Assembly: GCA_964515405.1 (NCBI GenBank)
Contig: CAZERD010000002.1
Coordinates: forward strand, 1,568-65,567
Direction: 5' to 3'
Length of the DNA: 64,000 nt
Source: an uncultured Desulfurellales bacterium
GTDB taxonomy: Bacteria; Campylobacterota_A; Desulfurellia; Desulfurellales; CAZERD01
Shown: piece by piece, positions 1 through 64,000 of the stretch
How the letters are laid out: every line of letters starts with the position of its first letter
How positions within the stretch are numbered: position 1 is the first letter of the stretch
Made by a program: the position numbers and the translations under genes
Notes under the pieces: generated by a model
The model's input: the letters and a program-made list of their open reading frames with translations, nothing else
What the model was told of the DNA's origin: nothing
Databases searched by the model: none

Positions 1-262
1 AGAATGAAACTTAAAGTAAGGGTAAAGTAACATTATGAAAAACACCACCCAGAACACCTGACCTATCAACGTATCAACCAAATGCATAACAAAAAACCTC
101 ACATACTCAAAAATTCGTTTTTTACTTTATTTAAAAACCTATTCTCTTATCCCTCAACTAGTTTTTTGTTTTCCTCTAAGGGATAAGAAGAAACCTCAAA
201 ACACTTGACAAATTATGCCAAATGGGTTTTTATTAGTCAACCTTTCATGGTGGAGGTTAAGT

Positions 263-613
263 ATGGATAGGGCAACCCTAAATGAGCTCAAAGAGAGGCT
301 CTTGGCTCTGAAAAACGATTTAAAGAATAGAATAAATGAAAACGCAAAAAGGGTTCAAATGTACGAGACCGGAGATGAAGGGGATTGCTCCAATGCCGTT
401 TCCATGAAAAATACCCTGTATGACCTGCTTGAAAGAGATAGAATGACCCTAATAGAGGTGGAAGAAGCCCTCTATAGGATTGAGAAGGGAACATACGGGA
501 TATGTGAAATGTGCGGAGAGGAAATAGAAATTGAAAGAATGAAAGCCAAACCCACGGCCAGGTATTGTATAAAGTGTCGCTCTGTTGTTGAAAGTAAAAG
601 AAGAATGGTTTAG
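263..613 (+). CDS. DksA/TraR-family C4 zinc-finger protein
   Basis: ORF 215-613. GGAGG at 253-257 favours the ATG at 263. A coiled-coil-like N-terminal part is followed by CxxC-x17-CxxC (CEMCGEE...YCIKC), typical of DksA/TraR. Confidence 0.75.
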   Translation: MDRATLNELKERLLALKNDLKNRINENAKRVQMYETGDEGDCSNAVSMKNTLYDLLERDRMTLIEVEEALYRIEKGTYGICEMCGEEIEIERMKAKPTARYCIKCRSVVESKRRMV

Positions 614-1286
614 CGTCATATTCCCTCAAAGGTGTTTCGTTTGTGGCAACCCCTCCGCAAAGATTATATGTAGGGAGTGTCTTTCTCTTTTTATACCTTA
701 CGGAGGGCCGCGGTGCAACGTATGTTCAAGACCTCTAGCCAGCAACGGTATGTGTACGGTATGTAGTACTGGTGTCGAGTATGAAGGAGGGTACAGCCTA
801 TGGAACTACAACGACAGCCATGTGAAACTCCTTATTTCCCAGATTAAATTCCACGCTAAACCGCATCTCCTAAGGATTATTCGCGAATTTTCGGAGGAAA
901 TAGCCACAAATAATATACTTAGAGATTCAAACTGCATAACATATGTACCCATGCACAGAAAGGACATAGTAAAAAGGGGCTTTAACCAAGCCATGATAAT
1001 AGCAAAGCACCTATCCAGCATATTAGGAATAAAAATCTGTTTTTCCATGCTAAGAAAAACAAAACTAACACCCCACCAGGTTGGATTAACTGTTGAAGAA
1101 AGAAGAACCAACCTAAAAGGAGCCTTTGAAATCAACAAGCTACCTACTGGGGTCAAAAAGGTTTTAGTGGTGGATGACGTATTAACAACCGGTTCCACAC
1201 TAAACGAATGCTCACGAGTGCTTAAAAGTGCAGAGGTAAAGGTGCGATTCTTCACACTAGCATCGACACCTCCCATTCAGGACTGA
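585..1286 (+). CDS. comF: ComF-family protein (zinc-ribbon + phosphoribosyltransferase domain)
   Basis: N-terminal paired CxxC motifs (CFVCG..CREC; CNVCS..CTVC) and a C-terminal PRTase motif VLVVDDVLTTGSTL. The start is TTG and uncertain. The ORF overlaps the upstream ORF by 29 nt. Confidence 0.75.
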   Translation: MLKVKEEWFSVIFPQRCFVCGNPSAKIICRECLSLFIPYGGPRCNVCSRPLASNGMCTVCSTGVEYEGGYSLWNYNDSHVKLLISQIKFHAKPHLLRIIREFSEEIATNNILRDSNCITYVPMHRKDIVKRGFNQAMIIAKHLSSILGIKICFSMLRKTKLTPHQVGLTVEERRTNLKGAFEINKLPTGVKKVLVVDDVLTTGSTLNECSRVLKSAEVKVRFFTLASTPPIQD

Positions 1287-1330
1287 GGTAAACAATGATC
1301 CACTGAATGAATTCAACAAAGGAGGAGTCA

Positions 1331-2536
1331 ATGAAGGTAAACGTATGTGATTATCTAATCGTGGGCGGAGGGATAATAGGCCTGACACTGGCAAGAAACC
1401 TAAAAAAAACCCTGCCCAGGGCAAGTATCACACTGATAGAAAAAGAACCTGATATCGCGTTGCATGCCAGCGGCAGAAACAGTGGAGTATTACACGCCGG
1501 ATTCTACTACTCGGAAGACTCACTGAAGGCACGGTTTTCACGAGAGGGTAACAGGATACTAAAAGAGTACTGCAAAAACAGGGGTCTAAAACTGAACGAA
1601 TGCGGCAAAGTCGTCGTCGCATCATCCGAGAACGAACTCGAAACTCTATACGAACTCAAAAAAAGAGGAGAGACCAACGGGGTCGAACTTGAACTCCTGG
1701 ACGAGAAAGAACTTGAAGAGTGTGAACCCAATGCCAGAACGGTTGGACATGCCTTGTGGTCACCATCAACGGCCACCATCGACCCTGTGGAGATATGCAA
1801 ATCCTTGATGAATGAAGCAAAAGCCCTAGGGGTAAACATACTGCTCAACACTCCCTACACAAAAAAGCTTGACGAACATGCTATCCTTGCAGGAAGTGAT
1901 GTGTTCACCTTTGACAGACTAATAAACGCCGCCGGACTGTACGCAGATCACATAGCTCGGGATTTCGGGTGTTCTGAGCATTATATTGTTGTCCCTTTCA
2001 AGGGGATCTACGTGGAATACACCGGAAATAAGCCGCCTGTAAGGAGAAACATCTACCCTGTTCCCAATCTTGCAAACCCATTCCTTGGTGTACACTACAC
2101 CGTGAAAGTTGACGGCACAGTAGAAATAGGACCCACAGCCATGCCAGCGTTTTGGAGGGAAAACTACAAAGCTTTCGAAAGATTCAGCCCCACAGAGACA
2201 GTCCAGATACTCACATGGGAGGCCGTGCTTTTCCTGACCAATGCCTTTGGCTTTAGAAGATTAGCGTTGGACGAAGTCAAAAAATACAGCAGAAAATACC
2301 TTATATCCCTGGCCAAAAAAATGGTGAAACATCTTGACTCTTACCACTTCAATAGATGGGGGAAACCAGGAATCAGAGCACAACTACTGAACACCAGAAC
2401 CAAAGAACTCGTTCAGGATTTCGTGGTTGAATCCACAGAGTCAAGCATACACATCCTGAACGCCGTTTCTCCGGCCTTTACGTGCAGCATAAGTTTCACA
2501 GAGTGGGTGATTAACAACTTCGTAGTTTCAAAATAA
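1331..2536 (+). CDS. lhgO: FAD-dependent L-2-hydroxyglutarate oxidase/dehydrogenase family protein
   Basis: Has the dinucleotide fold DYLIVGGGIIGLT, plus HASGRNSGVLHAGFYY, PFKGIY and FLGVHYT blocks. I recall these being collinear with E. coli LhgO/YgaF. GGAGG at 1321-1325 sits ahead of the ATG at 1331. Confidence 0.75.
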   Translation: MKVNVCDYLIVGGGIIGLTLARNLKKTLPRASITLIEKEPDIALHASGRNSGVLHAGFYYSEDSLKARFSREGNRILKEYCKNRGLKLNECGKVVVASSENELETLYELKKRGETNGVELELLDEKELEECEPNARTVGHALWSPSTATIDPVEICKSLMNEAKALGVNILLNTPYTKKLDEHAILAGSDVFTFDRLINAAGLYADHIARDFGCSEHYIVVPFKGIYVEYTGNKPPVRRNIYPVPNLANPFLGVHYTVKVDGTVEIGPTAMPAFWRENYKAFERFSPTETVQILTWEAVLFLTNAFGFRRLALDEVKKYSRKYLISLAKKMVKHLDSYHFNRWGKPGIRAQLLNTRTKELVQDFVVESTESSIHILNAVSPAFTCSISFTEWVINNFVVSK

Positions 2537-2669
2537 GAAACGTTGTTTAGAAATGATATTAGACAGTAATATTGTTTAAGTATTAAGCTTCTCAGCTAAA
2601 AAACTTGACATATAGAAAATCAAGACTTAATTAGAAGTGAGAAAATTTGTTTGTTGAGGGAGGTGTTTT

Positions 2670-3908
2670 ATGTGGGTTAAGGTAAAATGGCTGATAGCCT
2701 CAGCACTCACGAGTCTTGTTGCAGCAGCTCTAATCATCGGAGGGGCACTCGCTCCTGAGGCCATGGCAGCAAAACCTATCAACATTGCTATTATCTCTGG
2801 GACATCGGCCTTGGTGGGAAAATCCGTGGTATACGGGGCAGAACTCGCAGCAAAACAGATAAACGAAAAAGGGGGAATAAACGGGCGTCCTATAAAACTC
2901 TTTATCTATGATGACCATCTGAAATCTACAGACGCTGTTGAGGCTTTCCAGAGAGCTGTTTACAGGCATCATGTCGCTGCCGTCGTAGGTAACTGGATAA
3001 GTGAAATAGCCCTCTCTCTTGAACCTTGGGCTGCAAGATTGCACACTATCTATATTATTACAGGAGCCGCTTCCCCAAAGATAACTCGACTTGTGCATAG
3101 GGAGTACAACAGGTATAAATACGTATTTCAGCTCAAGTACAATGCCATAGAGATGGCTAAAACCGTCTGTGCGTTGGTTCACCAGGATCTTGTCAAGAAG
3201 CTTGGATACAAAACAGCATACGTAGTTAGCGAAAACGCAGCATGGACGCTCCCTCTGGACAACGAGTATCTCAAATGCTTGCCCAAGGCTGGTCTTAAGG
3301 TATACGGCCACCTGAGATTCGCACCTAATACAAACGACTTCACGCCAATATTCAGCAAGATTGAGAAGTACAAACCAGATGTGCTGATAATAGGATGGTC
3401 CCACGCAGCCCTCAAAGCAACAGTCCAATGGCATGAACAACACATACCTGCCCCACTAGTAGGTGTAAACGCTCAGGCCACAGCTTCAGATTTCTGGCAG
3501 AAGACAAATGGAGCCACGAACTGGGTAGTAACACAAGCGGAGGGCTCTCCAGCGCCTATAACACCCAAAACAATCCCGTTCGTTAAAGCTTATAAAAAGA
3601 TGTTCCATACACTCCCTGCCTATGCTGGGTATACCACATACGACGCAATATATGTTCTGAAAAATGCTATAGAAAAGTCAAAATCAACAAATCCCAATAA
3701 GCTTGTCAAAGCACTGGAAAAGACAAACTATGTAGGTGTAATGGGTCACATTGAATTCTACAGCAAGAGCGAACCGTTCACCCACGGAATAAAATGGGGT
3801 AAGGGCTACGCCACTGGCGTTATGCTACAATGGCAGAATGGCAAGCTCGTTACCATATGGCCGGCTGACGCTGCAACGGGTAAACTCAGTCTCCCAAGCA
3901 AAAAGTAG
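2670..3908 (+). CDS. ABC transporter periplasmic substrate-binding protein, branched-chain-amino-acid (LivJ/K) family
   Basis: Signal peptide ending AMA|AKP. Type-I periplasmic binding-protein pattern (ISGTSALVGKS, YDDHLKS...). First gene of a livHM(GF) operon. Strong RBS GAGGGAGG. Confidence 0.8.
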   Translation: MWVKVKWLIASALTSLVAAALIIGGALAPEAMAAKPINIAIISGTSALVGKSVVYGAELAAKQINEKGGINGRPIKLFIYDDHLKSTDAVEAFQRAVYRHHVAAVVGNWISEIALSLEPWAARLHTIYIITGAASPKITRLVHREYNRYKYVFQLKYNAIEMAKTVCALVHQDLVKKLGYKTAYVVSENAAWTLPLDNEYLKCLPKAGLKVYGHLRFAPNTNDFTPIFSKIEKYKPDVLIIGWSHAALKATVQWHEQHIPAPLVGVNAQATASDFWQKTNGATNWVVTQAEGSPAPITPKTIPFVKAYKKMFHTLPAYAGYTTYDAIYVLKNAIEKSKSTNPNKLVKALEKTNYVGVMGHIEFYSKSEPFTHGIKWGKGYATGVMLQWQNGKLVTIWPADAATGKLSLPSKK

Positions 3909-3925
3909 GGCTGAGGAACTAACCA

Positions 3926-4804
3926 ATGCATCTGTTCCTAGAGATCCTAGTTGACGGATTCATCATCAGCTCTATTTATGCTCTGGGAGCTGTAGGCTTT
4001 TCTATGATATTCGGCACCGCGGGGGTGTTAAACCTCTCCCACGGTGCTTTCCTCGTTGTCAGCGCCATGATAACCTGGTTCGTTATGGGCTATTTACACT
4101 TCCCGCTTCTGTTAGGCATAGGATGTGGTGTTCTAACATCCATTATAATTTCCTACTTGCTCTTCTTCGTGGTGGTAAACCCGATAGACAAATCCCACAA
4201 AATACCAGTTGAAGAAAAGGAAATATTCATACTAACTGCCACGCTACTGTGGTCAATGCTCATTAGGGGGATTTTAAACTTTACATTCGGTTCTTCACCA
4301 GTTGTCGTCAAACCGTTCGTTTCTGGAAAGGTTTCAGGAGTCCACCTCAATTTAACGTACAATGAGATTGTTCTTGCTGGCCTATCACTGCTCGTAATAG
4401 CACTGTTGTGGCTGTTTATAAACAAAACAAAAACAGGCAGACTAATACTGGCAGCCTCAATGACACACACAGGTCTTGCTATTATGGGCATAGAGATCAG
4501 AAAGGTGTACTTGATACTCTGGGGCGTTTATGGGCTTCTAACTGGAATAGCTGGAGTGCTTCTCGCCTCTTTCCTTGGAGTTTCAGCACCCGCTGGTCCA
4601 GACCTCACAGGTCTTGCATTCTCCATAGTGGTCCTCGGGGGATTGGGGAGCATAGGTGGTTCCTTCCTCGCATCATACATAATAGGCTACCTCGGGACAA
4701 TAACAGCATACTTGATATCCCCCAACTATACATCGCTGCCCGCATTCTTTGTTCTGGTAATAGTACTTCTTGTCAGACCAAAAGGCTTGTTCGGGAGGTT
4801 TTAG
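3926..4804 (+). CDS. livH: Branched-chain amino acid ABC transporter permease (LivH type)
   Basis: Polytopic membrane protein. The N-terminus ILVDGFIISSIYALGAVGFSMIFG..GVLNLSHGAF and the C-terminus LLVRPKGLFG are LivH hallmarks. Confidence 0.85.
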   Translation: MHLFLEILVDGFIISSIYALGAVGFSMIFGTAGVLNLSHGAFLVVSAMITWFVMGYLHFPLLLGIGCGVLTSIIISYLLFFVVVNPIDKSHKIPVEEKEIFILTATLLWSMLIRGILNFTFGSSPVVVKPFVSGKVSGVHLNLTYNEIVLAGLSLLVIALLWLFINKTKTGRLILAASMTHTGLAIMGIEIRKVYLILWGVYGLLTGIAGVLLASFLGVSAPAGPDLTGLAFSIVVLGGLGSIGGSFLASYIIGYLGTITAYLISPNYTSLPAFFVLVIVLLVRPKGLFGRF

Positions 4805-4809
4805 AATCA

Positions 4810-5724
4810 ATGAAACTCTCAAAAAAACGCCACATAATAATGGCCGTAGTAGGACTGCTGTGCCTTATGTTTCTGCCCTTTGCACTGTCATTATACATGA
4901 TAGGTGTTTTCACGCTGGCTCTGTACTTTTCTGTATTCGCCATGTCGTGGGATCTAATCTTCGGATATTCCGGAGAGGTAAACTTTGGTCCAACATTCCT
5001 CATAGGTATAGGAGCGTACACAGCAGCACTCTTTAACGTAAACACAACACTCCCTGTGCTTGCCTGTGTGGGCATAGGAACAATAGCCGCTGTAATAGCG
5101 GGGCTTCTATTCGTTGCCCCTTCGCTAAGGCTAAGGGGTCCATACTTTGGACTAATAACGCTGGTTTCTGTTCTGCTGCTCCAAGAATTTATAATAATAT
5201 TTGCCCAGTACACCGGCGGCGAGATAGGGATAACTCTGACAGGTATACTCTCCATGAGCAACATGCTCAACTACTACTATGCCCTAGGTTTTGCAGTCAT
5301 AAGCGCACTAGTATTTCTCGCTATAGCCCATTCTCCTATAGGTTTCGTCCTGCAAGCAGGTGCTCAGGACCCTATAGAGGCAGAAAGTTTAGGGTTTGGA
5401 ATGACTAAATACAAAATACTGGCGTTCGCTATCAGCGCCTTTTTTTCTGGATTAGCCGGTGCCTTGCTTGTATTCTATCTGGGAGCAGCCTCTGTCAGTG
5501 TGGTTGTATCAATCTCGGTAGTCATACAAATAATAGTAGCCGCTGTCATAGGAGGCAGAAGAACCATCGTAGGACCCATACTTGGGGCACTATTTGTTAT
5601 AGTCATGAGCCAGTGGTTACAGTCTTTAGGTGAGCTTGACTATGCTGTTCTATCTGTCATAGCTCTGTTTATTCTGTTATTGCTACCGGACGGAATAGTG
5701 GGCATCATTTTAAAGAGAGGTTAA
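4810..5724 (+). CDS. livM: Branched-chain amino acid ABC transporter permease (LivM type)
   Basis: The in-frame ATG at 4810 (MKLSKKRH...) lies just after the livH stop. Contains SWDLIFGYSGEVNFG and GGRRTIVGPILGA motifs. The longer ORF from 4408 overlaps livH out of frame. Confidence 0.85.
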   Translation: MKLSKKRHIIMAVVGLLCLMFLPFALSLYMIGVFTLALYFSVFAMSWDLIFGYSGEVNFGPTFLIGIGAYTAALFNVNTTLPVLACVGIGTIAAVIAGLLFVAPSLRLRGPYFGLITLVSVLLLQEFIIIFAQYTGGEIGITLTGILSMSNMLNYYYALGFAVISALVFLAIAHSPIGFVLQAGAQDPIEAESLGFGMTKYKILAFAISAFFSGLAGALLVFYLGAASVSVVVSISVVIQIIVAAVIGGRRTIVGPILGALFVIVMSQWLQSLGELDYAVLSVIALFILLLLPDGIVGIILKRG

Positions 5725-5726
5725 AA

Positions 5727-7202
5727 ATGGCGGTTCTGGAAGTTAGCAATCTGGTAAAACACTTTGGCGGAATAAAAGCCGTTGACAACGTTACATTTGA
5801 CGTGCGCAAAGGCGAAATCCTTGGACTTATAGGTCCAAACGGCTCAGGAAAATCCACAACGATGAACCTCATAGTGGGTGTATACAAACCCACAAGCGGC
5901 ATTATACGCTTCAACGGCAAGGAAATACAACACTGGCCCCTTCATAAAAGGGTCAAGAACGGTATTTCCATAGTATTTCAGCACTCAAGACCACTAAATA
6001 GACAAACCGTCCTTGAGAACATCAAGCTCTCCATTCTGCCAGACAGAATAAGCCTATTCTACCCAAAATACGTTGAAGAAAAAGCCTTAGAAGTAGCCAA
6101 GCTTGTAGGCCTTGAAGATGTACTCAACAGATACCCACCTTCTTTACCGTTTGGGTATGTAAGAAGAATGGAGCTCGCCAAGGCATTAGCACTAAAACCC
6201 CACTTGCTCCTCCTAGATGAACCTTTTGCCGGTCTTACACCATCCGAGGTTGGAGAATTCTCAGACTTGATACTGTCAGTGAAAGACAAAGAGCACACAA
6301 TCGTGCTTGTGGATCATAACGTTAAAGCGATATATAACCTCGTGGATAGAATGGTCGCTTTACACTTGGGTAAAAAGATCGCAGAGGGCAAACCAGAAGA
6401 CGTTGTGAATGATGAAGAGGTGCTCAGGGTATTCATAGGCAGAGGGATGGAGGACTTGAGAAAATCAGCAAGGGAGCAGAAAATATCCAGAGAGAAAAAA
6501 GGTAGAACAGTTCTGCATGTGAACATAAAATCCCTAAAATACGGAAAAGCCGAAGCCCTGAGGAACGTAGATATAGAGGTGAAAGAAGGGGAGTTCGTAT
6601 CCGTGGTTGGACTCAACGGAGCCGGGAAAAGCAGCCTGCTGAAGGCTATCGTAGGACTCGTAAGCTACAACGGGGATATAAAATGGAAGGGACAATCCAT
6701 AAAGGGCATGTCCACTGCAAAGATCATAAAGTCCGGTATCTCATTCACCCCCGAAACAAGAGAATTATTTGGATATATGACCGTTGAAGACAATCTAAGG
6801 ATCGCCGTAGAGGGCCTATCCAAGGGCGAAGTAGAGGAAAGAATGGAGGAAGTATTTGAGCTATTCCCCGTACTGAAGGAAAGGAGAAAACAGCTTGCCT
6901 ACACATTCTCCGGGGGACAACAGCAGATGTTGACCATAGCAAGGGCAATGATGCAAAGACCCTTCCTACTCATGCTAGACGAACCGACCCTAGGACTTGC
7001 CCCTGCTATTCTTGATATCGTATCCGACGCTCTCACCACACTAAGAGAAAAGAAACATCTCACAATACTGCTCGCCGAACAAAATCTCCACTTTGCCATC
7101 AAACATTCTGAAAGGCTCTATCTGTTGGAACACGGGAGCATAACGTGGGAAGGCGACCCCGCCACATTTATGGACGAAGTAGGAAAAAAATATTTGGCTT
7201 AA
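5727..7202 (+). CDS. Fused LivG-LivF ABC transporter ATP-binding protein (two ATPase cassettes)
   Basis: Two Walker A motifs (GPNGSGKST, GLNGAGKSS), two signature-like motifs (LPFGYVRRMELAKAL; FSGGQQQMLTIARAM) and two Walker B motifs (LLLLDEP; LLMLDEP). A charged linker of about 20 aa joins the two cassettes. Confidence 0.85.
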   Translation: MAVLEVSNLVKHFGGIKAVDNVTFDVRKGEILGLIGPNGSGKSTTMNLIVGVYKPTSGIIRFNGKEIQHWPLHKRVKNGISIVFQHSRPLNRQTVLENIKLSILPDRISLFYPKYVEEKALEVAKLVGLEDVLNRYPPSLPFGYVRRMELAKALALKPHLLLLDEPFAGLTPSEVGEFSDLILSVKDKEHTIVLVDHNVKAIYNLVDRMVALHLGKKIAEGKPEDVVNDEEVLRVFIGRGMEDLRKSAREQKISREKKGRTVLHVNIKSLKYGKAEALRNVDIEVKEGEFVSVVGLNGAGKSSLLKAIVGLVSYNGDIKWKGQSIKGMSTAKIIKSGISFTPETRELFGYMTVEDNLRIAVEGLSKGEVEERMEEVFELFPVLKERRKQLAYTFSGGQQQMLTIARAMMQRPFLLMLDEPTLGLAPAILDIVSDALTTLREKKHLTILLAEQNLHFAIKHSERLYLLEHGSITWEGDPATFMDEVGKKYLA

Positions 7203-7222
7203 GAGGTGCCCTCGGTACCTCT
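7202..7222. terminator. Hairpin between convergent livGF and arsR (candidate bidirectional terminator)
   Basis: AGAGGTGCC-ctc-GGTACCTCT gives a 9-bp stem with one G-U pair. It overlaps both stop codons. Confidence 0.4.
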
Positions 7223-7535
7223 ATTCCTCCTGTATTGTCGCATAGGTCCTAAGGTACTCTTCAGAAAGTTTCCTCACAGCAGACAACAGTTCCTTTATGG
7301 AGTCAGACTTCACAGAGTATCTTACAAACTGCCCTTCCTTCACAACTTTGACAAGACCAGCTTGCTTGAGAATGGAGAGATTGCTTGATATAAGAGACTG
7401 ACTCTTGTTGAACCTATGCACAATATTGTTAACGCACTTCGGCTCGTTTACCTCACTCAAATACTTTATTATCTGAAACCTAAGCGGGTTGGCAAGAGCC
7501 CTTAAAATCTCCGTTTCAATATCCAACCTGTCCAT
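7221..7535 (-). CDS. ArsR/SmtB-family transcriptional regulator
   Basis: Winged-HTH pattern ILRALANPLRFQIIKYL...VNNIV...QSLISSNLSILKQAGLV..KEGQFVRYS. ATG at 7535 is preferred over TTG at 7571. Confidence 0.8.
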   Translation of the reverse strand: MDRLDIETEILRALANPLRFQIIKYLSEVNEPKCVNNIVHRFNKSQSLISSNLSILKQAGLVKVVKEGQFVRYSVKSDSIKELLSAVRKLSEEYLRTYATIQEE

Positions 7536-7627
7536 ACATAGAATAATATTAAAATATTCCCAATTGTGCAAATCAAATTACATTGTTCCACTTGATTCCT
7601 GTCGATCCCAACTAACAGCACTACTTT

Positions 7628-8215
7628 TTACACTATCTCTATCACCTCATCGGCATGTTTCAATATTCTCTCAACCATGCCCTGAAACCTAACAGGAAAC
7701 AGTTTTTTATCCTCCTCTGAAGCATTTGGTCCCAGAACATTCCTTAAGAGGCTCTCGGGTTCCACAATTTTACCAGGACGGTAGTTAATTCCCACACTCT
7801 TGTGGGTATCAAGACGGGTAAACCTCACATCGGTATCAATAGAAACCCCATAAAACAGCAAACCTCTTCTGTTAAATCTACCCTCAGGCAAACCACCGAA
7901 GCCAAAATCTGTGGTGGCTCCAGTGACAGCAGACAACACATATCCTACAACACCTGCATTGTCTTCTGTCGGTTTCTTTCTCAGTTCCACTTTTATATTG
8001 CCCCTAACAGGATATTCATCCCCATAAAGAGCTTTAAGACCCTTCAAAGCTATAAGATATCCACCAGCTACAACCGCACAACTATGCCCAGCAATCTTAA
8101 CAAGATCAAGATAGGAGAACTCTATCACACCATCACTGTTTACACCTAGAAAACTGGCAAGCTCATCTCTAACCACGATACCATCCAGATCATCAAAGAA
8201 AGACGGATACTCCAT
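7628..8215 (-). CDS. Hypothetical protein (possible FmdE-like metal-binding fold)
   Basis: Clean 195-aa ORF with a strong RBS (GGAAAGGAGG upstream of the ATG). The only hint of family is AGHSCAVVAGGY, which resembles the HGHxCPG motif of FmdE-like domains. No family is confidently recognised. Confidence 0.5.
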   Translation of the reverse strand: MEYPSFFDDLDGIVVRDELASFLGVNSDGVIEFSYLDLVKIAGHSCAVVAGGYLIALKGLKALYGDEYPVRGNIKVELRKKPTEDNAGVVGYVLSAVTGATTDFGFGGLPEGRFNRRGLLFYGVSIDTDVRFTRLDTHKSVGINYRPGKIVEPESLLRNVLGPNASEEDKKLFPVRFQGMVERILKHADEVIEIV

Positions 8216-8289
8216 ATCTAATACCTCCTTTCCTCACTATAATTAATCTACATCTTTTTTAGCCTACTTAAAAGCCATTTACAACAAGC

Positions 8290-8317
8290 TTGACTTTTTG
8301 CATGTTTGAAATATATT
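8290..8317 (+). promoter_or_regulatory. Sigma-70-like promoter for the DIP operon
   Basis: TTGACT (8290-8295), 16-nt spacer, TATATT (8312-8317). It lies about 75 nt upstream of the ATG at 8391. Confidence 0.45.
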
Positions 8318-8390
8318 TTAAATGCAGTCTTTTCTTAGTTTACCCTTTTGATTCAAACGCTACCGCGAGAGTCCATCAGGAGAAAGGCAG

Positions 8391-9662
8391 ATGAAAGTGG
8401 TAGTGCTGGGTGCCGGGATAGCCACAAGGATGGAGGGTAAATATCCAAACAAGCCCAAAGGTCTGATAAAAATCGCAAAAAGAGAACTCGTTTACAGAGC
8501 TATGAAATTTCTAAGAGACGAGGGCTTTAACAATTTCATAATTGTGACAAACCCGATGTTTGAAAAGGCTTATAGGGAGTATTTGCAAACACACGGATTT
8601 AATGGACGTATAATTCTCAACAACCACCCAGAAAAGGGAAACGGATACTCATTCTATCTCGCCAGAGAACACGCAGGAGAACGTTTTATAGTGATAATGA
8701 CAGATCATATATATGAGAGAACATTCATAAAAAAGGCTATACAAGGAAGTGGTCTGATCATTGACAGAGTGGGCCTGTACATAGACCACAGAGAAGCCAC
8801 AAAGGTGAAACTCAGAAACAACAGAATATCTGATATAGGTAAAAACCTCAATGAATTTGACGCTTTTGATACAGGCTTCTTCATACTCAAGAAGGAAATA
8901 TTTGCCGTGGCAGAAACACTAATAAAAACCAAGGAATGTGTAGAACTGAGCGAAATAATCAAGAAGAGCTCCATTGAGGTTACAGAGATCTCAGGTCTCT
9001 TCTGGGCCGATGCAGACACACCGAAGGAGATAAAAAGACTGAAGAGGCTCATAGTCAAACAATCAGTCAAAAGAAAGGGTGACGGATGGGTTTCTCGCCT
9101 TATCAACAGAAAAATCTCCACCCTGCTGTCCACATCACTATGTGAGAGAATATCTCCTGATGTAATGACATGGCTTTCCTTTCTTATAGGTATAGCCTCA
9201 GCCCTCTTAGCCTTCTTATCTGCACCTATAGGGGGTATCGTATACCAACTTAGCTCCGTTCTTGACGGGATAGATGGAGAAATAGCCAGAGCCACCCTGA
9301 GAGAAAGCAACTTCGGGGGATGGCTTGACTCTCTGCTAGACAGAATCATTGACTTCGTCTTTCTCTTGGCATTGTATGACAATATTCCTCACTCTTATGG
9401 CTACATATATGCATGTGCTATCTTCGGCGTCGTTATGGTCAGCTACTCCACAGAGAGGTTTAAAGGCGCATTCGGCACGGATGCATATGAATCCATAACA
9501 CCCTTAAGATATCTGCCCGGAAAAAGGGATGAGAGAGTATTTGCCACAATGATTTTATGTCTAATGGGGCTAATAAAAACCCTGATCATTCTACTTGCCA
9601 TAGTAACCAACATTAGAGTTCTACTAACGATATACTTCGTATGGAAATGGGATAAAAAATAA
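8391..9662 (+). CDS. Bifunctional CTP:inositol-1-phosphate cytidylyltransferase / di-myo-inositol-1,3'-phosphate-1'-phosphate synthase (IPCT/DIPPS)
   Basis: The N-terminal part is a nucleotidyltransferase (VVLGAGIATRM...KPKGLI). The C-terminal membrane domain carries the CDP-alcohol phosphatidyltransferase motif DGIDGEIAR-x8-GGWLDSLLDRIID. The gene sits directly upstream of an inositol-1-phosphate synthase gene. Confidence 0.8.
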   Translation: MKVVVLGAGIATRMEGKYPNKPKGLIKIAKRELVYRAMKFLRDEGFNNFIIVTNPMFEKAYREYLQTHGFNGRIILNNHPEKGNGYSFYLAREHAGERFIVIMTDHIYERTFIKKAIQGSGLIIDRVGLYIDHREATKVKLRNNRISDIGKNLNEFDAFDTGFFILKKEIFAVAETLIKTKECVELSEIIKKSSIEVTEISGLFWADADTPKEIKRLKRLIVKQSVKRKGDGWVSRLINRKISTLLSTSLCERISPDVMTWLSFLIGIASALLAFLSAPIGGIVYQLSSVLDGIDGEIARATLRESNFGGWLDSLLDRIIDFVFLLALYDNIPHSYGYIYACAIFGVVMVSYSTERFKGAFGTDAYESITPLRYLPGKRDERVFATMILCLMGLIKTLIILLAIVTNIRVLLTIYFVWKWDKK

Positions 9663-9677
9663 GGGTGGAGGGATAAC

Positions 9678-10826
9678 GTGATGAAGGTGATACTTTTGGG
9701 AGCTGGATTTGTAGCTAGCACGCTTGTAGCAGGTATTGAGAAAATAAAAAGAGGTGAAGCAGGTTGCACCGGGATTCCTTTGGGCAACGAGCTACCCATA
9801 AAGCCTGAAGACATAAGCATTATCGGGGCATACGATGTCGACACAAGCAAGATAGATACTCCCTTAAGCAACATAGTCGCCAGATACTGGAGTACCCACC
9901 TCACAGGGGAAACAAACAAAATCAAAATAAGAAAAGGAATTCACCTCGGCAGCCTCAACAACATACCCATCAAAGCATCAGGGAGGGAGGAGAAGAAACC
10001 TATCAGGGAATGCATTGAAGAAATAATTGATGAATGGGTAAGCTATGAGCCTGACGTGATCGTTAACCTCTGCACTACCGAATCATTCGGTGTATTTCCC
10101 GATGAGAAATCTTTTATGGAAACTATACACGAAAACAACACCTCCAAATTAACAGCCACTCAAGTGTATTTCTATACAGCATGCCTGTATGCAAAAACGA
10201 GAAAAAGAATTGCCTTTGTCAATGCTATACCCACACCATTAGCAAACGATCCCGTCATGCTCAACCTGGCGGAGAAACACAACCTTGTCGTGCTTGGAGA
10301 CGATGGGGCATCTGGAGCAACTCCTTTAAGCGCTGACATATTGGCACATCAAGCACAGCGCAACAGAACCGTTAAGGACATAGCTCAATTCAACATAGGT
10401 GGTAACATGGACTTTCTTGCACTAACAGATGAAGGAAGGAACAAAAGCAAAGAAGTAACAAAATCCAGCATCGTTGAGGACATACTAGGTTACAATGCCC
10501 CACATTACATAAAACCCACAGGATATATTGAAAGCCTTGGCGACAAAAAATTCGTGGCCTTGCATATAGAATACGAGAGTTTCAACGGCGTAACAGACGA
10601 AATCATGCTGACAGCACGTATCAATGACAGTCCAGCGCTTGCAGGACTGCTGGTTGACCTGGTAAGGTTAGCTAAAATAGCCATAGAAAGGGGAATATCA
10701 GGTACAGTTTACGAAATAAATGCATTTTATATGAAGAGACCAGGACCCGTAGAAAAACCCAACATACCACGAATCATAGCCTATGAGCGACTCAGGTCAT
10801 GGTGCGGACTAAACCCAAAATGGTAA
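9678..10826 (+). CDS. ino1: myo-inositol-1-phosphate synthase (short archaeal/thermophile type)
   Basis: Has a Rossmann N-terminus VILLGAGFVASTLV, plus GDDGASGATPL and NIGGNMDFL...KSKE blocks typical of MIPS. The start is either GTG 9678 or ATG 9681. Confidence 0.8.
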   Translation: MMKVILLGAGFVASTLVAGIEKIKRGEAGCTGIPLGNELPIKPEDISIIGAYDVDTSKIDTPLSNIVARYWSTHLTGETNKIKIRKGIHLGSLNNIPIKASGREEKKPIRECIEEIIDEWVSYEPDVIVNLCTTESFGVFPDEKSFMETIHENNTSKLTATQVYFYTACLYAKTRKRIAFVNAIPTPLANDPVMLNLAEKHNLVVLGDDGASGATPLSADILAHQAQRNRTVKDIAQFNIGGNMDFLALTDEGRNKSKEVTKSSIVEDILGYNAPHYIKPTGYIESLGDKKFVALHIEYESFNGVTDEIMLTARINDSPALAGLLVDLVRLAKIAIERGISGTVYEINAFYMKRPGPVEKPNIPRIIAYERLRSWCGLNPKW

Positions 10827-10845
10827 CCTGAATCCTACAAACGCA

Positions 10846-11697
10846 TCATTCAGCCCCTCCCCCTGTTTCAATACCAATATCGTCAAACATAGAGCACTCT
10901 TTCTCCCTAGCATCCCAGGCACGGGAATGACCCCCAAAGAAGGTGTGGAATAGAAACTGATCTATCTTTAAAGAATTGGTGTATCTAAAAACAAAATCCC
11001 CCCTGCTAAATACAGGCTTGCCATTCAACCACACCATAAGTACACCATTACTGTATCCAACCTGATTCAGTTTCACCCAAGCTCTCAAAAAATACCATCT
11101 ACCAGAGGTGATCGTTACCCATTTGCCGTTCCTCTTTAACTTCAATACATCCCCATACTTACCGTGCTGCCCAGGGTAATATACATAAACGACAAGATTT
11201 GCAAGTCTTGGGTTCACCACACTACCCTTCGTACCGGAAGAATACCACATAAAACGAATGCTGAAACCGTCGTAACCGTTAGAGGGATACCCTCCCACAT
11301 TCCCTCTGCCTCCACCTATACCAGGAAGCTTACCTCCCTTTGAAAAATAAAAACCTTTACAGAATCTGAATCTATAGAAGAAAAACACACTGTCCACCGG
11401 CGAAAAGCGCATTCTCCACCTAACTCCACCTTTATGGGACTTGCCCTTTTCATAAATCACCTCTAACACATTATCTCCTCTGAATCTAACAACATGCACC
11501 CTACCATCACCTATACCACTTGAATGATACCCTGTAGCATCAGGCCAGTACTTCTTCCATAGATCTTTCGAATAAACACCAACCGGCTCATGCTCAAAAT
11601 CATTAAAATAAATAGCTTTTGAGCATGCCCAAGTTGGTATTCCAAACACCACTCCCAGAACCAATAAAAACCCGACACAATATCTAATAACACTCAT
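10846..11697 (-). CDS. Secreted polysaccharide-lyase-like (PL14/PF14099-like, concanavalin-fold) protein
   Basis: Signal peptide (..IPTWA|CSK). The motif KGGKLPGIGGG...GG...GFSIRFMW matches my recollection of the KGGKLPGLxGG...GFSxRxMW signature of the Polysacc_lyase family. Its start overlaps the MFS gene stop by 4 nt. Confidence 0.5.
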   Translation of the reverse strand: MSVIRYCVGFLLVLGVVFGIPTWACSKAIYFNDFEHEPVGVYSKDLWKKYWPDATGYHSSGIGDGRVHVVRFRGDNVLEVIYEKGKSHKGGVRWRMRFSPVDSVFFFYRFRFCKGFYFSKGGKLPGIGGGRGNVGGYPSNGYDGFSIRFMWYSSGTKGSVVNPRLANLVVYVYYPGQHGKYGDVLKLKRNGKWVTITSGRWYFLRAWVKLNQVGYSNGVLMVWLNGKPVFSRGDFVFRYTNSLKIDQFLFHTFFGGHSRAWDAREKECSMFDDIGIETGGGAE

Positions 11698-12923
11698 GTC
11701 ATAATCTCAGTCTTCTGACGTTCTTCATACTTCTTAATAAACACCACTATGGGTACGGATACAGAAAAAAGAACAGCCGTTAGTACATAAACTGTACTAA
11801 AACCCATGCTTATCCCAACCTGTACACCAAATATGGGTCCCAACGTACCCCCAACATCTCCCATAAACTGATATACCGAAACTGATCTACCCCTTATACC
11901 AACCGGCGTCAAATCACCAAGAATGCTTAAAAGAGCAACATTATTGATTCCTATACCCATCCCCAACAAGACTAGAGAACCTATAAGTACCGGAGTACTA
12001 TTGCAAAAAGCAAGCATCACGAATCCTATTATAACTATTATAGCAGAAGGCAGACTAACGGTGGACCTCAGTCTTATCCTATCTATAACTTTGCCTATCA
12101 TAAATCCTGTTATCCCTGAAGAAATCATCATGAAAGACATCAAAACACCAGCGCTGAACCTCGGATCTGAATATATAAAAGAAAAGTGTTTACTCTCTAC
12201 AAACAAAACAAGCGTGGTTAAAACCACTCCCTGTAAGGAAAAAAAGACAAGGAAGTTGAATATACTTATCAAAAGCAAACTAACATGGCTCACGGTGTAC
12301 CTGAGAGCTTCAAGTAAGCTAATCCTCTCCTTCAGCTTTACCTCTACATCCTTAAAGAACAACCACACAATAACAGCAGCAAAAAACGAAGCACCTGCAC
12401 TGGATAAAAAGGCAGTCGCATCACCGAATAATCCAGATAAAACACCTCCCACAACGAGTCCAGCAGGTACTCCAAGGCTAAGGGCTATCCTTACCATAGC
12501 TGTTGATCTACCGCGAGTAGTGTATATGGAAGCATTAAGAGCTATAGTGTTTGACGAGATGAATAGGAAAGCCGAACCTACCCCCCATATTAATCTACCC
12601 ACCATCAACACACTCCCGTGATAAGGAGAATACAACGCATAAGTATAGAGCAAGCTCCCTAAGCTTTCTACAAGTAACCCTATTATGAGAGGCTTCTTTC
12701 CGCCCATACGGTCTATTATCTCTCCAACAACCTGATTGGACATTAATCTTGAAATCCTATTACCTGCCAAGATCAAACCTATAAAAAATGGAGCAAGGCC
12801 AAACTGAACTCCCAGTATGGGCAGTATAGGAAACACTATACCCCCACCTATCCCGCCAAGAAATACGGCGAGAGGGACTATCCAACTAACCCTCTTTATT
12901 TCAGTGCTTTTTCTTCGTGGCAT
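11694..12923 (-). CDS. MFS transporter
   Basis: About 12 predicted TM helices. An MFS loop 2-3 motif-like sequence is present (GEIIDRMGGKKPLI). Confidence 0.8.
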   Translation of the reverse strand: MPRRKSTEIKRVSWIVPLAVFLGGIGGGIVFPILPILGVQFGLAPFFIGLILAGNRISRLMSNQVVGEIIDRMGGKKPLIIGLLVESLGSLLYTYALYSPYHGSVLMVGRLIWGVGSAFLFISSNTIALNASIYTTRGRSTAMVRIALSLGVPAGLVVGGVLSGLFGDATAFLSSAGASFFAAVIVWLFFKDVEVKLKERISLLEALRYTVSHVSLLLISIFNFLVFFSLQGVVLTTLVLFVESKHFSFIYSDPRFSAGVLMSFMMISSGITGFMIGKVIDRIRLRSTVSLPSAIIVIIGFVMLAFCNSTPVLIGSLVLLGMGIGINNVALLSILGDLTPVGIRGRSVSVYQFMGDVGGTLGPIFGVQVGISMGFSTVYVLTAVLFSVSVPIVVFIKKYEERQKTEIMT

Positions 12924-13467
12924 AGTATATGTACGCGTAAGTCCCCAGAAGCATAAGCGCCGCTACAGGGATAGAATAGTACCAGTACCTTTCCACCTCA
13001 TTCACAATCTTCAGTATTACCGCCCCAAACAAATAGGATAACACAATACCTATGGCCGCCCACGCAAAGGCAGATACGAGATTTATCACTGCAAACTTGG
13101 TTTTATCGAATCCCACTATACCTATCGTCATAGGTATTACCGTCCTCAACCCATACATATATCTTTGAAGAAATATCAGAAACCAGCCGTATCTTGTGAG
13201 CAATCTTCTGGCCAGCGCAAATTTCCTCCTGTGAGTTATAAGCTTCCTCTGAACTATCTTCTTACCGCTCCTACCCACATAATAATATATTTGATCTCCA
13301 GCAAAAGCACCCAACCCAGCCGATACAATGGATAACGTCAGGTCCATATGTCCAGTATGAGAAAGAACTCCTGCAACCACAAGACCCGTTTCTCCCTCTA
13401 TCATCGCCCAGCCAAACAGTATAATGTAGCCATAGCTTGTGAGTAACTCAATTGCTATCTTTTCCAT
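12901..13467 (-). CDS. DedA-family membrane protein
   Basis: The motifs FGWAMIEGETGLVVAGVL, GDQIYYYVGR and RYMYGLRTVIPMTIG are DedA/SNARE-associated hallmarks. ATG at 13467 is preferred. ATG at 13527 is an alternative. Confidence 0.75.
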   Translation of the reverse strand: MEKIAIELLTSYGYIILFGWAMIEGETGLVVAGVLSHTGHMDLTLSIVSAGLGAFAGDQIYYYVGRSGKKIVQRKLITHRRKFALARRLLTRYGWFLIFLQRYMYGLRTVIPMTIGIVGFDKTKFAVINLVSAFAWAAIGIVLSYLFGAVILKIVNEVERYWYYSIPVAALMLLGTYAYIYYATKKKH

Positions 13468-13563
13468 GGGTGTTAAGATAACAGAATGGATGATAAAATA
13501 CAACGGATGAGTTGCAAAGAAATCCATTTTGTATAATATTCATCTATCAAGGGGAGGTTTAAT

Positions 13564-14199
13564 ATGGGAAAAAAACTAAGCAAAGTTGAGGTCAAGGGCA
13601 TAGAAGCTTTGCTATATGACGTAATTATGGACGTTGTCAGTGGTTTCACCTATGAGAGATTCATGGAGAAGGTGGTCAGAGACATGCACATAGGTACTAA
13701 GGACAATATACTTGACTTGGGATGCGGCACAGCAAGAAACATGCTCCTCATGAAGAGATACACAAATAGCATGATAGTTGGATTTGACATAGGAGATATC
13801 ATGCTCTCAATAGCTAAAAAAAAGACAAAACTTTACAAAAACATAAAGATATTCAAGCACGACATAAGAAAACCATATCCCTTTATCAATACATTTGACA
13901 TAGTGTTCATCTCATTCGTTTTACACGGCTTTATTGACAGTGACAGAGATAAAATAATAAAAAACGCTTTCGTATCACTTAAAGAGGGGGGAAGATTTTG
14001 TATCCTCGACTACAACGAGTTCAATCTCCATGACTCTTCAATACCAGTAAAACTGGCTTTCAAGTACGCAGAGTGTCCTCTCGCGAGTGAATTTATCTCC
14101 ATAGACCTAAAAGCTAAACTATCAGGCTTTGGATTCTCTGCGTTTGAAACATGCACATACTACTTCAACAAAGTGAGGCTTTTGATTGCTAAAAAATGA
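13564..14199 (+). CDS. Class I SAM-dependent methyltransferase
   Basis: Motif I ILDLGCGTARN and post-I VGFDI. RBS AGGGGAGG. Confidence 0.75.
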   Translation: MGKKLSKVEVKGIEALLYDVIMDVVSGFTYERFMEKVVRDMHIGTKDNILDLGCGTARNMLLMKRYTNSMIVGFDIGDIMLSIAKKKTKLYKNIKIFKHDIRKPYPFINTFDIVFISFVLHGFIDSDRDKIIKNAFVSLKEGGRFCILDYNEFNLHDSSIPVKLAFKYAECPLASEFISIDLKAKLSGFGFSAFETCTYYFNKVRLLIAKK

Positions 14200-15205
14200 A
14201 GAAAAACTCTTACTGGCAAGGATAAAAATCAAGAACCCATCAGAATTCAAAGGATTAGAAGACATAGCAGAGGCCAAAAACATCCACGTAACACAAAAAC
14301 ACTCACAGTATATAAAAAACGCCATAAGATTTATAGAAAAAAAACGTGTGAGTATCGTGGATTACTTCTCAGAAGGATACCCCTCACGGCTGAGAAACAT
14401 AGATTACCCTCCCCTTATTCTCTTCATAAGGGGCAAATGGAAGGAAACAGAGCTACCAGTAGCCGTCGTAGGAACAAGGTATCCCTCAGGCTATGGCTAT
14501 AGGGTTGCGGAATACTTGATCCCTAATCTTATCAAAGCCGGATTCGACATAATAAGTGGACTTGCCAAGGGCATTGATACACTCTCACACAAGTTAACCC
14601 TTAAACACACCGGTTACACGGTAGCAGTGCTTGGAAACGGTATAGATGTAATCTACCCAGCGGAAAACAGGGAACTCTACGAAGAAATATCAGTAAGCGG
14701 ATGTATTATCTCGGAATTCCCTATAGGCACAAAACCTTCAAAGTTCAATTTCCCGTATAGAAACAGAATCATAGCCGGACTCTCAAGAGCCGTAATAGTA
14801 ATAGAGGCAGATTCAAAAAGTGGCTCCTTAATAACTGCAAGACTGGGCGCCGAGCAGTCCAAGCCGGTCTTTGCAGTACCTGGGGAAATATTCTCACGCC
14901 GCTCTTCCGGCACAAACAAACTCATATCCGAAGGCGCATTCCCGCTCTGCAGCGTAGAGGATGTGTTATCATATTTCTACATAGAACTAAAGGAAGAGGT
15001 TAAAATGACGAAAAACAGTCAGTCCTACGAAGAACTAAATGAGTCTGAGATAGCCGTACTCAAAGCCCTAGGAGGGGGAAAAGACTTCGACACACTCGTA
15101 CAAAAGCTAGGTATACCCACTCCTAAACTTTCAGAGATTCTATTTGATTTAGAAATAAAGGGGGTTATAAAGAATGCCGGTGGAAACAGATATGAGAGGG
15201 TATAA
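14186..15205 (+). CDS. dprA: DNA-processing protein DprA (Smf)
   Basis: Rossmann-like DprA core: VAVVGTRYPS.YG, SGLAKGIDTLSHK, AVLGNGIDVIYP.EN, SEFP.GT.P....FP.RNRIIAGLS and a C-terminal winged helix. The start is TTG. Confidence 0.85.
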   Translation: MLKNEEKLLLARIKIKNPSEFKGLEDIAEAKNIHVTQKHSQYIKNAIRFIEKKRVSIVDYFSEGYPSRLRNIDYPPLILFIRGKWKETELPVAVVGTRYPSGYGYRVAEYLIPNLIKAGFDIISGLAKGIDTLSHKLTLKHTGYTVAVLGNGIDVIYPAENRELYEEISVSGCIISEFPIGTKPSKFNFPYRNRIIAGLSRAVIVIEADSKSGSLITARLGAEQSKPVFAVPGEIFSRRSSGTNKLISEGAFPLCSVEDVLSYFYIELKEEVKMTKNSQSYEELNESEIAVLKALGGGKDFDTLVQKLGIPTPKLSEILFDLEIKGVIKNAGGNRYERV

Positions 15206-15208
15206 CTT

Positions 15209-17380
15209 ATGAACCTCGTGGTTGTTGAATCCCCTGCAAAGGCAAGAACAATCTCCAAATTCTTAGGCAAAGGCTACGAGGTAGTGGCCTCCTACGGCCA
15301 TGTGAGGGACCTACCCGTCCACAGGTTCGGTGTTGACATAGAACACGGATTCAAACCCAAATATGAAGTCCCAAGAGAAAAAAAACCTATAGTGGAACAC
15401 ATAAGAGAACTAGCCAAACACTCCAACAGTATATATATAGCCACCGACGAAGACAGAGAAGGAGAAGCGATAGGATGGCATATAACAAGGCTCCTGAGAA
15501 GAAAAGAAGAGGACGTTAAAAGGATAGTATTCCACGAAGTCACAAAAAAAGCTTTAGAAAAAGCTATAAACAACCCGCGAACAATCAATCTGAACATGGT
15601 TGACTCCCAGGAAGCGAGACGAATACTTGATAGGATAGTGGGGTACAAACTTTCACCACTCCTCTCTAAAAAAATCAAAAGGGGATTGTCTGCTGGAAGG
15701 GTGCAGTCCGTAGCAGCAAAACTCGTCGTGGAGCGAGAGAAAGAAATAACCTCATTTGTAAGAAAGGAATACTGGACCATACATCTACTGACCGAGGAAG
15801 GCATAGAAGCTCTTTTAACACACATAGACGGCACGAAAATTGACAAAACCTTTATAAAATCGAAGAAAGAAGCCCTACAGTTAAAAAAACGCATAGAAAA
15901 AGAAGAGTTTTCCATTGAAAGTGTAACCAGAAAAAAAACACGCAAAAACCCAGAACCCCCATTTATAACAAGTACGCTTCAGATGACTGCCTCCAATATT
16001 TTAAACTTCTCCCCCAAGAAAACCATGATGCTAGCCCAAAAGCTGTATGAGGGTATAGACATTGGTAAAACGAGAATGGGCATAATAACCTACATGAGAA
16101 CAGATTCCTTCAACGTGTCAGAGGAAGCACAAACCAGCACGTTAAATCTGATAAGTAACCTGTTTGGTGGAGAGTATGCACCGGAAAAACCAAACGTATA
16201 TAAAACAAAATCAAAGTTGGCACAGGAAGCTCATGAATGCATAAGACCAGTTGACGTCAAACTCCTTCCCGAAATGGCAAAACCATACTTAACCGAGGAA
16301 GAATACAAACTCTACAACTTGATATGGAGAAGATTCATAGCCTCACAGATGACCCAAGCTGTCGTAAGAAACACCAGCATAGTACTATCATCACTTTCCT
16401 TTAAAGCCAAAGCATCTTTCAACGAAATCGAATTTGATGGATTCACAAGGGTATGGGAGCGTTCTGGACTCAAAGAATCTCCTTCTCCTGAAGGTCTAAA
16501 AAAGGGAAACAGAGTAGTGATTAACTCCATCACTCCAAAACAACACTTTACAGAGCCTCCCCCCAGGTATACACCTGCCACTCTTATAAAGGCACTTGAG
16601 TCTCACGGCATAGGGAGACCATCCACCTACGCCACAATCATAGATACAATACTAGCAAGAGGGTATGTCTCTCTGAAGGATGGCAAATTTTATCCCAATG
16701 ATATAGGCATAGTTGTAACCGAAGAACTTGAAAGATTCTTCTCAGATATAATAAACGTAAAATTCACAGCTAGAATGGAAGACAAACTGGACAAAATAGT
16801 TGAGGGCAATCTAAGCAAACTTGACGTGCTCTCCGAGTTCTATGAAAAATTCAGGACACTATTAGAAACAGCAGAGCAGGAAATGGAGAACAGAAAACCA
16901 AAACCCCAAGAAACAGATATCATATGTGAGCTGTGCGGAGCACCTATGGTCATCCGAGAGGGAAAGTTCGGCAAGTTTCTCGCCTGCTCTAACTATCCAA
17001 AGTGCAAGAACACAAAATCCCTCGTCGAACAAAAAACAGATATCATATGTGAGCTGTGCGGAGCACCTATGGTCATAAAACACTCCAAAACAGGAGCAAG
17101 ATTTCTAGCTTGCTCTAACTATCCAAAGTGCAAAAACACAAAACCATATCCTACGGGGCTAAAGTGTCCCGAATGCGGCAGAGATCTCGTGGAAAAGTCA
17201 TCAAAGAGAGGAACATTCTATGGTTGCTCCGGATACCCACAGTGCACGTTTACAATAAGAGGAGAAATAAAAAACAAAACATGTCCCCTTTGCGGATATA
17301 CCCTCATGGTAAAAAAGAAAACCCAATGGCACTGTGCTCGCAAGGGATGTAACTACAGGGAAGAAGAGGGCGCCCCATAG
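15209..17380 (+). CDS. topA: DNA topoisomerase I with four C-terminal zinc ribbons
   Basis: The TOPRIM N-terminus is LVVVESPAKARTISKFLG. DEDREGEAI is present. The catalytic-region motif GIITYMRTDS is present. Four CxxC...CxxC ribbons lie at the C-terminus. Confidence 0.95.
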   Translation: MNLVVVESPAKARTISKFLGKGYEVVASYGHVRDLPVHRFGVDIEHGFKPKYEVPREKKPIVEHIRELAKHSNSIYIATDEDREGEAIGWHITRLLRRKEEDVKRIVFHEVTKKALEKAINNPRTINLNMVDSQEARRILDRIVGYKLSPLLSKKIKRGLSAGRVQSVAAKLVVEREKEITSFVRKEYWTIHLLTEEGIEALLTHIDGTKIDKTFIKSKKEALQLKKRIEKEEFSIESVTRKKTRKNPEPPFITSTLQMTASNILNFSPKKTMMLAQKLYEGIDIGKTRMGIITYMRTDSFNVSEEAQTSTLNLISNLFGGEYAPEKPNVYKTKSKLAQEAHECIRPVDVKLLPEMAKPYLTEEEYKLYNLIWRRFIASQMTQAVVRNTSIVLSSLSFKAKASFNEIEFDGFTRVWERSGLKESPSPEGLKKGNRVVINSITPKQHFTEPPPRYTPATLIKALESHGIGRPSTYATIIDTILARGYVSLKDGKFYPNDIGIVVTEELERFFSDIINVKFTARMEDKLDKIVEGNLSKLDVLSEFYEKFRTLLETAEQEMENRKPKPQETDIICELCGAPMVIREGKFGKFLACSNYPKCKNTKSLVEQKTDIICELCGAPMVIKHSKTGARFLACSNYPKCKNTKPYPTGLKCPECGRDLVEKSSKRGTFYGCSGYPQCTFTIRGEIKNKTCPLCGYTLMVKKKTQWHCARKGCNYREEEGAP
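16913..17143 (+). repeat. 123-nt (41-codon) tandem duplication inside topA, encoding zinc ribbons 1 and 2
   Basis: A 41-nt block (acagatatcatatgtgagctgtgcggagcacctatggtcat) occurs identically at 16913 and 17036. A second 33-nt block (tgctctaactatccaaagtgcaaRaacacaaaa) has a single mismatch. The roughly 31-34 nt between the blocks is fully diverged. Confidence 0.9.
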
Positions 17381-17392
17381 GCGCCCTCTTTG
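17365..17392. terminator. Bidirectional hairpin terminator between convergent topA and atpE
   Basis: A perfect 10-bp GC-rich stem, AGAGGGCGCC-ccata-GGCGCCCTCT, followed by TT. The topA stop codon lies in and next to the loop. Confidence 0.65.
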
Positions 17393-17398
17393 AGTTGA

Positions 17399-17752
17399 CT
17401 AAATACCGAATGGATTCGTGTAAAGGATGATCAAGGCAATGACAAGCATGTAAATAACAAGGGACTCTATCATTGCCAATCCGATCATCATCAAGGTAAG
17501 TAGCTTACCTGACATACCCGGGTTTCTTGCCGTACCAAGCACTGTTCCATTGACAGCATGGCCCTGACCTATGCCACCACCACCAGCTGCCAGACCCAGG
17601 CCTATAGCCCCACCCATAGCCACAAACATATAATATTTCTTGAGCTCCACGGTCGCAGCGGACATTGCATGTGCCGCAGGAGCCGAAAGAACAGGCACAG
17701 CAGCAAACACCCCCAGCAGAACTGTTAACAATAATACCACCTTACCACGCAT
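17399..17752 (-). CDS. atpE: F0F1 ATP synthase subunit c with an N-terminal signal-peptide-like extension
   Basis: C-terminal hairpin with a Gly-rich helix 1 (GLGLAAGGGGIGQG), a loop (ARNPG) and the ion-binding Glu in helix 2 (LAMIESLVIY). About 30 extra N-terminal residues end in AHA. Confidence 0.9.
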   Translation of the reverse strand: MRGKVVLLLTVLLGVFAAVPVLSAPAAHAMSAATVELKKYYMFVAMGGAIGLGLAAGGGGIGQGHAVNGTVLGTARNPGMSGKLLTLMMIGLAMIESLVIYMLVIALIILYTNPFGI

Positions 17753-17780
17753 AAAAACCTCCTCAACAACGATTACTTCC

Positions 17781-18455
17781 CTATTCTCCTTGTGGTTCGC
17801 TTATAGCGTCAGCTATATACAGAGTTGTCAGCAAAGCAAATATAAATGCTTGAAGCGTCGCAGCAAATAATATTAAACCCATTATCGGCAAAGGAACAAG
17901 CCACGGGGCCAAGAAAAATATTATAGCCAAAAGCAAATCGTCTCCACCTATATTGCCAAACAACCTCATAGACAGTGACAAGATCCTCGCAAAATGGCCT
18001 ATTAGTTCTATGGGTATCATTATAGGTGTGAGCCACCATACGGGACCCATGAAATGCTTTACATATCTGAACCCATGCCTCTTTATACCAAGATACTGGT
18101 AATACACAAAAACAATAACAGCCATAGACAGGGTAGTGTTAAGATTGGATGTTGGAGGAATAAACCAAGGAATAAGTTCGGTAATATTAGCAAAAAATAT
18201 AAATATGGCAAGCGTGGCTATAAGTTTGAAGTGTTTCTTTGTCTCCTCCTCACCTAAAATATCCTCAACAAAGCTATATATGCCCTCTACTACAGCCTCA
18301 ACTACATTTTGATATCCACTCGGCATGAATCTTAGCGACACACGGGCTATGAGAGCAAGCGTAAGTACAGTGGCCATAATGAACCATGTAAAAACAAGAT
18401 AACCCGGCAAACCCGTAGCATGTATTATAAAATCAAGAAAAGTTGGAGCCTCCAT
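17781..18455 (-). CDS. atpB: F0F1 ATP synthase subunit a
   Basis: Carries the conserved Arg motif LSLSMRLFGNIGG and the terminal helix pattern FIFALLTTLYI. Confidence 0.9.
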   Translation of the reverse strand: MEAPTFLDFIIHATGLPGYLVFTWFIMATVLTLALIARVSLRFMPSGYQNVVEAVVEGIYSFVEDILGEEETKKHFKLIATLAIFIFFANITELIPWFIPPTSNLNTTLSMAVIVFVYYQYLGIKRHGFRYVKHFMGPVWWLTPIMIPIELIGHFARILSLSMRLFGNIGGDDLLLAIIFFLAPWLVPLPIMGLILFAATLQAFIFALLTTLYIADAISEPQGE

Positions 18456-18464
18456 ACATCCTCC

Positions 18465-18824
18465 TTAAGCTTCACCGGTCATTACTGCAAACAAAGTAAA
18501 CCCAACAAGTGTTAACGGTATAGTCGAAATACCCACCACTATTCCCAAAGGGTTTAAACCCACCTCAAAGAGAATCAAAAGAGTTAATCCCACGATCAGG
18601 TATCTCACAAAATTCTCAAAAAACGAAAACCTCCCTTTTTTCATAAACCTCTTAACCCATAACTTTATCAAAAACCAGTCAAAAACAGCGACCAGAAAAC
18701 CAAAAAAACTGCTCACGAGACAATCCAGGCCGCACCATATACACACAAAAGCTACTAATAAATACACTATAAAGAAACCCGTTTCAAGTTTTTTTATCGT
18801 TATCCTCACGCTTAATCTCCTCAA
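18465..18824 (-). CDS. Small membrane protein, ATP synthase protein I-like
   Basis: 119 aa, about 4 TM segments, positioned between atpZ and atpB as atpI usually is. The call rests on position and topology only. Confidence 0.5.
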   Translation of the reverse strand: MRRLSVRITIKKLETGFFIVYLLVAFVCIWCGLDCLVSSFFGFLVAVFDWFLIKLWVKRFMKKGRFSFFENFVRYLIVGLTLLILFEVGLNPLGIVVGISTIPLTLVGFTLFAVMTGEA

Positions 18825-19029
18825 ACCCCCTGTACAGGTTCAAAAAACCAGCCGCTATACCAAAAAACAAGAACACAAGTAACCCCCAGGGGTTCAGAGA
18901 TGGAAATGTCTTGTCTACCCACCATCCTATGGCACCACCTATAACTACAGCTAATATAACACTGAAACCTACGGACGAAGCTTTATAAAGGGTAAGATAA
19001 AATTTCTTGTCCCTCTTTTCCCTGTTCAT
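18784..19029 (-). CDS. atpZ: AtpZ/AtpI-family small membrane protein (ATPase_gene1 type)
   Basis: 81 aa with two TM helices. The pattern SSVGFSV..AVVIGGAIGWWVDK....PWGLLVFLFFGIAAGFLN is typical of AtpZ. Confidence 0.65.
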   Translation of the reverse strand: MNREKRDKKFYLTLYKASSVGFSVILAVVIGGAIGWWVDKTFPSLNPWGLLVFLFFGIAAGFLNLYRGFEEIKREDNDKKT

Positions 19030-20313
19030 TCACAAAGAGCCCATCACCTCACGGGCCTTTTCCAGCGTCACCGCTATATCTTCATCCGCGTGAGCCATTG
19101 ACACAAAGTTCGTCTCAAATTGAGAAGGTGGAAGATATACACCTCTGTCCAGCATACCACGGAAATACCTTGAGAACATACCCACATCGCACCCAAGCAC
19201 ATCAGAGTAGCTGGCTGGTTCTTTATCTGAAAAGAACACACTAAACATAGAACCCATGCACGTACAACTCACCGGGATACCTCTCTCCCGCGCAATCTCT
19301 TCAACACCATTCACCAACGTTTCTGTCTTCCTTCGGAAGTCTTCATATGGGTTCTCTTCCTTGAGTATATCAAGCGTTGCCACTCCGCACGCCATAGCTA
19401 CAGGATTTCCAGACAAAGTACCTGCTTGATATACACCCCCTTCTGGCGATACGTGAGCCATTATCTCCTCAGAAGAGCCATAAACCGCAACAGGCATTCC
19501 ACCCCCTATCACTTTACCCAATGTGACAATGTCAGGCTTAATGCCAAACAGATGTTCAGCACCACCATACGTGATTCTGAATCCACTCATAACCTCATCA
19601 AATATGAGAAGAGATTCATACTCCCTGGTTATCTTCCTTAAAAAATCAAGAAAGCCATCTTTTGGTTTCACCAACCCCATGTTCCCAGGGATAGGCTCCA
19701 CTATCGCACAAGCTATAGTGTCACCATAGCGCCTGAAAACATCTCCAACAGATTCAACATCGTTATACTCAACCACAAATGTATGCCTAACAAAATCGTA
19801 AGGAACCCCCTCACTCGTGGGTTTACCAAAGGTTGCCGCTCCACTTCCAGAAGCAACAAGAAGAGCATCGGAGTGACCGTGGTAGCAACCACTGAATTTC
19901 AATATATTATCCCTCTTTGTTACCCCCCTTGCAAGCCTTATGGCACTCATCGTGGCCTCAGTGCCAGAATTCACAAACCTCAGCATCTCCAGAGAATCAA
20001 AGGCCCCAACTATCCTCTTGGCCAGTTCCGTCTCAAGCCTCGTCGGAGCACCAAAGCTGAGCCCTCTCCTCATTGTGCCCATCGCCTTATCCAGTACCTC
20101 ATCATTCGCATGACCCACAATAACAGGCCCATAACTACACACATAATCTATAAACTCATTGCCATCTTCATCGTATACCCGGGACCCCTTCGCCATGCTT
20201 ATAAACAACGGATCACCGCCAACCGATTTAAAAGCCCTAACAGGACTGTTCACACCACCTACAATGCATTTCCTTGCTTCCTCAAACAACCTTTTGCTTT
20301 CAACCCTCTTCAT
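19030..20313 (-). CDS. hemL: Glutamate-1-semialdehyde 2,1-aminomutase
   Basis: N-terminus S..LFEEA...I.GGVNSPVRAF. The PLP-lysine region is TLGKVIGGGMPV. The sequence is collinear with HemL throughout. Confidence 0.95.
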   Translation of the reverse strand: MKRVESKRLFEEARKCIVGGVNSPVRAFKSVGGDPLFISMAKGSRVYDEDGNEFIDYVCSYGPVIVGHANDEVLDKAMGTMRRGLSFGAPTRLETELAKRIVGAFDSLEMLRFVNSGTEATMSAIRLARGVTKRDNILKFSGCYHGHSDALLVASGSGAATFGKPTSEGVPYDFVRHTFVVEYNDVESVGDVFRRYGDTIACAIVEPIPGNMGLVKPKDGFLDFLRKITREYESLLIFDEVMSGFRITYGGAEHLFGIKPDIVTLGKVIGGGMPVAVYGSSEEIMAHVSPEGGVYQAGTLSGNPVAMACGVATLDILKEENPYEDFRRKTETLVNGVEEIARERGIPVSCTCMGSMFSVFFSDKEPASYSDVLGCDVGMFSRYFRGMLDRGVYLPPSQFETNFVSMAHADEDIAVTLEKAREVMGSL

Positions 20314-20316
20314 AGC

Positions 20317-20982
20317 TCACCCCATTGAACTCCATAAAAGCTCTCCATCTTTACCCAGATCTCCAACAACCCTCTCAGGGTGCGGCATTAGCCCAAACAC
20401 GTTCCCGCTCTTATTACATACCCCAGCTATATTCCCCACGGAACCGTTAGGATTGGATCCTTCCGTTACGTTTCCTCTCGCATCGGAATACCTCATAACA
20501 ACCAGTCCCTCCGATTCTATCATCTGTAAGGTATCCGGATCGCAGTAATAACTTCCCTCCTTATGAGCTATAGGAAGACTCAAAACAGAACCAGAAATAT
20601 GCCTCGTAAAGAAACAGGACGAATCCTCCACCTTCACATACACAAACCTATGTATAAACCTAAGGGTTCTGTTCATCAGCAGTACACCTGGGAGAAATCC
20701 TGCTTCTGTCAATATCTGAAATCCATTGCATATACCTATAACATACCCCCCCTTGGCCACAAATTCCTTCAGAGCTCCCATAATGGACGAAAATTTGGCC
20801 AAAGCACCACATCTCAGATAATCACCATAAGAAAAACCACCCGGTAATACTATGACGTCAAACCCTTTAAGATCCGTGCACGTATAAGGAACAATCTCAG
20901 CAGGGATTGAAAGCACATCACAGGCGAAAAGGCAATCCCTATCACAGTTCGTTCCCAAAAAACTAACTATCCCTACCCTCAA
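20317..20982 (-). CDS. purQ: Phosphoribosylformylglycinamidine synthase, glutaminase subunit PurQ
   Basis: GATase-1 triad context: GICNGFQIL (Cys nucleophile) and MPHPER near the C-terminus. Confidence 0.9.
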   Translation of the reverse strand: MRVGIVSFLGTNCDRDCLFACDVLSIPAEIVPYTCTDLKGFDVIVLPGGFSYGDYLRCGALAKFSSIMGALKEFVAKGGYVIGICNGFQILTEAGFLPGVLLMNRTLRFIHRFVYVKVEDSSCFFTRHISGSVLSLPIAHKEGSYYCDPDTLQMIESEGLVVMRYSDARGNVTEGSNPNGSVGNIAGVCNKSGNVFGLMPHPERVVGDLGKDGELLWSSMG

Positions 20983-21208
20983 TCTCTCTGACCTCGTAAT
21001 CCTCTATCACACCATTCGACAGCACACCCGAAGCCAATTTCTCAACGTACTCCCGAGCATTCTGGCAATCTATCTCCACCTCAAAATATTTCCCAACCCT
21101 TATATCCTTTATCTCCACGCCCAAATAAGGCTCTGCTACAGACTTAATAGCCCTCCCCTGAGGATCCAACACTCCCTTCTTAGGGGTCACAATTACAACA
21201 AACTTCAC
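20963..21208 (-). CDS. purS: Phosphoribosylformylglycinamidine synthase subunit PurS
   Basis: 81 aa. The pattern V.V.PK.GVLDPQG.A....L is present. It overlaps purQ by 20 nt. Confidence 0.85.
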   Translation of the reverse strand: MKFVVIVTPKKGVLDPQGRAIKSVAEPYLGVEIKDIRVGKYFEVEIDCQNAREYVEKLASGVLSNGVIEDYEVREIEGRDS

Positions 21209-21209
21209 A

Positions 21210-23279
21210 TCAAATCCCCGTTAGTAGTATAAGTATGGCTATAATGTTGACAATCTTAATCATAGGATTAATAGCAGGACCTGCGGTATCCTTCAGCGGA
21301 TCTCCCACAGTATCTCCTGTGACGGCTGCCTTATGAGCCTCACTACCCTTACCACCAAAATTTCCATCCTCTATATACTTTTTGGCGTTATCCCAAGCTC
21401 CACCACCACTCGTCATTGAAACCGCCACAAAGAACCCTGTTATGATAGCACCCATTGAAAGGGCACCAAGGGTTATAGGACCAAACAATGCGTAAACCAC
21501 TATAGGAGCTATAACAGGTATCAAACCCGGAACTACCATCCTCTTGAGCGACTCTTTTGTTACTATGTCAACACAGGCAGCATAATCCGGCTTCGCCTTA
21601 CCCTCCAGAATCCCCTTAATGGTTTTAAACTGCCTTCTGACTTCCTCAACCATCTTCCCCCCTGCTATACCCACAGCCTCCATGCTCAAAGCACCAAAAT
21701 AGTAAGGCAGCAAACCACCTATAAGGAGGCCAAGCATCACCGCTGGATTGCTGAGGTTAAATATATCAGGTCCAAGATTCACAGTCCTCACAAACTCAGC
21801 AAACAAAACAAGAGCAGCAAGAACGGCGGAACCTATCGCAAATCCCTTTGTCACAGCCTTTGTTGTATTACCTACAGCGTCCAGAGGATCTGTTACAGCC
21901 CTCACAGATTCATCAAGCTCCGCCATCTCGGCTATACCGCCAGCATTATCTGTGATTGGGCCATAAGAATCAATTGAAATAATAATCCCGCTCAGGGAAA
22001 GCATGGAAGCAGCAGCTATACCTATACCGTACAACCCTGCCACATGATAGGAAAAATAAACTCCCAGAGCTATTACTATTGCAGGCAGGGCCGGAGCCTT
22101 AAGCATAACAGCCATACCCTGAATGATATTGGTTGCATGTCCTGTTTGACTGGCCTTGGCCACAGATTTAACAGGCGGAAAGTGATAGGAAGTGTAATAC
22201 TCAGTGATAAGCATTATCAAAAATGTAATAACCATACCTATAACGGTTGCTATAAATATGTGCACATAGCCTATGCTCATCCCAGCCTTATCTGCCATCC
22301 CCACACCTACCAGAGCCTTGGCAAGAAAAAACAAAGCTACCAGAGCCAGAATTCCTGTGGAAATGAGACCCTTATAAAAAGCCCCCATAATATTCCTCGA
22401 AGAGCCAAGCCTAACAAAAAATGTACCTGCTATGGATGCAATAGAAGCCACAGCGCCTATCAACAACGGGAACATGGTAGCTATCCCCACTACACCCGGC
22501 TTATCAAATAGGGAATGACCAAGAACCATGGAAGCTACTATGGTCACAACAAAAGATTCGAACACGTCTGCTGCCATTCCAGCGCAATCACCAACATTAT
22601 CACCGACATTATCTGCTATAACGGCAGGATTCCTGGGATCATCCTCGGGAATACCAGCCTCAACTTTACCCACCAAATCAGCTCCCACATCAGCCGCTTT
22701 TGTATATATTCCGCCACCTAGCCTTGCGAAAACACTGATAAGGCTTGTACCAAAAGCCAAACCAATCAATGCTTCAATCGTATGTTCCACTGGCTGACCA
22801 AACACATACACAGAAAGATAGTAAAAACCAGCAATGGCAAGCAAACCAAAACCTGTCACAAGTATCCCGGTAACCGAACCACCCCTGAACGCTATATCCA
22901 GAGCCCTTGCAAGCCCCCTCTTTGCCATCTGGGCGGTTCTTACATTTGTTCTTACTGCAACAACCATACCTATATAACCCGCAAGACCAGAAAGAAATGC
23001 GCCTATCAGATAGCCTATGGCCGTGAGCAAACCAAAGTGCTCTGAAACACTCCCCAAGGCCCACAGGATAGCAAACACGACAACAGCAACAATAGAGATG
23101 GTGCGATACTCCCTGGACAAAAACGCATATGCTCCCTCCTGAATGGCACGGGCTATCTCTCTCATGCGACTGGTACCTTCGTCCTTGGCTATCACACTAA
23201 GCGCTGTGAGAAATGCATACACAATGGACAAAAAAGACGCTCCAAAGGTAACGTAGAATATCAATCGGCTTGTCCCCAT
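21210..23279 (-). CDS. hppA: Membrane-bound proton-translocating pyrophosphatase, K+-independent type
   Basis: About 16 TM segments. Contains [29 protein letters not shown] and [16 protein letters not shown]. The Lys in GNTTK(A) is the established marker of K+-independent enzymes. Confidence 0.93.
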
Positions 23280-23287
23280 AATTCCTC

Positions 23288-24589
23288 CTATGAATTGGTC
23301 ATATTGATAAGCCTACCGATAAGTTCGGTGATATCTATTCCCCTTTTACTAGATATGTACTTTATAAGGCTTTCTTCCTCAGGAAGGGTATGCTCTGGAT
23401 CCATGTAGTTAGTTGATAAAAGAATGGCAGAAAGCAGTAGGTAAGCTGATTCTTCTGACATGTCTGAGTCAAGCTTCTTATACTCATCAGCAATAATAGC
23501 CGCAGTTGAATGCCAGGGCTCTATCCTATACCTCGTATGAAGCGTGCCCTTAACTATATCAAGTGAAATAGTGTTATCTATCACCTCCAGTATCTCACAA
23601 TGAAGTATGCCTGTGGGAGCGGTGGAAAGAGAAACATTTTTTATAAGTATCACCCTCCTTTTGGTGTACCTTATGAGGTCTGTGCGGGTGATTATACCTA
23701 GTATCCTCCCCATCCTGTCTATAACTATAGTGGCCCTATTGGTCGAAGTGAACACCTTGTCCTTTATATCATCTATAAATTCTGTAGGATAAACATAAGC
23801 AGCATTCTTGTCACATATAGTATCAACAGGTACACTCCACTCTACAAGACCAGCCGTTGCAAATGCATCATAATCAGAAAGTATAACAGAAACACCATTT
23901 GCCTTCGCCTTCTCCACAAGATCTCCCCTAAGCGTAAAGCCATTAGAGAGTATTATACACCTCACCCCGAAATCTATAGCTTTCTCCTGAAGATCCTCCC
24001 TGTTACCAAGAATTATTATTACATTCTCCGGGTCAAAATTCTGTATGATGTTCATAAACTCCGCAACATCCACAGTACCTATCATAACAGTGGCCACAAA
24101 TGATTCATCTGGATCCACCTCGTTCAATGCTACACCCTCTACAGCTTGCTTTATTAGCGAAATACTAGTCTTTATCCTCCTAAATATATCCGGAATGATA
24201 GAGGATATACTCTTCTTTGCTATATCCAATATGCCAAGCGTTCCATAAAACTTACCATTATCATCCTCTATAGGAACAACCCTCAGATCATTCTTTATCA
24301 TCTGTTTAAATACCTCTGTTATGGGTTGATTCCTGTTAGCCTTATGTATATTAGGAGAAATTATATCCTCGACCCGCAGTTGAAAATTATTAACATACTG
24401 AGGGATATTTATTGAGAAAGCACTCAGCATCTTCTGGGTTATAAGATCCAGTCTCCCATTGACAACAGGAACGTATCTTCTCTCAGGATCCCATCTGCTC
24501 TTTAACTCAGCGTAGGCTATTATAGACGCTATACCATCAAAATCTGGATGACTCTTCGTAGTTATGTAAATGTCTTTTACCCTTTTCAT
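23288..24589 (-). CDS. CBS/DRTGG-domain DHH-family protein, degenerate and truncated relative of CBS-pyrophosphatase
   Basis: The architecture is DHH(N)-CBS-DRTGG-CBS-DHH(C), collinear with family II CBS-PPases. Motif I is kept ([10 protein letters not shown]). The other catalytic motifs are changed: VILVDHN becomes VILIKNV, IDHH becomes IDNT, and SD becomes ST. The protein ends before a DHHA2 domain. Confidence 0.7.
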
Positions 24590-24765
24590 TCAACAGCACC
24601 TCAACAGCATCTTCTTTGGATTTTATATAATAAACCTCTCCCCTTTTCAAGTACACCTACAGAAATAACCCTGTTGTAAGATGAAAAAGATTATCATACT
24701 TCACAAAAAAAGTCTAAAACTTGATAATTTCAATACCGATGTATATAGTATCCGGAGTGCTTAGG

Positions 24766-26031
24766 GTGTTCACGTTGAGTTTAGGGTGTTCAAAAAACCT
24801 TGTAGATACAGAGAGAATGTTAGGCTACCTAAGGTGCGTAGAACATATACAAATAGTGAACAACCCCAACCAAGCTGACATCGTGTTAATAAACACCTGT
24901 GGATTTATTGAACCAGCGAAGGAAGAATCCATTGAAAGCATAGCAGAAGCTGTTTCACTAAAAAACAGAAAACCCACAATCAAACTCATAGTGGCGGGAT
25001 GTCTATACGAACGTTACCAAGAAGAGCTCAAACGTGGATTTCCAGAAGTAGACTGCTTTATTGGGGTCCATGAACTCAAAAGGATAGTGGAATGCTTGTA
25101 CCCAGGTACACCACCACCAAACAGATCCCCACGCATGAAAATAAACAACAGCCATATCTCATACCTCAAGATCTCAGATGGCTGTTCCAATGGATGCACA
25201 TTCTGCTCCATACCACTCATAAAAGGTTCTTTAAGAAGCATAGAAGAAGAAAAATTAATAAACGAAGCGTACCGTATGCACTATTCGGGAGTTAAAGAGT
25301 TATGCATAGTGGCCCAAGATACAACAGCCTACATGAACGACAGAGGAGTCCATGACGCCCTCCCATGTTTATTAAAGAAACTTGATAGAATCGGTTTTGA
25401 ACGTATAAGACTTATGTACACATATCCATCTAAAATAACAGAACACCTGCTGGACACTATAGCATCAAGCAACACTATAGCCCATTACCTTGACATACCC
25501 ATACAACACGCAAGTGATAGAGTGTTGAAAAGCATGGGGAGAAAATATACGAGAGACGACATAGAAACATTACTCACACTCATAAGAAACACAATACCAG
25601 ATATATCCTTGAGAAGCACATTTATCGTTGGCTATCCTGCTGAACAAGCAGAGGATTTCGAACAACTCAAGGCGTTCATAAAGTCAGCCCGCCTGGATTG
25701 GGCAGGATTCTTCAAATATTACAAGGAAGAGGGAACTCTATCATACCATCTCAGAGACAAACCAAATAAAATAAAGCAAAACAGACTCACAGAAGTTGAA
25801 AACCTTCAGAGAAGCATAAGTGAAGAAATAAACCGCAATACCATTGGAAAACAATTCCGAGTCATCATAGATGGGAAATCAAACTCCATCTGGGAAGCAA
25901 GAACATACAGAAGCGCACCAGAAACAGATGGAATGGTTCTTCTCAAAGGGGCATTTCATCCTGGTGATGTAACCGACGTGTTAATAACTGGCGTCAAGGA
26001 CTCTGTTGACGTTGTGGGAGTGAAAGTGTAG
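24766..26031 (+). CDS. rimO: Ribosomal protein S12 methylthiotransferase RimO
   Basis: The N-terminal UPF0004 domain has SLGCSKNLVDTE. The radical-SAM cluster motif CSNGCTFC is present. A C-terminal TRAM domain follows. A GTG at 24766 (GGAG 9 nt upstream) gives the usual short N-terminus. The ORF is open from 24721. Confidence 0.88.
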   Translation: MFTLSLGCSKNLVDTERMLGYLRCVEHIQIVNNPNQADIVLINTCGFIEPAKEESIESIAEAVSLKNRKPTIKLIVAGCLYERYQEELKRGFPEVDCFIGVHELKRIVECLYPGTPPPNRSPRMKINNSHISYLKISDGCSNGCTFCSIPLIKGSLRSIEEEKLINEAYRMHYSGVKELCIVAQDTTAYMNDRGVHDALPCLLKKLDRIGFERIRLMYTYPSKITEHLLDTIASSNTIAHYLDIPIQHASDRVLKSMGRKYTRDDIETLLTLIRNTIPDISLRSTFIVGYPAEQAEDFEQLKAFIKSARLDWAGFFKYYKEEGTLSYHLRDKPNKIKQNRLTEVENLQRSISEEINRNTIGKQFRVIIDGKSNSIWEARTYRSAPETDGMVLLKGAFHPGDVTDVLITGVKDSVDVVGVKV

Positions 26032-26051
26032 AGTCTTGCAGGGAGATATAA

Positions 26052-26672
26052 ATGGGTTCAAGTGTATTTTTGATGATCATACCTCTGTTGCTGGGAGTGA
26101 TACTGCATGAGGTAGCCCATGGATATATAGCCTATATTCTGGGGGACCCAACAGCCAAAAACATGGGGAGACTGACACTCAACCCTCTCCCGCACATAGA
26201 CCCCATCGGTTCCATCCTCATACCCGCAGCTCTGGTGATACTCAGAATACCTTTCATATTCGGCTACGCGAAACCTGTACCCATCAATCCATTCAATCTG
26301 AAAAACCCAAGAAAAGACTTTGCGTGGATAGCGATAGCTGGACCCACAACAAATTTCCTATTGGCCATCGCTTTTGCACTACTATACAGGATATTCAACA
26401 TGTTTAGCGGGAGTTTTGTTATAGGATTCAAGGGCATGTGTTTTTTCGGTGTGGAAATAAACCTCATATTAGCTTTCTTCAACCTTATACCAATACCACC
26501 ACTGGACGGCGGACGAATCATAAACGCCATTCTTCCCCACGAACTATCCTACAAATTCTCGAGGATAGAACCCTACGGAATGTATATAGTAATAGCCCTT
26601 ATCTTCTTGGGTCTGTTCAATTTCATATACTCCTTTTTCATAATACCTATGATGAATCTTCTATTAATGTAA
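26052..26672 (+). CDS. Site-2 protease (M50) family membrane metalloprotease
   Basis: HEVAHG zinc motif in TM1 and NLIPIPPLDGG in a later TM. Confidence 0.85.
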   Translation: MGSSVFLMIIPLLLGVILHEVAHGYIAYILGDPTAKNMGRLTLNPLPHIDPIGSILIPAALVILRIPFIFGYAKPVPINPFNLKNPRKDFAWIAIAGPTTNFLLAIAFALLYRIFNMFSGSFVIGFKGMCFFGVEINLILAFFNLIPIPPLDGGRIINAILPHELSYKFSRIEPYGMYIVIALIFLGLFNFIYSFFIIPMMNLLLM

Positions 26673-26683
26673 GGGGGTGATCT

Positions 26684-27685
26684 GTGGAAAAAAGAGTTCT
26701 CAGCGGCATGAGGCCAACAGGCAAGCTCCATTTAGGCAATCTGTATGGAGCCCTGAACAACTGGGTGAAACTGGAGCAAGAAAACTACAAAAGATTCTAC
26801 TTTGTGGCCGATTTACATGCCCTCACCACAGGTTTCGACAACTCCCAAGACATACCCGATGATACTATAGAAATGGTTGTGGACTGGCTCGCGTTCGGAC
26901 TTTCATGGGAACGCAACACACTATTTATCCAATCCATGGTCAAGGAGCACTCCGAACTATTCCTCCTGCTATCCATGATAACACCCGTAGGATGGCTCGA
27001 AAGAGTTCCAACCTACAAAGAGCAAGTTGAACAACTGGGAGAGTCTAAAACATCAAATCTTGGTTTTCTGGCTTACCCTGTGTTAATGGCCGCTGATATC
27101 ATAATTTACAAGGCTTCATATGTACCTGTGGGCGTAGACCAACTTCCACACCTTGAATTCACTAGAGAGCTGGTAAGGAGATTTCATCATCTCACGAACA
27201 GCAAGGTGTTCATTGAACCGAAACCCATACTGGGCGAAACACCCAAGATACTTGGGCTCGACGGCAGAAAAATGAGCAAATCATATAACAACGCTATATA
27301 TCTTGCTGACTCAAGAGGAGAAATGGAAAAGAAAATAAGAATTATGTACACAGACCCAAGAAGAAAAAGGCGCACCGATCCGGGCGTAGCAGATGAATGC
27401 GGCGTATTTTACCTGCACAAGATCTTTACAAACATACCATTACAAAAAGAGATAAAAGAAAGCTGCTCAACAGCAGCTATAGGCTGTACAGACTGCAAAA
27501 AAATACTGGTGGACAACATGAACAAAGCTCTCGATCCGATAAGAGAAAAGAGGGAGTACTTTCTTAGCAGGAAGCAATGGATAATCGAAATGCTCAGGGA
27601 AGGAAGTAAAAAAGCATCAGAGGAAGCAAAGCAAACAATTGACGAGGTGAGGGGTGCTCTTTTTTCCACAGGATTCTATAGATAG
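26684..27685 (+). CDS. trpS: Tryptophan--tRNA ligase
   Basis: Class I motifs are present: GMRPTGKLHLGN (HIGH-like) and KMSKS. GVDQLPH is also present. The start is GTG. Confidence 0.95.
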   Translation: MEKRVLSGMRPTGKLHLGNLYGALNNWVKLEQENYKRFYFVADLHALTTGFDNSQDIPDDTIEMVVDWLAFGLSWERNTLFIQSMVKEHSELFLLLSMITPVGWLERVPTYKEQVEQLGESKTSNLGFLAYPVLMAADIIIYKASYVPVGVDQLPHLEFTRELVRRFHHLTNSKVFIEPKPILGETPKILGLDGRKMSKSYNNAIYLADSRGEMEKKIRIMYTDPRRKRRTDPGVADECGVFYLHKIFTNIPLQKEIKESCSTAAIGCTDCKKILVDNMNKALDPIREKREYFLSRKQWIIEMLREGSKKASEEAKQTIDEVRGALFSTGFYR

Positions 27686-28112
27686 ATGTTTTATAGACAA
27701 AGAAACAGAGCTTAACAATAAGGTGGGTTTGTTTTATCTGTTACACCACTTTCTTATACAGTATGAGAGATATGAAGACAATTGGGGCTTTATGCTCCTA
27801 AAAGTATCTGGAACAAACACCAACAAAAAAGCAATTGCCAGAATACTCAAAGCGCATTCTCGAAGAAGCGATATACTCTTTAACCTTGAAGGAGATTTCG
27901 GGGTGTTAACGAGGGTTTTCTCAGATACAGATCTAATATACTTTTCGCAAAGGCTGTTCTCTATCTTCAAAGAAAAAATACCTCATATTGATGTAAGATA
28001 CGGAATAACCTTCATGAAAAACGGCGATTCTCCCGAAAGCCTCACTCAAAGGGCTTTCAAAGCCGCAGAAAAAGCCTATTCGGAAGATACCCCTTACGCC
28101 ATAGTAGTATGA
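27654..28112 (+). CDS. Stand-alone degenerate GGDEF-like domain protein
   Basis: 152 aa, GTG start with a GAGGTGAGG RBS, overlapping the trpS 3' end by 32 nt. It is collinear with a GGDEF domain: D.ETELNN, then RRSDILFNLEGDFGVL in place of R.GG[DE]EF, then a C-terminal AF.AAEKAY. The first metal-binding D-x-D-x-F-K segment is missing. Confidence 0.5.
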   Translation: MLFFPQDSIDRCFIDKETELNNKVGLFYLLHHFLIQYERYEDNWGFMLLKVSGTNTNKKAIARILKAHSRRSDILFNLEGDFGVLTRVFSDTDLIYFSQRLFSIFKEKIPHIDVRYGITFMKNGDSPESLTQRAFKAAEKAYSEDTPYAIVV

Positions 28113-28203
28113 TGAAGAATGAGAACAAGAAAAAGACCATCTGCTATAGAATACATCTGATGAAGAAAATATCGTGAGAAAACACGGGTAAAGGAAACGT
28201 GTC

Positions 28204-29004
28204 ATGGAGCAAGTTCGCAATGATGAGATAGATATAAACAAACTCTTGCATACCATAAAAAAACACAAATGGATCGTCCTTATAGTTACCTTCATAATCA
28301 CTGCTGCAGGAATAGTATATTCAATCTCCACAACACCCGTGTACGAAGTCACAGGAATAGTAGACCTCGGAAGCATACCCTTACTTAGAGGAAAACACTA
28401 CTCCCCCATCGAGGAAATATACAAGATAAAGAATCGGTTTATGGGGAATAACAAATACCCCAAACTCGTAAGCGCTTCCAATCCCAAGGACACAAACCTG
28501 GTAGAACTAAGGGTTAAAGGGTATTCCATAAAAAATGCCCGCGCTCTGTTGAATAGGATTGGAAAAACCATCGTAACCGAAAGAAACAGCATAATACTAA
28601 AATATAAACACCTCCTAACATCGTCTGAAAAGGCAATAGACAAAGAAAAACAAAATATGCTCTCCAGAGAACACTATATAAAACATCTGCTGGCGGGGGA
28701 AATATCTCCCTCAAAAAACAAACCCAGCAGCTCCACTGGACTGCTAATCGCCCTCATAAAAAACCGTATGGAAAACGATTTAAATGGTATAACGCAAACC
28801 ATCTCCAGACTAAACCTGGAGAAATTAAAGATCGACCAGGACATACTTAGAATCATTCCTGCACACTTTTCCTCAACAACCAAAGCCACGATAGTAAAGC
28901 CGAACAAAAAGCTAATTATAACACTCTCCTTGCTCATAGGTTTCATAACGGGGGTATTACTATCCCTAATTGTTGATACACTCAAAGAAAAAAACTATAC
29001 ATGA
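28204..29004 (+). CDS. Wzz-like polysaccharide chain-length determinant protein
   Basis: N-terminus DEIDINKLLHTIKKHKWIVLIVTFIITAAGIVYS (Wzz domain plus TM1), a helical periplasmic region, and a C-terminal TM. Confidence 0.7.
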   Translation: MEQVRNDEIDINKLLHTIKKHKWIVLIVTFIITAAGIVYSISTTPVYEVTGIVDLGSIPLLRGKHYSPIEEIYKIKNRFMGNNKYPKLVSASNPKDTNLVELRVKGYSIKNARALLNRIGKTIVTERNSIILKYKHLLTSSEKAIDKEKQNMLSREHYIKHLLAGEISPSKNKPSSSTGLLIALIKNRMENDLNGITQTISRLNLEKLKIDQDILRIIPAHFSSTTKATIVKPNKKLIITLSLLIGFITGVLLSLIVDTLKEKNYT

Positions 29005-29536
29005 ACGTACTCGTCACAGGAGACACAGGGGTATATCAGGCTCCCACACAGCCGTGCACATCCTGGAACACACATCTTACAATTTAGTCATCGTAGACCA
29101 CCTGACCACAGGATTTAAGCGTACAATTGATAAGCATACACAGCAACACAGAACATGAAATCACTACTTGAACGCTTCAAATCCAGTTCTGTTATACCCT
29201 TCCATTACCGCACTAAGACGGAACCTGTATCAGAAACTACACACATATTGAGGATCCGGCCTAGGCCCATGCACTGGCTCTGAAGTAGATGAAAACGGAG
29301 TATACACTGAAAATTCCGCGTTCAATGCGGGTATGGATACTCAGTGAAAGAGATAGTCTACATAATGAAAGAAGTGAGCAGCACTGATTTCCCCGTTAAA
29401 ATAACAAACAGAAAAGAAGAAGACCCCATCATGCTTGTAGCCGACTCCTCCAAGATAAGAAACACTCTTGGCTAAAACACAAAGCACGATGACATAAAAC
29501 ACATATGCAAAAGAGCATTTGAATGGAAACCCTGAT
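29001..29536 (+). pseudogene. galE: Decayed UDP-glucose 4-epimerase (galE) remnant
   Basis: GalE-like peptides appear in shifting frames. They include MNVLVTGDTGV, then (after a frameshift) GSHTAVHILEHTSYNLVIVDHLTTGFK. Next come DGTCIRNYTHIEDPA*AHALALK* and FNAG..GYSVKEIVYIMKEVSSTDFPVKITNRKEEDPIMLVADSSKIRNTLG*. The last fragment is ..ICKRAFEWKP*. The central part of the gene (roughly residues 50-210) is absent. Confidence 0.8.
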
Positions 29537-29542
29537 TTCTAG

Positions 29543-29571
29543 TTGACATATGTAAAATCATATGCTATATA
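29543..29571 (+). promoter_or_regulatory. Sigma-70-like promoter for the NCS1 permease gene
   Basis: TTGACA (29543-29548), 17-nt spacer, TATATA (29566-29571). Confidence 0.5.
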
Positions 29572-29597
29572 TTTCACAAACTCGTATGGAGAATGCT

Positions 29598-30866
29598 ATG
29601 CCCCTCTCCATTGAAAAAATAGGAATAGAACACATACCAAACGAACTGAGACATGGTAAACCCTTCAGCGTGCTCACTCTGTGGTTTGCCGCCAATCTCA
29701 CAGTGGCAGATTTCGCTTTAGGGGGTCTGCTAAAGGGCATGGGTCCAGGGTGGGCTGCAATTGTGATAATAGTGGGTAACCTCCTGGGAGGTACACTATT
29801 AGGCCTGATGGCTACAATGGGCCCTTCCTTTGGATACCCACAAATGATCATATCACAAACAATGTTCGGCAGAGTACCAAATATCCTATTCGCGATACTG
29901 AATTGGTTATCAACTGTGGGATGGTTCACAGTCAATATAATTCTTGGCGGAAAAGCTCTACATATGTTGGGCGTCCCGTTTCTGCTCGGAGTAACTCTTC
30001 TCACAGTCATACAGGTATTCATAGCCGTATATGGTCACGACTTCATTCATCTATTTGAGAAAGCAATGTCCGTGGTGCTGGGAATAATGTTTCTTATCAT
30101 AACAATAACCTCCATAAAACACGGAATAACTCTCCACCAGCATTCCCCCAGCAGTACATATGTGATCGGTATGATTGCTGTCGTGTTCTCCTATCTCATG
30201 AGTTGGTCCCCTTATGCCAGCGATTACTCAAGATACCTCCCTAAGAAAACATCAAAGCTCAAGCTATTTTTATACACACTACTGGGCGGTGCAATTGCCA
30301 GCGCTTGGCTTGAATTTATAGGCTATCTCATCTCATCCAAAACCTCTTTAGGGCCCATAGCATCCATGCCCATAATAACAGGAAGATTAGCCCCCCTTGC
30401 CCTATTGGCCATAGTGCTCGGTGTTGTAACAGCCAATTCACTGAATCTATACACAAATTCACTCTCTGCCCTCGTAGTATACAACAAAGCAAACAGAAAA
30501 ACTACTGTACTGCTAGCTGCTGCTATCGGATTTGCTCTTTGTATCGCAGGAGCCTCCAACTTTGAACATTTCTATTCGGACTTTCTCATAACGCTCGACT
30601 ACTGGATAACACCATGGATAGGTGTAATGGTTGCCATGTTTTTCTTTAAAAAAACAAAGAATACAAACAGTAATGTAGTATGGAGGGGATTAGCCTCCTA
30701 CATCATAGGCCTCGTAGCATCCATACCATTTATGAATCTAACCTATTATGGAATACCTTACGAGGGAGCAGTAGCAAAGCTTATGAGCGGTTCCGACATA
30801 AGCTACTTCGTATCATTCTTCATATCATTTATGCTCGCCTCGCTCATACCCGGAGATTTCTATTGA
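29598..30866 (+). CDS. NCS1-family (purine-cytosine/nucleobase) permease
   Basis: N-terminus IE.IP..ER.G....L..LWFAANL.V, 12 TM segments, CodB/FCY2-like pattern. ATG at 29598 has GGAG 6 nt upstream and lies downstream of the predicted promoter. Confidence 0.75.
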   Translation: MPLSIEKIGIEHIPNELRHGKPFSVLTLWFAANLTVADFALGGLLKGMGPGWAAIVIIVGNLLGGTLLGLMATMGPSFGYPQMIISQTMFGRVPNILFAILNWLSTVGWFTVNIILGGKALHMLGVPFLLGVTLLTVIQVFIAVYGHDFIHLFEKAMSVVLGIMFLIITITSIKHGITLHQHSPSSTYVIGMIAVVFSYLMSWSPYASDYSRYLPKKTSKLKLFLYTLLGGAIASAWLEFIGYLISSKTSLGPIASMPIITGRLAPLALLAIVLGVVTANSLNLYTNSLSALVVYNKANRKTTVLLAAAIGFALCIAGASNFEHFYSDFLITLDYWITPWIGVMVAMFFFKKTKNTNSNVVWRGLASYIIGLVASIPFMNLTYYGIPYEGAVAKLMSGSDISYFVSFFISFMLASLIPGDFY

Positions 30867-30918
30867 CTCTTCTGGCCCAAGTCCATAAATTTAAACTACA
30901 ATCATAATGGAGGGAAGC

Positions 30919-32253
30919 ATGGAAGTTGTCGTGGTTGGTGGCGATGCGGCGGGGATGAGTGCTGCCAGTCAGATAAAGAGAAGAATAGGTAGAGAAGCAC
31001 ATGTAATAGCATTGGAAAAGAGCGGGGATGTATCATACAGTGCATGCAGCATGCCTTACAACATAGCCCTCATGAGAGATACAGATGACTTACTGGCAGT
31101 AAGGGCGGAAGACTTTATAAATAGAAGGGGCATAGATCTAAGGCTGTTTAATGAGGCCATAAACCTAAATCCAAAAAACCACGAAGTCACCGTCAAGGAC
31201 CATAGGAATGAAAAAATCTACACCATTAGATACGATAAGCTTATGATAGCAACGGGAGCTTCAGCCATTGTACCTCCCGTGAAGGGACTGCAGAGGGAAG
31301 GGGTATTCACACTCAAGGAACTAAACGATGCACGCAGGATTAAGGAATACATAAGAAAACATTTACCCAAAAAAGCTATTCTCATAGGGGCAGGATTCGT
31401 GAACCTTGAGTTATCAGAAACCTTTCACAAGCTCGGTATGGAAGTCATCATACTTGAGAAAATGCCCACCATATTACCCCTATACGAAGAAGAAATACGT
31501 AACAGAGTGCTAAAAGAGTTAGACAAGCACAACATCAAGGTTCTAACAGGTGTTGAAATCCAAAGGATAGATGACCCTTTATCCATATCCACCAATGCAG
31601 GTACGTTCAAAGGGGATCTGATCAATATAGCAATAGGAATCAAACCTAACACACATTTCCTCGTAGACAGCGGCGTAACCGTTGACCACAGAGGAGCAAT
31701 AATCATTGATAGATACGCCAGAACCAACCAGCCAAACATATACGCAGGAGGTGATTGTGCCCTGATATACCATAGACTACTGAATAGAAACGTGTACATA
31801 CCGCTTGGAACAAACGCTAATAAGATTGGGCGGCTTGCTGGGGCCAATATATGTGGAGCAAACGAGGAATTCCCCGGAATAGTAGGATCAAATATATTCA
31901 AGTTGTTTAACATAGGTATAGCAAAAACCGGATTATCGCTGGAGGAAGCCAAACGTGAAGGATACAATGCATTCAAAACAACCATAAAAACAAGGATGCG
32001 CGCCCATGGATATCCTAACGAAGGAACAGTAACCATCTCACTCATAACAGAAAAAGGCTCAGGCAAACTTTTAGGAGGGCAGATAGTCTCAGAGGGAGAG
32101 GGCGCCATGAGAATAAATTCCATAGCAACAGCACTGTATGGGGGTTTCTCAATAAAAGACGTTCAGGCCATTGATTTTGCTTACGCTCCTCCATACTCCC
32201 CAGTATGGGACCCCATACTGGTCTGCGCTAACCAAGCAGCAAAGGGGGTCTAA
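30919..32253 (+). CDS. Pyridine nucleotide-disulfide oxidoreductase, CoA-disulfide reductase / NADH oxidase family
   Basis: FAD fold VVVVGGDAAGMSAA. A single redox Cys context, SYSACSMPY, matches this family. The NAD fold is ILIGAGFVNLE and GDC is present. A C-terminal dimerisation domain follows. Confidence 0.75.
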   Translation: MEVVVVGGDAAGMSAASQIKRRIGREAHVIALEKSGDVSYSACSMPYNIALMRDTDDLLAVRAEDFINRRGIDLRLFNEAINLNPKNHEVTVKDHRNEKIYTIRYDKLMIATGASAIVPPVKGLQREGVFTLKELNDARRIKEYIRKHLPKKAILIGAGFVNLELSETFHKLGMEVIILEKMPTILPLYEEEIRNRVLKELDKHNIKVLTGVEIQRIDDPLSISTNAGTFKGDLINIAIGIKPNTHFLVDSGVTVDHRGAIIIDRYARTNQPNIYAGGDCALIYHRLLNRNVYIPLGTNANKIGRLAGANICGANEEFPGIVGSNIFKLFNIGIAKTGLSLEEAKREGYNAFKTTIKTRMRAHGYPNEGTVTISLITEKGSGKLLGGQIVSEGEGAMRINSIATALYGGFSIKDVQAIDFAYAPPYSPVWDPILVCANQAAKGV

Positions 32254-33629
32254 TGAAATACATTAGCACAAGAGGAGGAATCACACCTATACCCTTTAAA
32301 AAAGCTGTAATGATGGGGCTAGCCAGCGATGGAGGACTCATAGTGCCAGAGTCCATTCCATATCTCAATCCCAAAAATTTCAGAAGAGGAATAAGCTATA
32401 CAGAACTTGCCGTTGAGATACTCAAACTTTTTATTGATGATATACCCGAGTACGACATAGCTAACATGATACAACGCAGCTACTCAACGTTTGATACACC
32501 TGATGTAGCACCACTGGTGAGAAAAAACGGTATTTTTTTACTGGAACTGTTCCACGGACCTACACTTGCTTTCAAAGACATAGCGCTCCAGTTCCTTGGC
32601 AATCTCTTTGAATATATATTGAGTGAAACAGGCGAGAATCTAAATGTACTTGGAGCAACCAGTGGAGATACCGGGAGTGCCGCAATCCATGGTCTCAGGG
32701 GAAGAAAGGGAATAAACATATTCATACTACACCCCCACGGCGGCGTAAGCAGCATCCAAGAACTGCAAATGACCACTGTAACGGATCCAAACGTGTTTAA
32801 TATAGCTATAAAAGGAACATTTGACGATTGCCAAAAAATAATCAAAGAAATCTTTTCAGACGTTGGGTTCAAAGAGAAATATAAATTGGGTTCTGTGAAT
32901 TCCATAAACTTCGCAAGAATCCTGGCCCAAATAGTGTATTACTTCTATGGATACATCCAAAGCAATAAGTCAGAGGTAGCTTTTAGTGTTCCTACAGGGA
33001 ACTTCGGCGACATATTCGCCGGATATCTAGCCAAAAGAATGGGGCTTCCTATACAAAAACTGATACTAGCAACCAATAAAAACGACATACTCACCAGATT
33101 TGTTAGGCAAGGAGATTACAGTATCAGGGGTGTCGTAAGAACACTTGCACCCTCAATGGACATACAGATAGCAAGCAACCTTGAAAGATACGTCTACTAC
33201 CTCTACAATTGCAATAGTACACTCACGAAAAACACCTTTGAAGCATTCCTGAAAACGGGTAAGACCCAGTTCAACAAAGACATATTGAAAAAAATCCAGG
33301 AGGATTTCATCTCATTCAGCGCTTCTGAGGAAGACATACTGTCAACCATAAGAAAATTCTACAAAAACACAGGATGCATGATCGACCCCCATACCGCCTG
33401 TGGGGTGAACGCTGCCAACCTTTCCGGCTTACAGGAGCCTATATGCCTTGCCACAGCTCATCCAGCCAAGTTCCCCGAAGCAGTCAAAGCAGCTACAGGG
33501 ATTTACCCAAGAGAACCAGAAAGTATAAAAAACTTGAAGAATAGAGAAAAACGATTTATACTAATGCCCAGCAGCACCAAGAAAGTAAAAGACTTTATAG
33601 TAGCAAATCTCTCCCAAAGCAAGGCATAA
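32253..33629 (+). CDS. thrC: Threonine synthase (long form)
   Basis: N-terminus MKYISTRGG. The PLP-lysine motif [10 protein letters not shown] is present. Also has [11 protein letters not shown]. Confidence 0.9.
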
Positions 33630-33640
33630 TAGCCTTACTC

Positions 33641-33669
33641 TTTACAAAAGTGGGGTTTTGATATATAAT
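33641..33669 (+). promoter_or_regulatory. Sigma-70-like promoter for rpsO-pnp
   Basis: TTTACA (33641-33646), 17-nt spacer, TATAAT (33664-33669). Confidence 0.55.
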
Positions 33670-33702
33670 CACTTGGGTAAAAAACTAAAGGAGAGTAGGG
33701 AA

Positions 33703-33972
33703 ATGGGTTTAGACAAGGAGAGAAAAAAAGAGATAATTAAAATGTTCGGAGCCAATGAAAACGATACCGGTTCCCCCGCCGTCCAGATTGCCCTCCTGAC
33801 AGAGAGGATAAAGTATCTAACCGAGCATTTTAAAAAGAATCCCAAAGACTTTCACTCAAGGGTGGGTCTTCTAAAGATAGTCGGCAAGAGAAGAAGGTTA
33901 ATGAGATATTTGAAGAACACAGACTTCAACACCTACAAAAAGGTTGTAGAACGACTGGGCTTGAAGGGCTGA
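33703..33972 (+). CDS. rpsO: 30S ribosomal protein S15
   Basis: 89 aa. Contains [50 protein letters not shown]. Confidence 0.95.
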
Positions 33973-33979
33973 CGGGAGC

Positions 33980-36064
33980 ATGTTTGAATATGTAGAGACA
34001 ACAATAGAGGGCAAACGGTTTAAACTGGAAACAGGTAAATATGCGAAGCAAGCTGATGGCTCCTGTCTTATAAGATATGGGGACACGGTTCTTTTAGCCA
34101 CGGTGGTATCATCTAAAGAGGAACCAGAGGAATTTCTTGACTTCTTTCCATTAACGGTCAACTATCAGGAAAAATTCTACGCAGTTGGTAAAATTCCAGG
34201 AGGATTCATCAAGAGGGAAGGCAAACCCTCTGTTGAGGAAACGCTAATTTCAAGACTAATAGATAGATCTATAAGACCTTTATTCCCCAAGGACTACAAA
34301 CAAGAAACCCAGGTTATAGTCACAACGCTCAGCTCGGATCAACAAAGCGACCCTGCTGTCTTGGGAATTACAGCAGCTTCATGTGCACTGATGCTTTCAG
34401 ATATCCCCTTTTCAGGACCCATCGCGGGAATAAGAGTCGGCAAGATAAATGGCAAACTCAAAGGGTTCATACCAACAAACTTCATAGAAGAGTCTACTCT
34501 GAACCTCATAATAGCAGGAGGTTGGGATACTATAAATATGATAGAGTCAGGGTCAAAAATGGTCTCCGAGGACGAAATGGTGGAAGCCATTATGTTTGGT
34601 AAAGAAAAATTAAAAGAAGTACTATCTCTTGAGGAAGAACTCGTCGAGAAGGCCGGTAAACCTAAGAGAGAGTATATACCCTTTGATGTTTCCGATGAGC
34701 TTATCAACAGAATAGACAGCATGGTGGCCTTAAAACTCAAAGAAGCTCTCTCTATAGTAGAAAAACAGAAGAGAAACTCAAAAATAGACGAGATAAGAAA
34801 AAGTGTGATCGACAGGGTAAAAGAGGAGTACGAGGACCCAAACATAGAACTCAAAGCAAAATTAGCCTTTGAGGACGTACTCAAAGAGTTAGTGAGACTG
34901 AAGATAATCTCTGAGGGCAAAAGAATTGACGGCAGGGATCTAGATGATATAAGACCTATTGTATGCGAAGTAGGAATACTCCCAAGGACTCATGGTTCAA
35001 GCACATTCACAAGAGGAGAAACACAGGCGCTGGTTGCCACAACACTTGGATCAAAAGATGATATGCAAATGATAGATGACATAGAGGGAGAAAGGTATGA
35101 GAGATTCATGCTACACTACAACTTCCCACCGTTCTCAACAGGCGAAATAAAGCGTCTCGGGGCCCCTGGGAGAAGGGAAATAGGGCATGGCGCTTTGGCC
35201 AAAAGAGCCCTTGAACCCGTAATACCATCCGAAGAAGAATTCCCCTATGCGATAAGGGTAGTTTCTGATATACTTGAATCCAACGGCTCTAGTTCAATGG
35301 CAACGGTATGCGGAGCTACGTTATCACTTATGGATGCCGGAGTACCCATAAAGGCACCTGTAAGTGGAGTAGCCATGGGGCTAATAAGCGCTGAAAACGA
35401 GTATTTCATACTAACAGACATACTGGGTGATGAGGACCACTATGGAGATATGGATTTCAAAGTAGCCGGCACAAAGGAAGGCATAACTGCTCTTCAAATG
35501 GATATAAAGATAACTGGGGTAACCGCCGAAATGCTGAAGGTTGCACTGGACAAAGCAAAGAAAGCAAGAATGTTTATACTGAACAAAATGCTCGAAACTA
35601 TCCCAGAACCCAGAAGGGAACTCTCAAAGTACGCACCCAAGATAGCCCAACTCCAAATAAATCCCGATAAGATAAAAGACCTAATAGGACCGAACGGAAA
35701 GACAATCAAAGCTCTAATAGAACAGACAGGAGTAAAAATAGACATTTCCCCCGACGGCAAGGTCACAGTGTACGGAGGTATGGGGTCCGATATGGACAAG
35801 GCAGTGGAGATAATAAAGGACTTAACCACAGTGATAGAAGAAAATGGCATATATGAGGGCGTCGTATCAAGAATAGAAAGTTACGGTGCCTTTGTAAAAC
35901 TTACAAGCAATCAGGAAGGACTTCTTCACATATCCCAGATATCAAATGAGAGAATACGCTCCGTCTCCGACGTACTCAAAGTGGGAGATAAGATAAAAGT
36001 TAAGGTTGCCAATATAGATAAGTTCGGACGAATCTCCCTGAGTAGAAAATCCTTAAAGGACTGA
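33980..36064 (+). CDS. pnp: Polyribonucleotide nucleotidyltransferase (PNPase)
   Basis: Two RNase PH domains (GRxDGR region, TRGETQAL, MDFKVAGT..GITALQMDIK), followed by KH and S1 domains. Confidence 0.95.
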   Translation: MFEYVETTIEGKRFKLETGKYAKQADGSCLIRYGDTVLLATVVSSKEEPEEFLDFFPLTVNYQEKFYAVGKIPGGFIKREGKPSVEETLISRLIDRSIRPLFPKDYKQETQVIVTTLSSDQQSDPAVLGITAASCALMLSDIPFSGPIAGIRVGKINGKLKGFIPTNFIEESTLNLIIAGGWDTINMIESGSKMVSEDEMVEAIMFGKEKLKEVLSLEEELVEKAGKPKREYIPFDVSDELINRIDSMVALKLKEALSIVEKQKRNSKIDEIRKSVIDRVKEEYEDPNIELKAKLAFEDVLKELVRLKIISEGKRIDGRDLDDIRPIVCEVGILPRTHGSSTFTRGETQALVATTLGSKDDMQMIDDIEGERYERFMLHYNFPPFSTGEIKRLGAPGRREIGHGALAKRALEPVIPSEEEFPYAIRVVSDILESNGSSSMATVCGATLSLMDAGVPIKAPVSGVAMGLISAENEYFILTDILGDEDHYGDMDFKVAGTKEGITALQMDIKITGVTAEMLKVALDKAKKARMFILNKMLETIPEPRRELSKYAPKIAQLQINPDKIKDLIGPNGKTIKALIEQTGVKIDISPDGKVTVYGGMGSDMDKAVEIIKDLTTVIEENGIYEGVVSRIESYGAFVKLTSNQEGLLHISQISNERIRSVSDVLKVGDKIKVKVANIDKFGRISLSRKSLKD

Positions 36065-36069
36065 GATAC

Positions 36070-37266
36070 ATGAAAATAGAAATCATAAACAGGGACACTA
36101 AGAGTGTCAGCGTGGGAATCTTTGTGCCGGTGGGTAGCGCCCACGAAAGGGACGAAGAACGGGGAATAGCTCATTTCATAGAACACATGCTCTTCAAGGG
36201 AACAACAAAAAGAACCTACAGGGATATAGCTGTTGAGATGGACAGACTAGGAGGCATGATCAATGCGTTCACGGGTCGTGAATTTACATGTTTTTTTATA
36301 AAGGTATTGAGAGACTACCTGAACGAAGCCTTTGAAATACTCACTGACTTACTAAGCCACCCTCTCATAGACGAAACGGAGCTTGAAAAGGAAAAAGGGG
36401 TCATACTTGAAGAAATAAACATGAGCGAAGATACACCCGATGAACATGTGTTTGATGTGTTCATGAAAAATGCAATAACCACAGAATTGAGACATCCCAT
36501 ATTAGGTAAAAGAAAACTCATAGAAACATATAAAAGAGATGATCTTCTAAGGTTCATGGGCAGATATTACAAACCTGATAATTTTATCCTTGCAGCAGTA
36601 GGGGGGATAGCAAAAACCTTCAACTTCAGCATAAATGGAAACTTCACGTTCAAAGACTACTTTGAACCCGCAGAGATTTCCAAAGCATCCTTTGGTTTCA
36701 AAAGAGGAATAGACACGGTTAAAAGAGAACTCAACGCCACCAACATCGTCATAGGAACACCCACAGTGGGAAGAAACGACGATAGAAAATATAGTGCCAT
36801 ATTACTAAACGACATACTGGGCGGAACCATGAGTTCTCGACTATTCCAGAAACTGAGGGAAGAAATGTCTTTATGTTATTACATCTCTTCATCACTGAAT
36901 CTCTATGAGAACGGGGGACTTTTAACCATAAGCTCAGCCACATCAAACGAAACAGCCCCAAAACTCATATCTGCCATTAGGGATGAGTTTGAACTACTGA
37001 AGAAAAACTATATATCCGAAACCGAGCTTGAGAACGCAAAAACCCACTACAAGGGCTCCTATGCATTGTCAGTGGAAAACAATCATGCCCTCATGATGAA
37101 ACTTGGGACAGACAACATAGTCTATGGAAGGTACATAGAAGAAGATTACATTTTTGACAGGATAGATAGAGTAACAATGGATGAAGTCGTGGAAATCATC
37201 GACACGATAGATCTAAACAACTTCCACCTTACGGCCTTAGGGAATATCAACACAGTGGAGTGGTAA
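36070..37266 (+). CDS. M16-family (pitrilysin-like) zinc peptidase
   Basis: Inverted zinc motif HFIEHMLFKGT, downstream Glu region, and two M16 halves. Confidence 0.8.
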   Translation: MKIEIINRDTKSVSVGIFVPVGSAHERDEERGIAHFIEHMLFKGTTKRTYRDIAVEMDRLGGMINAFTGREFTCFFIKVLRDYLNEAFEILTDLLSHPLIDETELEKEKGVILEEINMSEDTPDEHVFDVFMKNAITTELRHPILGKRKLIETYKRDDLLRFMGRYYKPDNFILAAVGGIAKTFNFSINGNFTFKDYFEPAEISKASFGFKRGIDTVKRELNATNIVIGTPTVGRNDDRKYSAILLNDILGGTMSSRLFQKLREEMSLCYYISSSLNLYENGGLLTISSATSNETAPKLISAIRDEFELLKKNYISETELENAKTHYKGSYALSVENNHALMMKLGTDNIVYGRYIEEDYIFDRIDRVTMDEVVEIIDTIDLNNFHLTALGNINTVEW

Positions 37267-38388
37267 TGTTCAAAAAACTCCTAATGACGCCAGGTCCTAC
37301 GCCAATACCAGAAAGCGTGCTACTCAACATGGCAAAACCCATAATACACCACCGCACGGATGAATTCAAAACTCTCATGAACTCAGCCAAAACAAGGCTT
37401 CAAAAACTGTTCCAGACAACCAATGAGATCGTAATATTCTCTTCCAGTGGCACAGGAGCCATGGAGGCAGCCGTGGTTAACCTTGTTTCTCCTGGAGAGA
37501 AAACCGCAGTGGTAAGCGCTGGAAAGTTTGGAGAAAGGTGGGTCCAATTAAACTCCACCTTTGGGGCCAGACCCGTAGTAATAAAAAAGGACTACGGCGA
37601 CTTTGTAACACCAGAAGAGATAGATGCTGTGCTAAAAAAGCATCCCAATATAAGCTGTCTTTTCATGCAGGCATGTGAGACATCAACAGGGGTATTCCAT
37701 CCCATAGATGAGATAGGTCTTCTCTTGAAGAATAAATTCCCCGAAGTGGTGTTTGTCGTTGACGGAATAACCGCAATAGGTGCAATAGACGTAAAAACAG
37801 ACCTATGGGGGATAGACATCATGATAACTGGATCACAAAAGGCACTGATGCTTCCACCAGGTCTCGGGATCATAAGTATAAGTGAAAAAGCAAAAAACAA
37901 AATGCTAAAAAATAGTACTCCACGTTATTACTTTGACATAAAGAAAGAAATAGAGGCGGGATATGGCAACTTTACTCCCCCTGTAACACTTATCGTGGCC
38001 CTTAATGAATCGCTAAAAATAATACTGGATAAAGTAACACTCAAAGGTACATTCGAGCGCCATAGACTGTTGGCTAAAGCCACAAGGGAGGCCATAATGG
38101 CAATGAACCTTAGACTCTTCGCGAAAAGACCCTCGGACTCACTCACAGCCGTCATATCACCAGAAGGCGTAAACTCCGGCAAAATAATAGAGAAAATGAA
38201 AAACATGGGAGTTGAAATAGCCAACGGACAAGGCCCTTTGAAGGACAAAATTTTTAGAATAGCGCACATGGGGTATTTTGACAAGCAGGATATCCTAACA
38301 TGCATCACTTCACTTGAGATGAGCCTAAAGAAACTGCGTATAGAACATCCATTTGGTGAAGGAGTAATAAGAGCCATGGAGGTTCTAA

Positions 38389-38396
<8 letters not shown>
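37266..38396 (+). CDS. Class V aminotransferase (serine-pyruvate / alanine-glyoxylate family)
   Basis: N-terminus LLMTPGPTPIPE.VL; SGTGAMEAAV; the PLP-lysine context is TGSQKALM. Confidence 0.8.
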
Positions 38397-40580
<2,184 letters not shown>

Positions 40581-40590
40581 GAGGTGAATC

Positions 40591-40926
40591 ATGTGTGTGT
40601 TCTGTGATATAGTCAAGGGTAGGTTACCGGCCGACAAGGTTTACGAGGATGAAAAATATCTTGCCTTCAAGGATATAAACCCCAAAGCGCCTGTACACAT
40701 ACTTGTCATACCCAAAGAACACATAGAGTTTCTTTCTAATATAAATGATTCCAACAAACACATAATGGGAGATCTCACAGTCATAGCGAACAAGGTCGCA
40801 AAAGAGCTGGGCATAGACAAAACAGGCTACAGAATTGTAATAAACAACGGCAGGGATGCAGGGCAAGAGGTTTTCCATCTCCACCTCCACCTTCTTGGGG
40901 GTAAACCTATGTTGTTCGCAACATGA
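40591..40926 (+). CDS. HIT-family (HinT-like) nucleotide hydrolase
   Basis: N-terminus CVFCDIV, histidine triad HLHLHLLGG. Confidence 0.88.
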
Positions 40927-41369
40927 AAATCCTCGTAGTCAACGGCCCAAATCTCAACATGCTTGGCATCAGGGAACCAACCATATACAGTAGTCTTTCA
41001 CTGGAAACCATAAACGCACACCTTTCAAAGAAAGCCCAGGCTTTAGGCGTTGAAATTGATTTCTTTCAATCAAACTCCGAAGGCGAAATGGTAAACTGCA
41101 TACAAAACACGCATGGAAAGGTAGATGGTATAATAATCAACGCCGGTGCATATACACACACAAGCATAGCACTAAGGGACGCCCTGCTTGCCACAGGTAT
41201 TCCCTTCATTGAGGTTCACATATCTAATACCTTTAAGCGGGAAAGCTTCAGACACCATTCTTACCTTTCCGATATAGCTGCCGGAGTGGTGCTCGGTTTT
41301 GGCCCATTTGGGTATGAGCTTGCCTTAGAGGGATTAGTGCACCACTTGAACACCAAACATGAGCTATGA
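40923..41369 (+). CDS. aroQ: Type II 3-dehydroquinate dehydratase
   Basis: [38 protein letters not shown] and EVH.SN motifs. Confidence 0.92.
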
Positions 41370-42519
41370 GTCAGAGGCTACAAATGCAACCCTGATTGGT
41401 TTCGTAGCAGATTTATTCCTATCTATACTTAAGACAACCTTTGGAGTACTATTCTATAGCACTGCCCTTATAGCCGATGGAATACACTCTATAAGCGACG
41501 TCATAAGCGATGCGATGGTTATTGCAGGAGTCAGGATAGCATCAAAGCCCCGCAGCGAAAAATATCCATACGGATTAGGCAAAGTAGAAGCCGTCATCTC
41601 ATTCCTACTCTCCATCGTACTCGTAGCAGTAGCAATAGAACTGGTAATTGAAGCTATCCACAAGATAGAACACCCTGGCACAAAAACTACAGAACCAGTA
41701 GCGATAGTAGCAGCCATTATCTCCATATCTGTCAAGGAATTCTTGTTCCGCTACACCTACAGCATAGGGAAGAAACTCAATTCACCATCAGTCGTAGCCA
41801 ATGCATTTCACCACAGGAGCGATTCCATCACATCCATAGCCGTGCTTATAGGTATAGTATTTGTTATCCTGGGATATCCCGTATTTGACCCCATAGCAAG
41901 TATAGTGGTCTCAGGGTTTATACTCTACTTCTCCTATGAAATCGGCAGGGATTCTATACTAGAACTCATAGATGCAAACGTTGGAGATCCAAAGCTATTT
42001 GAACAGCTTAAATCCATTGCTAGCAACGTGGATGGAATAAAGAGACTAGAAGACATAAGGATAAGGAAATATGGTCATAGCTACGCAGTGGAGTGCGTCA
42101 TTGTTGTAGACGCCTCTGTCCCCGTTGAGAGGATGATGAGATTAAAGGATGAATTTATGTACATGATAATGGAACGGTTACCAGAAATAGAACTCATAAA
42201 CATATCTACGGAGGTCGAACACGAAAGGGTAACAAGCTACATATACGATGAAGCCCTTACTGCCAAAATAAAAGACATAGTGTATAAATACCCTGAAGTA
42301 AAGGCTGTTCACAGTGTAAAAATAGAAAAATATAGGGACAAAATATTCCTATCGTTAGACCTTGAAATGGATGGTACCCTCACGGTTAGGGAATCACACG
42401 ATATAGGTGAAACTATAAGAGAAGAGCTAATGAGAGAATTGAGGTTTGACATGGTAAGATTTCATATAGATCCATACGAGGAGGGCAAAGATGTTAACGG
42501 TAGGTTATTTTTAAGATAA
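41359..42519 (+). CDS. Cation diffusion facilitator (CDF) transporter with two tandem cytoplasmic C-terminal domains
   Basis: 6-TM CDF core ([12 protein letters not shown]; [11 protein letters not shown]). Two consecutive segments of about 80 aa follow, each fitting the ZT_dimer pattern: ..[27 protein letters not shown].. and ..[32 protein letters not shown]. Confidence 0.8.
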
Positions 42520-42522
42520 AAA

Positions 42523-42551
42523 TTGACACTTTGTTAGTGAGGGGGTAGAAT
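42523..42551 (+). promoter_or_regulatory. Sigma-70-like promoter for mdh-fumAB
   Basis: TTGACA (42523-42528), 17-nt spacer, TAGAAT (42546-42551). Confidence 0.6.
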
Positions 42552-42599
42552 ATTCTGGTCAGTAAGGAGCGAATATAATGAATTTCGTGGAGGTGTAGA

Positions 42600-43550
42600 A
42601 TGCTTAACAAGAGAAAGATTAGCGTGATAGGAGCAGGTCAGGTAGGGGCTACCACCATGCTGAGGCTAGCCGAGAAAGAGTTGGCAGAAGTGGTGGTGAT
42701 GGTTGACATCATTGAAGGTTTACCACAGGGCAAAGCTCTGGACGAGATGGAAGCTTCCCCCATTGAGGGCTTTGATACGGAAATTATAGGAACCAACGAC
42801 TATAAGGACACTGAGGGTTCAGATATCGTAGTTATAACATCCGGCATGCCTAGAAAACCGGGTATGAGCAGAGATGAGCTTCTTGAAGTCAATGTAAAGA
42901 TAGTAAAAGAGGTCACAGAGAATGTAGTCAAATATTCACCGGATGCCATACTTATAGTGGTAACCAATCCACTAGATGCTATGGTATATACAGCAAAAAA
43001 GGTAAGCGAGTTTCCAGACAACAGAGTATTTGGCCAGGCTGGATGCCTGGATTCCACGAGATTCAAGAGATTTATAGCGTGGGAGGCAAAATGCAGCGTG
43101 AAAGCCGTAGAAGCCATGACGCTAGGAGGACACGGAGACGACATGGTCCCACTACCAAGATACTCTACCGTTAGAGGAATACCCATAACAGAAATATTTG
43201 ACAAAGAAACCATTGACAGACTTGTGGAGAGAACAAGAAAAGGCGGTGGAGAGATAGTCAGCCTCCTAAAAACTGGCTCTGCATTTTACGCCACAAGCTC
43301 TGCAATTGTACAGATGGTTCATGCAATAGTGCATGACACAAAAGACATACTCCCATGTGCAGTTAAAACTCAAGGCAAATATGGGCTTGACCCAGATCTC
43401 TTCGTGGGATTACCAGCCAGACTCGGTATAAACGGTGTTGAGGAGGTTGTAGAGTTCAAACTATCCGAAGAGGAGCTCAACGCTCTCAAAGCTTCGGCTG
43501 AGCATGTAAAAGCTCTTTGCAAGAGGGTGGATGAATTAGGAATACTATAA
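42600..43550 (+). CDS. mdh: Malate dehydrogenase (LDH-like MDH family)
   Basis: KISVIGAGQVGAT; the substrate-specificity Arg in SGMPRKPGMSRDEL; VTNPLD; GGHGD. Confidence 0.88.
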   Translation: MLNKRKISVIGAGQVGATTMLRLAEKELAEVVVMVDIIEGLPQGKALDEMEASPIEGFDTEIIGTNDYKDTEGSDIVVITSGMPRKPGMSRDELLEVNVKIVKEVTENVVKYSPDAILIVVTNPLDAMVYTAKKVSEFPDNRVFGQAGCLDSTRFKRFIAWEAKCSVKAVEAMTLGGHGDDMVPLPRYSTVRGIPITEIFDKETIDRLVERTRKGGGEIVSLLKTGSAFYATSSAIVQMVHAIVHDTKDILPCAVKTQGKYGLDPDLFVGLPARLGINGVEEVVEFKLSEEELNALKASAEHVKALCKRVDELGIL

Positions 43551-43560
43551 GGAGACAAAT

Positions 43561-44406
43561 ATGCCTGTGAGAGACATAGAGGTCAAGATTATTGAGGATG
43601 CTATATACAAACTCGCGATGGAAGCTGCTTACAATCTGCCAAGAGATGTGCTTGAGGCTGAAAAAAAAGCCTATAAACAAGAACTGTCCGAGGTTGGAAG
43701 AGCTGTACTAAAAACCATCATGGATAATGCAGAGATATCCCGCAAGGGGGTTTTCCCCCTGTGTCAAGATACAGGTCTTGGGGTAGTGTTTATAGAAGTA
43801 GGACAGGACGTTCATTTCACGGGCGGTTTCTTGATAGACGCCATAAACAGAGGGGTTGAAAAAGCTTACAAAGACGGTTATTTAAGAAAATCCACATGCC
43901 ATCCCCTCTCCAGAAAAAACTACGGAAACAACCTACCAGCTATAGTTCATACTTTTTATGTACCAGGCGACAAGGTTAAAATTACCTTTGATGCCAAAGG
44001 TGGGGGTAGCGAGTCCATGAGTAAGGTCCAGATGCTCAAGCCCGCCGACGGCAGAGAAGGAATAGTGAAAACGGTGGTGGAATGGATGGTTCAGGCAGGT
44101 CCAAATCCATGTCCTCCAACGATCGTTGGTGTCGGGATAGGGTCCGACTTTGAGAGGTGCGCTATACTTGCCAAGAAAGCAACCCTTAGAAGGGTGGGAG
44201 AACCAAATCCAGACCCAGAACTTGCAGAAATGGAAAGAGAAATACTCATAAAAATCAATCGCTCCGGAATTGGACCCGCAGGTTTGGGTGGTATTACCAC
44301 CTCTCTTGCCGTACACATAGAAATGGAACCGTGCCATATAGCCACCTTACCACTTGCTATAAATATGGCCTGTCACGTGAATAGACATAAAGAAATAGAG
44401 ATTTAA
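43561..44406 (+). CDS. fumA: Fe-S type (class I) fumarate hydratase, alpha subunit
   Basis: Fe-S hydro-lyase alpha-type motifs: PLCQDTG, KGGGSE and CPP.I.GVGIG. Confidence 0.85.
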
Positions 44407-44418
44407 GGAGTTGCAAAC

Positions 44419-44979
44419 ATGGCTGAATACAAACTTACCACGCCCTTGAAAGACGACGACATAATCAAACTAAAGGCTGGCGATAAGGTGTATCTGAGTG
44501 GGACACTTTATACAGCAAGAGACGCCGCCCACATGAGACTAATAGAAACCCTGAAAAAAGGGAAAGAACTACCTTTCGATCCTGTAGGACAGGTCATATA
44601 CTACGTGGGGCCATCACCTGCACGACCCGGGTATCCTATAGGTTCAGCTGGGCCTACAACAAGCTACAGAATGAACCCCTTTGCTCCCATACTTATAAAA
44701 GAAAAAGGACTAAAAGGTATGATAGGTAAGGGGAAAATGAGCGATGAAGTAAAACAGGCCTGCATGGAATTCAAGGCTGTCTACTTCGCGGGAATAGGAG
44801 GGGTAGCAGCAGTAGTAGGACAATCCGTCAAAAAATCAGAGGTTATAGCCTATGAAGATCTAGGCCCGGAGGCTATAAGGAAACTGGAAGTTGTAGATAT
44901 GCCTGTCTTTGTGTGTTACGACTCCCACGGCAACGATCTGTACGAAATAGCCAAACAACAGTGGGCAAACAAGATATAG
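44419..44979 (+). CDS. fumB: Fe-S type (class I) fumarate hydratase, beta subunit
   Basis: LKAGD.V.LSG.LYTARDAAH.R, GPTTS.RM and GKG pattern of the beta-type domain. Confidence 0.85.
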   Translation: MAEYKLTTPLKDDDIIKLKAGDKVYLSGTLYTARDAAHMRLIETLKKGKELPFDPVGQVIYYVGPSPARPGYPIGSAGPTTSYRMNPFAPILIKEKGLKGMIGKGKMSDEVKQACMEFKAVYFAGIGGVAAVVGQSVKKSEVIAYEDLGPEAIRKLEVVDMPVFVCYDSHGNDLYEIAKQQWANKI

Positions 44980-45022
44980 GAGTAAAATATAAATAAGAAT
45001 TAGTTTAGCAAAAGTTAAAGCA

Positions 45023-45051
45023 TTGCATTTTGAATAAATTTATATTATAAT
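45023..45051 (+). promoter_or_regulatory. Sigma-70-like promoter for sdhCDAB
   Basis: TTGCAT (45023-45028), 17-nt spacer, consensus TATAAT (45046-45051). Confidence 0.6.
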
Positions 45052-45117
45052 TCCTAAGCAAAACTAAAATTTTTAAAGAAAGGGGGTGGAGGCTATCCAA
45101 GGATAGCCGAAAGGATT

Positions 45118-45495
45118 ATGGATTGGTATAGAGGAAGGCCGCATCATATCTCCTACAGATGGCATGAGGGATTTGTGGCATGGTTGCTCCACAGAATCAC
45201 AGGACTCTTGTTGATCCTGTATCTCTTCGCCCACGAGTGGGTCATAGCCACCCTTCAAAACCCCTCTTCGTTCAATAGCACCATGGCCGTGCTGGAAAAC
45301 CCCATCCTAAAACTGGTGGAGATAGGATTATGGGCTGTCGCAGCTTACCACGCTATCAATGGACTAAGGGTGGTACTTGTCAACTTCGCAGGCGCTGCTG
45401 AAAGAAACGTCTATGCGGCAAACGTATGGATATTCTGGATAATCTTTGCGCTCGTGTTTATTGCCGGCGCTATCCCTATGTTTATCTACTTGTGA
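45118..45495 (+). CDS. sdhC: Succinate dehydrogenase / fumarate reductase membrane anchor, cytochrome b subunit
   Basis: 125 aa, 3 TM, conserved His in LLHRITG and in AAYHAINGLR. First gene of the sdhCDAB block. Confidence 0.75.
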   Translation: MDWYRGRPHHISYRWHEGFVAWLLHRITGLLLILYLFAHEWVIATLQNPSSFNSTMAVLENPILKLVEIGLWAVAAYHAINGLRVVLVNFAGAAERNVYAANVWIFWIIFALVFIAGAIPMFIYL

Positions 45496-45511
45496 GTGAG
45501 GGAGGGATCTT

Positions 45512-45883
45512 ATGGAAAAGATGAGAGGTTTTATTGATAGGTACCAAGGGAGCGGCAAAGGGGGTGAAATAAGCTGGCTCCTCCAAAGGGTCTCAGGAAT
45601 AGCATTACTATTCCTCCTGCTGGGTCACTTTTTCATTCAACACTTCACCGGTGTAGCAATAAACTACCACAACGTGGCAGAACGACTGGCAACACCGGAG
45701 TGGAAACTATTTGATTTAACCTTCGTTGTATTCGCTCTATATCACGGAATCAACGGCATATTTATGTCTTTAGAAGATTACGTGCACTCCGGATGGAGAG
45801 TCTTTTGGAAAACATTCTTCTGGGTGGCAGGGATCGTATACCTGGTTTTAGCTGTGATTACAATTCTGCCATTTAAAGGATAA
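45512..45883 (+). CDS. sdhD: Succinate dehydrogenase / fumarate reductase second membrane anchor subunit
   Basis: 123 aa, 3 TM, LLQRVSG and ALYHGINGI motifs parallel to SdhC. Confidence 0.7.
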   Translation: MEKMRGFIDRYQGSGKGGEISWLLQRVSGIALLFLLLGHFFIQHFTGVAINYHNVAERLATPEWKLFDLTFVVFALYHGINGIFMSLEDYVHSGWRVFWKTFFWVAGIVYLVLAVITILPFKG

Positions 45884-45900
45884 AAAGGAGGCTTTAGATA

Positions 45901-47715
45901 ATGGCTGATATACAGTACAGATCAGAAGTTTTTGATGTGGTCGTCGTCGGGGCCGGGGGAGCTGGACTTGCAGCCGCCGTCCAAACTGGCTTGGCCAAGC
46001 TCAAAACGGCTGTAGTAACAGAGGTTTACCCAACAAGGTCCCACACCGTATCAGCTCAAGGAGGTATAGCAGCAACCATAGCCAATATGGATGAAGACTA
46101 CTGGATATGGCATATGTACGACACAGTAAAAGGCTCCGACTATTTGGGAGACCAGGACGCCATTGAGGAATTTGTGAAAAACGCACCCATAGCTATATAT
46201 GAACTGGAACACTGGGGTGTTCCCTTCTCAAGAAACGAAAACGGCACCATATATCAAAGAGCATTTGGTGGACAAACAAGGAACTTCGGGGAAAGCATAG
46301 CCCATAGAAGTTGTGCCATAGCTGATAGATCCGGACATGCAATGCTACACGCACTGTTTGAAAGAACATTGAGACCGGATGTTGCTCCGTACGTTAGTTA
46401 TTACTCCGAATATTTAGCCTTGGAGCTATTCAGGAATCCGGAAACGGGCAAAGTCTACGGAGTTTTAGCGTGGGACATGGTTAATGGTGGGCTCCATGCT
46501 TTCTTTGCCAAAGCTGTTATCTTCGCAACAGGAGGCAGTCTAAGAAACTTTAGAACAAACACAAACGCCCACATCAACACCGGAGACGGTTTGTATATGG
46601 CGCTCAAGGCAGGTATTCCCATAGAGGATCCAGAGTTCATACAATTCCATCCAACAGGCATCTATGGAGTAGGTAACCTCATAACAGAGGGCGTCCGAGG
46701 AGAAGGAGGATACCTGCTTAACTCCGAGGGCGAAAGGTTCATGAAGAGATATGCACCCCACGTACTTGACCTAGCTTCCAGGGATGTAGTCTCAAGAGCT
46801 ATGGCTACAGAAGTAAGAGAGGGGCGCGGCGTTGGTCCGAAAAAAGATCATATACTCCTTAAGCTGGATCATCTCGGAGAAGACCTAATAAAGAGCAAAC
46901 TCATAGGTATATGGGAACTCGCATACAAGTTTGTTGGCGTTGACTGTACTAAGGAACCCATACCCGTTGAACCAACAGCCCACTACCAGATGGCAGGCAT
47001 ACCAACAAATATTAAAAGTGAGGTTGTCATTTGGGATGGTGAAAAGGATATACCCGTTCCAGGATTCTACGCCGCCGGCGAGTGTTCCTGCCAGTCACTG
47101 CACGGAGCCAACAGGCTAGGTACTAACTCCCTGATAGACCTCGTGGTAAGCGGAAAACAGGCAGGACAAAACGCTGCAAGATATATAATCGAGGAAGATG
47201 CGCCGGCACCACTACCTGCCGACGATTTTTGGGCAGAAAAACACGGCAAAGAAACAGTGGATAAGATAAAAACCCTCTACGACAGTGAAGCTGGCAACAT
47301 CAAGTATCAGGATGTCTTCTACCCACTGAGAGACTCCATGCAGGAAAACATGAGCGTTTTCAGAATAGAAGAGGGACTGAAAAAGCAACTCAAAATACTG
47401 GATGAACTCACGGATAAATTCAACCAGATGAGGTTAGCAGACAAAAGCTTGCACTTCAATAGCGAGCTTGTTGAGTACTTTGAAATACAATCTCTGCTCA
47501 CCATATCAAAAATGGAAACACTAGCAGCTCTAAACAGAACAGAAAGTAGGGGTGGCCATTACAGAGAGGACTATCCGGAAAGAGACGATAAAAACTGGCT
47601 GAAACACACATTAGTTTATATGGATGAAAAAGGTGAGTTCAAATTCGACTATAAGCCGGTTAGGATGAAGGGTAAAACAGCACCAACATTCGAACCCAAG
47701 AAAAGGGTTTACTAA
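45901..47715 (+). CDS. sdhA: Succinate dehydrogenase / fumarate reductase flavoprotein subunit
   Basis: [13 protein letters not shown]; covalent-FAD His context [10 protein letters not shown]; HPTG; GECSC.S.HGANRLG.NSL. Confidence 0.93.
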
Positions 47716-47735
47716 AGGTGAGGAGGGGGTAAATA

Positions 47736-48458
47736 ATGGCATTAAATGTTGGAGATAAAGTAATTTTCAAGGTCTTTAGATATGACCCCGAGAAAGACAA
47801 AGCTCCCTACTTCAAAGACTACGAGGTAACAATCACGAGAAGGGGCATGATGGTGCTTGACGGTTTGAATCAGATAAAGTGGGAACAAGATCCTACACTA
47901 AGCTACAGAAGGAGTTGTAGGGAGGGAGTCTGCGGTTCCGATGGTATGAATATCAACGGCATAAACACAGTTTCCTGCATGTCCCACATAGAGGACTATA
48001 ACTCAAAAGTGCTAACAATAAAACCTTTACCCGGATTTCCCATAGTTAAGGATCTTGTCTGTGACTTTGATGACTTTTTTAACAAGTACTACACAGTAAA
48101 ACCTTATCTAATAGAGAAAACCCCTCCTCCAGGAAGGGAAAGACTGCAGAGTGTGGAGGACAGAGCCAAACTTGATGGTCTTTACGAATGCATCCTCTGT
48201 GGGTGTTGTTCCAGTTCCTGCCCATCATACTGGGCGGACCCAGATTATCTCGGACCATCAGCCCTCATCAACGCGGCTCGATTCGTAGCTGACACCAGAG
48301 ATGAAGGATCAGACGAAAGACTAGATGTTGTAAACAACATACACGGCGTATGGAGATGCCATACCATCCTCAACTGCATACACGCCTGCCCCAAAGAGCT
48401 CAATCCTACAAAAGCAATAGCCTATCTCCAGAAAGAAATCCTGAAGAGGAAATTTTAA
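47736..48458 (+). CDS. sdhB: Succinate dehydrogenase / fumarate reductase iron-sulfur subunit
   Basis: Has the 2Fe-2S cluster motif CREGVCGSDGMNING...C. The 4Fe-4S motif is CILCGCCSSSC. The 3Fe-4S motif is CHTILNCIHACP. Confidence 0.93.
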   Translation: MALNVGDKVIFKVFRYDPEKDKAPYFKDYEVTITRRGMMVLDGLNQIKWEQDPTLSYRRSCREGVCGSDGMNINGINTVSCMSHIEDYNSKVLTIKPLPGFPIVKDLVCDFDDFFNKYYTVKPYLIEKTPPPGRERLQSVEDRAKLDGLYECILCGCCSSSCPSYWADPDYLGPSALINAARFVADTRDEGSDERLDVVNNIHGVWRCHTILNCIHACPKELNPTKAIAYLQKEILKRKF

Positions 48459-48463
48459 ACCCT

Positions 48464-48500
48464 GAAGGGTGCAATTTAATTGCACCCTTCCCATCTTTGT
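48464..48500 (+). terminator. Rho-independent-type terminator after sdhB
   Basis: Perfect palindrome GAAGGGTGCAATT-t-AATTGCACCCTTC (48464-48490), followed by CCATCTTTGTT. Confidence 0.6.
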
Positions 48501-48530
48501 TATATAAAAACACAAGGAGGTGATATAGAG

Positions 48531-49301
48531 ATTTTCTCTTTTTTTGAGGTTATAGGAGCGTTCATCATAGACTTTGTAGTGGAGCTAGGAGGCCTCGCTA
48601 TGATGGTGGTAGATGCCTTTTGGTCTACAATAAAGGGGCCACCGCGTATCTACAGAACCATAGAACAGATGTACTACATTGGGGTTACATCAAGCTTTAT
48701 AGTGTTGCTAACCTCCTTGTTTGTCGGCATGGTAGAAGCCCTACAAATATACCACGGATTCCAGAAATTTGGTGCCCAAAGTATGATAGGGTACACTGTT
48801 GCCATTTCCTTGGGCAGGGAACTTTCTCCAGTAATGACAGCCCTTATGATCGTTGCCAGAAACGTCTCAGCCATGGCAGCAGAGATAGGGTCGATGAAGG
48901 TAACAGAACAAATAGATGCATTAAGGGTCATGGCTGTGGACCCAATGAATTTTCTTGTTAGTCCAAGAATAATAGCAACAACTATCATGATGCCATTTCT
49001 TGTCATACTCTCCAATGCAATAGGGAATTTAGGGGGGTACCTTGTAAGTGTGATGATACTACATGTCAATCCCACACTATACATAAAAAATATAAGAACT
49101 TTTCTGGATCTAAGCGATATTACCTATGGCCTAGTAAAAGCTGCTGTCTTCGGCTTCGTTATATCATCCATAGGATGTTACATGGGAATGTCAACCTCCG
49201 GAGGATCTAAAGGGGTAGGGAATGCTACAACAAAAGCCGTTGTAGCAGCCAGTGTCTCTGTTCTGGTTGTTGACTATTTTCTAACCGCGTTGTTGTTTTA
49301 A
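48531..49301 (+). CDS. mlaE: MlaE-type ABC transporter permease
   Basis: Contains REL.PV..AL..A.R..SA.AAEIG.MKVTEQIDAL and other MlaE blocks. No in-frame ATG/GTG/TTG lies between the upstream terminator hairpin and the conserved N-terminal region. ATT at 48531 (10 nt after AGGAGG) or ATA at 48525 are the candidate starts. The start is uncertain. Confidence 0.8.
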   Translation: MFSFFEVIGAFIIDFVVELGGLAMMVVDAFWSTIKGPPRIYRTIEQMYYIGVTSSFIVLLTSLFVGMVEALQIYHGFQKFGAQSMIGYTVAISLGRELSPVMTALMIVARNVSAMAAEIGSMKVTEQIDALRVMAVDPMNFLVSPRIIATTIMMPFLVILSNAIGNLGGYLVSVMILHVNPTLYIKNIRTFLDLSDITYGLVKAAVFGFVISSIGCYMGMSTSGGSKGVGNATTKAVVAASVSVLVVDYFLTALLF

Positions 49302-49303
49302 TT

Positions 49304-50041
49304 ATGATAGAGGTAAAAAACCTTAAAAAGGCTTTCGGCTCGCAAATAGTACTTAATAACCTAAATCTTAAAATCCAGAAAGGGGCCATAACAGTCATCG
49401 TCGGAAAGAGTGGGGGCGGTAAGAGTGTACTGCTCAAAAATATTATAAGATTATTGGAACCAGATAGCGGCTCTATCGTGTTTGATGGCGTGGACTTAGC
49501 CAAAATGCCTGAAAGAAAGCTTAAACTATACAGGGCAAAATTTGGCGTTCTATTCCAGGAGGCAGCATTATTCGATTCTTGGAGTGTTTATGAAAATGTT
49601 GCTTTCCCGGCCATAGAAAGGAAACTTTTTAAAAGTAAGAAGGAACTAGATAGTGCAGTAATGGAAACACTGAAGCTTGTCAAACTGGAGGACATAAGAC
49701 ACAAAATGCCTTCCGAACTCTCAGGTGGTATGAAAAAAAGGGTCGGGCTTGCCCGGGCCATTATAACCAAACCTGACGTCATATTCTTTGACGAGCCTAC
49801 CACAGGCCTTGATCCTGTAACCTCAGCTTCCATAGGTAGCCTTATATTAAGTATGAAGCAGGAGCTTGGAACCACATGCTTTGTAATATCTCACGACTTA
49901 GAACTCACAAGGCAAATAGCGGACTTCGTGGGTTTTTTGTATAATGGGAAAATAGAAGAATTTGTGGATAAGGAGTCATTCTTTGGTTCCACAAATAAAC
50001 ATGTCGTTGAGTTTATAAATGCTTACAGGAGCATAAAATGA
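49304..50041 (+). CDS. mlaF: MlaF-type ABC transporter ATP-binding protein
   Basis: Walker A GKSGGGKSV, signature LSGGMKKRVGLARA, Walker B VIFFDEPTTGLD. Confidence 0.88.
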   Translation: MIEVKNLKKAFGSQIVLNNLNLKIQKGAITVIVGKSGGGKSVLLKNIIRLLEPDSGSIVFDGVDLAKMPERKLKLYRAKFGVLFQEAALFDSWSVYENVAFPAIERKLFKSKKELDSAVMETLKLVKLEDIRHKMPSELSGGMKKRVGLARAIITKPDVIFFDEPTTGLDPVTSASIGSLILSMKQELGTTCFVISHDLELTRQIADFVGFLYNGKIEEFVDKESFFGSTNKHVVEFINAYRSIK

Positions 50042-51486
50042 AAAGGAAAAAACTGGAAATTATCGTGGGCTTGTTTATGGTAGGGGTACTGATAGTCCTG
50101 GGAGCAATGACAGCTGAAATGGGCAAAATAAAGCTCTCATCCCGCAAGGGCTACACCCTATACGCTGCCTTCAGCGATGTGTCAGGACTGTACAAGAACG
50201 CCAAAGTAAGGATAGCTGGCGTTGAAGTAGGCTCTGTAAGCAATATATTCCTTAAGTACGGAAAGGCCATAGTAGCCATGAAAATAGCAAGACAGTACAA
50301 AATACCCATCAATTCTACAGCTATCATAAGAAGTGAAGGATTCCTCGGAGAAAAATACGTGGAAATAAAACTCGGCAATGCAAAGAAGTATCTAACCAAC
50401 GGAGAGTACATAAGATATGGTGTAGCCGGAAATGGATTCAACGCACTCATGACAAAAGCAAATAAACTATTAAACAAGCACAACAGACAAAATATAGCCG
50501 AGATACTCAAGGAGTTTAAACAGCTCGGAAAACAGTTAAACGAACTAATATCAGAAAACAGGAAGAATGTATCCATTACTATACAACAGGCAAAAATATC
50601 CATGAAGAATCTAAAACAGTCCCTTGAATACCTCAAAGAAATACTCAAGGAAAATAGAAGCAACGTCAAAGAAACAGTCGTGCAGGCACGGAGGGCAATG
50701 GAAGAACTGAACAAAGTACTTCAGAATATATCATGGCTTTTAGTATCAATGAAACAGGGAAAGGGAACTATAGGTCAGCTCCTAATAAACAAGTCTCTCT
50801 ACAACAACCTCAATGAAACAACAGAAAACGTTAAACAAATAGCACAAAAAATAAACTCCGGGAAGGGTACTATAGGTAAACTAATAAACGACAACGCACT
50901 CTACAACAACCTAAATGACACGCTCGTGGATATAAAGAACTACCTCCGAGCTGCAAACAGAACACTATTTGAGGTATACGGAAATACAGAATATAATTTT
51001 AAAAATGATGATACACAAAACTCCGTAGGGGTTAAAATATATACAACACCTGACAGGTTCTACAAAATAGGGGCAGTGGTTCAAAGGAACTATAAAAACT
51101 CACCCAACCCATCAGGTCCTGAGTCAAACGTGGTGCGATTTACCGCCTTAATGGGCAAGAGGTACTACAACTTCGTAGTTAAGGGTGGCGTAATACAGTC
51201 AACTGTGGGTGTAGGCGCTGATTACTACACACTCGGCGATAAGTTAAAATTCGGTATAGAGGCCTTTGACTTTAGTCACAGAAACGATATAAGAGACAGA
51301 TATCCGCAATTAAAAGCCAAAATCTCCTACACATTTCTCCAGCACTTCACGTTGTTTGGAGGTGTAAATGAAATACTCAACACAAAAAGCAGATCTATAT
51401 TCGTTGGGGGCGGTGTTGATCTTTACAACAGTGACCTGAAATATGCTATAGGGAGTGCGGCCAGCGCCGCAAGCTTGGCAAAATAA
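50038..51486 (+). CDS. MCE-domain (MlaD-like) protein with a long helical and beta-rich C-terminal extension
   Basis: N-terminal TM and an MCE domain (Y.L.A.F.DVSGL...A.VRIAGVEVG.V). A coiled-coil region of about 130 aa follows, then two GKGTIG.L.N...LYNNLN.T repeats. The last roughly 190 aa are a beta-rich segment. Confidence 0.8.
   Translation: MKRKKLEIIVGLFMVGVLIVLGAMTAEMGKIKLSSRKGYTLYAAFSDVSGLYKNAKVRIAGVEVGSVSNIFLKYGKAIVAMKIARQYKIPINSTAIIRSEGFLGEKYVEIKLGNAKKYLTNGEYIRYGVAGNGFNALMTKANKLLNKHNRQNIAEILKEFKQLGKQLNELISENRKNVSITIQQAKISMKNLKQSLEYLKEILKENRSNVKETVVQARRAMEELNKVLQNISWLLVSMKQGKGTIGQLLINKSLYNNLNETTENVKQIAQKINSGKGTIGKLINDNALYNNLNDTLVDIKNYLRAANRTLFEVYGNTEYNFKNDDTQNSVGVKIYTTPDRFYKIGAVVQRNYKNSPNPSGPESNVVRFTALMGKRYYNFVVKGGVIQSTVGVGADYYTLGDKLKFGIEAFDFSHRNDIRDRYPQLKAKISYTFLQHFTLFGGVNEILNTKSRSIFVGGGVDLYNSDLKYAIGSAASAASLAK
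50758..50922 (+). repeat. Intragenic 34-codon repeat in the MlaD-like gene
   Basis: GKGTIGQLLINKSLYNNLNET (from 50758) and GKGTIGKLINDNALYNNLNDT (from 50860). The period is 102 nt. Confidence 0.7.
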
Positions 51487-52052
51487 TGGACCTCCATCTA
51501 CTCATACAATCCGTACTAACCGAGACCCCAACGATATTAAATTCACCCCGAAAGAAAGCAGGTGTTATCGTACCCTTCTTAAGGGAGCAGAAGCAATGGT
51601 GTATATTATTCGAAAAGAGAGTTGAAGATAATTCCGTACATAGTGGACAAATATGCTTACCCGGTGGTTCAGAAGAACCAAAAGACAAAAACCTACTTCA
51701 AACAGCGCTAAGAGAAACAGAGGAAGAAATAGGAATCGGGAAGGAGCGAATAACTATACTGGGGTTCATAGAACCTGTATTTACTCTTGGCTCATACTTT
51801 GTCATCTACCCATTCGTGGGAGTTATAGAGCAACCACAACCCCTCAGACTAAACACAGATGAGGTAGCATATACGTTTACGGTACCCTTTAAGCATATAC
51901 TCGACCTCCATCCTTTTAAAGAGAGAGTCTACAAGCACAAAGATAGCACCCACACCACCTTTATTATCCCTTACAAAAATGAAATAATATGGGGCGCCAC
52001 CTCAAGAATACTGGATGCACTGATTAGAAAAATCAAATCCCACCGTGGATAA
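51486..52052 (+). CDS. NUDIX hydrolase, CoA pyrophosphatase type
   Basis: Nudix box GG..E......L..ALRETEEEIGI, preceded by HSGQICLPGG, the upstream motif characteristic of CoA pyrophosphatases. Confidence 0.75.
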   Translation: MDLHLLIQSVLTETPTILNSPRKKAGVIVPFLREQKQWCILFEKRVEDNSVHSGQICLPGGSEEPKDKNLLQTALRETEEEIGIGKERITILGFIEPVFTLGSYFVIYPFVGVIEQPQPLRLNTDEVAYTFTVPFKHILDLHPFKERVYKHKDSTHTTFIIPYKNEIIWGATSRILDALIRKIKSHRG

Positions 52053-54008
52053 CTACTGATCTTGCTGCTCCACGGCCTCCTTAACCATATCTATCACCTT
52101 CATGTCTTCTATAGTGCTCAGATCCTGCTCTATACTCCTCCTATTGGCTATATCCTTTAATATTCTCCTCAACAACTTCCCGGAACGGGTTTTGGGTAAT
52201 GCTTTAACGAAATATATACCTGAGGGTCTGGCAATTGGGCCTATCTGCTGGGCCACATGCTCCCTAAGTTCCCTAACAAGCTCATCCCTTGTCAAATACT
52301 CAGCCTTCTCCTTAAGAACAACAAATGCTATGATCTCTTCTCCAGTAACCTCGTTAAACCTGCCAACCACAGCCGCCTCCGCCACATTTATATGAGAGGT
52401 CAATGCCGTTTCAATCTCAACACAACTTATCCTATGGGCAGACACATTTATCACATCATCCTCTCTACCCTCCATCCAAAAATAGCCATCCTTATCCACA
52501 TAAGCCAAATCTCCTGTGTAGTAGTATCTACCACCAAACTTATCCCAGTATATTTCTCTGTAAAGACTGTCATTACCCCATATCGTCCTTATCATTGATG
52601 GCCAAGGTTTCTCAAAGACCAAATGCCCCCTTCTGTTGGGCTCCAAAATCGGGTTGCCCTCATCATCAACAACCATTGGAAATATACCAGGCACTGGTAT
52701 CCCAACAGAACCAGGTCTCTGAGGAACTATGGGAAGGGAAGAAATCATATGCCCAGCAGTTTCTGTTTGCCCGTAAGCATCAATAACTGGACATCTCCCG
52801 CCACCTACATGTTCATAATACCACATCCACGCAGCTGGATTTAGCTTCTCGCCTCCAGTGGTAAGCAACCTGAGGGATGATATATCATGCTTCCTCGTCG
52901 GAGCTTCCCCAAACCTCATCAATGCCCTTATAGCCGTGGGAGCTGTATACATAACATTTATATTGTACTTCTCAACAAGGTACCACCACTGGGACGGATC
53001 AGGATAGGTGGGCACGCCCTCATATATAAACGTTGTAGCCCCTATAGACAAGGGACCATAAAGGGTATAGGAATGTCCTGATATCCACCCTATATCTGCC
53101 GTGCTCCAGAACGTATCCTCATCCTTAAGATCAAATATCCATTTGGTTGTAAGTATTCTCCACAGAAGATACCCAGCAGTAGTGTGAACAACACCTTTCG
53201 GTTTACCTGTAGAACCAGAGGTATACAAAACAAACAATGGATCCTCAGAGTCCATCTCCGCTGCCTCACAACTGGGGTGGGAATAGTCCGGATCACTCAT
53301 GAGATCATGCCACCAAAAATCCCTTAAGGTCTTCATAGGGATCTCTGAGCGTGTGTGTTCAACCACCACCACATACCTCACACCAGAAGCCTCCCTCAAA
53401 GCTGCATCTACATTTCCCTTAAGAGAGGTGGTCTTACCAGCTCTTATACCTCCGTCTGCTGTTATCAGCACAGTAGGTTTAAGATCATTCACCCTCTCGG
53501 CTAATGCCTTTGATGACAAACCAGCAAATACAACCGAATGTATAGCACCTATTCTTGCACAGGCAAGCATGGCTATGGCAAGTTCAGGGATCATCGGCAT
53601 GTACATCACTACCGCATCCCCCCTTCTAACTCCTAGAGTCTTCAGCACATTTGCAAATTTTCCAACCTGAAAAGACAGTTCCCTGTAGGTAAGTATCCTG
53701 CTCTCCCCAGTCTCACTTTCCCATATAATAGCTGCTTTGTTCTTCCTCCACCCTCTAAGATGCCTATCAATACAGTTGTAAGCCATATTCAACTTACCAC
53801 CAACAAAGAACCTGTAAAATGGTGGATCGGAATCATCCAGCACGGACTCATACATTCTAAACCAGCTTATCTCCTCCCTTGCAAAACGGTCCCAGAACCC
53901 CACAAAGTCTCTCTCCGCCTCCTCTGAAAACCTCCTATACAGCTCTGGTGTGAGATTGGCCTTTTCAAGAAAATCTGATACAACCCCCACTTCCCTTACA
54001 GCCACCAT
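52053..54008 (-). CDS. acs: Acetyl-CoA synthetase (AMP-forming)
   Basis: YTSGSTGKPKGV, YGQTETAG, YYTGD and the C-terminal LPKTRSGKLLRR (the acetylatable-lysine motif). 651 aa. Confidence 0.93.
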   Translation of the reverse strand: MVAVREVGVVSDFLEKANLTPELYRRFSEEAERDFVGFWDRFAREEISWFRMYESVLDDSDPPFYRFFVGGKLNMAYNCIDRHLRGWRKNKAAIIWESETGESRILTYRELSFQVGKFANVLKTLGVRRGDAVVMYMPMIPELAIAMLACARIGAIHSVVFAGLSSKALAERVNDLKPTVLITADGGIRAGKTTSLKGNVDAALREASGVRYVVVVEHTRSEIPMKTLRDFWWHDLMSDPDYSHPSCEAAEMDSEDPLFVLYTSGSTGKPKGVVHTTAGYLLWRILTTKWIFDLKDEDTFWSTADIGWISGHSYTLYGPLSIGATTFIYEGVPTYPDPSQWWYLVEKYNINVMYTAPTAIRALMRFGEAPTRKHDISSLRLLTTGGEKLNPAAWMWYYEHVGGGRCPVIDAYGQTETAGHMISSLPIVPQRPGSVGIPVPGIFPMVVDDEGNPILEPNRRGHLVFEKPWPSMIRTIWGNDSLYREIYWDKFGGRYYYTGDLAYVDKDGYFWMEGREDDVINVSAHRISCVEIETALTSHINVAEAAVVGRFNEVTGEEIIAFVVLKEKAEYLTRDELVRELREHVAQQIGPIARPSGIYFVKALPKTRSGKLLRRILKDIANRRSIEQDLSTIEDMKVIDMVKEAVEQQDQ

Positions 54009-54052
54009 AATTCACCTCCCTGCGGATTATAACGCTCCACCCTGTTTTCAAC

Positions 54053-54081
54053 ACAATATTAGATGTAAATCCACATGTCAA
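54053..54081 (-). promoter_or_regulatory. Sigma-70-like promoter for acs
   Basis: On the minus strand: TTGACA (54081-54076), 17-nt spacer, TATTGT (54058-54053). A second TATAAT lies nearer the RBS. Confidence 0.4.
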
Positions 54082-54146
54082 GCATATTGAAAACTGGAGC
54101 TGGAAAGGATCAATATAGTACCCGCATCACATGCATCCCCTTTCAC

Positions 54147-54599
54147 TTATTGTGAGTGCGAACCACCTAGTACAACCTCCTCGGCCTTGCTCCATGGCGG
54201 CGAGACTATACAGAGAAAAGTAAACTCACTATCCGATCTGTTTTCAGCCCACTGAACCACGTTCGGCGCTATGTAAATAGCCATACCCGGTTCAACTCTT
54301 ATTGTTTTGCCACCCACATGAAGTAACGCGACCCCATCAAGTATAAAATAAACCTGCGCGCTCCTTGTAAGTTTATGCGGAGCAGTACTCCTATGAGCAC
54401 CAAGCGTTATATAAGCCACGCTAAAACCAGGGTTTACCCCATCATTCTTAGGATGAATCACCTCCCTCACATTAAAACCTCCACCAAACACCTTAACAGG
54501 ACATTGAGAGACCCTTTTCACCAAGAACTCAACACCACCAGCATATAGTGGACTAACAACCACAAATACTATTAGCAACGACAGAAAAACCCTCCTCAT
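54147..54599 (-). CDS. Secreted cupin-domain protein
   Basis: ATG at 54599 is preceded by GGAGGGGGTG. A signal peptide is present (LLIVFVVVSPLYAGG). The cupin motifs are G..R.T.PH......Q.YFILDG and P...V.W.EN. Confidence 0.65.
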   Translation of the reverse strand: MRRVFLSLLIVFVVVSPLYAGGVEFLVKRVSQCPVKVFGGGFNVREVIHPKNDGVNPGFSVAYITLGAHRSTAPHKLTRSAQVYFILDGVALLHVGGKTIRVEPGMAIYIAPNVVQWAENRSDSEFTFLCIVSPPWSKAEEVVLGGSHSQ

Positions 54600-54663
54600 T
54601 TCACCCCCTCCCCTGGGTTTTCCGAAATTATATTCACACAGACACACAGGATCAATAATAGTA

Positions 54664-54680
54664 TAGGGGGAAACCCCCTA
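54664..54680 (-). terminator. Short GC hairpin at the hcp stop codon
   Basis: TAGGGGG-aaa-CCCCCTA overlaps the hcp stop. The downstream T-tract on the minus strand is only weak (TATACTATTATTG). Confidence 0.35.
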
Positions 54681-56294
54681 CCCTATCAACTCCCTCATAT
54701 CTGTATCAACGTCTGTGATACCCGATATGTTGAACTTATCAACAAGCACATTCAACACATCCGGTGAAACAAAGGCTGGCAACGTCGGTCCCAGTTTGAT
54801 ATTCTTCACACCCAAATATAATAACGCCAACAAAACAGCAACAGCCTTCTGCTCGTACCAGGCTATATTGTACGCTATAGGGAGTTCGTTAATATCATTT
54901 AATCCAAATACCTCCTTGAGTTTCAAAGCTATAAGGAGAAGTGAATAACTATCATTGCATTGTCCTGCATCAAGCACCCTCGGTATGCCGTTAATATCTC
55001 CAAGGTCAAGCTTGTTGTATCGGAATTTCGCACACCCAGCCGTTAGTATAACCGTATCACGCGGGAGTCTTCTGGCAAATTCCGTATAATATTCTCTTGT
55101 TTTGTGTCTACCGTCACACCCAGCCATCACCACAAACTTCCTTATAGTCCCAGATTTAACAGCTTCAACAACCTTATCTGCAAGCCTAAAGACCTGTTCA
55201 TGCGCGAAACCTCCAATTATTCTGCCGTGCTCTATTTCAACAGGAGGATTACACGTCCTTGCCATTTCTATTATCTCAGAGAAATCCTTGGGCTTGCCAT
55301 CCTTCCTGTCTGATATATGCTTAACTCCAGGAAATCCTACATTACCTGTTGTAAATACTCTATGCTTATAGGAATCCTTCGGTGGAGTGAGGCAATTTGT
55401 CGTCACGAGTATAGGCCCATTGAACAATTCAAACTCCCTATCCTGCATCCACCACGCGTTGCCGTAATTACCCACGAAATGCTTATACCTCTTGAAGGCA
55501 GGATAATAATTCGCTGGTAGCATCTCTCCATGAGTATACACATCCACACCTGTACCCTCAGTTTGCTCAAGCAGCTCTTCCATATCTTTAAGATCATGAC
55601 CCGAGATGAGTATTCCCGGATTCCTCCTGACACCTATATCCACCTCTGTCATTTCCGGGTGCCCGTAGGTCTCCGTATTCGCCCTATCCAGCAAAGCCAT
55701 AACCTTAACAGCTGTTTCACCTGTTCTCATAACATACCCCATTAGCTCTTCCACGCTCAGCTTCTCTGTGGTAGCCGCTAAGGCATTCGCAACAAATCTA
55801 GTCACATTATCATCCCTATACCCCAACACCGAAGCGTGATCGTAGTATGCAGCTATGCCTTTGAGACCATATATAATCAATTCCTTCAAGGAACGAATAT
55901 CCTCATCAGTCTCCTTTAGTATACCAGCATCCGCAGCCTTGGCCAAAAACTCCTCCTTAGTTGAACCAGTCCATACAGCAGAATCGTGCAGACTGTTCTC
56001 AGATACGCTGTATTTCCTCTTCAGCTCATCCCTTATTCTTAATCCTTCGCGAATAGCCTCTGTTATCCTGTCCTCATCAAAGTTGACGTTTGTAATAGTG
56101 GTAAACAGAGCCTTCGTCATAAACATGGATGCCTCCTTGTCCTGTTCGCCTGCCCTCTTTAAAACCACAGCTATACCCTTGGTAACATATACAAGCAGGT
56201 CCTCAAGATTGGCAACTTTCTCATTCTTCCCACAGATACCCCTCTTTACACACCCAGTATTTTTCAATGTCTCTTGACACTGATAGCAAAACAT
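54678..56294 (-). CDS. hcp: Hybrid-cluster protein / hydroxylamine reductase
   Basis: N-terminal Cys motif MFCYQCQET...C...GICGK, class-1 length of about 540 aa, and hybrid-cluster ligand regions (TNCL; GCDG; GQCND). ATG at 56294 has GGAGGTG 6 nt upstream. Confidence 0.93.
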
Positions 56295-56350
56295 AGTTAC
56301 ACCTCCTTGATTTTTCTGAGCACAGGTTATACTAATGGTTGTATGGTTCA

Positions 56351-56364
56351 TTGATGAAGGTCAA
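56351..56364. promoter_or_regulatory. FNR/CRP-type palindrome in the hcp / hcpR divergent region
   Basis: TTGAT-GAAG-GTCAA matches 9 of 10 positions of TTGAT-N4-ATCAA. Its centre is about 63 nt upstream of the hcp ATG and 4 nt upstream of the preferred regulator ATG. Confidence 0.45.
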
Positions 56365-56368
56365 GAAA

Positions 56369-57007
56369 ATGGAAAAAAAAGAAGCCATAAGGTTTTTACT
56401 GAAATCTCTGAAAATCAACTATGACCTTGATTTCTTCAACTATCTCAACTCCATCTCATCACTGGTAAGGAAGAAAAAAAGAGAAATCATATTCCTGGAA
56501 AATGAAGAGGGTTCAAACCTCTACTTCCTACTATCAGGTAGCGTAAAACTCTACAAAACAAATGATGAAGGAAGAGAAGCTGTCATACATTTCGTGGAAC
56601 CCGGAGAATTCTTCGCTGAAATTGTGTTGTTTCTGGAGAACAGATACCCAGTGAGTGCTATTACAATTAAAGAGTCCCAGTTACTATCAATAGATGCTGA
56701 AAAAATGTTTTACATAATCAGGAGTGATCCCGAACTCGCGATGAAACTCATAGGCATATTTGCCCATAGATTAAACTACATGGCTGATGTAATCAAAAAC
56801 TTGTCTATTATGGACACCCGCGATAAATTCCTCAACTACCTCAACAGGGTCAAGGACGAAAATAACATTATACATCTCAATATACCCAAGCAGGAAATAG
56901 CTCTCCTTCTTGGGATAGCACCGGAAACATTCTCCCGGGTACTAAAACAACTCTCAGAGCAGGGAATTCTTGAGATCCAGGGCAAAACAATAAAGTTGCT
57001 CAGATAG
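56369..57007 (+). CDS. Crp/Fnr-family transcriptional regulator (HcpR-like by position)
   Basis: cNMP-binding-like beta-barrel (LYFLLSGSVKLY....EGRE......PGEFF.E) and a C-terminal HTH (QEIALLLGIAPETFSRVLKQL). No N-terminal FNR Cys cluster. Divergent from hcp. The start is 56369 or 56354. Confidence 0.8.
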   Translation: MEKKEAIRFLLKSLKINYDLDFFNYLNSISSLVRKKKREIIFLENEEGSNLYFLLSGSVKLYKTNDEGREAVIHFVEPGEFFAEIVLFLENRYPVSAITIKESQLLSIDAEKMFYIIRSDPELAMKLIGIFAHRLNYMADVIKNLSIMDTRDKFLNYLNRVKDENNIIHLNIPKQEIALLLGIAPETFSRVLKQLSEQGILEIQGKTIKLLR

Positions 57008-58408
57008 TTACGGCTTCTCCCCAAAGAAAAACACTACCCAAGGCTCGCTGGGCCTACTTTCCAAATATCCCTTGAGATAATCCCATTGTATGTGTTCCTT
57101 TAAGAATTTCTCAGCATCAAACGGCATTCCACTTGAATTGCCCCAACGTGCCCAAAAACTCATATGCCTTGCCATTCTTGAGTCTATAACTTTTCCATCC
57201 ACAGCACCCCGAGGTTGAAAGGGCAAAGGTCTACCCAGCTGACTCATGTAATATCTGGGATCAAGCTCGTAGTGGCCATCTATCGTTCTTGAACTTGGGT
57301 TTATTTTGTGAAGATACACATCATAATGATCCGCTAGTATCCTTTTAGCTATATTTGCGTCAATTCGGCCGTAATACTTCTTCATAAGCTCCGTAAGCCT
57401 AACCTGTCTCGCCCCTTGATGTCTCCTTATATCTGCATAGCCCGTATTTGAACACTCAAGGTTCCTGATTCTGGGATCCAGGGGAGCATTAAACCCTATA
57501 TAATAGCCACTTTTCGTCTTCCATACATGATAGTACTTGAGCCCTAACTCAAGCCTCATAATCTCCCCAGTGTTGATATTCCCAAATAACCAATCATTCG
57601 CGTAACCCCCGGTATTACCCTTCAGCATTATCCTTACATAATCCTTCAACGTACTCCCATACTGCATAGCCTTCCTTATCCTAATAAACTCAGGTATTCC
57701 ATTGGGATTATAAGGCCTAAATCCACCTATAGTAGTCTCTGTACCAACTATTCCTGCACTCGTCACAAAGAAATCAGACATGCTGTATATGTAACCAGGC
57801 ATAGACTGCATAAGTATTCTGTAGCCTCTATTAGGTTTAAGATCCAATATAACATTCAAAAACTGACACACTGCAAAATTGCACCACGAATTATGAGCCA
57901 TAACGATACCACCACTCTTTGTGACCCTACCAGTAGCTATAAAAGCGCTACATTTGGTTTTTTGAGGGTGGTAATACCTACCCTCCTCCTGATTGGGCCA
58001 CCAATAATAAACAAGCTCAAAATAAGCGTTCCACAGCAACACATCCTTCCAACTAATATTCAAACCCCTCTTTCTCGCCCCGGCAGCTATACCTTTTATC
58101 TCAAACATATATTCCTTTGGCACCTTATTCGCATACAATTTCACAGCCCAGTGTCTAAAAAAAGACCATCTCTTCCCTGTGTTCCAGTACGTAAGGTACT
58201 TCATCGTCCGTAGAGCCTTCCCAAGCCTATCAGCTATTAGATACCCATACTCAACCCCCCTTTGATATGGTTTGCCCTCCACATGCACATATACCCATCC
58301 CGCCTTATCAAACCTATAACCCTTACCATATCTCATGACCGTACCAGCAACACCAAGACCCTGAAACAGGAAGACACAACCAAACACAAACATCACTACC
58401 ATTCTCAT
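57008..58408 (-). CDS. Secreted Ntn-hydrolase-like protein (phospholipase B-like / peptidase C45-like)
   Basis: Signal peptide, then KCSAFIATG...IVMAHNSW. This resembles the Cys-nucleophile CSALIK...HNTW context I recall for the phospholipase-B-like (LAMA) family. No search was done. Confidence 0.45.
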   Translation of the reverse strand: MRMVVMFVFGCVFLFQGLGVAGTVMRYGKGYRFDKAGWVYVHVEGKPYQRGVEYGYLIADRLGKALRTMKYLTYWNTGKRWSFFRHWAVKLYANKVPKEYMFEIKGIAAGARKRGLNISWKDVLLWNAYFELVYYWWPNQEEGRYYHPQKTKCSAFIATGRVTKSGGIVMAHNSWCNFAVCQFLNVILDLKPNRGYRILMQSMPGYIYSMSDFFVTSAGIVGTETTIGGFRPYNPNGIPEFIRIRKAMQYGSTLKDYVRIMLKGNTGGYANDWLFGNINTGEIMRLELGLKYYHVWKTKSGYYIGFNAPLDPRIRNLECSNTGYADIRRHQGARQVRLTELMKKYYGRIDANIAKRILADHYDVYLHKINPSSRTIDGHYELDPRYYMSQLGRPLPFQPRGAVDGKVIDSRMARHMSFWARWGNSSGMPFDAEKFLKEHIQWDYLKGYLESRPSEPWVVFFFGEKP

Positions 58409-58558
58409 ACTTACACCCCCAAGCTTTCCTCAAAGATAAGATTATATCCCACCTAGCAAAAGAATATAATACTCATGAAGCTCCATCAATCAAGACAAAC
58501 CCTTATTGAACAATAAGCCAGCTTTTGATATCCTCCCTTACAAACCGGGGGTGTTCCA

Positions 58559-60094
58559 ATGGAATTTAAAAGCTTACTGTTCCCCGAAGGTTATCCAAAG
58601 AGAGCAGAAATGCCACCATACTTCCACGACCTCCACCTTGACAGAATAGTAAATGACATAACCAGAGAAAGAGATGAATACAACCTCAAACCCCTATTCT
58701 ACACGAGCCTCAGAGACCCCGAGCTCATAAAATACAGACAGGAAATAGCATCCGAAATAGAAAAGCCACAAATACTACATCTAATAAAAGGTTTTTCAAA
58801 CTCCATCAATAAGGTCCGCGAGTATCTTAAAAGGGCAGAGCAATCACATTATCAGTACCAAAAGGAAAGATGGATACTCGACGGAGCATCTATATACTGC
58901 CAATCTGTAATAACACTTAAAAAGGAACTTGAAAAGTCCCAGCTAAGAGCCCGTGGTTTCTTAGACTTCATAGGATATATCTCATCATACGTAAAGTCCC
59001 AACCATTCACTGCGCTCCTCAAAGACACTAAAGAGACAAAAGATGCCTTAAGCAGTATTAAATATGCTCTCTTCATCAAGGAAAACAAAATAAAGGTACA
59101 GAGATACAATGGGGAGAAAGACTACGGAGAAGAAATACTGAGTGTCTTTGAAAGGTTCAAAGCCCCAGACGCCGAAGAGATACATATCGAAGTATCAGAC
59201 AGCGGTATAATGAACCACATTGAAGCAAAGATATTAGAGCTTGTGGCAAGGCTATACCCAAAAGAATTCAGTATGCTAGAGAATTTTTATAGCAAACACA
59301 AAACATTTATGGATAGCATGATCATAAGTTTTGAGAGGGAAGCACAGTTTTATGTGGCCTATATAGAGTACATACAGCCTCTTGAAGATATGGGCTTACA
59401 CTTCTGCTATCCAGATATATCAGACAAAGACGATATACTCAACAGGAATGGTTTTGATATTGCCTTGGCCCACACGATAATGAAGCAAAACAAAGGGAGA
59501 GTTGTACCCAATGACTTCGACCTGAAAAATGGAGAAAGGATATTCATAATAACTGGCCCCAACCAGGGCGGGAAAACAACATTTGCAAGGGCTTTCGGTC
59601 AAATACACTACCTATTCTCACTGGGACTAAAGGTTCCTGGCTCCGAATCCAGACTTCCTATATTCGATAGAATATATACGCATTTTGAAAGGGAAGAAAC
59701 AACAAGGAGTCTCAGGGGTAAACTGGAAGATGAACTCATTAGAATGAAGGAAATATTAGACAAAGCCACAGGGGATAGTATTATAATAATGAATGAATCT
59801 TTCTCCTCAACAAGTTTGGAGGATGCCCTTTTCTTAGCCAGTAGCATACTGAAACAGATACTTGATCTTGATGCAGTGGGTTTATTTGTCACCTTTATGT
59901 ATGAGCTATCCAGGATGGATAAGAGGATAGTAAGTCTCACGAGCACAGTTAGAAAGGATGATGTAACCCAGAGAACTTACAAAATTATCAGAAGAATGGC
60001 TGACGGCATATCTTATGCTCTATCGATAGCGAATAAGCACTGCCTCACATATAACTGCCTTATCAACAAACTAAAGAAGAGACTGGATGCATGA
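58559..60094 (+). CDS. MutS-related ATPase (domain III/V-like only), paralog A
   Basis: C-terminal MutS domain V with Walker A ITGPNQGGKTTFARAFGQ. The Walker-B position reads IIIMNESFSSTS, and the TH motif is degenerate (VTFMYEL). The N-terminal ~300 aa are helical, with no domain I and no Smr. Confidence 0.75.
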   Translation: MEFKSLLFPEGYPKRAEMPPYFHDLHLDRIVNDITRERDEYNLKPLFYTSLRDPELIKYRQEIASEIEKPQILHLIKGFSNSINKVREYLKRAEQSHYQYQKERWILDGASIYCQSVITLKKELEKSQLRARGFLDFIGYISSYVKSQPFTALLKDTKETKDALSSIKYALFIKENKIKVQRYNGEKDYGEEILSVFERFKAPDAEEIHIEVSDSGIMNHIEAKILELVARLYPKEFSMLENFYSKHKTFMDSMIISFEREAQFYVAYIEYIQPLEDMGLHFCYPDISDKDDILNRNGFDIALAHTIMKQNKGRVVPNDFDLKNGERIFIITGPNQGGKTTFARAFGQIHYLFSLGLKVPGSESRLPIFDRIYTHFEREETTRSLRGKLEDELIRMKEILDKATGDSIIIMNESFSSTSLEDALFLASSILKQILDLDAVGLFVTFMYELSRMDKRIVSLTSTVRKDDVTQRTYKIIRRMADGISYALSIANKHCLTYNCLINKLKKRLDA

Positions 60095-61593
60095 AAGTAC
60101 ATTTAATGTTTAAGGATAGAGATTTTAATATAAATCAACCGCTACCGCCTCACCACAAAGACTTAACATCAGACCTGGAATTAGAAATACTGTTTGAGGC
60201 CATGTCCAATGGAGACGAGCTCTTATACGATGCCTCAAAAAAAGCTCTACTCTCAAGCTTGGACGATATAGAAACCATACTATACAGACAGGGAGTGCTA
60301 AAGGACTGCATAAGAAATCCCAATACCGTCAGGGAAATATACTCCATAGCAACAGAAGCAATCCAAAAAGAAAAGGGATCTTTCTTATGGGCGTTCAGTA
60401 AAACCCCAGGGAGTATATTGTCCTCATCGGTCAGGCTTATGGAATCTTTAATAGACACACTAAAAAAACTCAAAGCAGTAGCGGATAGATATGCAGACAG
60501 CTTCACGTCCGAGGGGTTCACAAACTTTATCAATACTATAAGGGCTGAGCTAACAACGGAGTACTTCAATATCATACAAGAACATCTAAAGAGGCTCGAA
60601 TTTCGGTCCGGGATCCTTGTCAGTGCAGGCTTAGGCGAAGGTAATAGAGGAATAAATTATGTATTAAGAGAGCCCACTGGAGAGAATAAGGGGTGGAAAA
60701 CATTATTTAAAAGAGAGGAGTCCTACACCTTTTCCATACACGAGAGAGATGAAGCAGGATTCAAAGCACTCTCAGAACTGAAAGACAAAAGTTTGTATAC
60801 AGTGGCAACAGCAGCTTACAGAGTAACAGTACATGTCCTGAGCTTCTTCAAGACTCTACGTGCAGAGCTTGCATTCTACATAGGGGCCCTAAACCTTAGA
60901 AACAAACTACTTGAAATAGGAGAACCTGTGTGTTTCCCCCACCCTACGGTAAAAAATATTCGTTCCTTCAAGGGATTATATGAACCCTGTCTAGCCCTTA
61001 CATCTCAAAAGATTGTTGTGGGCAACGATCTCAGTAGCGAGGGAGTAAACATCGTATTTATAACCGGAGCCAACCAGGGTGGAAAATCTGTGTTCCTAAG
61101 AAGCATTGGTGTAGCACAGATTATGATGCAATGCGGCATGTTTGTGCCTGCCTCTGAATACTCAGGCCGTGTGTGCCCATCTATCTTCACACACTTCAAA
61201 AGACAAGAAGACGAAGAGATGGAGAGCGGCAAGTTTGACGAAGAAATGAAAAGAATGAGCTTTATAGTAGATAGAATTAACAAGGGGTCCTTGGTGTTGT
61301 TTAATGAGTCTTTTGCTTCTACTAACGAACTTGAGGGATCCGAGGTAGCCAAACAAATATTAATGGGGCTAATGGAAAGCGGAATTGAGTCATTTTATGT
61401 AACACATATGTACAGGTTGACCGAGGAATTCTTCAAAAAAGGGATCGATGGCGTTCTCTTTCTAAGGGCTCATAGAGATGAAGATGGAAGAAGAACGTTT
61501 AAAATAATACCGGGGGAACCCCTACACACAAGCTTCGGAAAGGACCTGTATATTAGGGTATTTGGAGACCTAACAACTGGAAATAACCCTTGA
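60091..61593 (+). CDS. MutS-related ATPase (domain III/V-like only), paralog B
   Basis: Overlaps paralog A by ATGA. Has Walker A ITGANQGGKSVFLRSIG, SGKFDEEM and Walker-B position LVLFNESFASTN. The TH motif is kept (VTHMYRL). No domain I and no Smr. Confidence 0.75.
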   Translation: MKVHLMFKDRDFNINQPLPPHHKDLTSDLELEILFEAMSNGDELLYDASKKALLSSLDDIETILYRQGVLKDCIRNPNTVREIYSIATEAIQKEKGSFLWAFSKTPGSILSSSVRLMESLIDTLKKLKAVADRYADSFTSEGFTNFINTIRAELTTEYFNIIQEHLKRLEFRSGILVSAGLGEGNRGINYVLREPTGENKGWKTLFKREESYTFSIHERDEAGFKALSELKDKSLYTVATAAYRVTVHVLSFFKTLRAELAFYIGALNLRNKLLEIGEPVCFPHPTVKNIRSFKGLYEPCLALTSQKIVVGNDLSSEGVNIVFITGANQGGKSVFLRSIGVAQIMMQCGMFVPASEYSGRVCPSIFTHFKRQEDEEMESGKFDEEMKRMSFIVDRINKGSLVLFNESFASTNELEGSEVAKQILMGLMESGIESFYVTHMYRLTEEFFKKGIDGVLFLRAHRDEDGRRTFKIIPGEPLHTSFGKDLYIRVFGDLTTGNNP

Positions 61594-61636
61594 CAATGGT
61601 GTATAATCTTAATATACTTTGCACTGCTTTTGTCTG

Positions 61637-61712
61637 GGGCCCATAGCTCAGCTGGTAGAGCCACCGGCTCATAACCGGTTGGTCCCAGGTTCGAGTCCTG
61701 GTGGGCCCACCA
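61637..61712 (+). tRNA. tRNA with anticodon CAT (elongator Met type; the Ile2/lysidine type is not excluded), CCA encoded
   Basis: The hand-folded cloverleaf has acceptor GGGCCCA/TGGGCCC and D arm GCTC-AGCTGGTA-GAGC. The anticodon arm is ACCGG-CTCATAA-CCGGT, and the T arm is CCAGG-TTCGAGT-CCTGG. The discriminator is A, followed by CCA. G1-C72 is paired, so this is not an initiator. Confidence 0.9.
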
Positions 61713-61719
61713 CTTACTA

Positions 61720-62505
61720 ATGAAGGTTTTGGAGTTAGTTTCAGTACTTGAAACATATTTTCCCAAATCCCTCCAAGAAGGTTGGGATAATTCCGGACTT
61801 CAAGTTTCCCCAGAGGATGATTCCATAGACGGTATATTGCTGTGCCTTGATGTAGGATTAGAATCTATTAGTGAAGCACGAACAAAAAAATGTAATCTTA
61901 TAATATCTCACCATCCGCTTATATTCAGAGATCTCAAGTCCGTTGACAAAAATATATATCCAGGGAACGTGATATACAGCGCTGTAAAACACGGTATTGG
62001 CATCTACAGTTTCCATACGAACCTGGATAAGGCAAACGGAGGATTAAATGATTTCCTCTGTAACCTATTAGGTCTACAGGACATCAGTCCCACTGAGAAA
62101 TCTCCCTTCTTAAGAATAGGTAGGCTCCCGAAGGCTATACCACTTGTAAAGCTCGTCAAACTCGTAAAAGAAATACTTGGAGTAAGCACAGTTAAGTATG
62201 TTGGAAAGGATGACTCCCTCATTGACTTAGTCTCCGTGTGCCCAGGCAGTGGAAGTAGCCTTATATACAACATCCCACGTGAAGTAGATCTGTTTATTAC
62301 TGGCGACCTAAAGCATCATGAAGCATTCTACGCCAGGGAGATAGGGATTAATGTTATAGATATCACGCACTTCTATAGCGAGACGGCCTCCAAACTACTA
62401 CTGAAGGAAAAAATAGCAGAACTATGCGGTGGAGTTAGGGTAATACTTAGTGAAACAGATAAAATACCTTGGAAATACTATGGAAGGGGAGGTGACCTTG
62501 AATAG
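61720..62505 (+). CDS. Nif3-family dinuclear metal-centre protein (YbgI/YqfO-like)
   Basis: N-terminus L......P..L.E.WDNSGLQV; ISHHPLIF; GI.IYS.HTNLD; ITGD.KHH. Confidence 0.88.
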   Translation: MKVLELVSVLETYFPKSLQEGWDNSGLQVSPEDDSIDGILLCLDVGLESISEARTKKCNLIISHHPLIFRDLKSVDKNIYPGNVIYSAVKHGIGIYSFHTNLDKANGGLNDFLCNLLGLQDISPTEKSPFLRIGRLPKAIPLVKLVKLVKEILGVSTVKYVGKDDSLIDLVSVCPGSGSSLIYNIPREVDLFITGDLKHHEAFYAREIGINVIDITHFYSETASKLLLKEKIAELCGGVRVILSETDKIPWKYYGRGGDLE

Positions 62506-63205
62506 CGATATAGAAAAGCTGTTGAGAGTGCAAGAATTTGATAGGGAAATAGCAGAACTTGAGAGGGAAATAGACTCCATAGAGAGAAAAAAGGCCAAGG
62601 TGATAGAGGTTCTCGAGAGACAAGTGGAGTTAATACACGAGACGGAGGATGAACTCAGGGAGGTCGAAGAGGACATAAGAAATAAAGAAGAACTATTAGA
62701 AAATGAAATAGATAACCTCAAGAAATTAGAGGAGAAAAGGAAGCATGTAACAACCGAGAAACAGCTACAGGCATCAAATATAGAGATAGATATAGCAAAC
62801 TCCAACAAAACCATTCTGGAAGATAAAATAACGAGTCTGAGAGATGAAGTAGAAAAGAGGAAACACCGAATTGAACAACTTAACGAAAGGTGCGACAGAA
62901 TAAGAGAGGTACTTGAGGAATACAATACAAAACATGCGAAAAGACAAGAGGAACTAAGGGACAGAATAAAGGAAATAGAAGGAGAAAAAGAGACTCTATT
63001 TAGTGATATAGACAGGGAATTGTTAAGGAGATATCTGAACATCAATAAATGGGCCCATGGTACAAGTATTGTACCCGTAAGATCCGGCGCATGCTACGGG
63101 TGCTTTATAAAACTTACACCTCAGACATTGGCTACGCTGTATGAAACCGACGAAATAGTGTACTGTGATAACTGCGGTAGGATTTTATACGTTGAAAAGG
63201 AATAG
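62480..63205 (+). CDS. Coiled-coil protein with a C-terminal C4 zinc ribbon (COG1579-like)
   Basis: About 200 aa of heptad-rich E/K/R sequence, then CYGCFIKL......IVYCDNCGRILY. The start is uncertain (ATG 62480, GTG 62492 or TTG 62498). It overlaps the nif3 3' end. Confidence 0.75.
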   Translation: MEGEVTLNSDIEKLLRVQEFDREIAELEREIDSIERKKAKVIEVLERQVELIHETEDELREVEEDIRNKEELLENEIDNLKKLEEKRKHVTTEKQLQASNIEIDIANSNKTILEDKITSLRDEVEKRKHRIEQLNERCDRIREVLEEYNTKHAKRQEELRDRIKEIEGEKETLFSDIDRELLRRYLNINKWAHGTSIVPVRSGACYGCFIKLTPQTLATLYETDEIVYCDNCGRILYVEKE

Positions 63206-63290
63206 AAGTTCATTTTGGCGACTTTTAGATGAGAATTGTATCAACCGCATCGCCTTAGAAGAGGGAATTAACCCCGAGAAACTAAAACTC

Positions 63291-63740
63291 ATGGTCAAGA
63301 GCCTTATATGCTGCATAGAGAAAAACGAGGAAAACACAAGAGCTCTAGTTTATATAGACGGTGCGTCATTTGGGAACCCAGGCAGTGCAGGTATAGGTAT
63401 AGTCGTGAAGGACCTAGATGGTTCCACCATAAGGACTGTTTCAGAATATATAGGTAAAACCACCAATAATGTTGCCGAATATACCTCTTTACTGCGAGCG
63501 ATGGACATAGTAAATAAACTTAACATCCCCTATGTGACTGTGTACAGTGATTCTGAGCTGCTAGTTAAACAAATAAACGGGGAATACTCTGTAAGAGATG
63601 ATAAGCTCAAGGAGCTGTACAGTAGAGCTCTGGGTATGATAAAGAAATTTAAAAGCTTTAGGATAATACATGTAGATAGAAACAGTAATAAGGAAGCCGA
63701 CAGACTTGCGAAGATGGGAGCATCTTATCGTATAGAGTAG
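63291..63740 (+). CDS. rnhA: Ribonuclease HI (type 1 RNase H)
   Basis: The DEDD catalytic set is present in context: YIDGAS, NNVAEYTSLL, VYSDSELLV and NKEADRLA. The ORF is open from 63165, so the N-terminus may be longer. Confidence 0.8.
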   Translation: MVKSLICCIEKNEENTRALVYIDGASFGNPGSAGIGIVVKDLDGSTIRTVSEYIGKTTNNVAEYTSLLRAMDIVNKLNIPYVTVYSDSELLVKQINGEYSVRDDKLKELYSRALGMIKKFKSFRIIHVDRNSNKEADRLAKMGASYRIE

Positions 63741-64000
63741 AAATTGATCGTATAGATAAATGTTGCGTATATGTTTAATCTATCTATGTTAAACCGCTTT
63801 GGTAGAAGGGGAAATGGTGCTGCTTCTTTGACAGCTTGAATAGCTGCTTTATCGAGCACTGGATATCCGCTGGAACGGAGAAGCTTTATATCTAGTACCT
63901 CTCCATTTCTACCTATGGTGAATAAAACTATTAAACTTCCTTCTTCGTTGCTCTCTCTAGCGTATTCCGGGTACGTCCATACGTCCTGTATTTTGTTTTT
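63725..64000 (-). CDS. TonB-family C-terminal domain protein (partial; the 5' end lies beyond the window)
   Basis: The minus-strand frame is open to the window edge. The translation is YPEYARESNEEGSLIVLFTIGRNGEVLDIKLLRSSGYPVLDKAAIQAVKEAAPFPLLP, a typical TonB_C domain. The stop is at 63725-63727 and overlaps the rnhA 3' end by 16 nt. This ORF is not in the supplied ORF track. Confidence 0.7.
   Translation of the reverse strand, partial: KNKIQDVWTYPEYARESNEEGSLIVLFTIGRNGEVLDIKLLRSSGYPVLDKAAIQAVKEAAPFPLLPKRFNIDRLNIYATFIYTINFYSIR

Follow-up and report, generated by a model that had tools for sequence, protein, structure and literature searches.

A DHHA2-less CBS-pyrophosphatase homolog with a degenerate DHH site encoded directly upstream of the membrane pyrophosphatase gene hppA in Desulfurellales

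The 64,000-nt stretch of DNA analysed here (the window), from an uncultured Desulfurellales bacterium, contains a complete ORF at positions 23288..24589 on the minus strand, which encodes a protein of 433 aa and ends in TAG (ORF listing). Based on the ORF listing, Pfam, NCBIfam and an AF2 model with a pLDDT of 88.2, the gene was assigned to a predicted pseudo-pyrophosphatase with CBS, DRTGG and DHH domains and without DHHA2. The N-terminal half of the DHH domain (aa 1-68; 24386..24589) was placed by alignment to B. subtilis PpaC and by MAFFT. It is followed by CBS1 (aa 69-128; 24206..24385), identified by Pfam CBS matches, alignment to 3l31/3l2b, column counts and a published motif definition (PMC11172384), and by a CBS1-DRTGG linker (aa 129-145; 24155..24205) delimited by sliding-window conservation and pLDDT. 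The DRTGG domain (aa 146-249; 23843..24154; PF07085, 58.4 bits) has Foldseek matches to 2ioj and 3l2b. CBS2 (aa 250-310; 23660..23842) was identified by Pfam, alignment to 3l31/3l2b and column counts, and the C-terminal half of the DHH domain (aa 311-433; 23291..23659) by alignment to 1wpn/2iw4 and MAFFT, with the codons checked. All of these features lie on the minus strand.

Directly downstream and on the same strand, hppA (21210..23279) encodes an intact K+-independent H+-pumping membrane PPase, as indicated by Pfam H_PPase (865.9 bits), NCBIfam and TIGR01104 matches and by alignment to VrPPase. The two genes are separated by 8 nt (23280-23287), in agreement with the preliminary description of the locus. 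At the junction (23280..23290, minus strand), the TAG stop overlaps an AGGAGG Shine-Dalgarno sequence, with AATT between it and the hppA ATG; the stop and the bases after it read TAGGAGGAATTATG. No terminator-like site was found there on the minus strand by the terminator scan. The gene array is densely packed, with the hppA stop and the purS start 1 nt apart. On its other side, the pseudo-pyrophosphatase gene is separated from a rimO-like gene by a divergent intergenic region (24590..24720), which presumably holds the operon promoter. The promoter scan returned a single weak sigma-70-like match in this region (24718..24690, minus strand), and the matches of the promoter and terminator scans did not exceed shuffled expectation.

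The catalytic Asp motifs of the window hppA are intact, and its signature combines Lys12.46 with Thr12.49 (GNTTKAxTKG type; GNTTAAIGKG in VrPPase). This pair defines the K+-independent H+-translocating membrane PPases (PMC10897367), and the same signature is carried by all orthologous hppA loci.

The architecture of the 433-aa protein corresponds to that of family II CBS-pyrophosphatases (CBS-PPases; EC 3.6.1.1), as previously suggested from the sequence by eye. Besides DRTGG, Pfam recognised two CBS domains (58.9 bits). DHH scored 21.2 bits, under the 28.1 cut-off, and no Pfam match to DHHA2 (PF02833) was obtained in the protein. NCBIfam CBS-PPase models were matched over model positions ~4-420 of ~546 only, with E-values of 1e-66 to 1e-39 against the PRK14869 models. 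The top score, 222.3 bits against NF011443, compares with a cut-off of 335, and the protein falls below every NCBIfam equivalog cut-off for CBS-PPase. Foldseek superposed the AF2 model on known structures, with TM 0.81-0.84 between its regulatory part and 3l2b/3l31 and TM 0.83 between its DHH part and the N-terminal core of 1wpn, so that Pfam and structure both describe a DHH fold split by a CBS-DRTGG-CBS insert. The C-terminus coincides with the end of the 188-aa B. subtilis N-terminal core, i.e., the DHH/DHHA2 hinge. The earlier statement that the protein stops short and lacks DHHA2 is thus correct. A split gene with DHHA2 in an adjacent frame or elsewhere was ruled out, as hppA begins 8 nt past the stop. 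A spare DHHA2 was likewise ruled out; the sole DHHA2 of the 1.54-Mb assembly lies inside a separate 550-aa paralog on another contig.

Residue equivalences in the DHH domain were derived from HMMER pairwise alignments to B. subtilis PpaC (1wpn/1k23) and were the same in MAFFT. Seven residues, His9, Asp13, Asp15, Asp75, His97, His98 and Asp149 in B. subtilis numbering, were scored as those which we take to be metal-binding or catalytic. Their roles are reportedly those seen in the structures of Ahn (2001), Merckel (2001) and Fabrichniy (2004/2007). Two of the seven are kept in the window protein, Asp13 as Asp16 and Asp15 as Asp18. The other five are lost, with Lys12 at the position of His9, Lys317 at Asp75, Asn339 at His97, Thr340 at His98 and Ser392 at Asp149. 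Outside this set, His76 is replaced by Asn318 and Asp96 is kept as Asp338. The codons agree with these assignments (23636-23641, AAAAAT = K N; 23570-23575, AACACT = N T). The preliminary description had noted that VILVDHN reads VILIKNV (motif II, Asp lost), IDHH reads IDNT (motif III, both His lost) and ISDS reads LLST (motif IV, Asp lost), and each of these substitutions was recovered here. An alignment artefact with merely shifted His or Asp residues was ruled out by MAFFT, HMMER against B. subtilis and the NCBIfam profiles, three independent alignments in which the substitutions stand. Motif I had also been described as kept. This holds for the DxD of TKSHPDFD and fails for the histidine: the His of HPDFD aligns with PpaC Asn11, not with His9, and the protein is therefore more degenerate than first described.

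The regulatory module is retained, as had been proposed. CBS domains bind ribose-phosphate through the motif G-h-h-S/T-x-x-D/N (PMC11172384), and this motif is present in both CBS domains of the window protein. In CBS1 it reads G116-T-L-G-I-L-D122, which column counts show to be invariant across the clade of homologs described below; the S/T position is occupied by Gly, as in dhPPase (Gly118). Arg103 takes the place of dhPPase Lys100, an alpha-phosphate contact whose position is variable across the clade (R/L/M/I/V). In CBS2, S282, R285 and G298-I-I-T-R-T-D304 do not vary within the clade. Conservation within the clade, measured in a sliding window, peaks at 0.95 in the linker region aa 127-141, with consensus SISSVMPDIFRKIKT; 12 of the 15 positions of this near-invariant motif are identical in the window protein, and residues 128-134 are modelled with pLDDT below 50, the lowest in the model.

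The window protein falls into a monophyletic DHHA2-less clade with 100% SH-aLRT support. Thirty-one homologs of 432-457 aa were collected, with members of ~432 aa ending at the DHH/DHHA2 hinge. Loss of DHHA2 is common to the entire clade and is not a feature of the window lineage alone. The clade is confined to Desulfurellales: among 1.84 billion proteins, one representative scored 789 bits against 340 bits for the next match. It sits on a long stem, 1.1 substitutions per site from the canonical paralogs, with which the short form shares ~26-28% identity. Short matches outside Desulfurellales (P0139, P0170, P0184 and P0195) were considered as further DHHA2-less families and rejected; they are truncated canonical enzymes with intact motifs and ragged or frameshifted ends. 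Among the orthologs, the label 'putative manganese-dependent inorganic diphosphatase' is attached to two, 'DRTGG domain-containing protein' to one and 'CBS domain-containing protein' to another. Typical clade members pass the Pfam DHH threshold and reach 335.7 bits in NCBIfam (cut-off 335). Because this score barely reaches the model cut-off, the diphosphatase name is probably an over-annotation.

In the other 31 members, Asp13, Asp15, Asp75-His76 and Asp96-His97-His98 (B. subtilis numbering) are invariant (31/31), and motif I reads GR(K/Q)NPDxD in all of them. The segments bearing the DHH residues rank among the best conserved of the clade (0.83-0.89, sliding window). In window numbering, the clade has Arg12, Asp317-His318 and His339-His340 (31/31 each) and Asn392 (29/31), and the window protein has none of these. 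Judged from its sequence, it is a divergent clade member by descent and not by its active-site residues. Only the window lineage carries the motif II and III substitutions, and its CBS-DRTGG insert stayed conserved. Preservation ratios of the window lineage versus the clade are 0.62-0.69 for the DHH halves and 0.79-0.93 for DRTGG, linker and CBS domains, with DRTGG the best preserved (0.93); the canonical paralog served as a control and gave 0.92-0.97 for DHH. A total of 36 near-invariant clade positions are altered in the window protein, and its terminal branch measures 0.85, compared with 0.45 for that of the genome's canonical paralog. The window protein shares 46-52% identity with the clade, close to the 47-57% recorded for the genuine canonical paralog. 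Desulfurella and Hippea are 52% identical in the short form and 51% identical in the canonical enzyme. By these sequence comparisons, the clade and the genuine enzyme have similarly low rates of divergence.

Conservation of the gene order was investigated in 28 Desulfurellales genomes from three families and eight genera. The short gene lies directly upstream of hppA and on the same strand in all 28, and GGAGG occurs within 8-25 nt of the short-gene stop (at or just after it) in 21 of 21 orthologous loci. The synteny expected from the preliminary description is therefore present, while the shared substitutions it had coupled to that expectation are not: no ortholog has the motif II and III changes of the window protein. 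The upstream neighbour is variable, with rimO in only one of the 21 other loci. Downstream of hppA, the order purS-purQ-hemL is conserved across the order too, with purC present or absent between hppA and purS depending on the locus (present in one family). Because this order is likewise kept and the array is dense, adjacency within a single order is weak evidence for a functional link. A full-length CBS-PPase next to hppA as the ancestral state was not supported by the two closest canonical homologs examined, which have unrelated neighbours.

The genome also encodes an intact canonical CBS-PPase of 550 aa, the paralog mentioned above, which scores 493.4 bits in the NCBIfam comparison. Both paralogs occur in 17 of the 28 genomes. 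The remaining 11 lack any DHHA2 protein and still have the short gene, and family I PPase is absent from all Desulfurellales genomes examined. Five high-quality genomes (≥94% complete) have the pump and the short protein, without a DHHA2 protein or a family I PPase.

An engineered DHHA2 deletion of dhPPase, the CBS-PPase of Desulfitobacterium hafniense, is inactive, homotetrameric and more thermostable, and it binds an AMP analogue (Mant-AMP) and Ap4A (Zamakhov et al., 2023; PMC10742508). PPi hydrolysis by the window protein appears impossible because DHHA2 and five of the seven metal or catalytic residues are gone. Judging by these features, the protein is very probably not a PPase, and the earlier pseudo-enzyme reading is supported. 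From its motifs, it is probably a nucleotide sensor. That it acts on or with HppA is suggested by synteny and paralogy, and we propose this with reserve. The complete statement, a pseudo-enzyme that senses adenine nucleotides and is tied to HppA, is the favoured, though tentative, explanation. According to this explanation, the protein would descend from a family II CBS-PPase whose DHH fold it keeps for scaffolding, with AMP, ADP, ATP or Ap4A sensed by the CBS-DRTGG-CBS module. The short gene would be the first cistron of the operon with its translation coupled to that of hppA, so that the protein would be co-produced with the membrane PPase. A homo-oligomer, probably a dimer or tetramer by analogy with the engineered deletion, most likely would dock on the cytoplasmic face of HppA and link the use of PPi by the pump to adenylate or alarmone status.

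The invariance of the DHH residues elsewhere in the clade counts against this explanation, and so does the variable residue at the Lys100 position. Because all 31 other members keep Asp75-His76 and the DHH triad, the data suggest that the DHH site retains some role in the clade, and the window protein may have lost part of the clade function. The same observation, together with the strong conservation of the segments around these residues and the scores at the Pfam and NCBIfam thresholds, would fit a clade that is an enzyme or a metal/PPi binder using the DHH site alone, for example a different phosphoesterase or a PPi/Pi sensor, with the window copy as a lineage-specific loss-of-function variant. 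DHH hydrolases, however, bind substrate via C-terminal DHHA1 or DHHA2, and the dhPPase deletion is inactive (PMC10742508). The clade itself has Arg at the His9 position and mostly Asn at that of Asp149. In addition, the window protein is intact, well folded and conserved elsewhere despite the lost site, so the DHH site is not the sole selected function, and we regard this alternative as quite improbable. The long terminal branch and the many altered near-invariant positions could instead mark a functionless relic, whose ORF stays open only to bring ribosomes to the overlapping hppA ribosome-binding site; the overlap of stop and Shine-Dalgarno is as this would require. The divergence is, however, domain-specific, with the DRTGG, linker and CBS parts, the nucleotide motifs and the clade linker motif all retained, and a relic is very unlikely. 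The window gene does not look like a decaying gene, as its ORF is intact, the model is confident, the fold matches and the ortholog identity is like that of a real enzyme.

Two further alternatives accept a regulatory protein and assign it another partner. The short protein could be a poison or regulatory subunit of the soluble CBS-PPase, joining the 550-aa paralog via CBS-CBS and DHH-DHH interfaces, so that the energy-wasting soluble PPase is damped whenever the energy-conserving pump operon is expressed. An intact partner is available in the same genome and in the other genomes with both paralogs, and CBS-PPase tetramers are held by the retained domains, with the DHHA2-less variant tetramerising (PMC10742508). 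Yet the short gene is equally conserved in the 11 genomes without a DHHA2 protein, and the interfaces may mismatch given the low identity and long stem that separate the paralogs. Such a subunit is unlikely. As CBS modules control purine metabolism in IMPDH and GMP reductase (PMC10742508), and the conserved array continues after hppA with purS-purQ, plus purC in one family, the protein could also be an adenine-nucleotide sensor for these purine genes (purC/purS/purQ) and not for the pump. The constant immediate neighbour is nevertheless hppA, with purC variable between hppA and purS, and the protein is paralogous to a PPase, not to a purine enzyme; we give this alternative very little credence.

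CBS-mediated allostery has been studied best in the CBS-PPases. Prokaryotic membrane PPases, to our knowledge, are treated as self-contained homodimeric pumps without protein regulators, and we know of no soluble regulator of one. Neither a protein regulator of a bacterial membrane PPase nor a natural DHHA2-less CBS-PPase was found described in the papers searched. It is conceivable, though doubtful, that the clade represents the first soluble subunit dedicated to the regulation of a prokaryotic membrane PPase, in which a recycled soluble-PPase scaffold would dock on HppA and set the activity of the pump, or its direction (PPi hydrolysis versus PPi synthesis), by AMP, ATP or Ap4A. If true, the window protein would demonstrate that HppA regulation can do without the remnant DHH metal site. 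Such a system might reveal how cells decide whether the energy of PPi is wasted or conserved. The protein is also of physiological interest in an order with no family I PPase and with several genomes that have the pump and the short protein only.

Among known systems, the family II CBS-PPases (dhPPase of D. hafniense and cpPPase of C. perfringens, 3l2b/3l31) share with the window protein the order DHH-N, CBS1, DRTGG, CBS2, DHH-C, the regulatory fold and both ribose-phosphate motifs. Unlike them, the window protein is without DHHA2, keeps two of the seven residues, scores below the cut-offs and belongs to a long-stem clade; it is always ahead of hppA, whereas the nearest canonical CBS-PPases are not. 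Its orthologs in Hippea, Desulfurella and uncultured Desulfurellales (~432 aa) are 45-52% identical to it and have the same truncation, linker, CBS motifs and hppA position. They keep Arg12, Asp-His, DHH and Asn at the sites that have changed to Lys, Lys-Asn, Asn-Thr and Ser in the window protein. AcuB, an operon-encoded stand-alone CBS-pair adaptor that binds Ap4A, inhibits its partner AcuC (PMC13039410). It resembles the proposed role as a non-catalytic CBS protein that shares an operon with its target enzyme, with nucleotides tuning the interaction. The likeness is an analogy only, and the family relationship goes no further than the CBS pair: AcuB has an unrelated second domain (ACT in place of DHH/DRTGG) and acts on a soluble deacetylase. 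The engineered dhPPase deletion has the same architecture and boundary as the window protein and is the best experimental proxy for its likely behaviour. The deletion was made in the laboratory and has an intact DHH active-site half and no partner, whereas the window protein is natural and selected, belongs to a single order, and has a further loss of the active site and a fixed genomic partner. A natural, order-wide and selected counterpart of the 2023 laboratory deletion, tied to a pump gene, is a concrete and testable candidate.

The 433-aa ORF of the CBS-DRTGG-DHH protein (23288..24589, minus strand) lies immediately upstream of hppA (21210..23279, minus strand), which encodes the H+-pumping membrane pyrophosphatase. 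Only 8 nt separate the two genes. The ORF coordinates and the sequence thus confirm the spacing and shared orientation reported in the preliminary description. The junction reads TAG-GAGGAATT-ATG from the short-protein stop to the hppA start, so that an AGGAGG Shine-Dalgarno sequence overlaps the stop codon, and a search for a terminator-like site in this gap on the minus strand found none. Pfam identified two CBS domains (58.9 bits) and a DRTGG domain (58.4 bits) in the window protein, with a sub-threshold DHH domain (21.2 bits versus 28.1) and no DHHA2 domain. All NCBIfam CBS-PPase equivalog models match the protein (E-values 1e-66 to 1e-39), with matches confined to the first ~420 of ~546 model positions and scores far under the cut-offs (top score 222 versus 335). 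Sequence comparison with the PDB matched the regulatory fragment of C. perfringens CBS-PPase and the N-terminal core of B. subtilis PpaC. The protein stops at the same point as this 188-aa core, the hinge preceding DHHA2, in agreement with the reported lack of that domain.

HMMER pairwise alignments to B. subtilis PpaC gave an unambiguous register for both DHH halves, and a MAFFT alignment of 22 sequences, including nine full-length CBS-PPases, gave the same register. His9 of PpaC corresponds to Lys12 of the window protein (codon 24554-24556), Asp75 to Lys317 (codon 23639-23641), His76 to Asn318, His97 to Asn339, His98 to Thr340 and Asp149 to Ser392; Asp13, Asp15 and Asp96 are present as Asp16, Asp18 and Asp338. 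The residue losses therefore stand, and the three motifs initially read as lost were read correctly. The first motif, initially read as kept, is only half kept. Its two DxD aspartates are present, but the catalytic His9 is lost, and the His of HPDFD falls at the Asn11 position of PpaC. The catalytic and metal-binding roles assigned to these residues are those of the family II PPase structures; searching the literature for the roles of the mapped PpaC residues gave no results. Only two of the seven canonical metal/catalytic residues survive. Next to the kept Asp16 and Asp18, the metal ligands His9 and Asp75 have given way to Lys12 and Lys317, which may form salt bridges that occupy the former metal sites.

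A search of 5.8 billion proteins retrieved 31 homologs from Hippea, Desulfurella and uncultured Desulfurellales, all 432-457 aa in length, lacking DHHA2 and sharing 45-52% identity with the window protein. Full-length CBS-PPases follow only after a steep fall in score, from ~410 to 200 bits. The clade profile, searched against 1.84 billion representatives, matched one at 789 bits, and the next (340 bits) is a 544-aa canonical enzyme. The few other short matches were rejected as further DHHA2-less families: with catalytic motifs intact and ends that are ragged or frameshifted, they are truncated canonical genes. In the maximum-likelihood tree, the short proteins form one clade (100% SH-aLRT, stem of 1.1 substitutions per site) apart from the canonical paralogs encoded by the same genomes. 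No close relatives of the window lineage were found in the collections searched. In public records two orthologs, one from Hippea maritima and one from Desulfurella, are labelled 'putative manganese-dependent inorganic diphosphatase'. These orthologs score 335.7 and 339.5 bits with NCBIfam NF011443 (cut-off 335) and cover only positions 3-421 of 546, and the label is probably an over-annotation.

An AlphaFold2 model built from the clade alignment has a mean pLDDT of 88.2 and a pTM of 0.73. In Foldseek, the insert superposes on 3l2b/3l31 (target TM 0.81-0.84) and the split DHH domain on the 1wpn core (target TM 0.83). The model is that of a folded protein rather than debris. The most conserved 15-mer of the clade (mean conservation 0.95) is the CBS1-DRTGG linker SISSVMPDIFRKIKT (24167-24211; aa 127-141), which is not present in canonical CBS-PPases and is identical at 12 of 15 positions in the window protein. 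It overlaps residues 128-134, the one part of the model with very low confidence (pLDDT below 50). Strong conservation where no confident fold is predicted typically marks interaction or switch elements, and the linker is a candidate docking or switch element.

The short gene and hppA were both found in all 28 Desulfurellales genomes examined (three families, eight genera), and coordinate comparison places hppA directly downstream on the same strand in every one, so the proposed synteny extends across the order. At the 21 public loci where the junction was read, hppA starts 8-25 nt past the short-gene stop, and GGAGG lies at or just after the stop codon. The catalytic motifs of the window HppA are intact in alignment to V. 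radiata PPase. The Lys12.46/Thr12.49 motif, which defines K+-independent H+-PPases (PMC10897367), is present at all 19 loci with hppA complete enough to read; V. radiata PPase has GNTTAAIGKG at the corresponding site. The upstream neighbour is not conserved, with rimO at only one other locus, and the neighbours of the two closest canonical CBS-PPases are unrelated.

The window genome (1.54 Mb, 85 contigs, 89.8% complete) also encodes a canonical 550-aa CBS-PPase paralog on another contig (~14.3-16.0 kb; 1465..3117 of its locus, minus strand), which adjoins a cofactor-independent phosphoglycerate-mutase-like gene. With GHKNPDAD, MDHNE, DHH and SDT motifs, a DHHA2 domain and an NF011443 score of 493 bits, it is the sole soluble PPase recognised in this genome. 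None of the 28 genomes yielded a family I PPase (PF00719). DHHA2 domains occur in only 17 of them (10 of the 15 high-quality genomes) and are missing from 11. In five high-quality genomes, therefore, the pump and the short protein are the only PPase-related genes, and the 11 genomes appear to depend on the membrane H+-PPase alone for PPi hydrolysis. The short protein might control the canonical paralog by hetero-oligomerization, but this cannot be universal, since these 11 genomes lack that paralog.

A residual function of the DHH site, lost by the window copy, is another alternative. Asp13, Asp15, Asp75-His76 and Asp96-His97-His98 are invariant across the 31 other members, and Asp75-His76 and His97-His98 are replaced only in the window protein; all of those 31 members lack DHHA2 and have Arg in place of His9, and 29 have Asn in place of Asp149. 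By sequence identity, the divergence of the window protein is domain-specific. The ratio of window-versus-clade to within-clade identity is 0.69 for DHH-N and 0.62 for DHH-C, versus 0.79 for CBS1, 0.88 for the CBS1-DRTGG linker, 0.93 for DRTGG and 0.81 for CBS2; the DHH halves of the canonical paralog, as a control, give 0.92 and 0.97. The short gene could also be a relic whose ORF is kept open for translational coupling to hppA. The terminal branch of the window copy is longer than that of the canonical paralog (0.85 versus 0.45). However, identity to orthologs is comparable for the short protein (46-52%) and the paralog (47-57%), so the window copy is not in general decay. Desulfurella-Hippea identity is 52% for the short form and 51% for the enzyme, and clade constraint is thus as strong as on a working enzyme. 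A link to the downstream purine genes is the remaining alternative. The purS-purQ-hemL genes are also conserved, and in one family purC (SAICAR synthetase, 237-254 aa; 9497-10210 at one such locus) lies between hppA and purS, an insertion absent from the window and Desulfurella genomes. The cbs-hppA junction is constant with or without it. A single nucleotide separates the hppA stop (21210-21212) from the purS start (21208), and purS and purQ overlap by 20 nt (20963-20982). This minus-strand array is nearly gap-free throughout, so the tight spacing is not peculiar to the cbs-hppA pair. What chiefly limits the HppA link is that, within this single order, conservation and tight packing extend to the entire array. 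Most economically, the protein would have a role in handling PPi through the membrane PPase, because it is a PPase-derived pseudo-enzyme, is always co-encoded and translationally coupled with the pump, and persists where soluble PPase is absent; this role, for which the evidence is purely associative, is proposed tentatively.

Collectively, the short proteins are classified as pseudo-enzymes that branched off from CBS-PPases and have a constant genomic partner; the window protein is the most degenerate among them. Neither a naturally DHHA2-less homolog of CBS-PPases nor a partner protein for a bacterial membrane PPase was described in the literature searched. The closest comparison is the Desulfitobacterium hafniense CBS-PPase (dhPPase) from which DHHA2 was deleted, which is inactive (Zamakhov et al., 2023; PMC10742508). 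Together with the residue losses, this makes it well supported, as first proposed, that the window protein is a pseudo-enzyme and not a pyrophosphatase. The truncated dhPPase is still a homotetramer through CBS-CBS and DHH-DHH contacts, is more thermostable than the full enzyme, and binds a fluorescent AMP analogue and Ap4A equally well or better (PMC10742508). Important CBS residues of dhPPase include the G-h-h-S/T-x-x-D/N ribose-phosphate motif, Lys100, Arg276, Arg278 and Arg295 (PMC11172384). The whole clade shares both ribose-phosphate motifs (GTLGILD and GIITRTD) without exception, as it does Arg285 and Arg302; the residue at the Lys100 site differs among members and is Arg in the window protein. 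Judging from these residues, the window protein probably still senses adenine nucleotides. AcuB sets a precedent, in that an operon-encoded, non-catalytic CBS protein can inhibit the enzyme encoded next to it, with Ap4A tuning the effect (PMC13039410).

What the first reader, a model, noticed from the sequence alone, without database searches (positions are those of the whole stretch)
58559..61593. Translationally coupled pair of MutS-domain-V ATPases with an Asn-substituted Walker B and no mismatch-binding or nuclease domain
Two co-directional ORFs of 511 and 500 aa overlap by ATGA (60091-60094).

They are paralogs. Both open with L[LM]F-x(8-12)-PP-x2-[HK]DL and both end in a MutS-type ABC ATPase (GPNQGGKTTF / GANQGGKSVF).

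In both, the canonical MutS Walker B, hhhhDE[IL]G.GTS, reads hhhhNESF.ST. The Mg-coordinating Asp is therefore Asn, while the catalytic Glu is kept.

The downstream TH motif is retained only in the second protein (VTHMY against VTFMY). That asymmetry recalls heterodimeric MSH proteins.

I see no domain I (mismatch-binding) signature, no clamp-length insertion and no Smr or other endonuclease domain. No mutL is nearby. The neighbours are a secreted hydrolase and a tRNA gene.

Paired MutS-V-only genes have been noted in comparative surveys of MutS subfamilies. I know of no assigned biochemical function. In this window this pair is the best candidate for an uncharacterised two-component nucleic-acid-surveillance or other ATP-driven system.
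Basis: partly seen in the sequence, partly recalled or inferred. Interest (0 to 1): 0.7.

Follow-up and report, generated by a model that had tools for sequence, protein, structure and literature searches.

The report
MutS4A/MutS4B pair, a fluoride-regulon ATPase
The two overlapping genes are a new example of the known but uncharacterised MutS4A/MutS4B pair of DNA-repair-like ATPases. In most other bacteria this pair is switched on by a fluoride-sensing RNA, which gives the first testable clue to its function.

Summary
Two co-directional ORFs (58559-60094, 511 aa; 60091-61593, 500 aa) overlap by ATGA. They are paralogues, and both carry hhhhNE in place of the MutS Walker B hhhhDE. Only the second keeps the H-loop His.

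The pair is not a new kind. It matches the MutS4A/MutS4B subfamily of Lin, Nei & Ma (2007), whose signature is this same stop/start overlap.

Both proteins are more than "domain V only". Predicted structures match MutS and the MutS2 core over their full length: lever helices, a reduced clamp and the ATPase.

The Asn, the Phe/His asymmetry and a Gly-Lys in place of the MutS signature Ser-Thr are near-invariant across the family.

Family context was the main result:
- In 80 genomes from many phyla the pair is almost always intact.
- In 50 of 67 testable loci it lies behind a fluoride riboswitch, either directly or within a co-directional gene string.
- Typical neighbours are crcB, enolase, Usp, Na+/H+ antiporters, FHL-like hydrogenase genes and a dynamin-like GTPase.
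- It also sits in fluoride-resistance islands on enterobacterial plasmids.

This window's copy has no riboswitch and no fluoride genes nearby.

The function is untested. My best inference is an asymmetric heterodimeric ATP-driven clamp for fluoride stress with a remodelled Mg2+ site. Interest is moderate.

The parts
58559..60094 (+). MutS4A-type gene (511 aa): N-terminal lever helices, a small beta-hairpin clamp remnant (residues about 166-220), a MutS_V ATPase and a C-terminal helix-turn-helix
   Evidence: ORF. Pfam MutS_V at residues 330-493, E = 8e-22. AlphaFold pLDDT 88. Full-length Foldseek matches to MutS, MSH3 and the MutS2 core. Full-length homologues at 45-52% identity.
60091..61593 (+). 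MutS4B-type gene (500 aa): same architecture. The clamp-equivalent region (residues about 170-220) is conserved in sequence but modelled with low confidence.
   Evidence: ORF. Pfam MutS_V at residues 323-448, E = 1.4e-21. AlphaFold pLDDT 70. Best Foldseek match is the T. thermophilus MutS2 core, 7vuf. Homologues at 50-56% identity.
60091..60094 (+). ATGA stop/start overlap (translational coupling), the signature gene structure of MutS4A/B
   Evidence: Sequence. The same 4-nt overlap occurs in 65 of 73 related loci. Described for MutS4 by Lin et al. 2007.
59555..59581 (+). A Walker A motif, GPNQGGKTT
   Evidence: Translation. Invariant G, N, G, K, T, T in 269 A-family sequences.
59714..59722 (+). 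A signature-motif position: RGK where MutS, MSH and MutS2 have (R/L)ST
59780..59797 (+). A Walker B motif IIIMNE: Asn412 replaces the Mg2+-coordinating Asp; the catalytic Glu is kept
   Evidence: Alignment to MSH3. Asn in 268 of 269 family members.
59888..59896 (+). A H-loop position VTF: the His of the MutS TH motif is Phe, so this site is degenerate
   Evidence: Phe in 263 of 269 sequences, His in 3.
61066..61092 (+). B Walker A motif, GANQGGKSV
61225..61233 (+). B signature-motif position: SGK, invariant in the B family, where MutS2 has LST
61291..61308 (+). B Walker B motif LVLFNE: Asn405 replaces Asp
   Evidence: Alignment to B. subtilis MutS2. Asn in 119 of 120 sequences.
61399..61407 (+). 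B H-loop VTH: His retained, so this is presumably the catalytically competent site
   Evidence: His in 120 of 120 sequences.
58409..58558 (+). 150-nt upstream intergenic region. It holds no fluoride riboswitch, unlike most homologous loci.
   Evidence: Rfam at E <= 10 finds no RF01734. My own covariance model with filters off gives 2.6 bits, E = 6.7, at best. Rfam at gathering thresholds on the whole window finds only the tRNA.

Best explanation
The locus is a MutS4A/MutS4B operon.

Shown or strongly indicated:
- The two products are paralogous MutS-family ABC-type ATPases. Each has lever helices, a reduced clamp and an ATPase domain, much like the MutS2 core without its KOW and Smr domains.
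- They are made in fixed stoichiometry through the ATGA overlap and almost certainly work as an A-B heterodimer.
- The two ATP sites are built differently. B keeps the H-loop His. A has Phe there, so A probably only binds nucleotide.
- Both sites have a remodelled metal pocket. The Walker B Asp that holds Mg2+ is Asn, and the trans-acting signature Ser-Thr is Gly-Lys.
- Family-wide, the pair is a member of the fluoride-riboswitch regulon. This window's copy has lost, or never had, the riboswitch.

Inferred:
- The heterodimer is an ATP-gated clamp on DNA, most likely branched or recombination intermediates, that operates when fluoride accumulates.
- The Asn/Lys pocket lowers its dependence on canonical Mg2+ coordination. 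Nucleotide switching would then not be jammed by Mg-fluoride/ADP complexes that poison ordinary Mg-ATP enzymes.
- A variant of the same idea is that such a complex deliberately locks the clamp closed.
For: Identity:
- Gene structure, Pfam content and paralogy match Lin et al.'s definition of MutS4A/B.
- Full-length homologues at 49-54% identity are adjacent gene pairs in Thermoanaerobacter species. That genus supplied Lin's MutS4 example.

Heterodimer:
- A lies directly upstream of B in essentially all 73 loci that hold both genes. 65 of them have the 4-nt overlap.
- The complementary Phe/His asymmetry is near-invariant.

Architecture.

Mg2+ site:
- Residue-level alignments are, conservation.
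- The engineered E. coli MutS D693N mutant has lowered Mg2+ affinity, impaired fast switching and impaired repair in vivo (PMC2857095; PDB 3k0s).
- MutS sites do bind ADP-metal-fluoride (PDB 1nne, MutS-ADP-BeF3).

Fluoride link:
- Rfam RF01734 hits lie directly upstream of MutS4A in L008, L020 and L068.
- My own covariance model finds riboswitches in 65 of 80 loci.
- 38 of 67 testable loci have a riboswitch within 400 nt upstream of A. Another 12 have one leading a co-directional gene string that ends in A.
- The closest B homologue found (56% identity) has its own riboswitch 42 nt upstream, in an otherwise unrelated neighbourhood.
- Recurrent neighbours are CrcB, enolase, Usp, Na+/H+ exchanger, MFS transporter, histidine phosphatase, P-type ATPase and FHL-like hydrogenase genes.
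- On the E. coli plasmid p027_SK3a the order is riboswitch, antiporter, Usp, MutS4A, MutS4B. Next to these lie crcB, gpmA, eno, usp, ppaC and a CLC-F gene.
- Weinberg et al. 2010 already listed "DNA repair (mutS)" genes behind the crcB motif.

DNA as substrate: one report found that a mycobacterial MutS4 operon raised homologous recombination in M. smegmatis.
Against: - In this window there is no riboswitch and no fluoride-related gene within 64 kb. About a quarter of related loci (17 of 67) also show no riboswitch link. Fluoride control is therefore not universal and may not apply to this organism.
- No biochemical data exist for any MutS4 protein. The substrate and the effect of the Asn/Lys pocket are inferences.
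- The E. cloacae FRM fluoride operon confers high resistance without MutS4 genes.
- The regulon is otherwise metabolic and ion-homeostatic, with no other DNA-repair genes.
- The B model is only moderate in confidence, and no heterodimer model could be made.
- The dynamin-like GTPase of the same regulon has canonical G motifs when its sequence is read by eye (sequence printed). Metal-site remodelling is therefore not a general feature of the regulon's NTPases.
Confidence: 0.55

Rival explanations
1. The pair is a recombination or repair modulator unrelated to fluoride. It would act as a minimal MSH4-MSH5-like or MutS2-like heterodimer that binds recombination intermediates and promotes or edits homologous recombination. 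The riboswitch linkage would then be just one of several regulatory inputs.
For: - Homology and fold match the MutS family.
- A mycobacterial MutS4 operon raised recombination frequency in M. smegmatis.
- This window and 17 of 67 related loci lack a riboswitch.
Against: - 50 of 67 loci are riboswitch-linked across many phyla.
- The pair keeps a private riboswitch even outside fluoride islands.
- No recombination or repair genes recur nearby.
- The single functional study is indirect.
Confidence: 0.15
2. The pair is a translation or ribosome quality-control factor, analogous to B. subtilis MutS2, which senses collided ribosomes. It would clear ribosomes stalled when fluoride-metal complexes trap translational GTPases.
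For: - The MutS2 core is the structural match that covers the targets best (7vuf, TM-score about 0.5-0.6).
- MutS2-disome structures are among the hits (7qv3).
- MutS4 lacks domains I and II, as MutS2 does.
Against: - MutS4 has none of MutS2's KOW or Smr domains.
- It scores 67-79 bits against a 400-bit cut-off for TIGR01069.
- No translation genes recur in the neighbourhoods.
Confidence: 0.1
3. The pair is an ATP-driven 'reactivase' or chaperone for fluoride-poisoned Mg enzymes such as enolase or pyrophosphatase. The precedent is KamC, a MutS-like ATPase that NCBI names as the lysine 5,6-aminomutase reactivase.
For: - KamC (NF052383) is the top NCBIfam hit for B, which shows that MutS_V ATPases are used outside nucleic-acid work.
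- Enolase lies within 10 kb in 29 of 80 loci and is often immediately upstream of A.
Against: - The KamC score is 79.5 bits against a 300-bit cut-off and covers only the ATPase core.
- Shared riboswitch control is enough to explain the adjacency to enolase.
- Many pairs have a riboswitch but no enolase.
- I found no literature on KamC's mechanism.
Confidence: 0.1
4. The pair is an anti-phage or anti-plasmid nucleic-acid surveillance system.
For: It is a two-gene ATPase module that is widely and patchily distributed and is sometimes carried on plasmids.
Against: - No meaningful PADLOC match.
- No effector or nuclease domain.
- No full-length copy in 50,697 phage records.
- The neighbourhoods are fluoride and ion-homeostasis genes, not defence islands.
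Confidence: 0.03

Closest known systems
MutS4A/MutS4B subfamily (Lin, Nei & Ma 2007, Nucleic Acids Res 35:7591; PMC2190696)
   Same: - Two adjacent paralogues.
- The stop codon of the first overlaps the start codon of the second.
- Only the MutSac/MutS_V domain is recognised by sequence.
- Patchy distribution across distant phyla, including Thermoanaerobacter.
- Function unknown.
   Different: Nothing structural differs. This copy is only 45-56% identical to any other member found, and unlike most members it has no fluoride riboswitch.
MutS2 (RqcU), core region (PDB 7vuf, 7vuk, 9kce, 7qv3)
   Same: Both lack domains I and II. Both have lever helices, a clamp and an ABC-type ATPase. It is the structural match that covers the targets best.
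   Different: MutS2 is a homodimer with C-terminal KOW and Smr domains, a canonical hhhhDE Walker B and an S-T signature. MutS4 is a heterodimer of paralogues without those domains, with hhhhNE and G-K.
Eukaryotic heterodimeric MSH proteins (MSH2-MSH3, MSH2-MSH6, MSH4-MSH5)
   Same: They are heterodimers of paralogues with non-equivalent ATP sites. From general knowledge, not tested here, MSH4-MSH5 lacks the mismatch-binding domain I.
   Different: They keep domains II-IV at full size and the canonical DE Walker B. They are eukaryotic and work with MutL homologues.
E. coli MutS D693N (PDB 3k0s; Lebbink et al. 2010, PMC2857095)
   Same: It has the same Asp-to-Asn change at the Walker B Mg2+ ligand.
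   Different: It is an engineered loss-of-function mutant with lower Mg2+ affinity, slow switching and defective repair. In MutS4 the Asn is the conserved wild-type state and comes with a Lys in the signature motif.
Fluoride riboswitch (crcB motif, RF01734) super-regulon (Weinberg et al. 2010, read here; Baker et al. 2012, seen only as a citation)
   Same: Most MutS4A/B pairs lie behind this riboswitch. Their companions are crcB, a CLC-F gene, enolase, pyrophosphatase, Usp, Na+/H+ antiporter and formate-hydrogen-lyase-type genes.
   Different: The window's pair has no riboswitch and no regulon genes nearby. The literature lists these genes only as 'mutS / DNA repair'. In the library I searched I found no link to the MutS4 name and no assigned role.
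KamC (NCBIfam NF052383, lysine 5,6-aminomutase reactivase ATPase)
   Same: It is a MutS_V-type ATPase of about 500 aa that works outside mismatch repair.
   Different: Similarity is confined to the ATPase core (63-80 bits against a 300-bit cut-off). There is no aminomutase context.

Membership tests
MutS4A/MutS4B (Lin et al. 2007) | The proteins contain the MutSac (Pfam MutS_V) domain and no MutS-I, MutS-II or Smr domain | tested here: met
   Pfam finds only MutS_V in A and B. In 40 + 40 homologues there is no MutS_I, II, IV or Smr.
MutS4A/MutS4B (Lin et al. 2007) | Two adjacent paralogous genes (4A then 4B) on the same strand | tested here: met
   The same order holds in about 72 of 73 related loci.
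MutS4A/MutS4B (Lin et al. 2007) | The stop codon of 4A overlaps the start codon of 4B | tested here: met
   ATGA at 60091-60094. Found in 65 of 73 related loci.
MutS4A/MutS4B (Lin et al. 2007) | Phylogenetic grouping with the reference members (T. tengcongensis, Thermoplasma, mycobacterial OEM_51400/51410) | tested here: inconclusive
   Full-length homologues at 49-54% identity are adjacent pairs in several Thermoanaerobacter species. The reference sequences themselves were not available (no supplement held), and no tree was built.
MutS1 (mismatch repair MutS) | Mismatch-binding domain I and connector domain II; scores above the equivalog HMM cut-off | tested here: not met
   No MutS_I or MutS_II. 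TIGR01070 scores 60-89 bits against a 641.7-bit cut-off; NF003810 scores 66-93 against 480.
MutS2 (endonuclease MutS2 / RqcU) | C-terminal Smr (and KOW) domain; scores above the equivalog HMM cut-off | tested here: not met
   No Smr. TIGR01069 scores 67-79 bits against a 400-bit cut-off. The fold of the core region is nevertheless similar.
KamC reactivase ATPase | Scores above the NF052383 equivalog cut-off | tested here: not met
   63 and 79.5 bits against a 300-bit cut-off.
Fluoride-riboswitch regulon | An RF01734 aptamer in the 5' leader of the gene or of its operon | tested here: not met
   For this window: none found. For the family: 38 loci direct plus 12 via an operon, out of 67.
Fluoride-riboswitch regulon | Fluoride-induced expression, or a contribution to fluoride tolerance | not testable with these tools
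   This needs RNA-seq or a reporter with and without NaF, and deletion phenotypes.
Known anti-phage defence systems (PADLOC) | Significant match to a defence-system protein model | tested here: not met
   Only P-loop-level hits, with E = 1e-3 to 1.5e-2.

The most novel reading that the evidence does not exclude
MutS4A/B may be a fluoride-adapted molecular switch. The invariant Walker B Asn and the signature-motif Lys would create an ATP site that does not rely on canonical Mg2+ coordination. Such a site would either resist ADP-Mg-fluoride trapping or be deliberately locked by it. A MutS2-like heterodimeric clamp could then act on DNA or nucleoprotein targets in fluoride-poisoned cells. If so, this would be the first protein in the fluoride regulon whose catalytic chemistry, and not just its dosage or transport role, is tuned to fluoride. 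It would also assign a function to a MutS subfamily that has had none since 2007.
Probability: 0.2. Interest if true: 0.8.

Novelty: new member of a known kind. Interest (0 to 1): 0.55.

Why it matters
MutS4A/B is a large, phylum-spanning family. With A as query there are about 1,070 representatives at 50% identity (E <= 1e-30). B has relatives in at least 560 species-level genomes, and there are 48 plasmid records. No biochemical function is known.

Genome annotation calls these proteins "DNA mismatch repair protein MutS", which the domain content does not support.

The "mutS" genes behind fluoride riboswitches have gone unexplained since 2010. A 2024 review of fluoride resistance does not mention them.

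Three observations together turn a vague orphan into concrete experiments:
- The riboswitch-linked "mutS" genes and the MutS4A/B subfamily are the same thing.
- The Mg2+-ligand Asp is universally Asn, with a Lys in the signature motif.
- One of the two ATP sites is degenerate.

The experiments are fluoride phenotypes of deletion mutants, and the Mg2+ and fluoride dependence of the ATPase compared with Asn-to-Asp revertants.

The pair also rides in fluoride-resistance islands on conjugative and mobilizable enterobacterial plasmids. That is relevant to engineering fluoride tolerance for organofluorine degradation.

Tried and rejected
- PADLOC scan of both proteins: only weak P-loop hits. Defence reading rejected.
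- tblastn against phages: no full-length copy.
- Fluoride riboswitch in the window: none found with Rfam at gathering thresholds on all 64 kb, Rfam at E <= 10 on 57900-58700, or my own covariance model with filters off on 57000-62000.
- tblastn of 17 regulon gene clusters against the window: nothing.
- Alignment of the window's upstream region with those of the nearest relatives: no shared element.
- Promoter and terminator scan of 58300-61800: counts not clearly above the shuffles, and no plus-strand promoter-like site upstream of A.
- A-B fusion as 'Rosetta stone' evidence: P0287 (1026 aa) looked like a fusion, but its middle is out-of-frame sequence, so it is a frameshift artefact.
- Exact look-up of the window's protein A to identify the source contig: not on record.
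- Reference MutS4 accessions: no supplement is held for Lin et al..
- Baker et al. 2012 could not be read.
- Literature searches linking fluoride to MutS or MutS4 function returned nothing relevant. A search on KamC's mechanism also returned nothing.
- Correction: an interim count of '73 of 80 loci with a riboswitch' came from a scripting error. The correct figure is 65 of 80.


Full report
**1. The observation**

The window holds two co-directional ORFs:
- A: 58559-60094, 511 aa.
- B: 60091-61593, 500 aa.

The stop codon of A and the start codon of B share ATGA at 60091-60094.

BLASTP of A against B gives 32% identity over 220 residues of the C-terminal half, E = 6e-27.

- A: GPNQGGKTT, IIIMNE, VTF.
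- B: GANQGGKSV, LVLFNE, VTH.

HMMER alignments to human MSH3 (for A) and B. subtilis MutS2 (for B) put the Asn on the Walker B Asp. They put Phe/His on the His of the MutS TH motif.

At the trans-acting signature motif, MutS proteins have S-T-F. A has G-K-L (as RGKL) and B has G-K-F (as SGKF).

tRNA-Met(CAT) follows at 61637-61712. The upstream neighbour on the other strand is a secreted phospholipase-B-like protein. Downstream lie genes for a NIF3 protein, a zinc-ribbon protein and an RNase H-like protein.

The GC content of the pair (40.6%) is close to that of the window (42.7%).

**2. Domain content and fold**

Pfam recognises only MutS_V in both proteins.

Scanning 40 homologues of each protein one by one gives MutS_V in 40 of 40 for both. 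MutS_III is weakly hit in 6 of 40 A homologues and in no B homologue. MutS_I, II, IV and Smr never appear.

NCBIfam scores are far below the equivalog cut-offs for MutS1, MutS2 and KamC.

By fold, though, the proteins are not "domain V only".
- The AlphaFold model of A (pLDDT 88, pTM 0.84) has long N-terminal helices, a beta-hairpin at residues 169-182, the ATPase and a C-terminal helix pair.
- Foldseek aligns about 480-600 columns of this model to MutS, MSH2/3/6 and MutS2. The T. thermophilus MutS2 core (7vuf) is covered best, with TM-score 0.61 normalised to the target.
- The B model is less confident (pLDDT 70, residues 170-215 disordered). It gives the same result, with 7vuf as top hit.

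So each protein has domain-III-like levers, a much reduced clamp, and domain V. No solved structure of a closer relative exists.

**3. What family it is**

Each protein has thousands of full-length homologues at about 45-56% identity. They occur in Firmicutes (Bacillota), Chloroflexota, Deltaproteobacteria (Desulfobacterota and relatives), Thermotogae, Spirochaetes, Verrucomicrobia, Bacteroidota, Actinobacteria and others.

With A as query, an exhaustive search finds 1,073 representatives of 50%-identity clusters at E <= 1e-30.

Lin, Nei & Ma (2007) defined a subfamily "MutS4". [quoted passage not shown] Their example was Thermoanaerobacter tengcongensis, and the function was unstudied.

The window's pair meets each of these structural criteria. 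Its homologues include adjacent pairs in several Thermoanaerobacter species, for example WP_003869704/WP_003869705.

I could not obtain Lin's reference sequences, so phylogenetic placement is inferred, not shown.

The only functional report I found is indirect: a Mycobacterium yongonense MutS4 operon raised recombination frequency when placed in M. smegmatis.

**4. Conservation of the pair and its unusual residues**

In 80 loci fetched from one-genome-per-species contigs, A lies directly upstream of B wherever the contig allows. L060 is the exception: there the two genes are 4.5 kb apart.

65 of 73 loci have the 4-nt overlap: 59 ATGA and 6 GTGA.

Motif conservation:

| Position | A family (269 sequences) | B family (120 sequences) |
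|---|---|---|
| Walker B Asp position | Asn in 268 | Asn in 119 |
| H-loop | Phe in 263, His in 3 | His in 120 |
| Signature motif | [R/S]-G-K predominant | S-G-K essentially invariant |

The heterodimer-like asymmetry and the altered metal pocket are therefore defining, selected features. They are not decay.

**5. Genomic context elsewhere: the main new result**

I clustered all ORFs of the 80 loci. The following neighbours recur within 10 kb (identities confirmed by Pfam, except for enolase, the hydrogenase-type genes and the P-type ATPase, which I identified by reading their sequences):

| Neighbour | Loci (of 80) |
|---|---|
| Dynamin-family GTPase with DUF6062 | 30 |
| Enolase | 29 |
| Universal stress protein (Usp) | 28 |
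| MFS transporter | 20 |
| Hydrogenase-4 / formate-hydrogen-lyase-type genes | 18 |
| CrcB | 17 |
| 145-aa protein with no Pfam match | 15 |
| Histidine phosphatase | 11 |
| Na+/H+ exchanger | 11 |
| P-type ATPase | 6 |

This is the gene set known for fluoride riboswitches.

Rfam at gathering thresholds found 13 RF01734 aptamers in seven loci. Three of them lie directly upstream of MutS4A, in L008, L020 and L068.

A covariance model built from twelve of these hits found 141 matches at E < 0.1 in the 80 loci and none in the window. Counts from that search:
- 65 of 80 loci have at least one match at E < 0.01. 70 of 80 have a match or a regulon gene.
- The remaining loci are either short contigs or longer loci (L001, L003, L005, L014, L061) that lack both.
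- Of 67 loci with enough upstream DNA, 38 have a same-strand riboswitch within 400 nt of the start of A.
- Another 12 have one leading a co-directional, closely spaced gene string that ends in A-B. The intervening genes include enolase, the dynamin-like GTPase, antiporter plus Usp, and MFS.

The closest B homologue I could place (56% identity) has a riboswitch 42 nt upstream of its A gene, although none of its other neighbours relates to fluoride. The pair can therefore be a stand-alone fluoride-controlled unit.

The pair also occurs on 48 plasmid records, including Klebsiella, Citrobacter, Enterobacter and E. coli. On E. coli p027_SK3a the annotated layout is:
- riboswitch, cation:proton antiporter, Usp, MutS4A, MutS4B;
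- adjacent to a second riboswitch-led unit that runs ppaC-like (DHHA2), usp, eno, gpmA, crcB, P-type ATPase;
- followed by a third riboswitch and a CLC-type channel gene.

That adjacent block matches the experimentally validated fluoride-resistance operon of E. cloacae FRM, which itself lacks the MutS genes.

Weinberg et al. (2010) had already noted that the crcB motif precedes "genes ... involved in DNA repair (mutS)". I found no paper that connects this with MutS4 or proposes a role. A 2024 review of fluoride resistance never mentions MutS.

**6. This window's copy**

No riboswitch lies upstream of A. Rfam finds none at E <= 10. My own model with filters off gives 2.6 bits at best. None occurs elsewhere in the 64 kb.

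No regulon gene is detectable by tblastn.

About a quarter of related loci (17 of 67) are likewise unlinked.

Whether this organism induces the operon with fluoride by other means cannot be decided from sequence.

**7. How it most likely works**

Shown: the paralogy, the coupling, the conserved pairing, the MutS2-core-like fold, the asymmetric H-loop, the Asn/Gly-Lys pocket and the family-wide riboswitch control.

Established knowledge:
- MutS proteins are dimeric ABC-type ATPases. Each composite site uses Walker A, Walker B and the H-loop of one subunit and the signature motif of the other. Nucleotide state moves the levers and clamp around DNA.
- The Walker B Asp holds the catalytic Mg2+. 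In E. coli MutS the D693N mutation lowers Mg2+ affinity, slows ATP-driven switching and impairs repair.
- MutS sites bind ADP-metal-fluoride analogues (PDB 1nne).
- Fluoride poisons Mg-dependent phosphoryl-transfer enzymes through metal-fluoride complexes (review text).

Inference:
- A-B is an obligate heterodimer with one competent site (B: His, plus the R-G-K signature of A in trans) and one regulatory site (A: Phe).
- The Asn/Lys pocket makes nucleotide switching less dependent on canonical Mg2+ coordination. It would then tolerate Mg-fluoride, or respond to it.
- By family analogy, and from the one recombination report, the substrate is most likely DNA, perhaps branched intermediates.

The identity and the family's fluoride link are secure. 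The substrate and the chemistry are hypotheses.

**8. Rivals**

- A fluoride-independent recombination factor.
- A MutS2-like ribosome-rescue factor.
- A KamC-like reactivase for fluoride-poisoned enzymes.
- A defence system.

The first three remain possible at low probability. The defence reading has no support.

**9. Verdict**

The finding is real and was described accurately. It is a new, rather divergent, riboswitch-less member of a subfamily named in 2007, not a new system.

Its value lies in what the family context reveals. MutS4A/B is the unexplained "mutS" of the fluoride regulon, and it carries an invariant alteration of the Mg2+ site. Interest is moderate (0.55). Novelty: new member of a known kind.

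Noticed in passing
L070:4736-6463 (example); cluster c2 in 30 of 80 related loci: A dynamin-family GTPase (Dynamin_N) with a Cys-rich DUF6062 C-terminal domain recurs next to MutS4A/B. It often sits directly behind a fluoride riboswitch (e.g. L056, L052, L010). I found no mention of such a regulon member in the papers I read. Its G1, G3 and G4 motifs look canonical by eye.
   Followed up: partly
L044:8445-8882 (example); cluster c11 in 15 loci: A protein of about 145 aa with no Pfam match recurs in these fluoride loci, usually between enolase and MutS4A (L021, L041, L044, L059).
   Followed up: no
L039:1807-1866 and L039:1919-1979: Two fluoride-riboswitch matches lie in tandem, about 50 nt apart, just downstream of MutS4B and upstream of a Na+/H+ antiporter and Usp genes.
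   Followed up: no
L068:16651-16822: An M-box (Mg2+) riboswitch (129 bits) precedes a P-type ATPase of about 880 aa at the edge of a fluoride-riboswitch island. Magnesium and fluoride control are juxtaposed here.
   Followed up: no
L060:3694-11551: This is the only locus where MutS4A and MutS4B are separated, by about 4.5 kb. The intervening genes include the dynamin-like GTPase and a HEAT-repeat protein. Weak riboswitch matches lie ahead of A (3694-3754) and ahead of the GTPase-B string (8256-8325).
   Followed up: partly
L043 (about 6.5-8.4 kb), L046:6939-7616, L026: Some loci carry a third, shorter or partial MutS4-like ORF beside the A-B pair.
   Followed up: no
window 61590-61618: The best sigma-70-like match in the region (TTGACA, 17 nt spacer, TATACT; 11 of 12) overlaps the stop codon of B (61591-61593). 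It lies just upstream of tRNA-Met (61637-61712), so the tRNA probably has its own promoter.
   Followed up: no
window 54147-57007: A hybrid-cluster (prismane) protein gene (54678-56351, minus strand) is flanked by a cupin gene and a divergent Crp/Fnr-type regulator (56339-57007). Together with the acetyl-CoA-synthetase-like ORF at 52053-54008, this suggests an anaerobic lifestyle.
   Followed up: no
P0287 (1026 aa): An apparent MutS4A-MutS4B fusion protein in the database is a frameshift artefact. About 80 residues at the junction are out-of-frame, Arg/Pro/Gly-rich sequence.
   Followed up: yes
L081 (E. coli plasmid p027_SK3a, NZ_CP067312.1:143059-168546): The MutS4A/B-containing fluoride island on this mobilizable plasmid lies next to a group II intron reverse transcriptase and an IS30 transposase. 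48 plasmid records carry the pair: 21 predicted conjugative, 15 mobilizable and 12 non-mobilizable. The island therefore appears to be spreading horizontally.
   Followed up: partly
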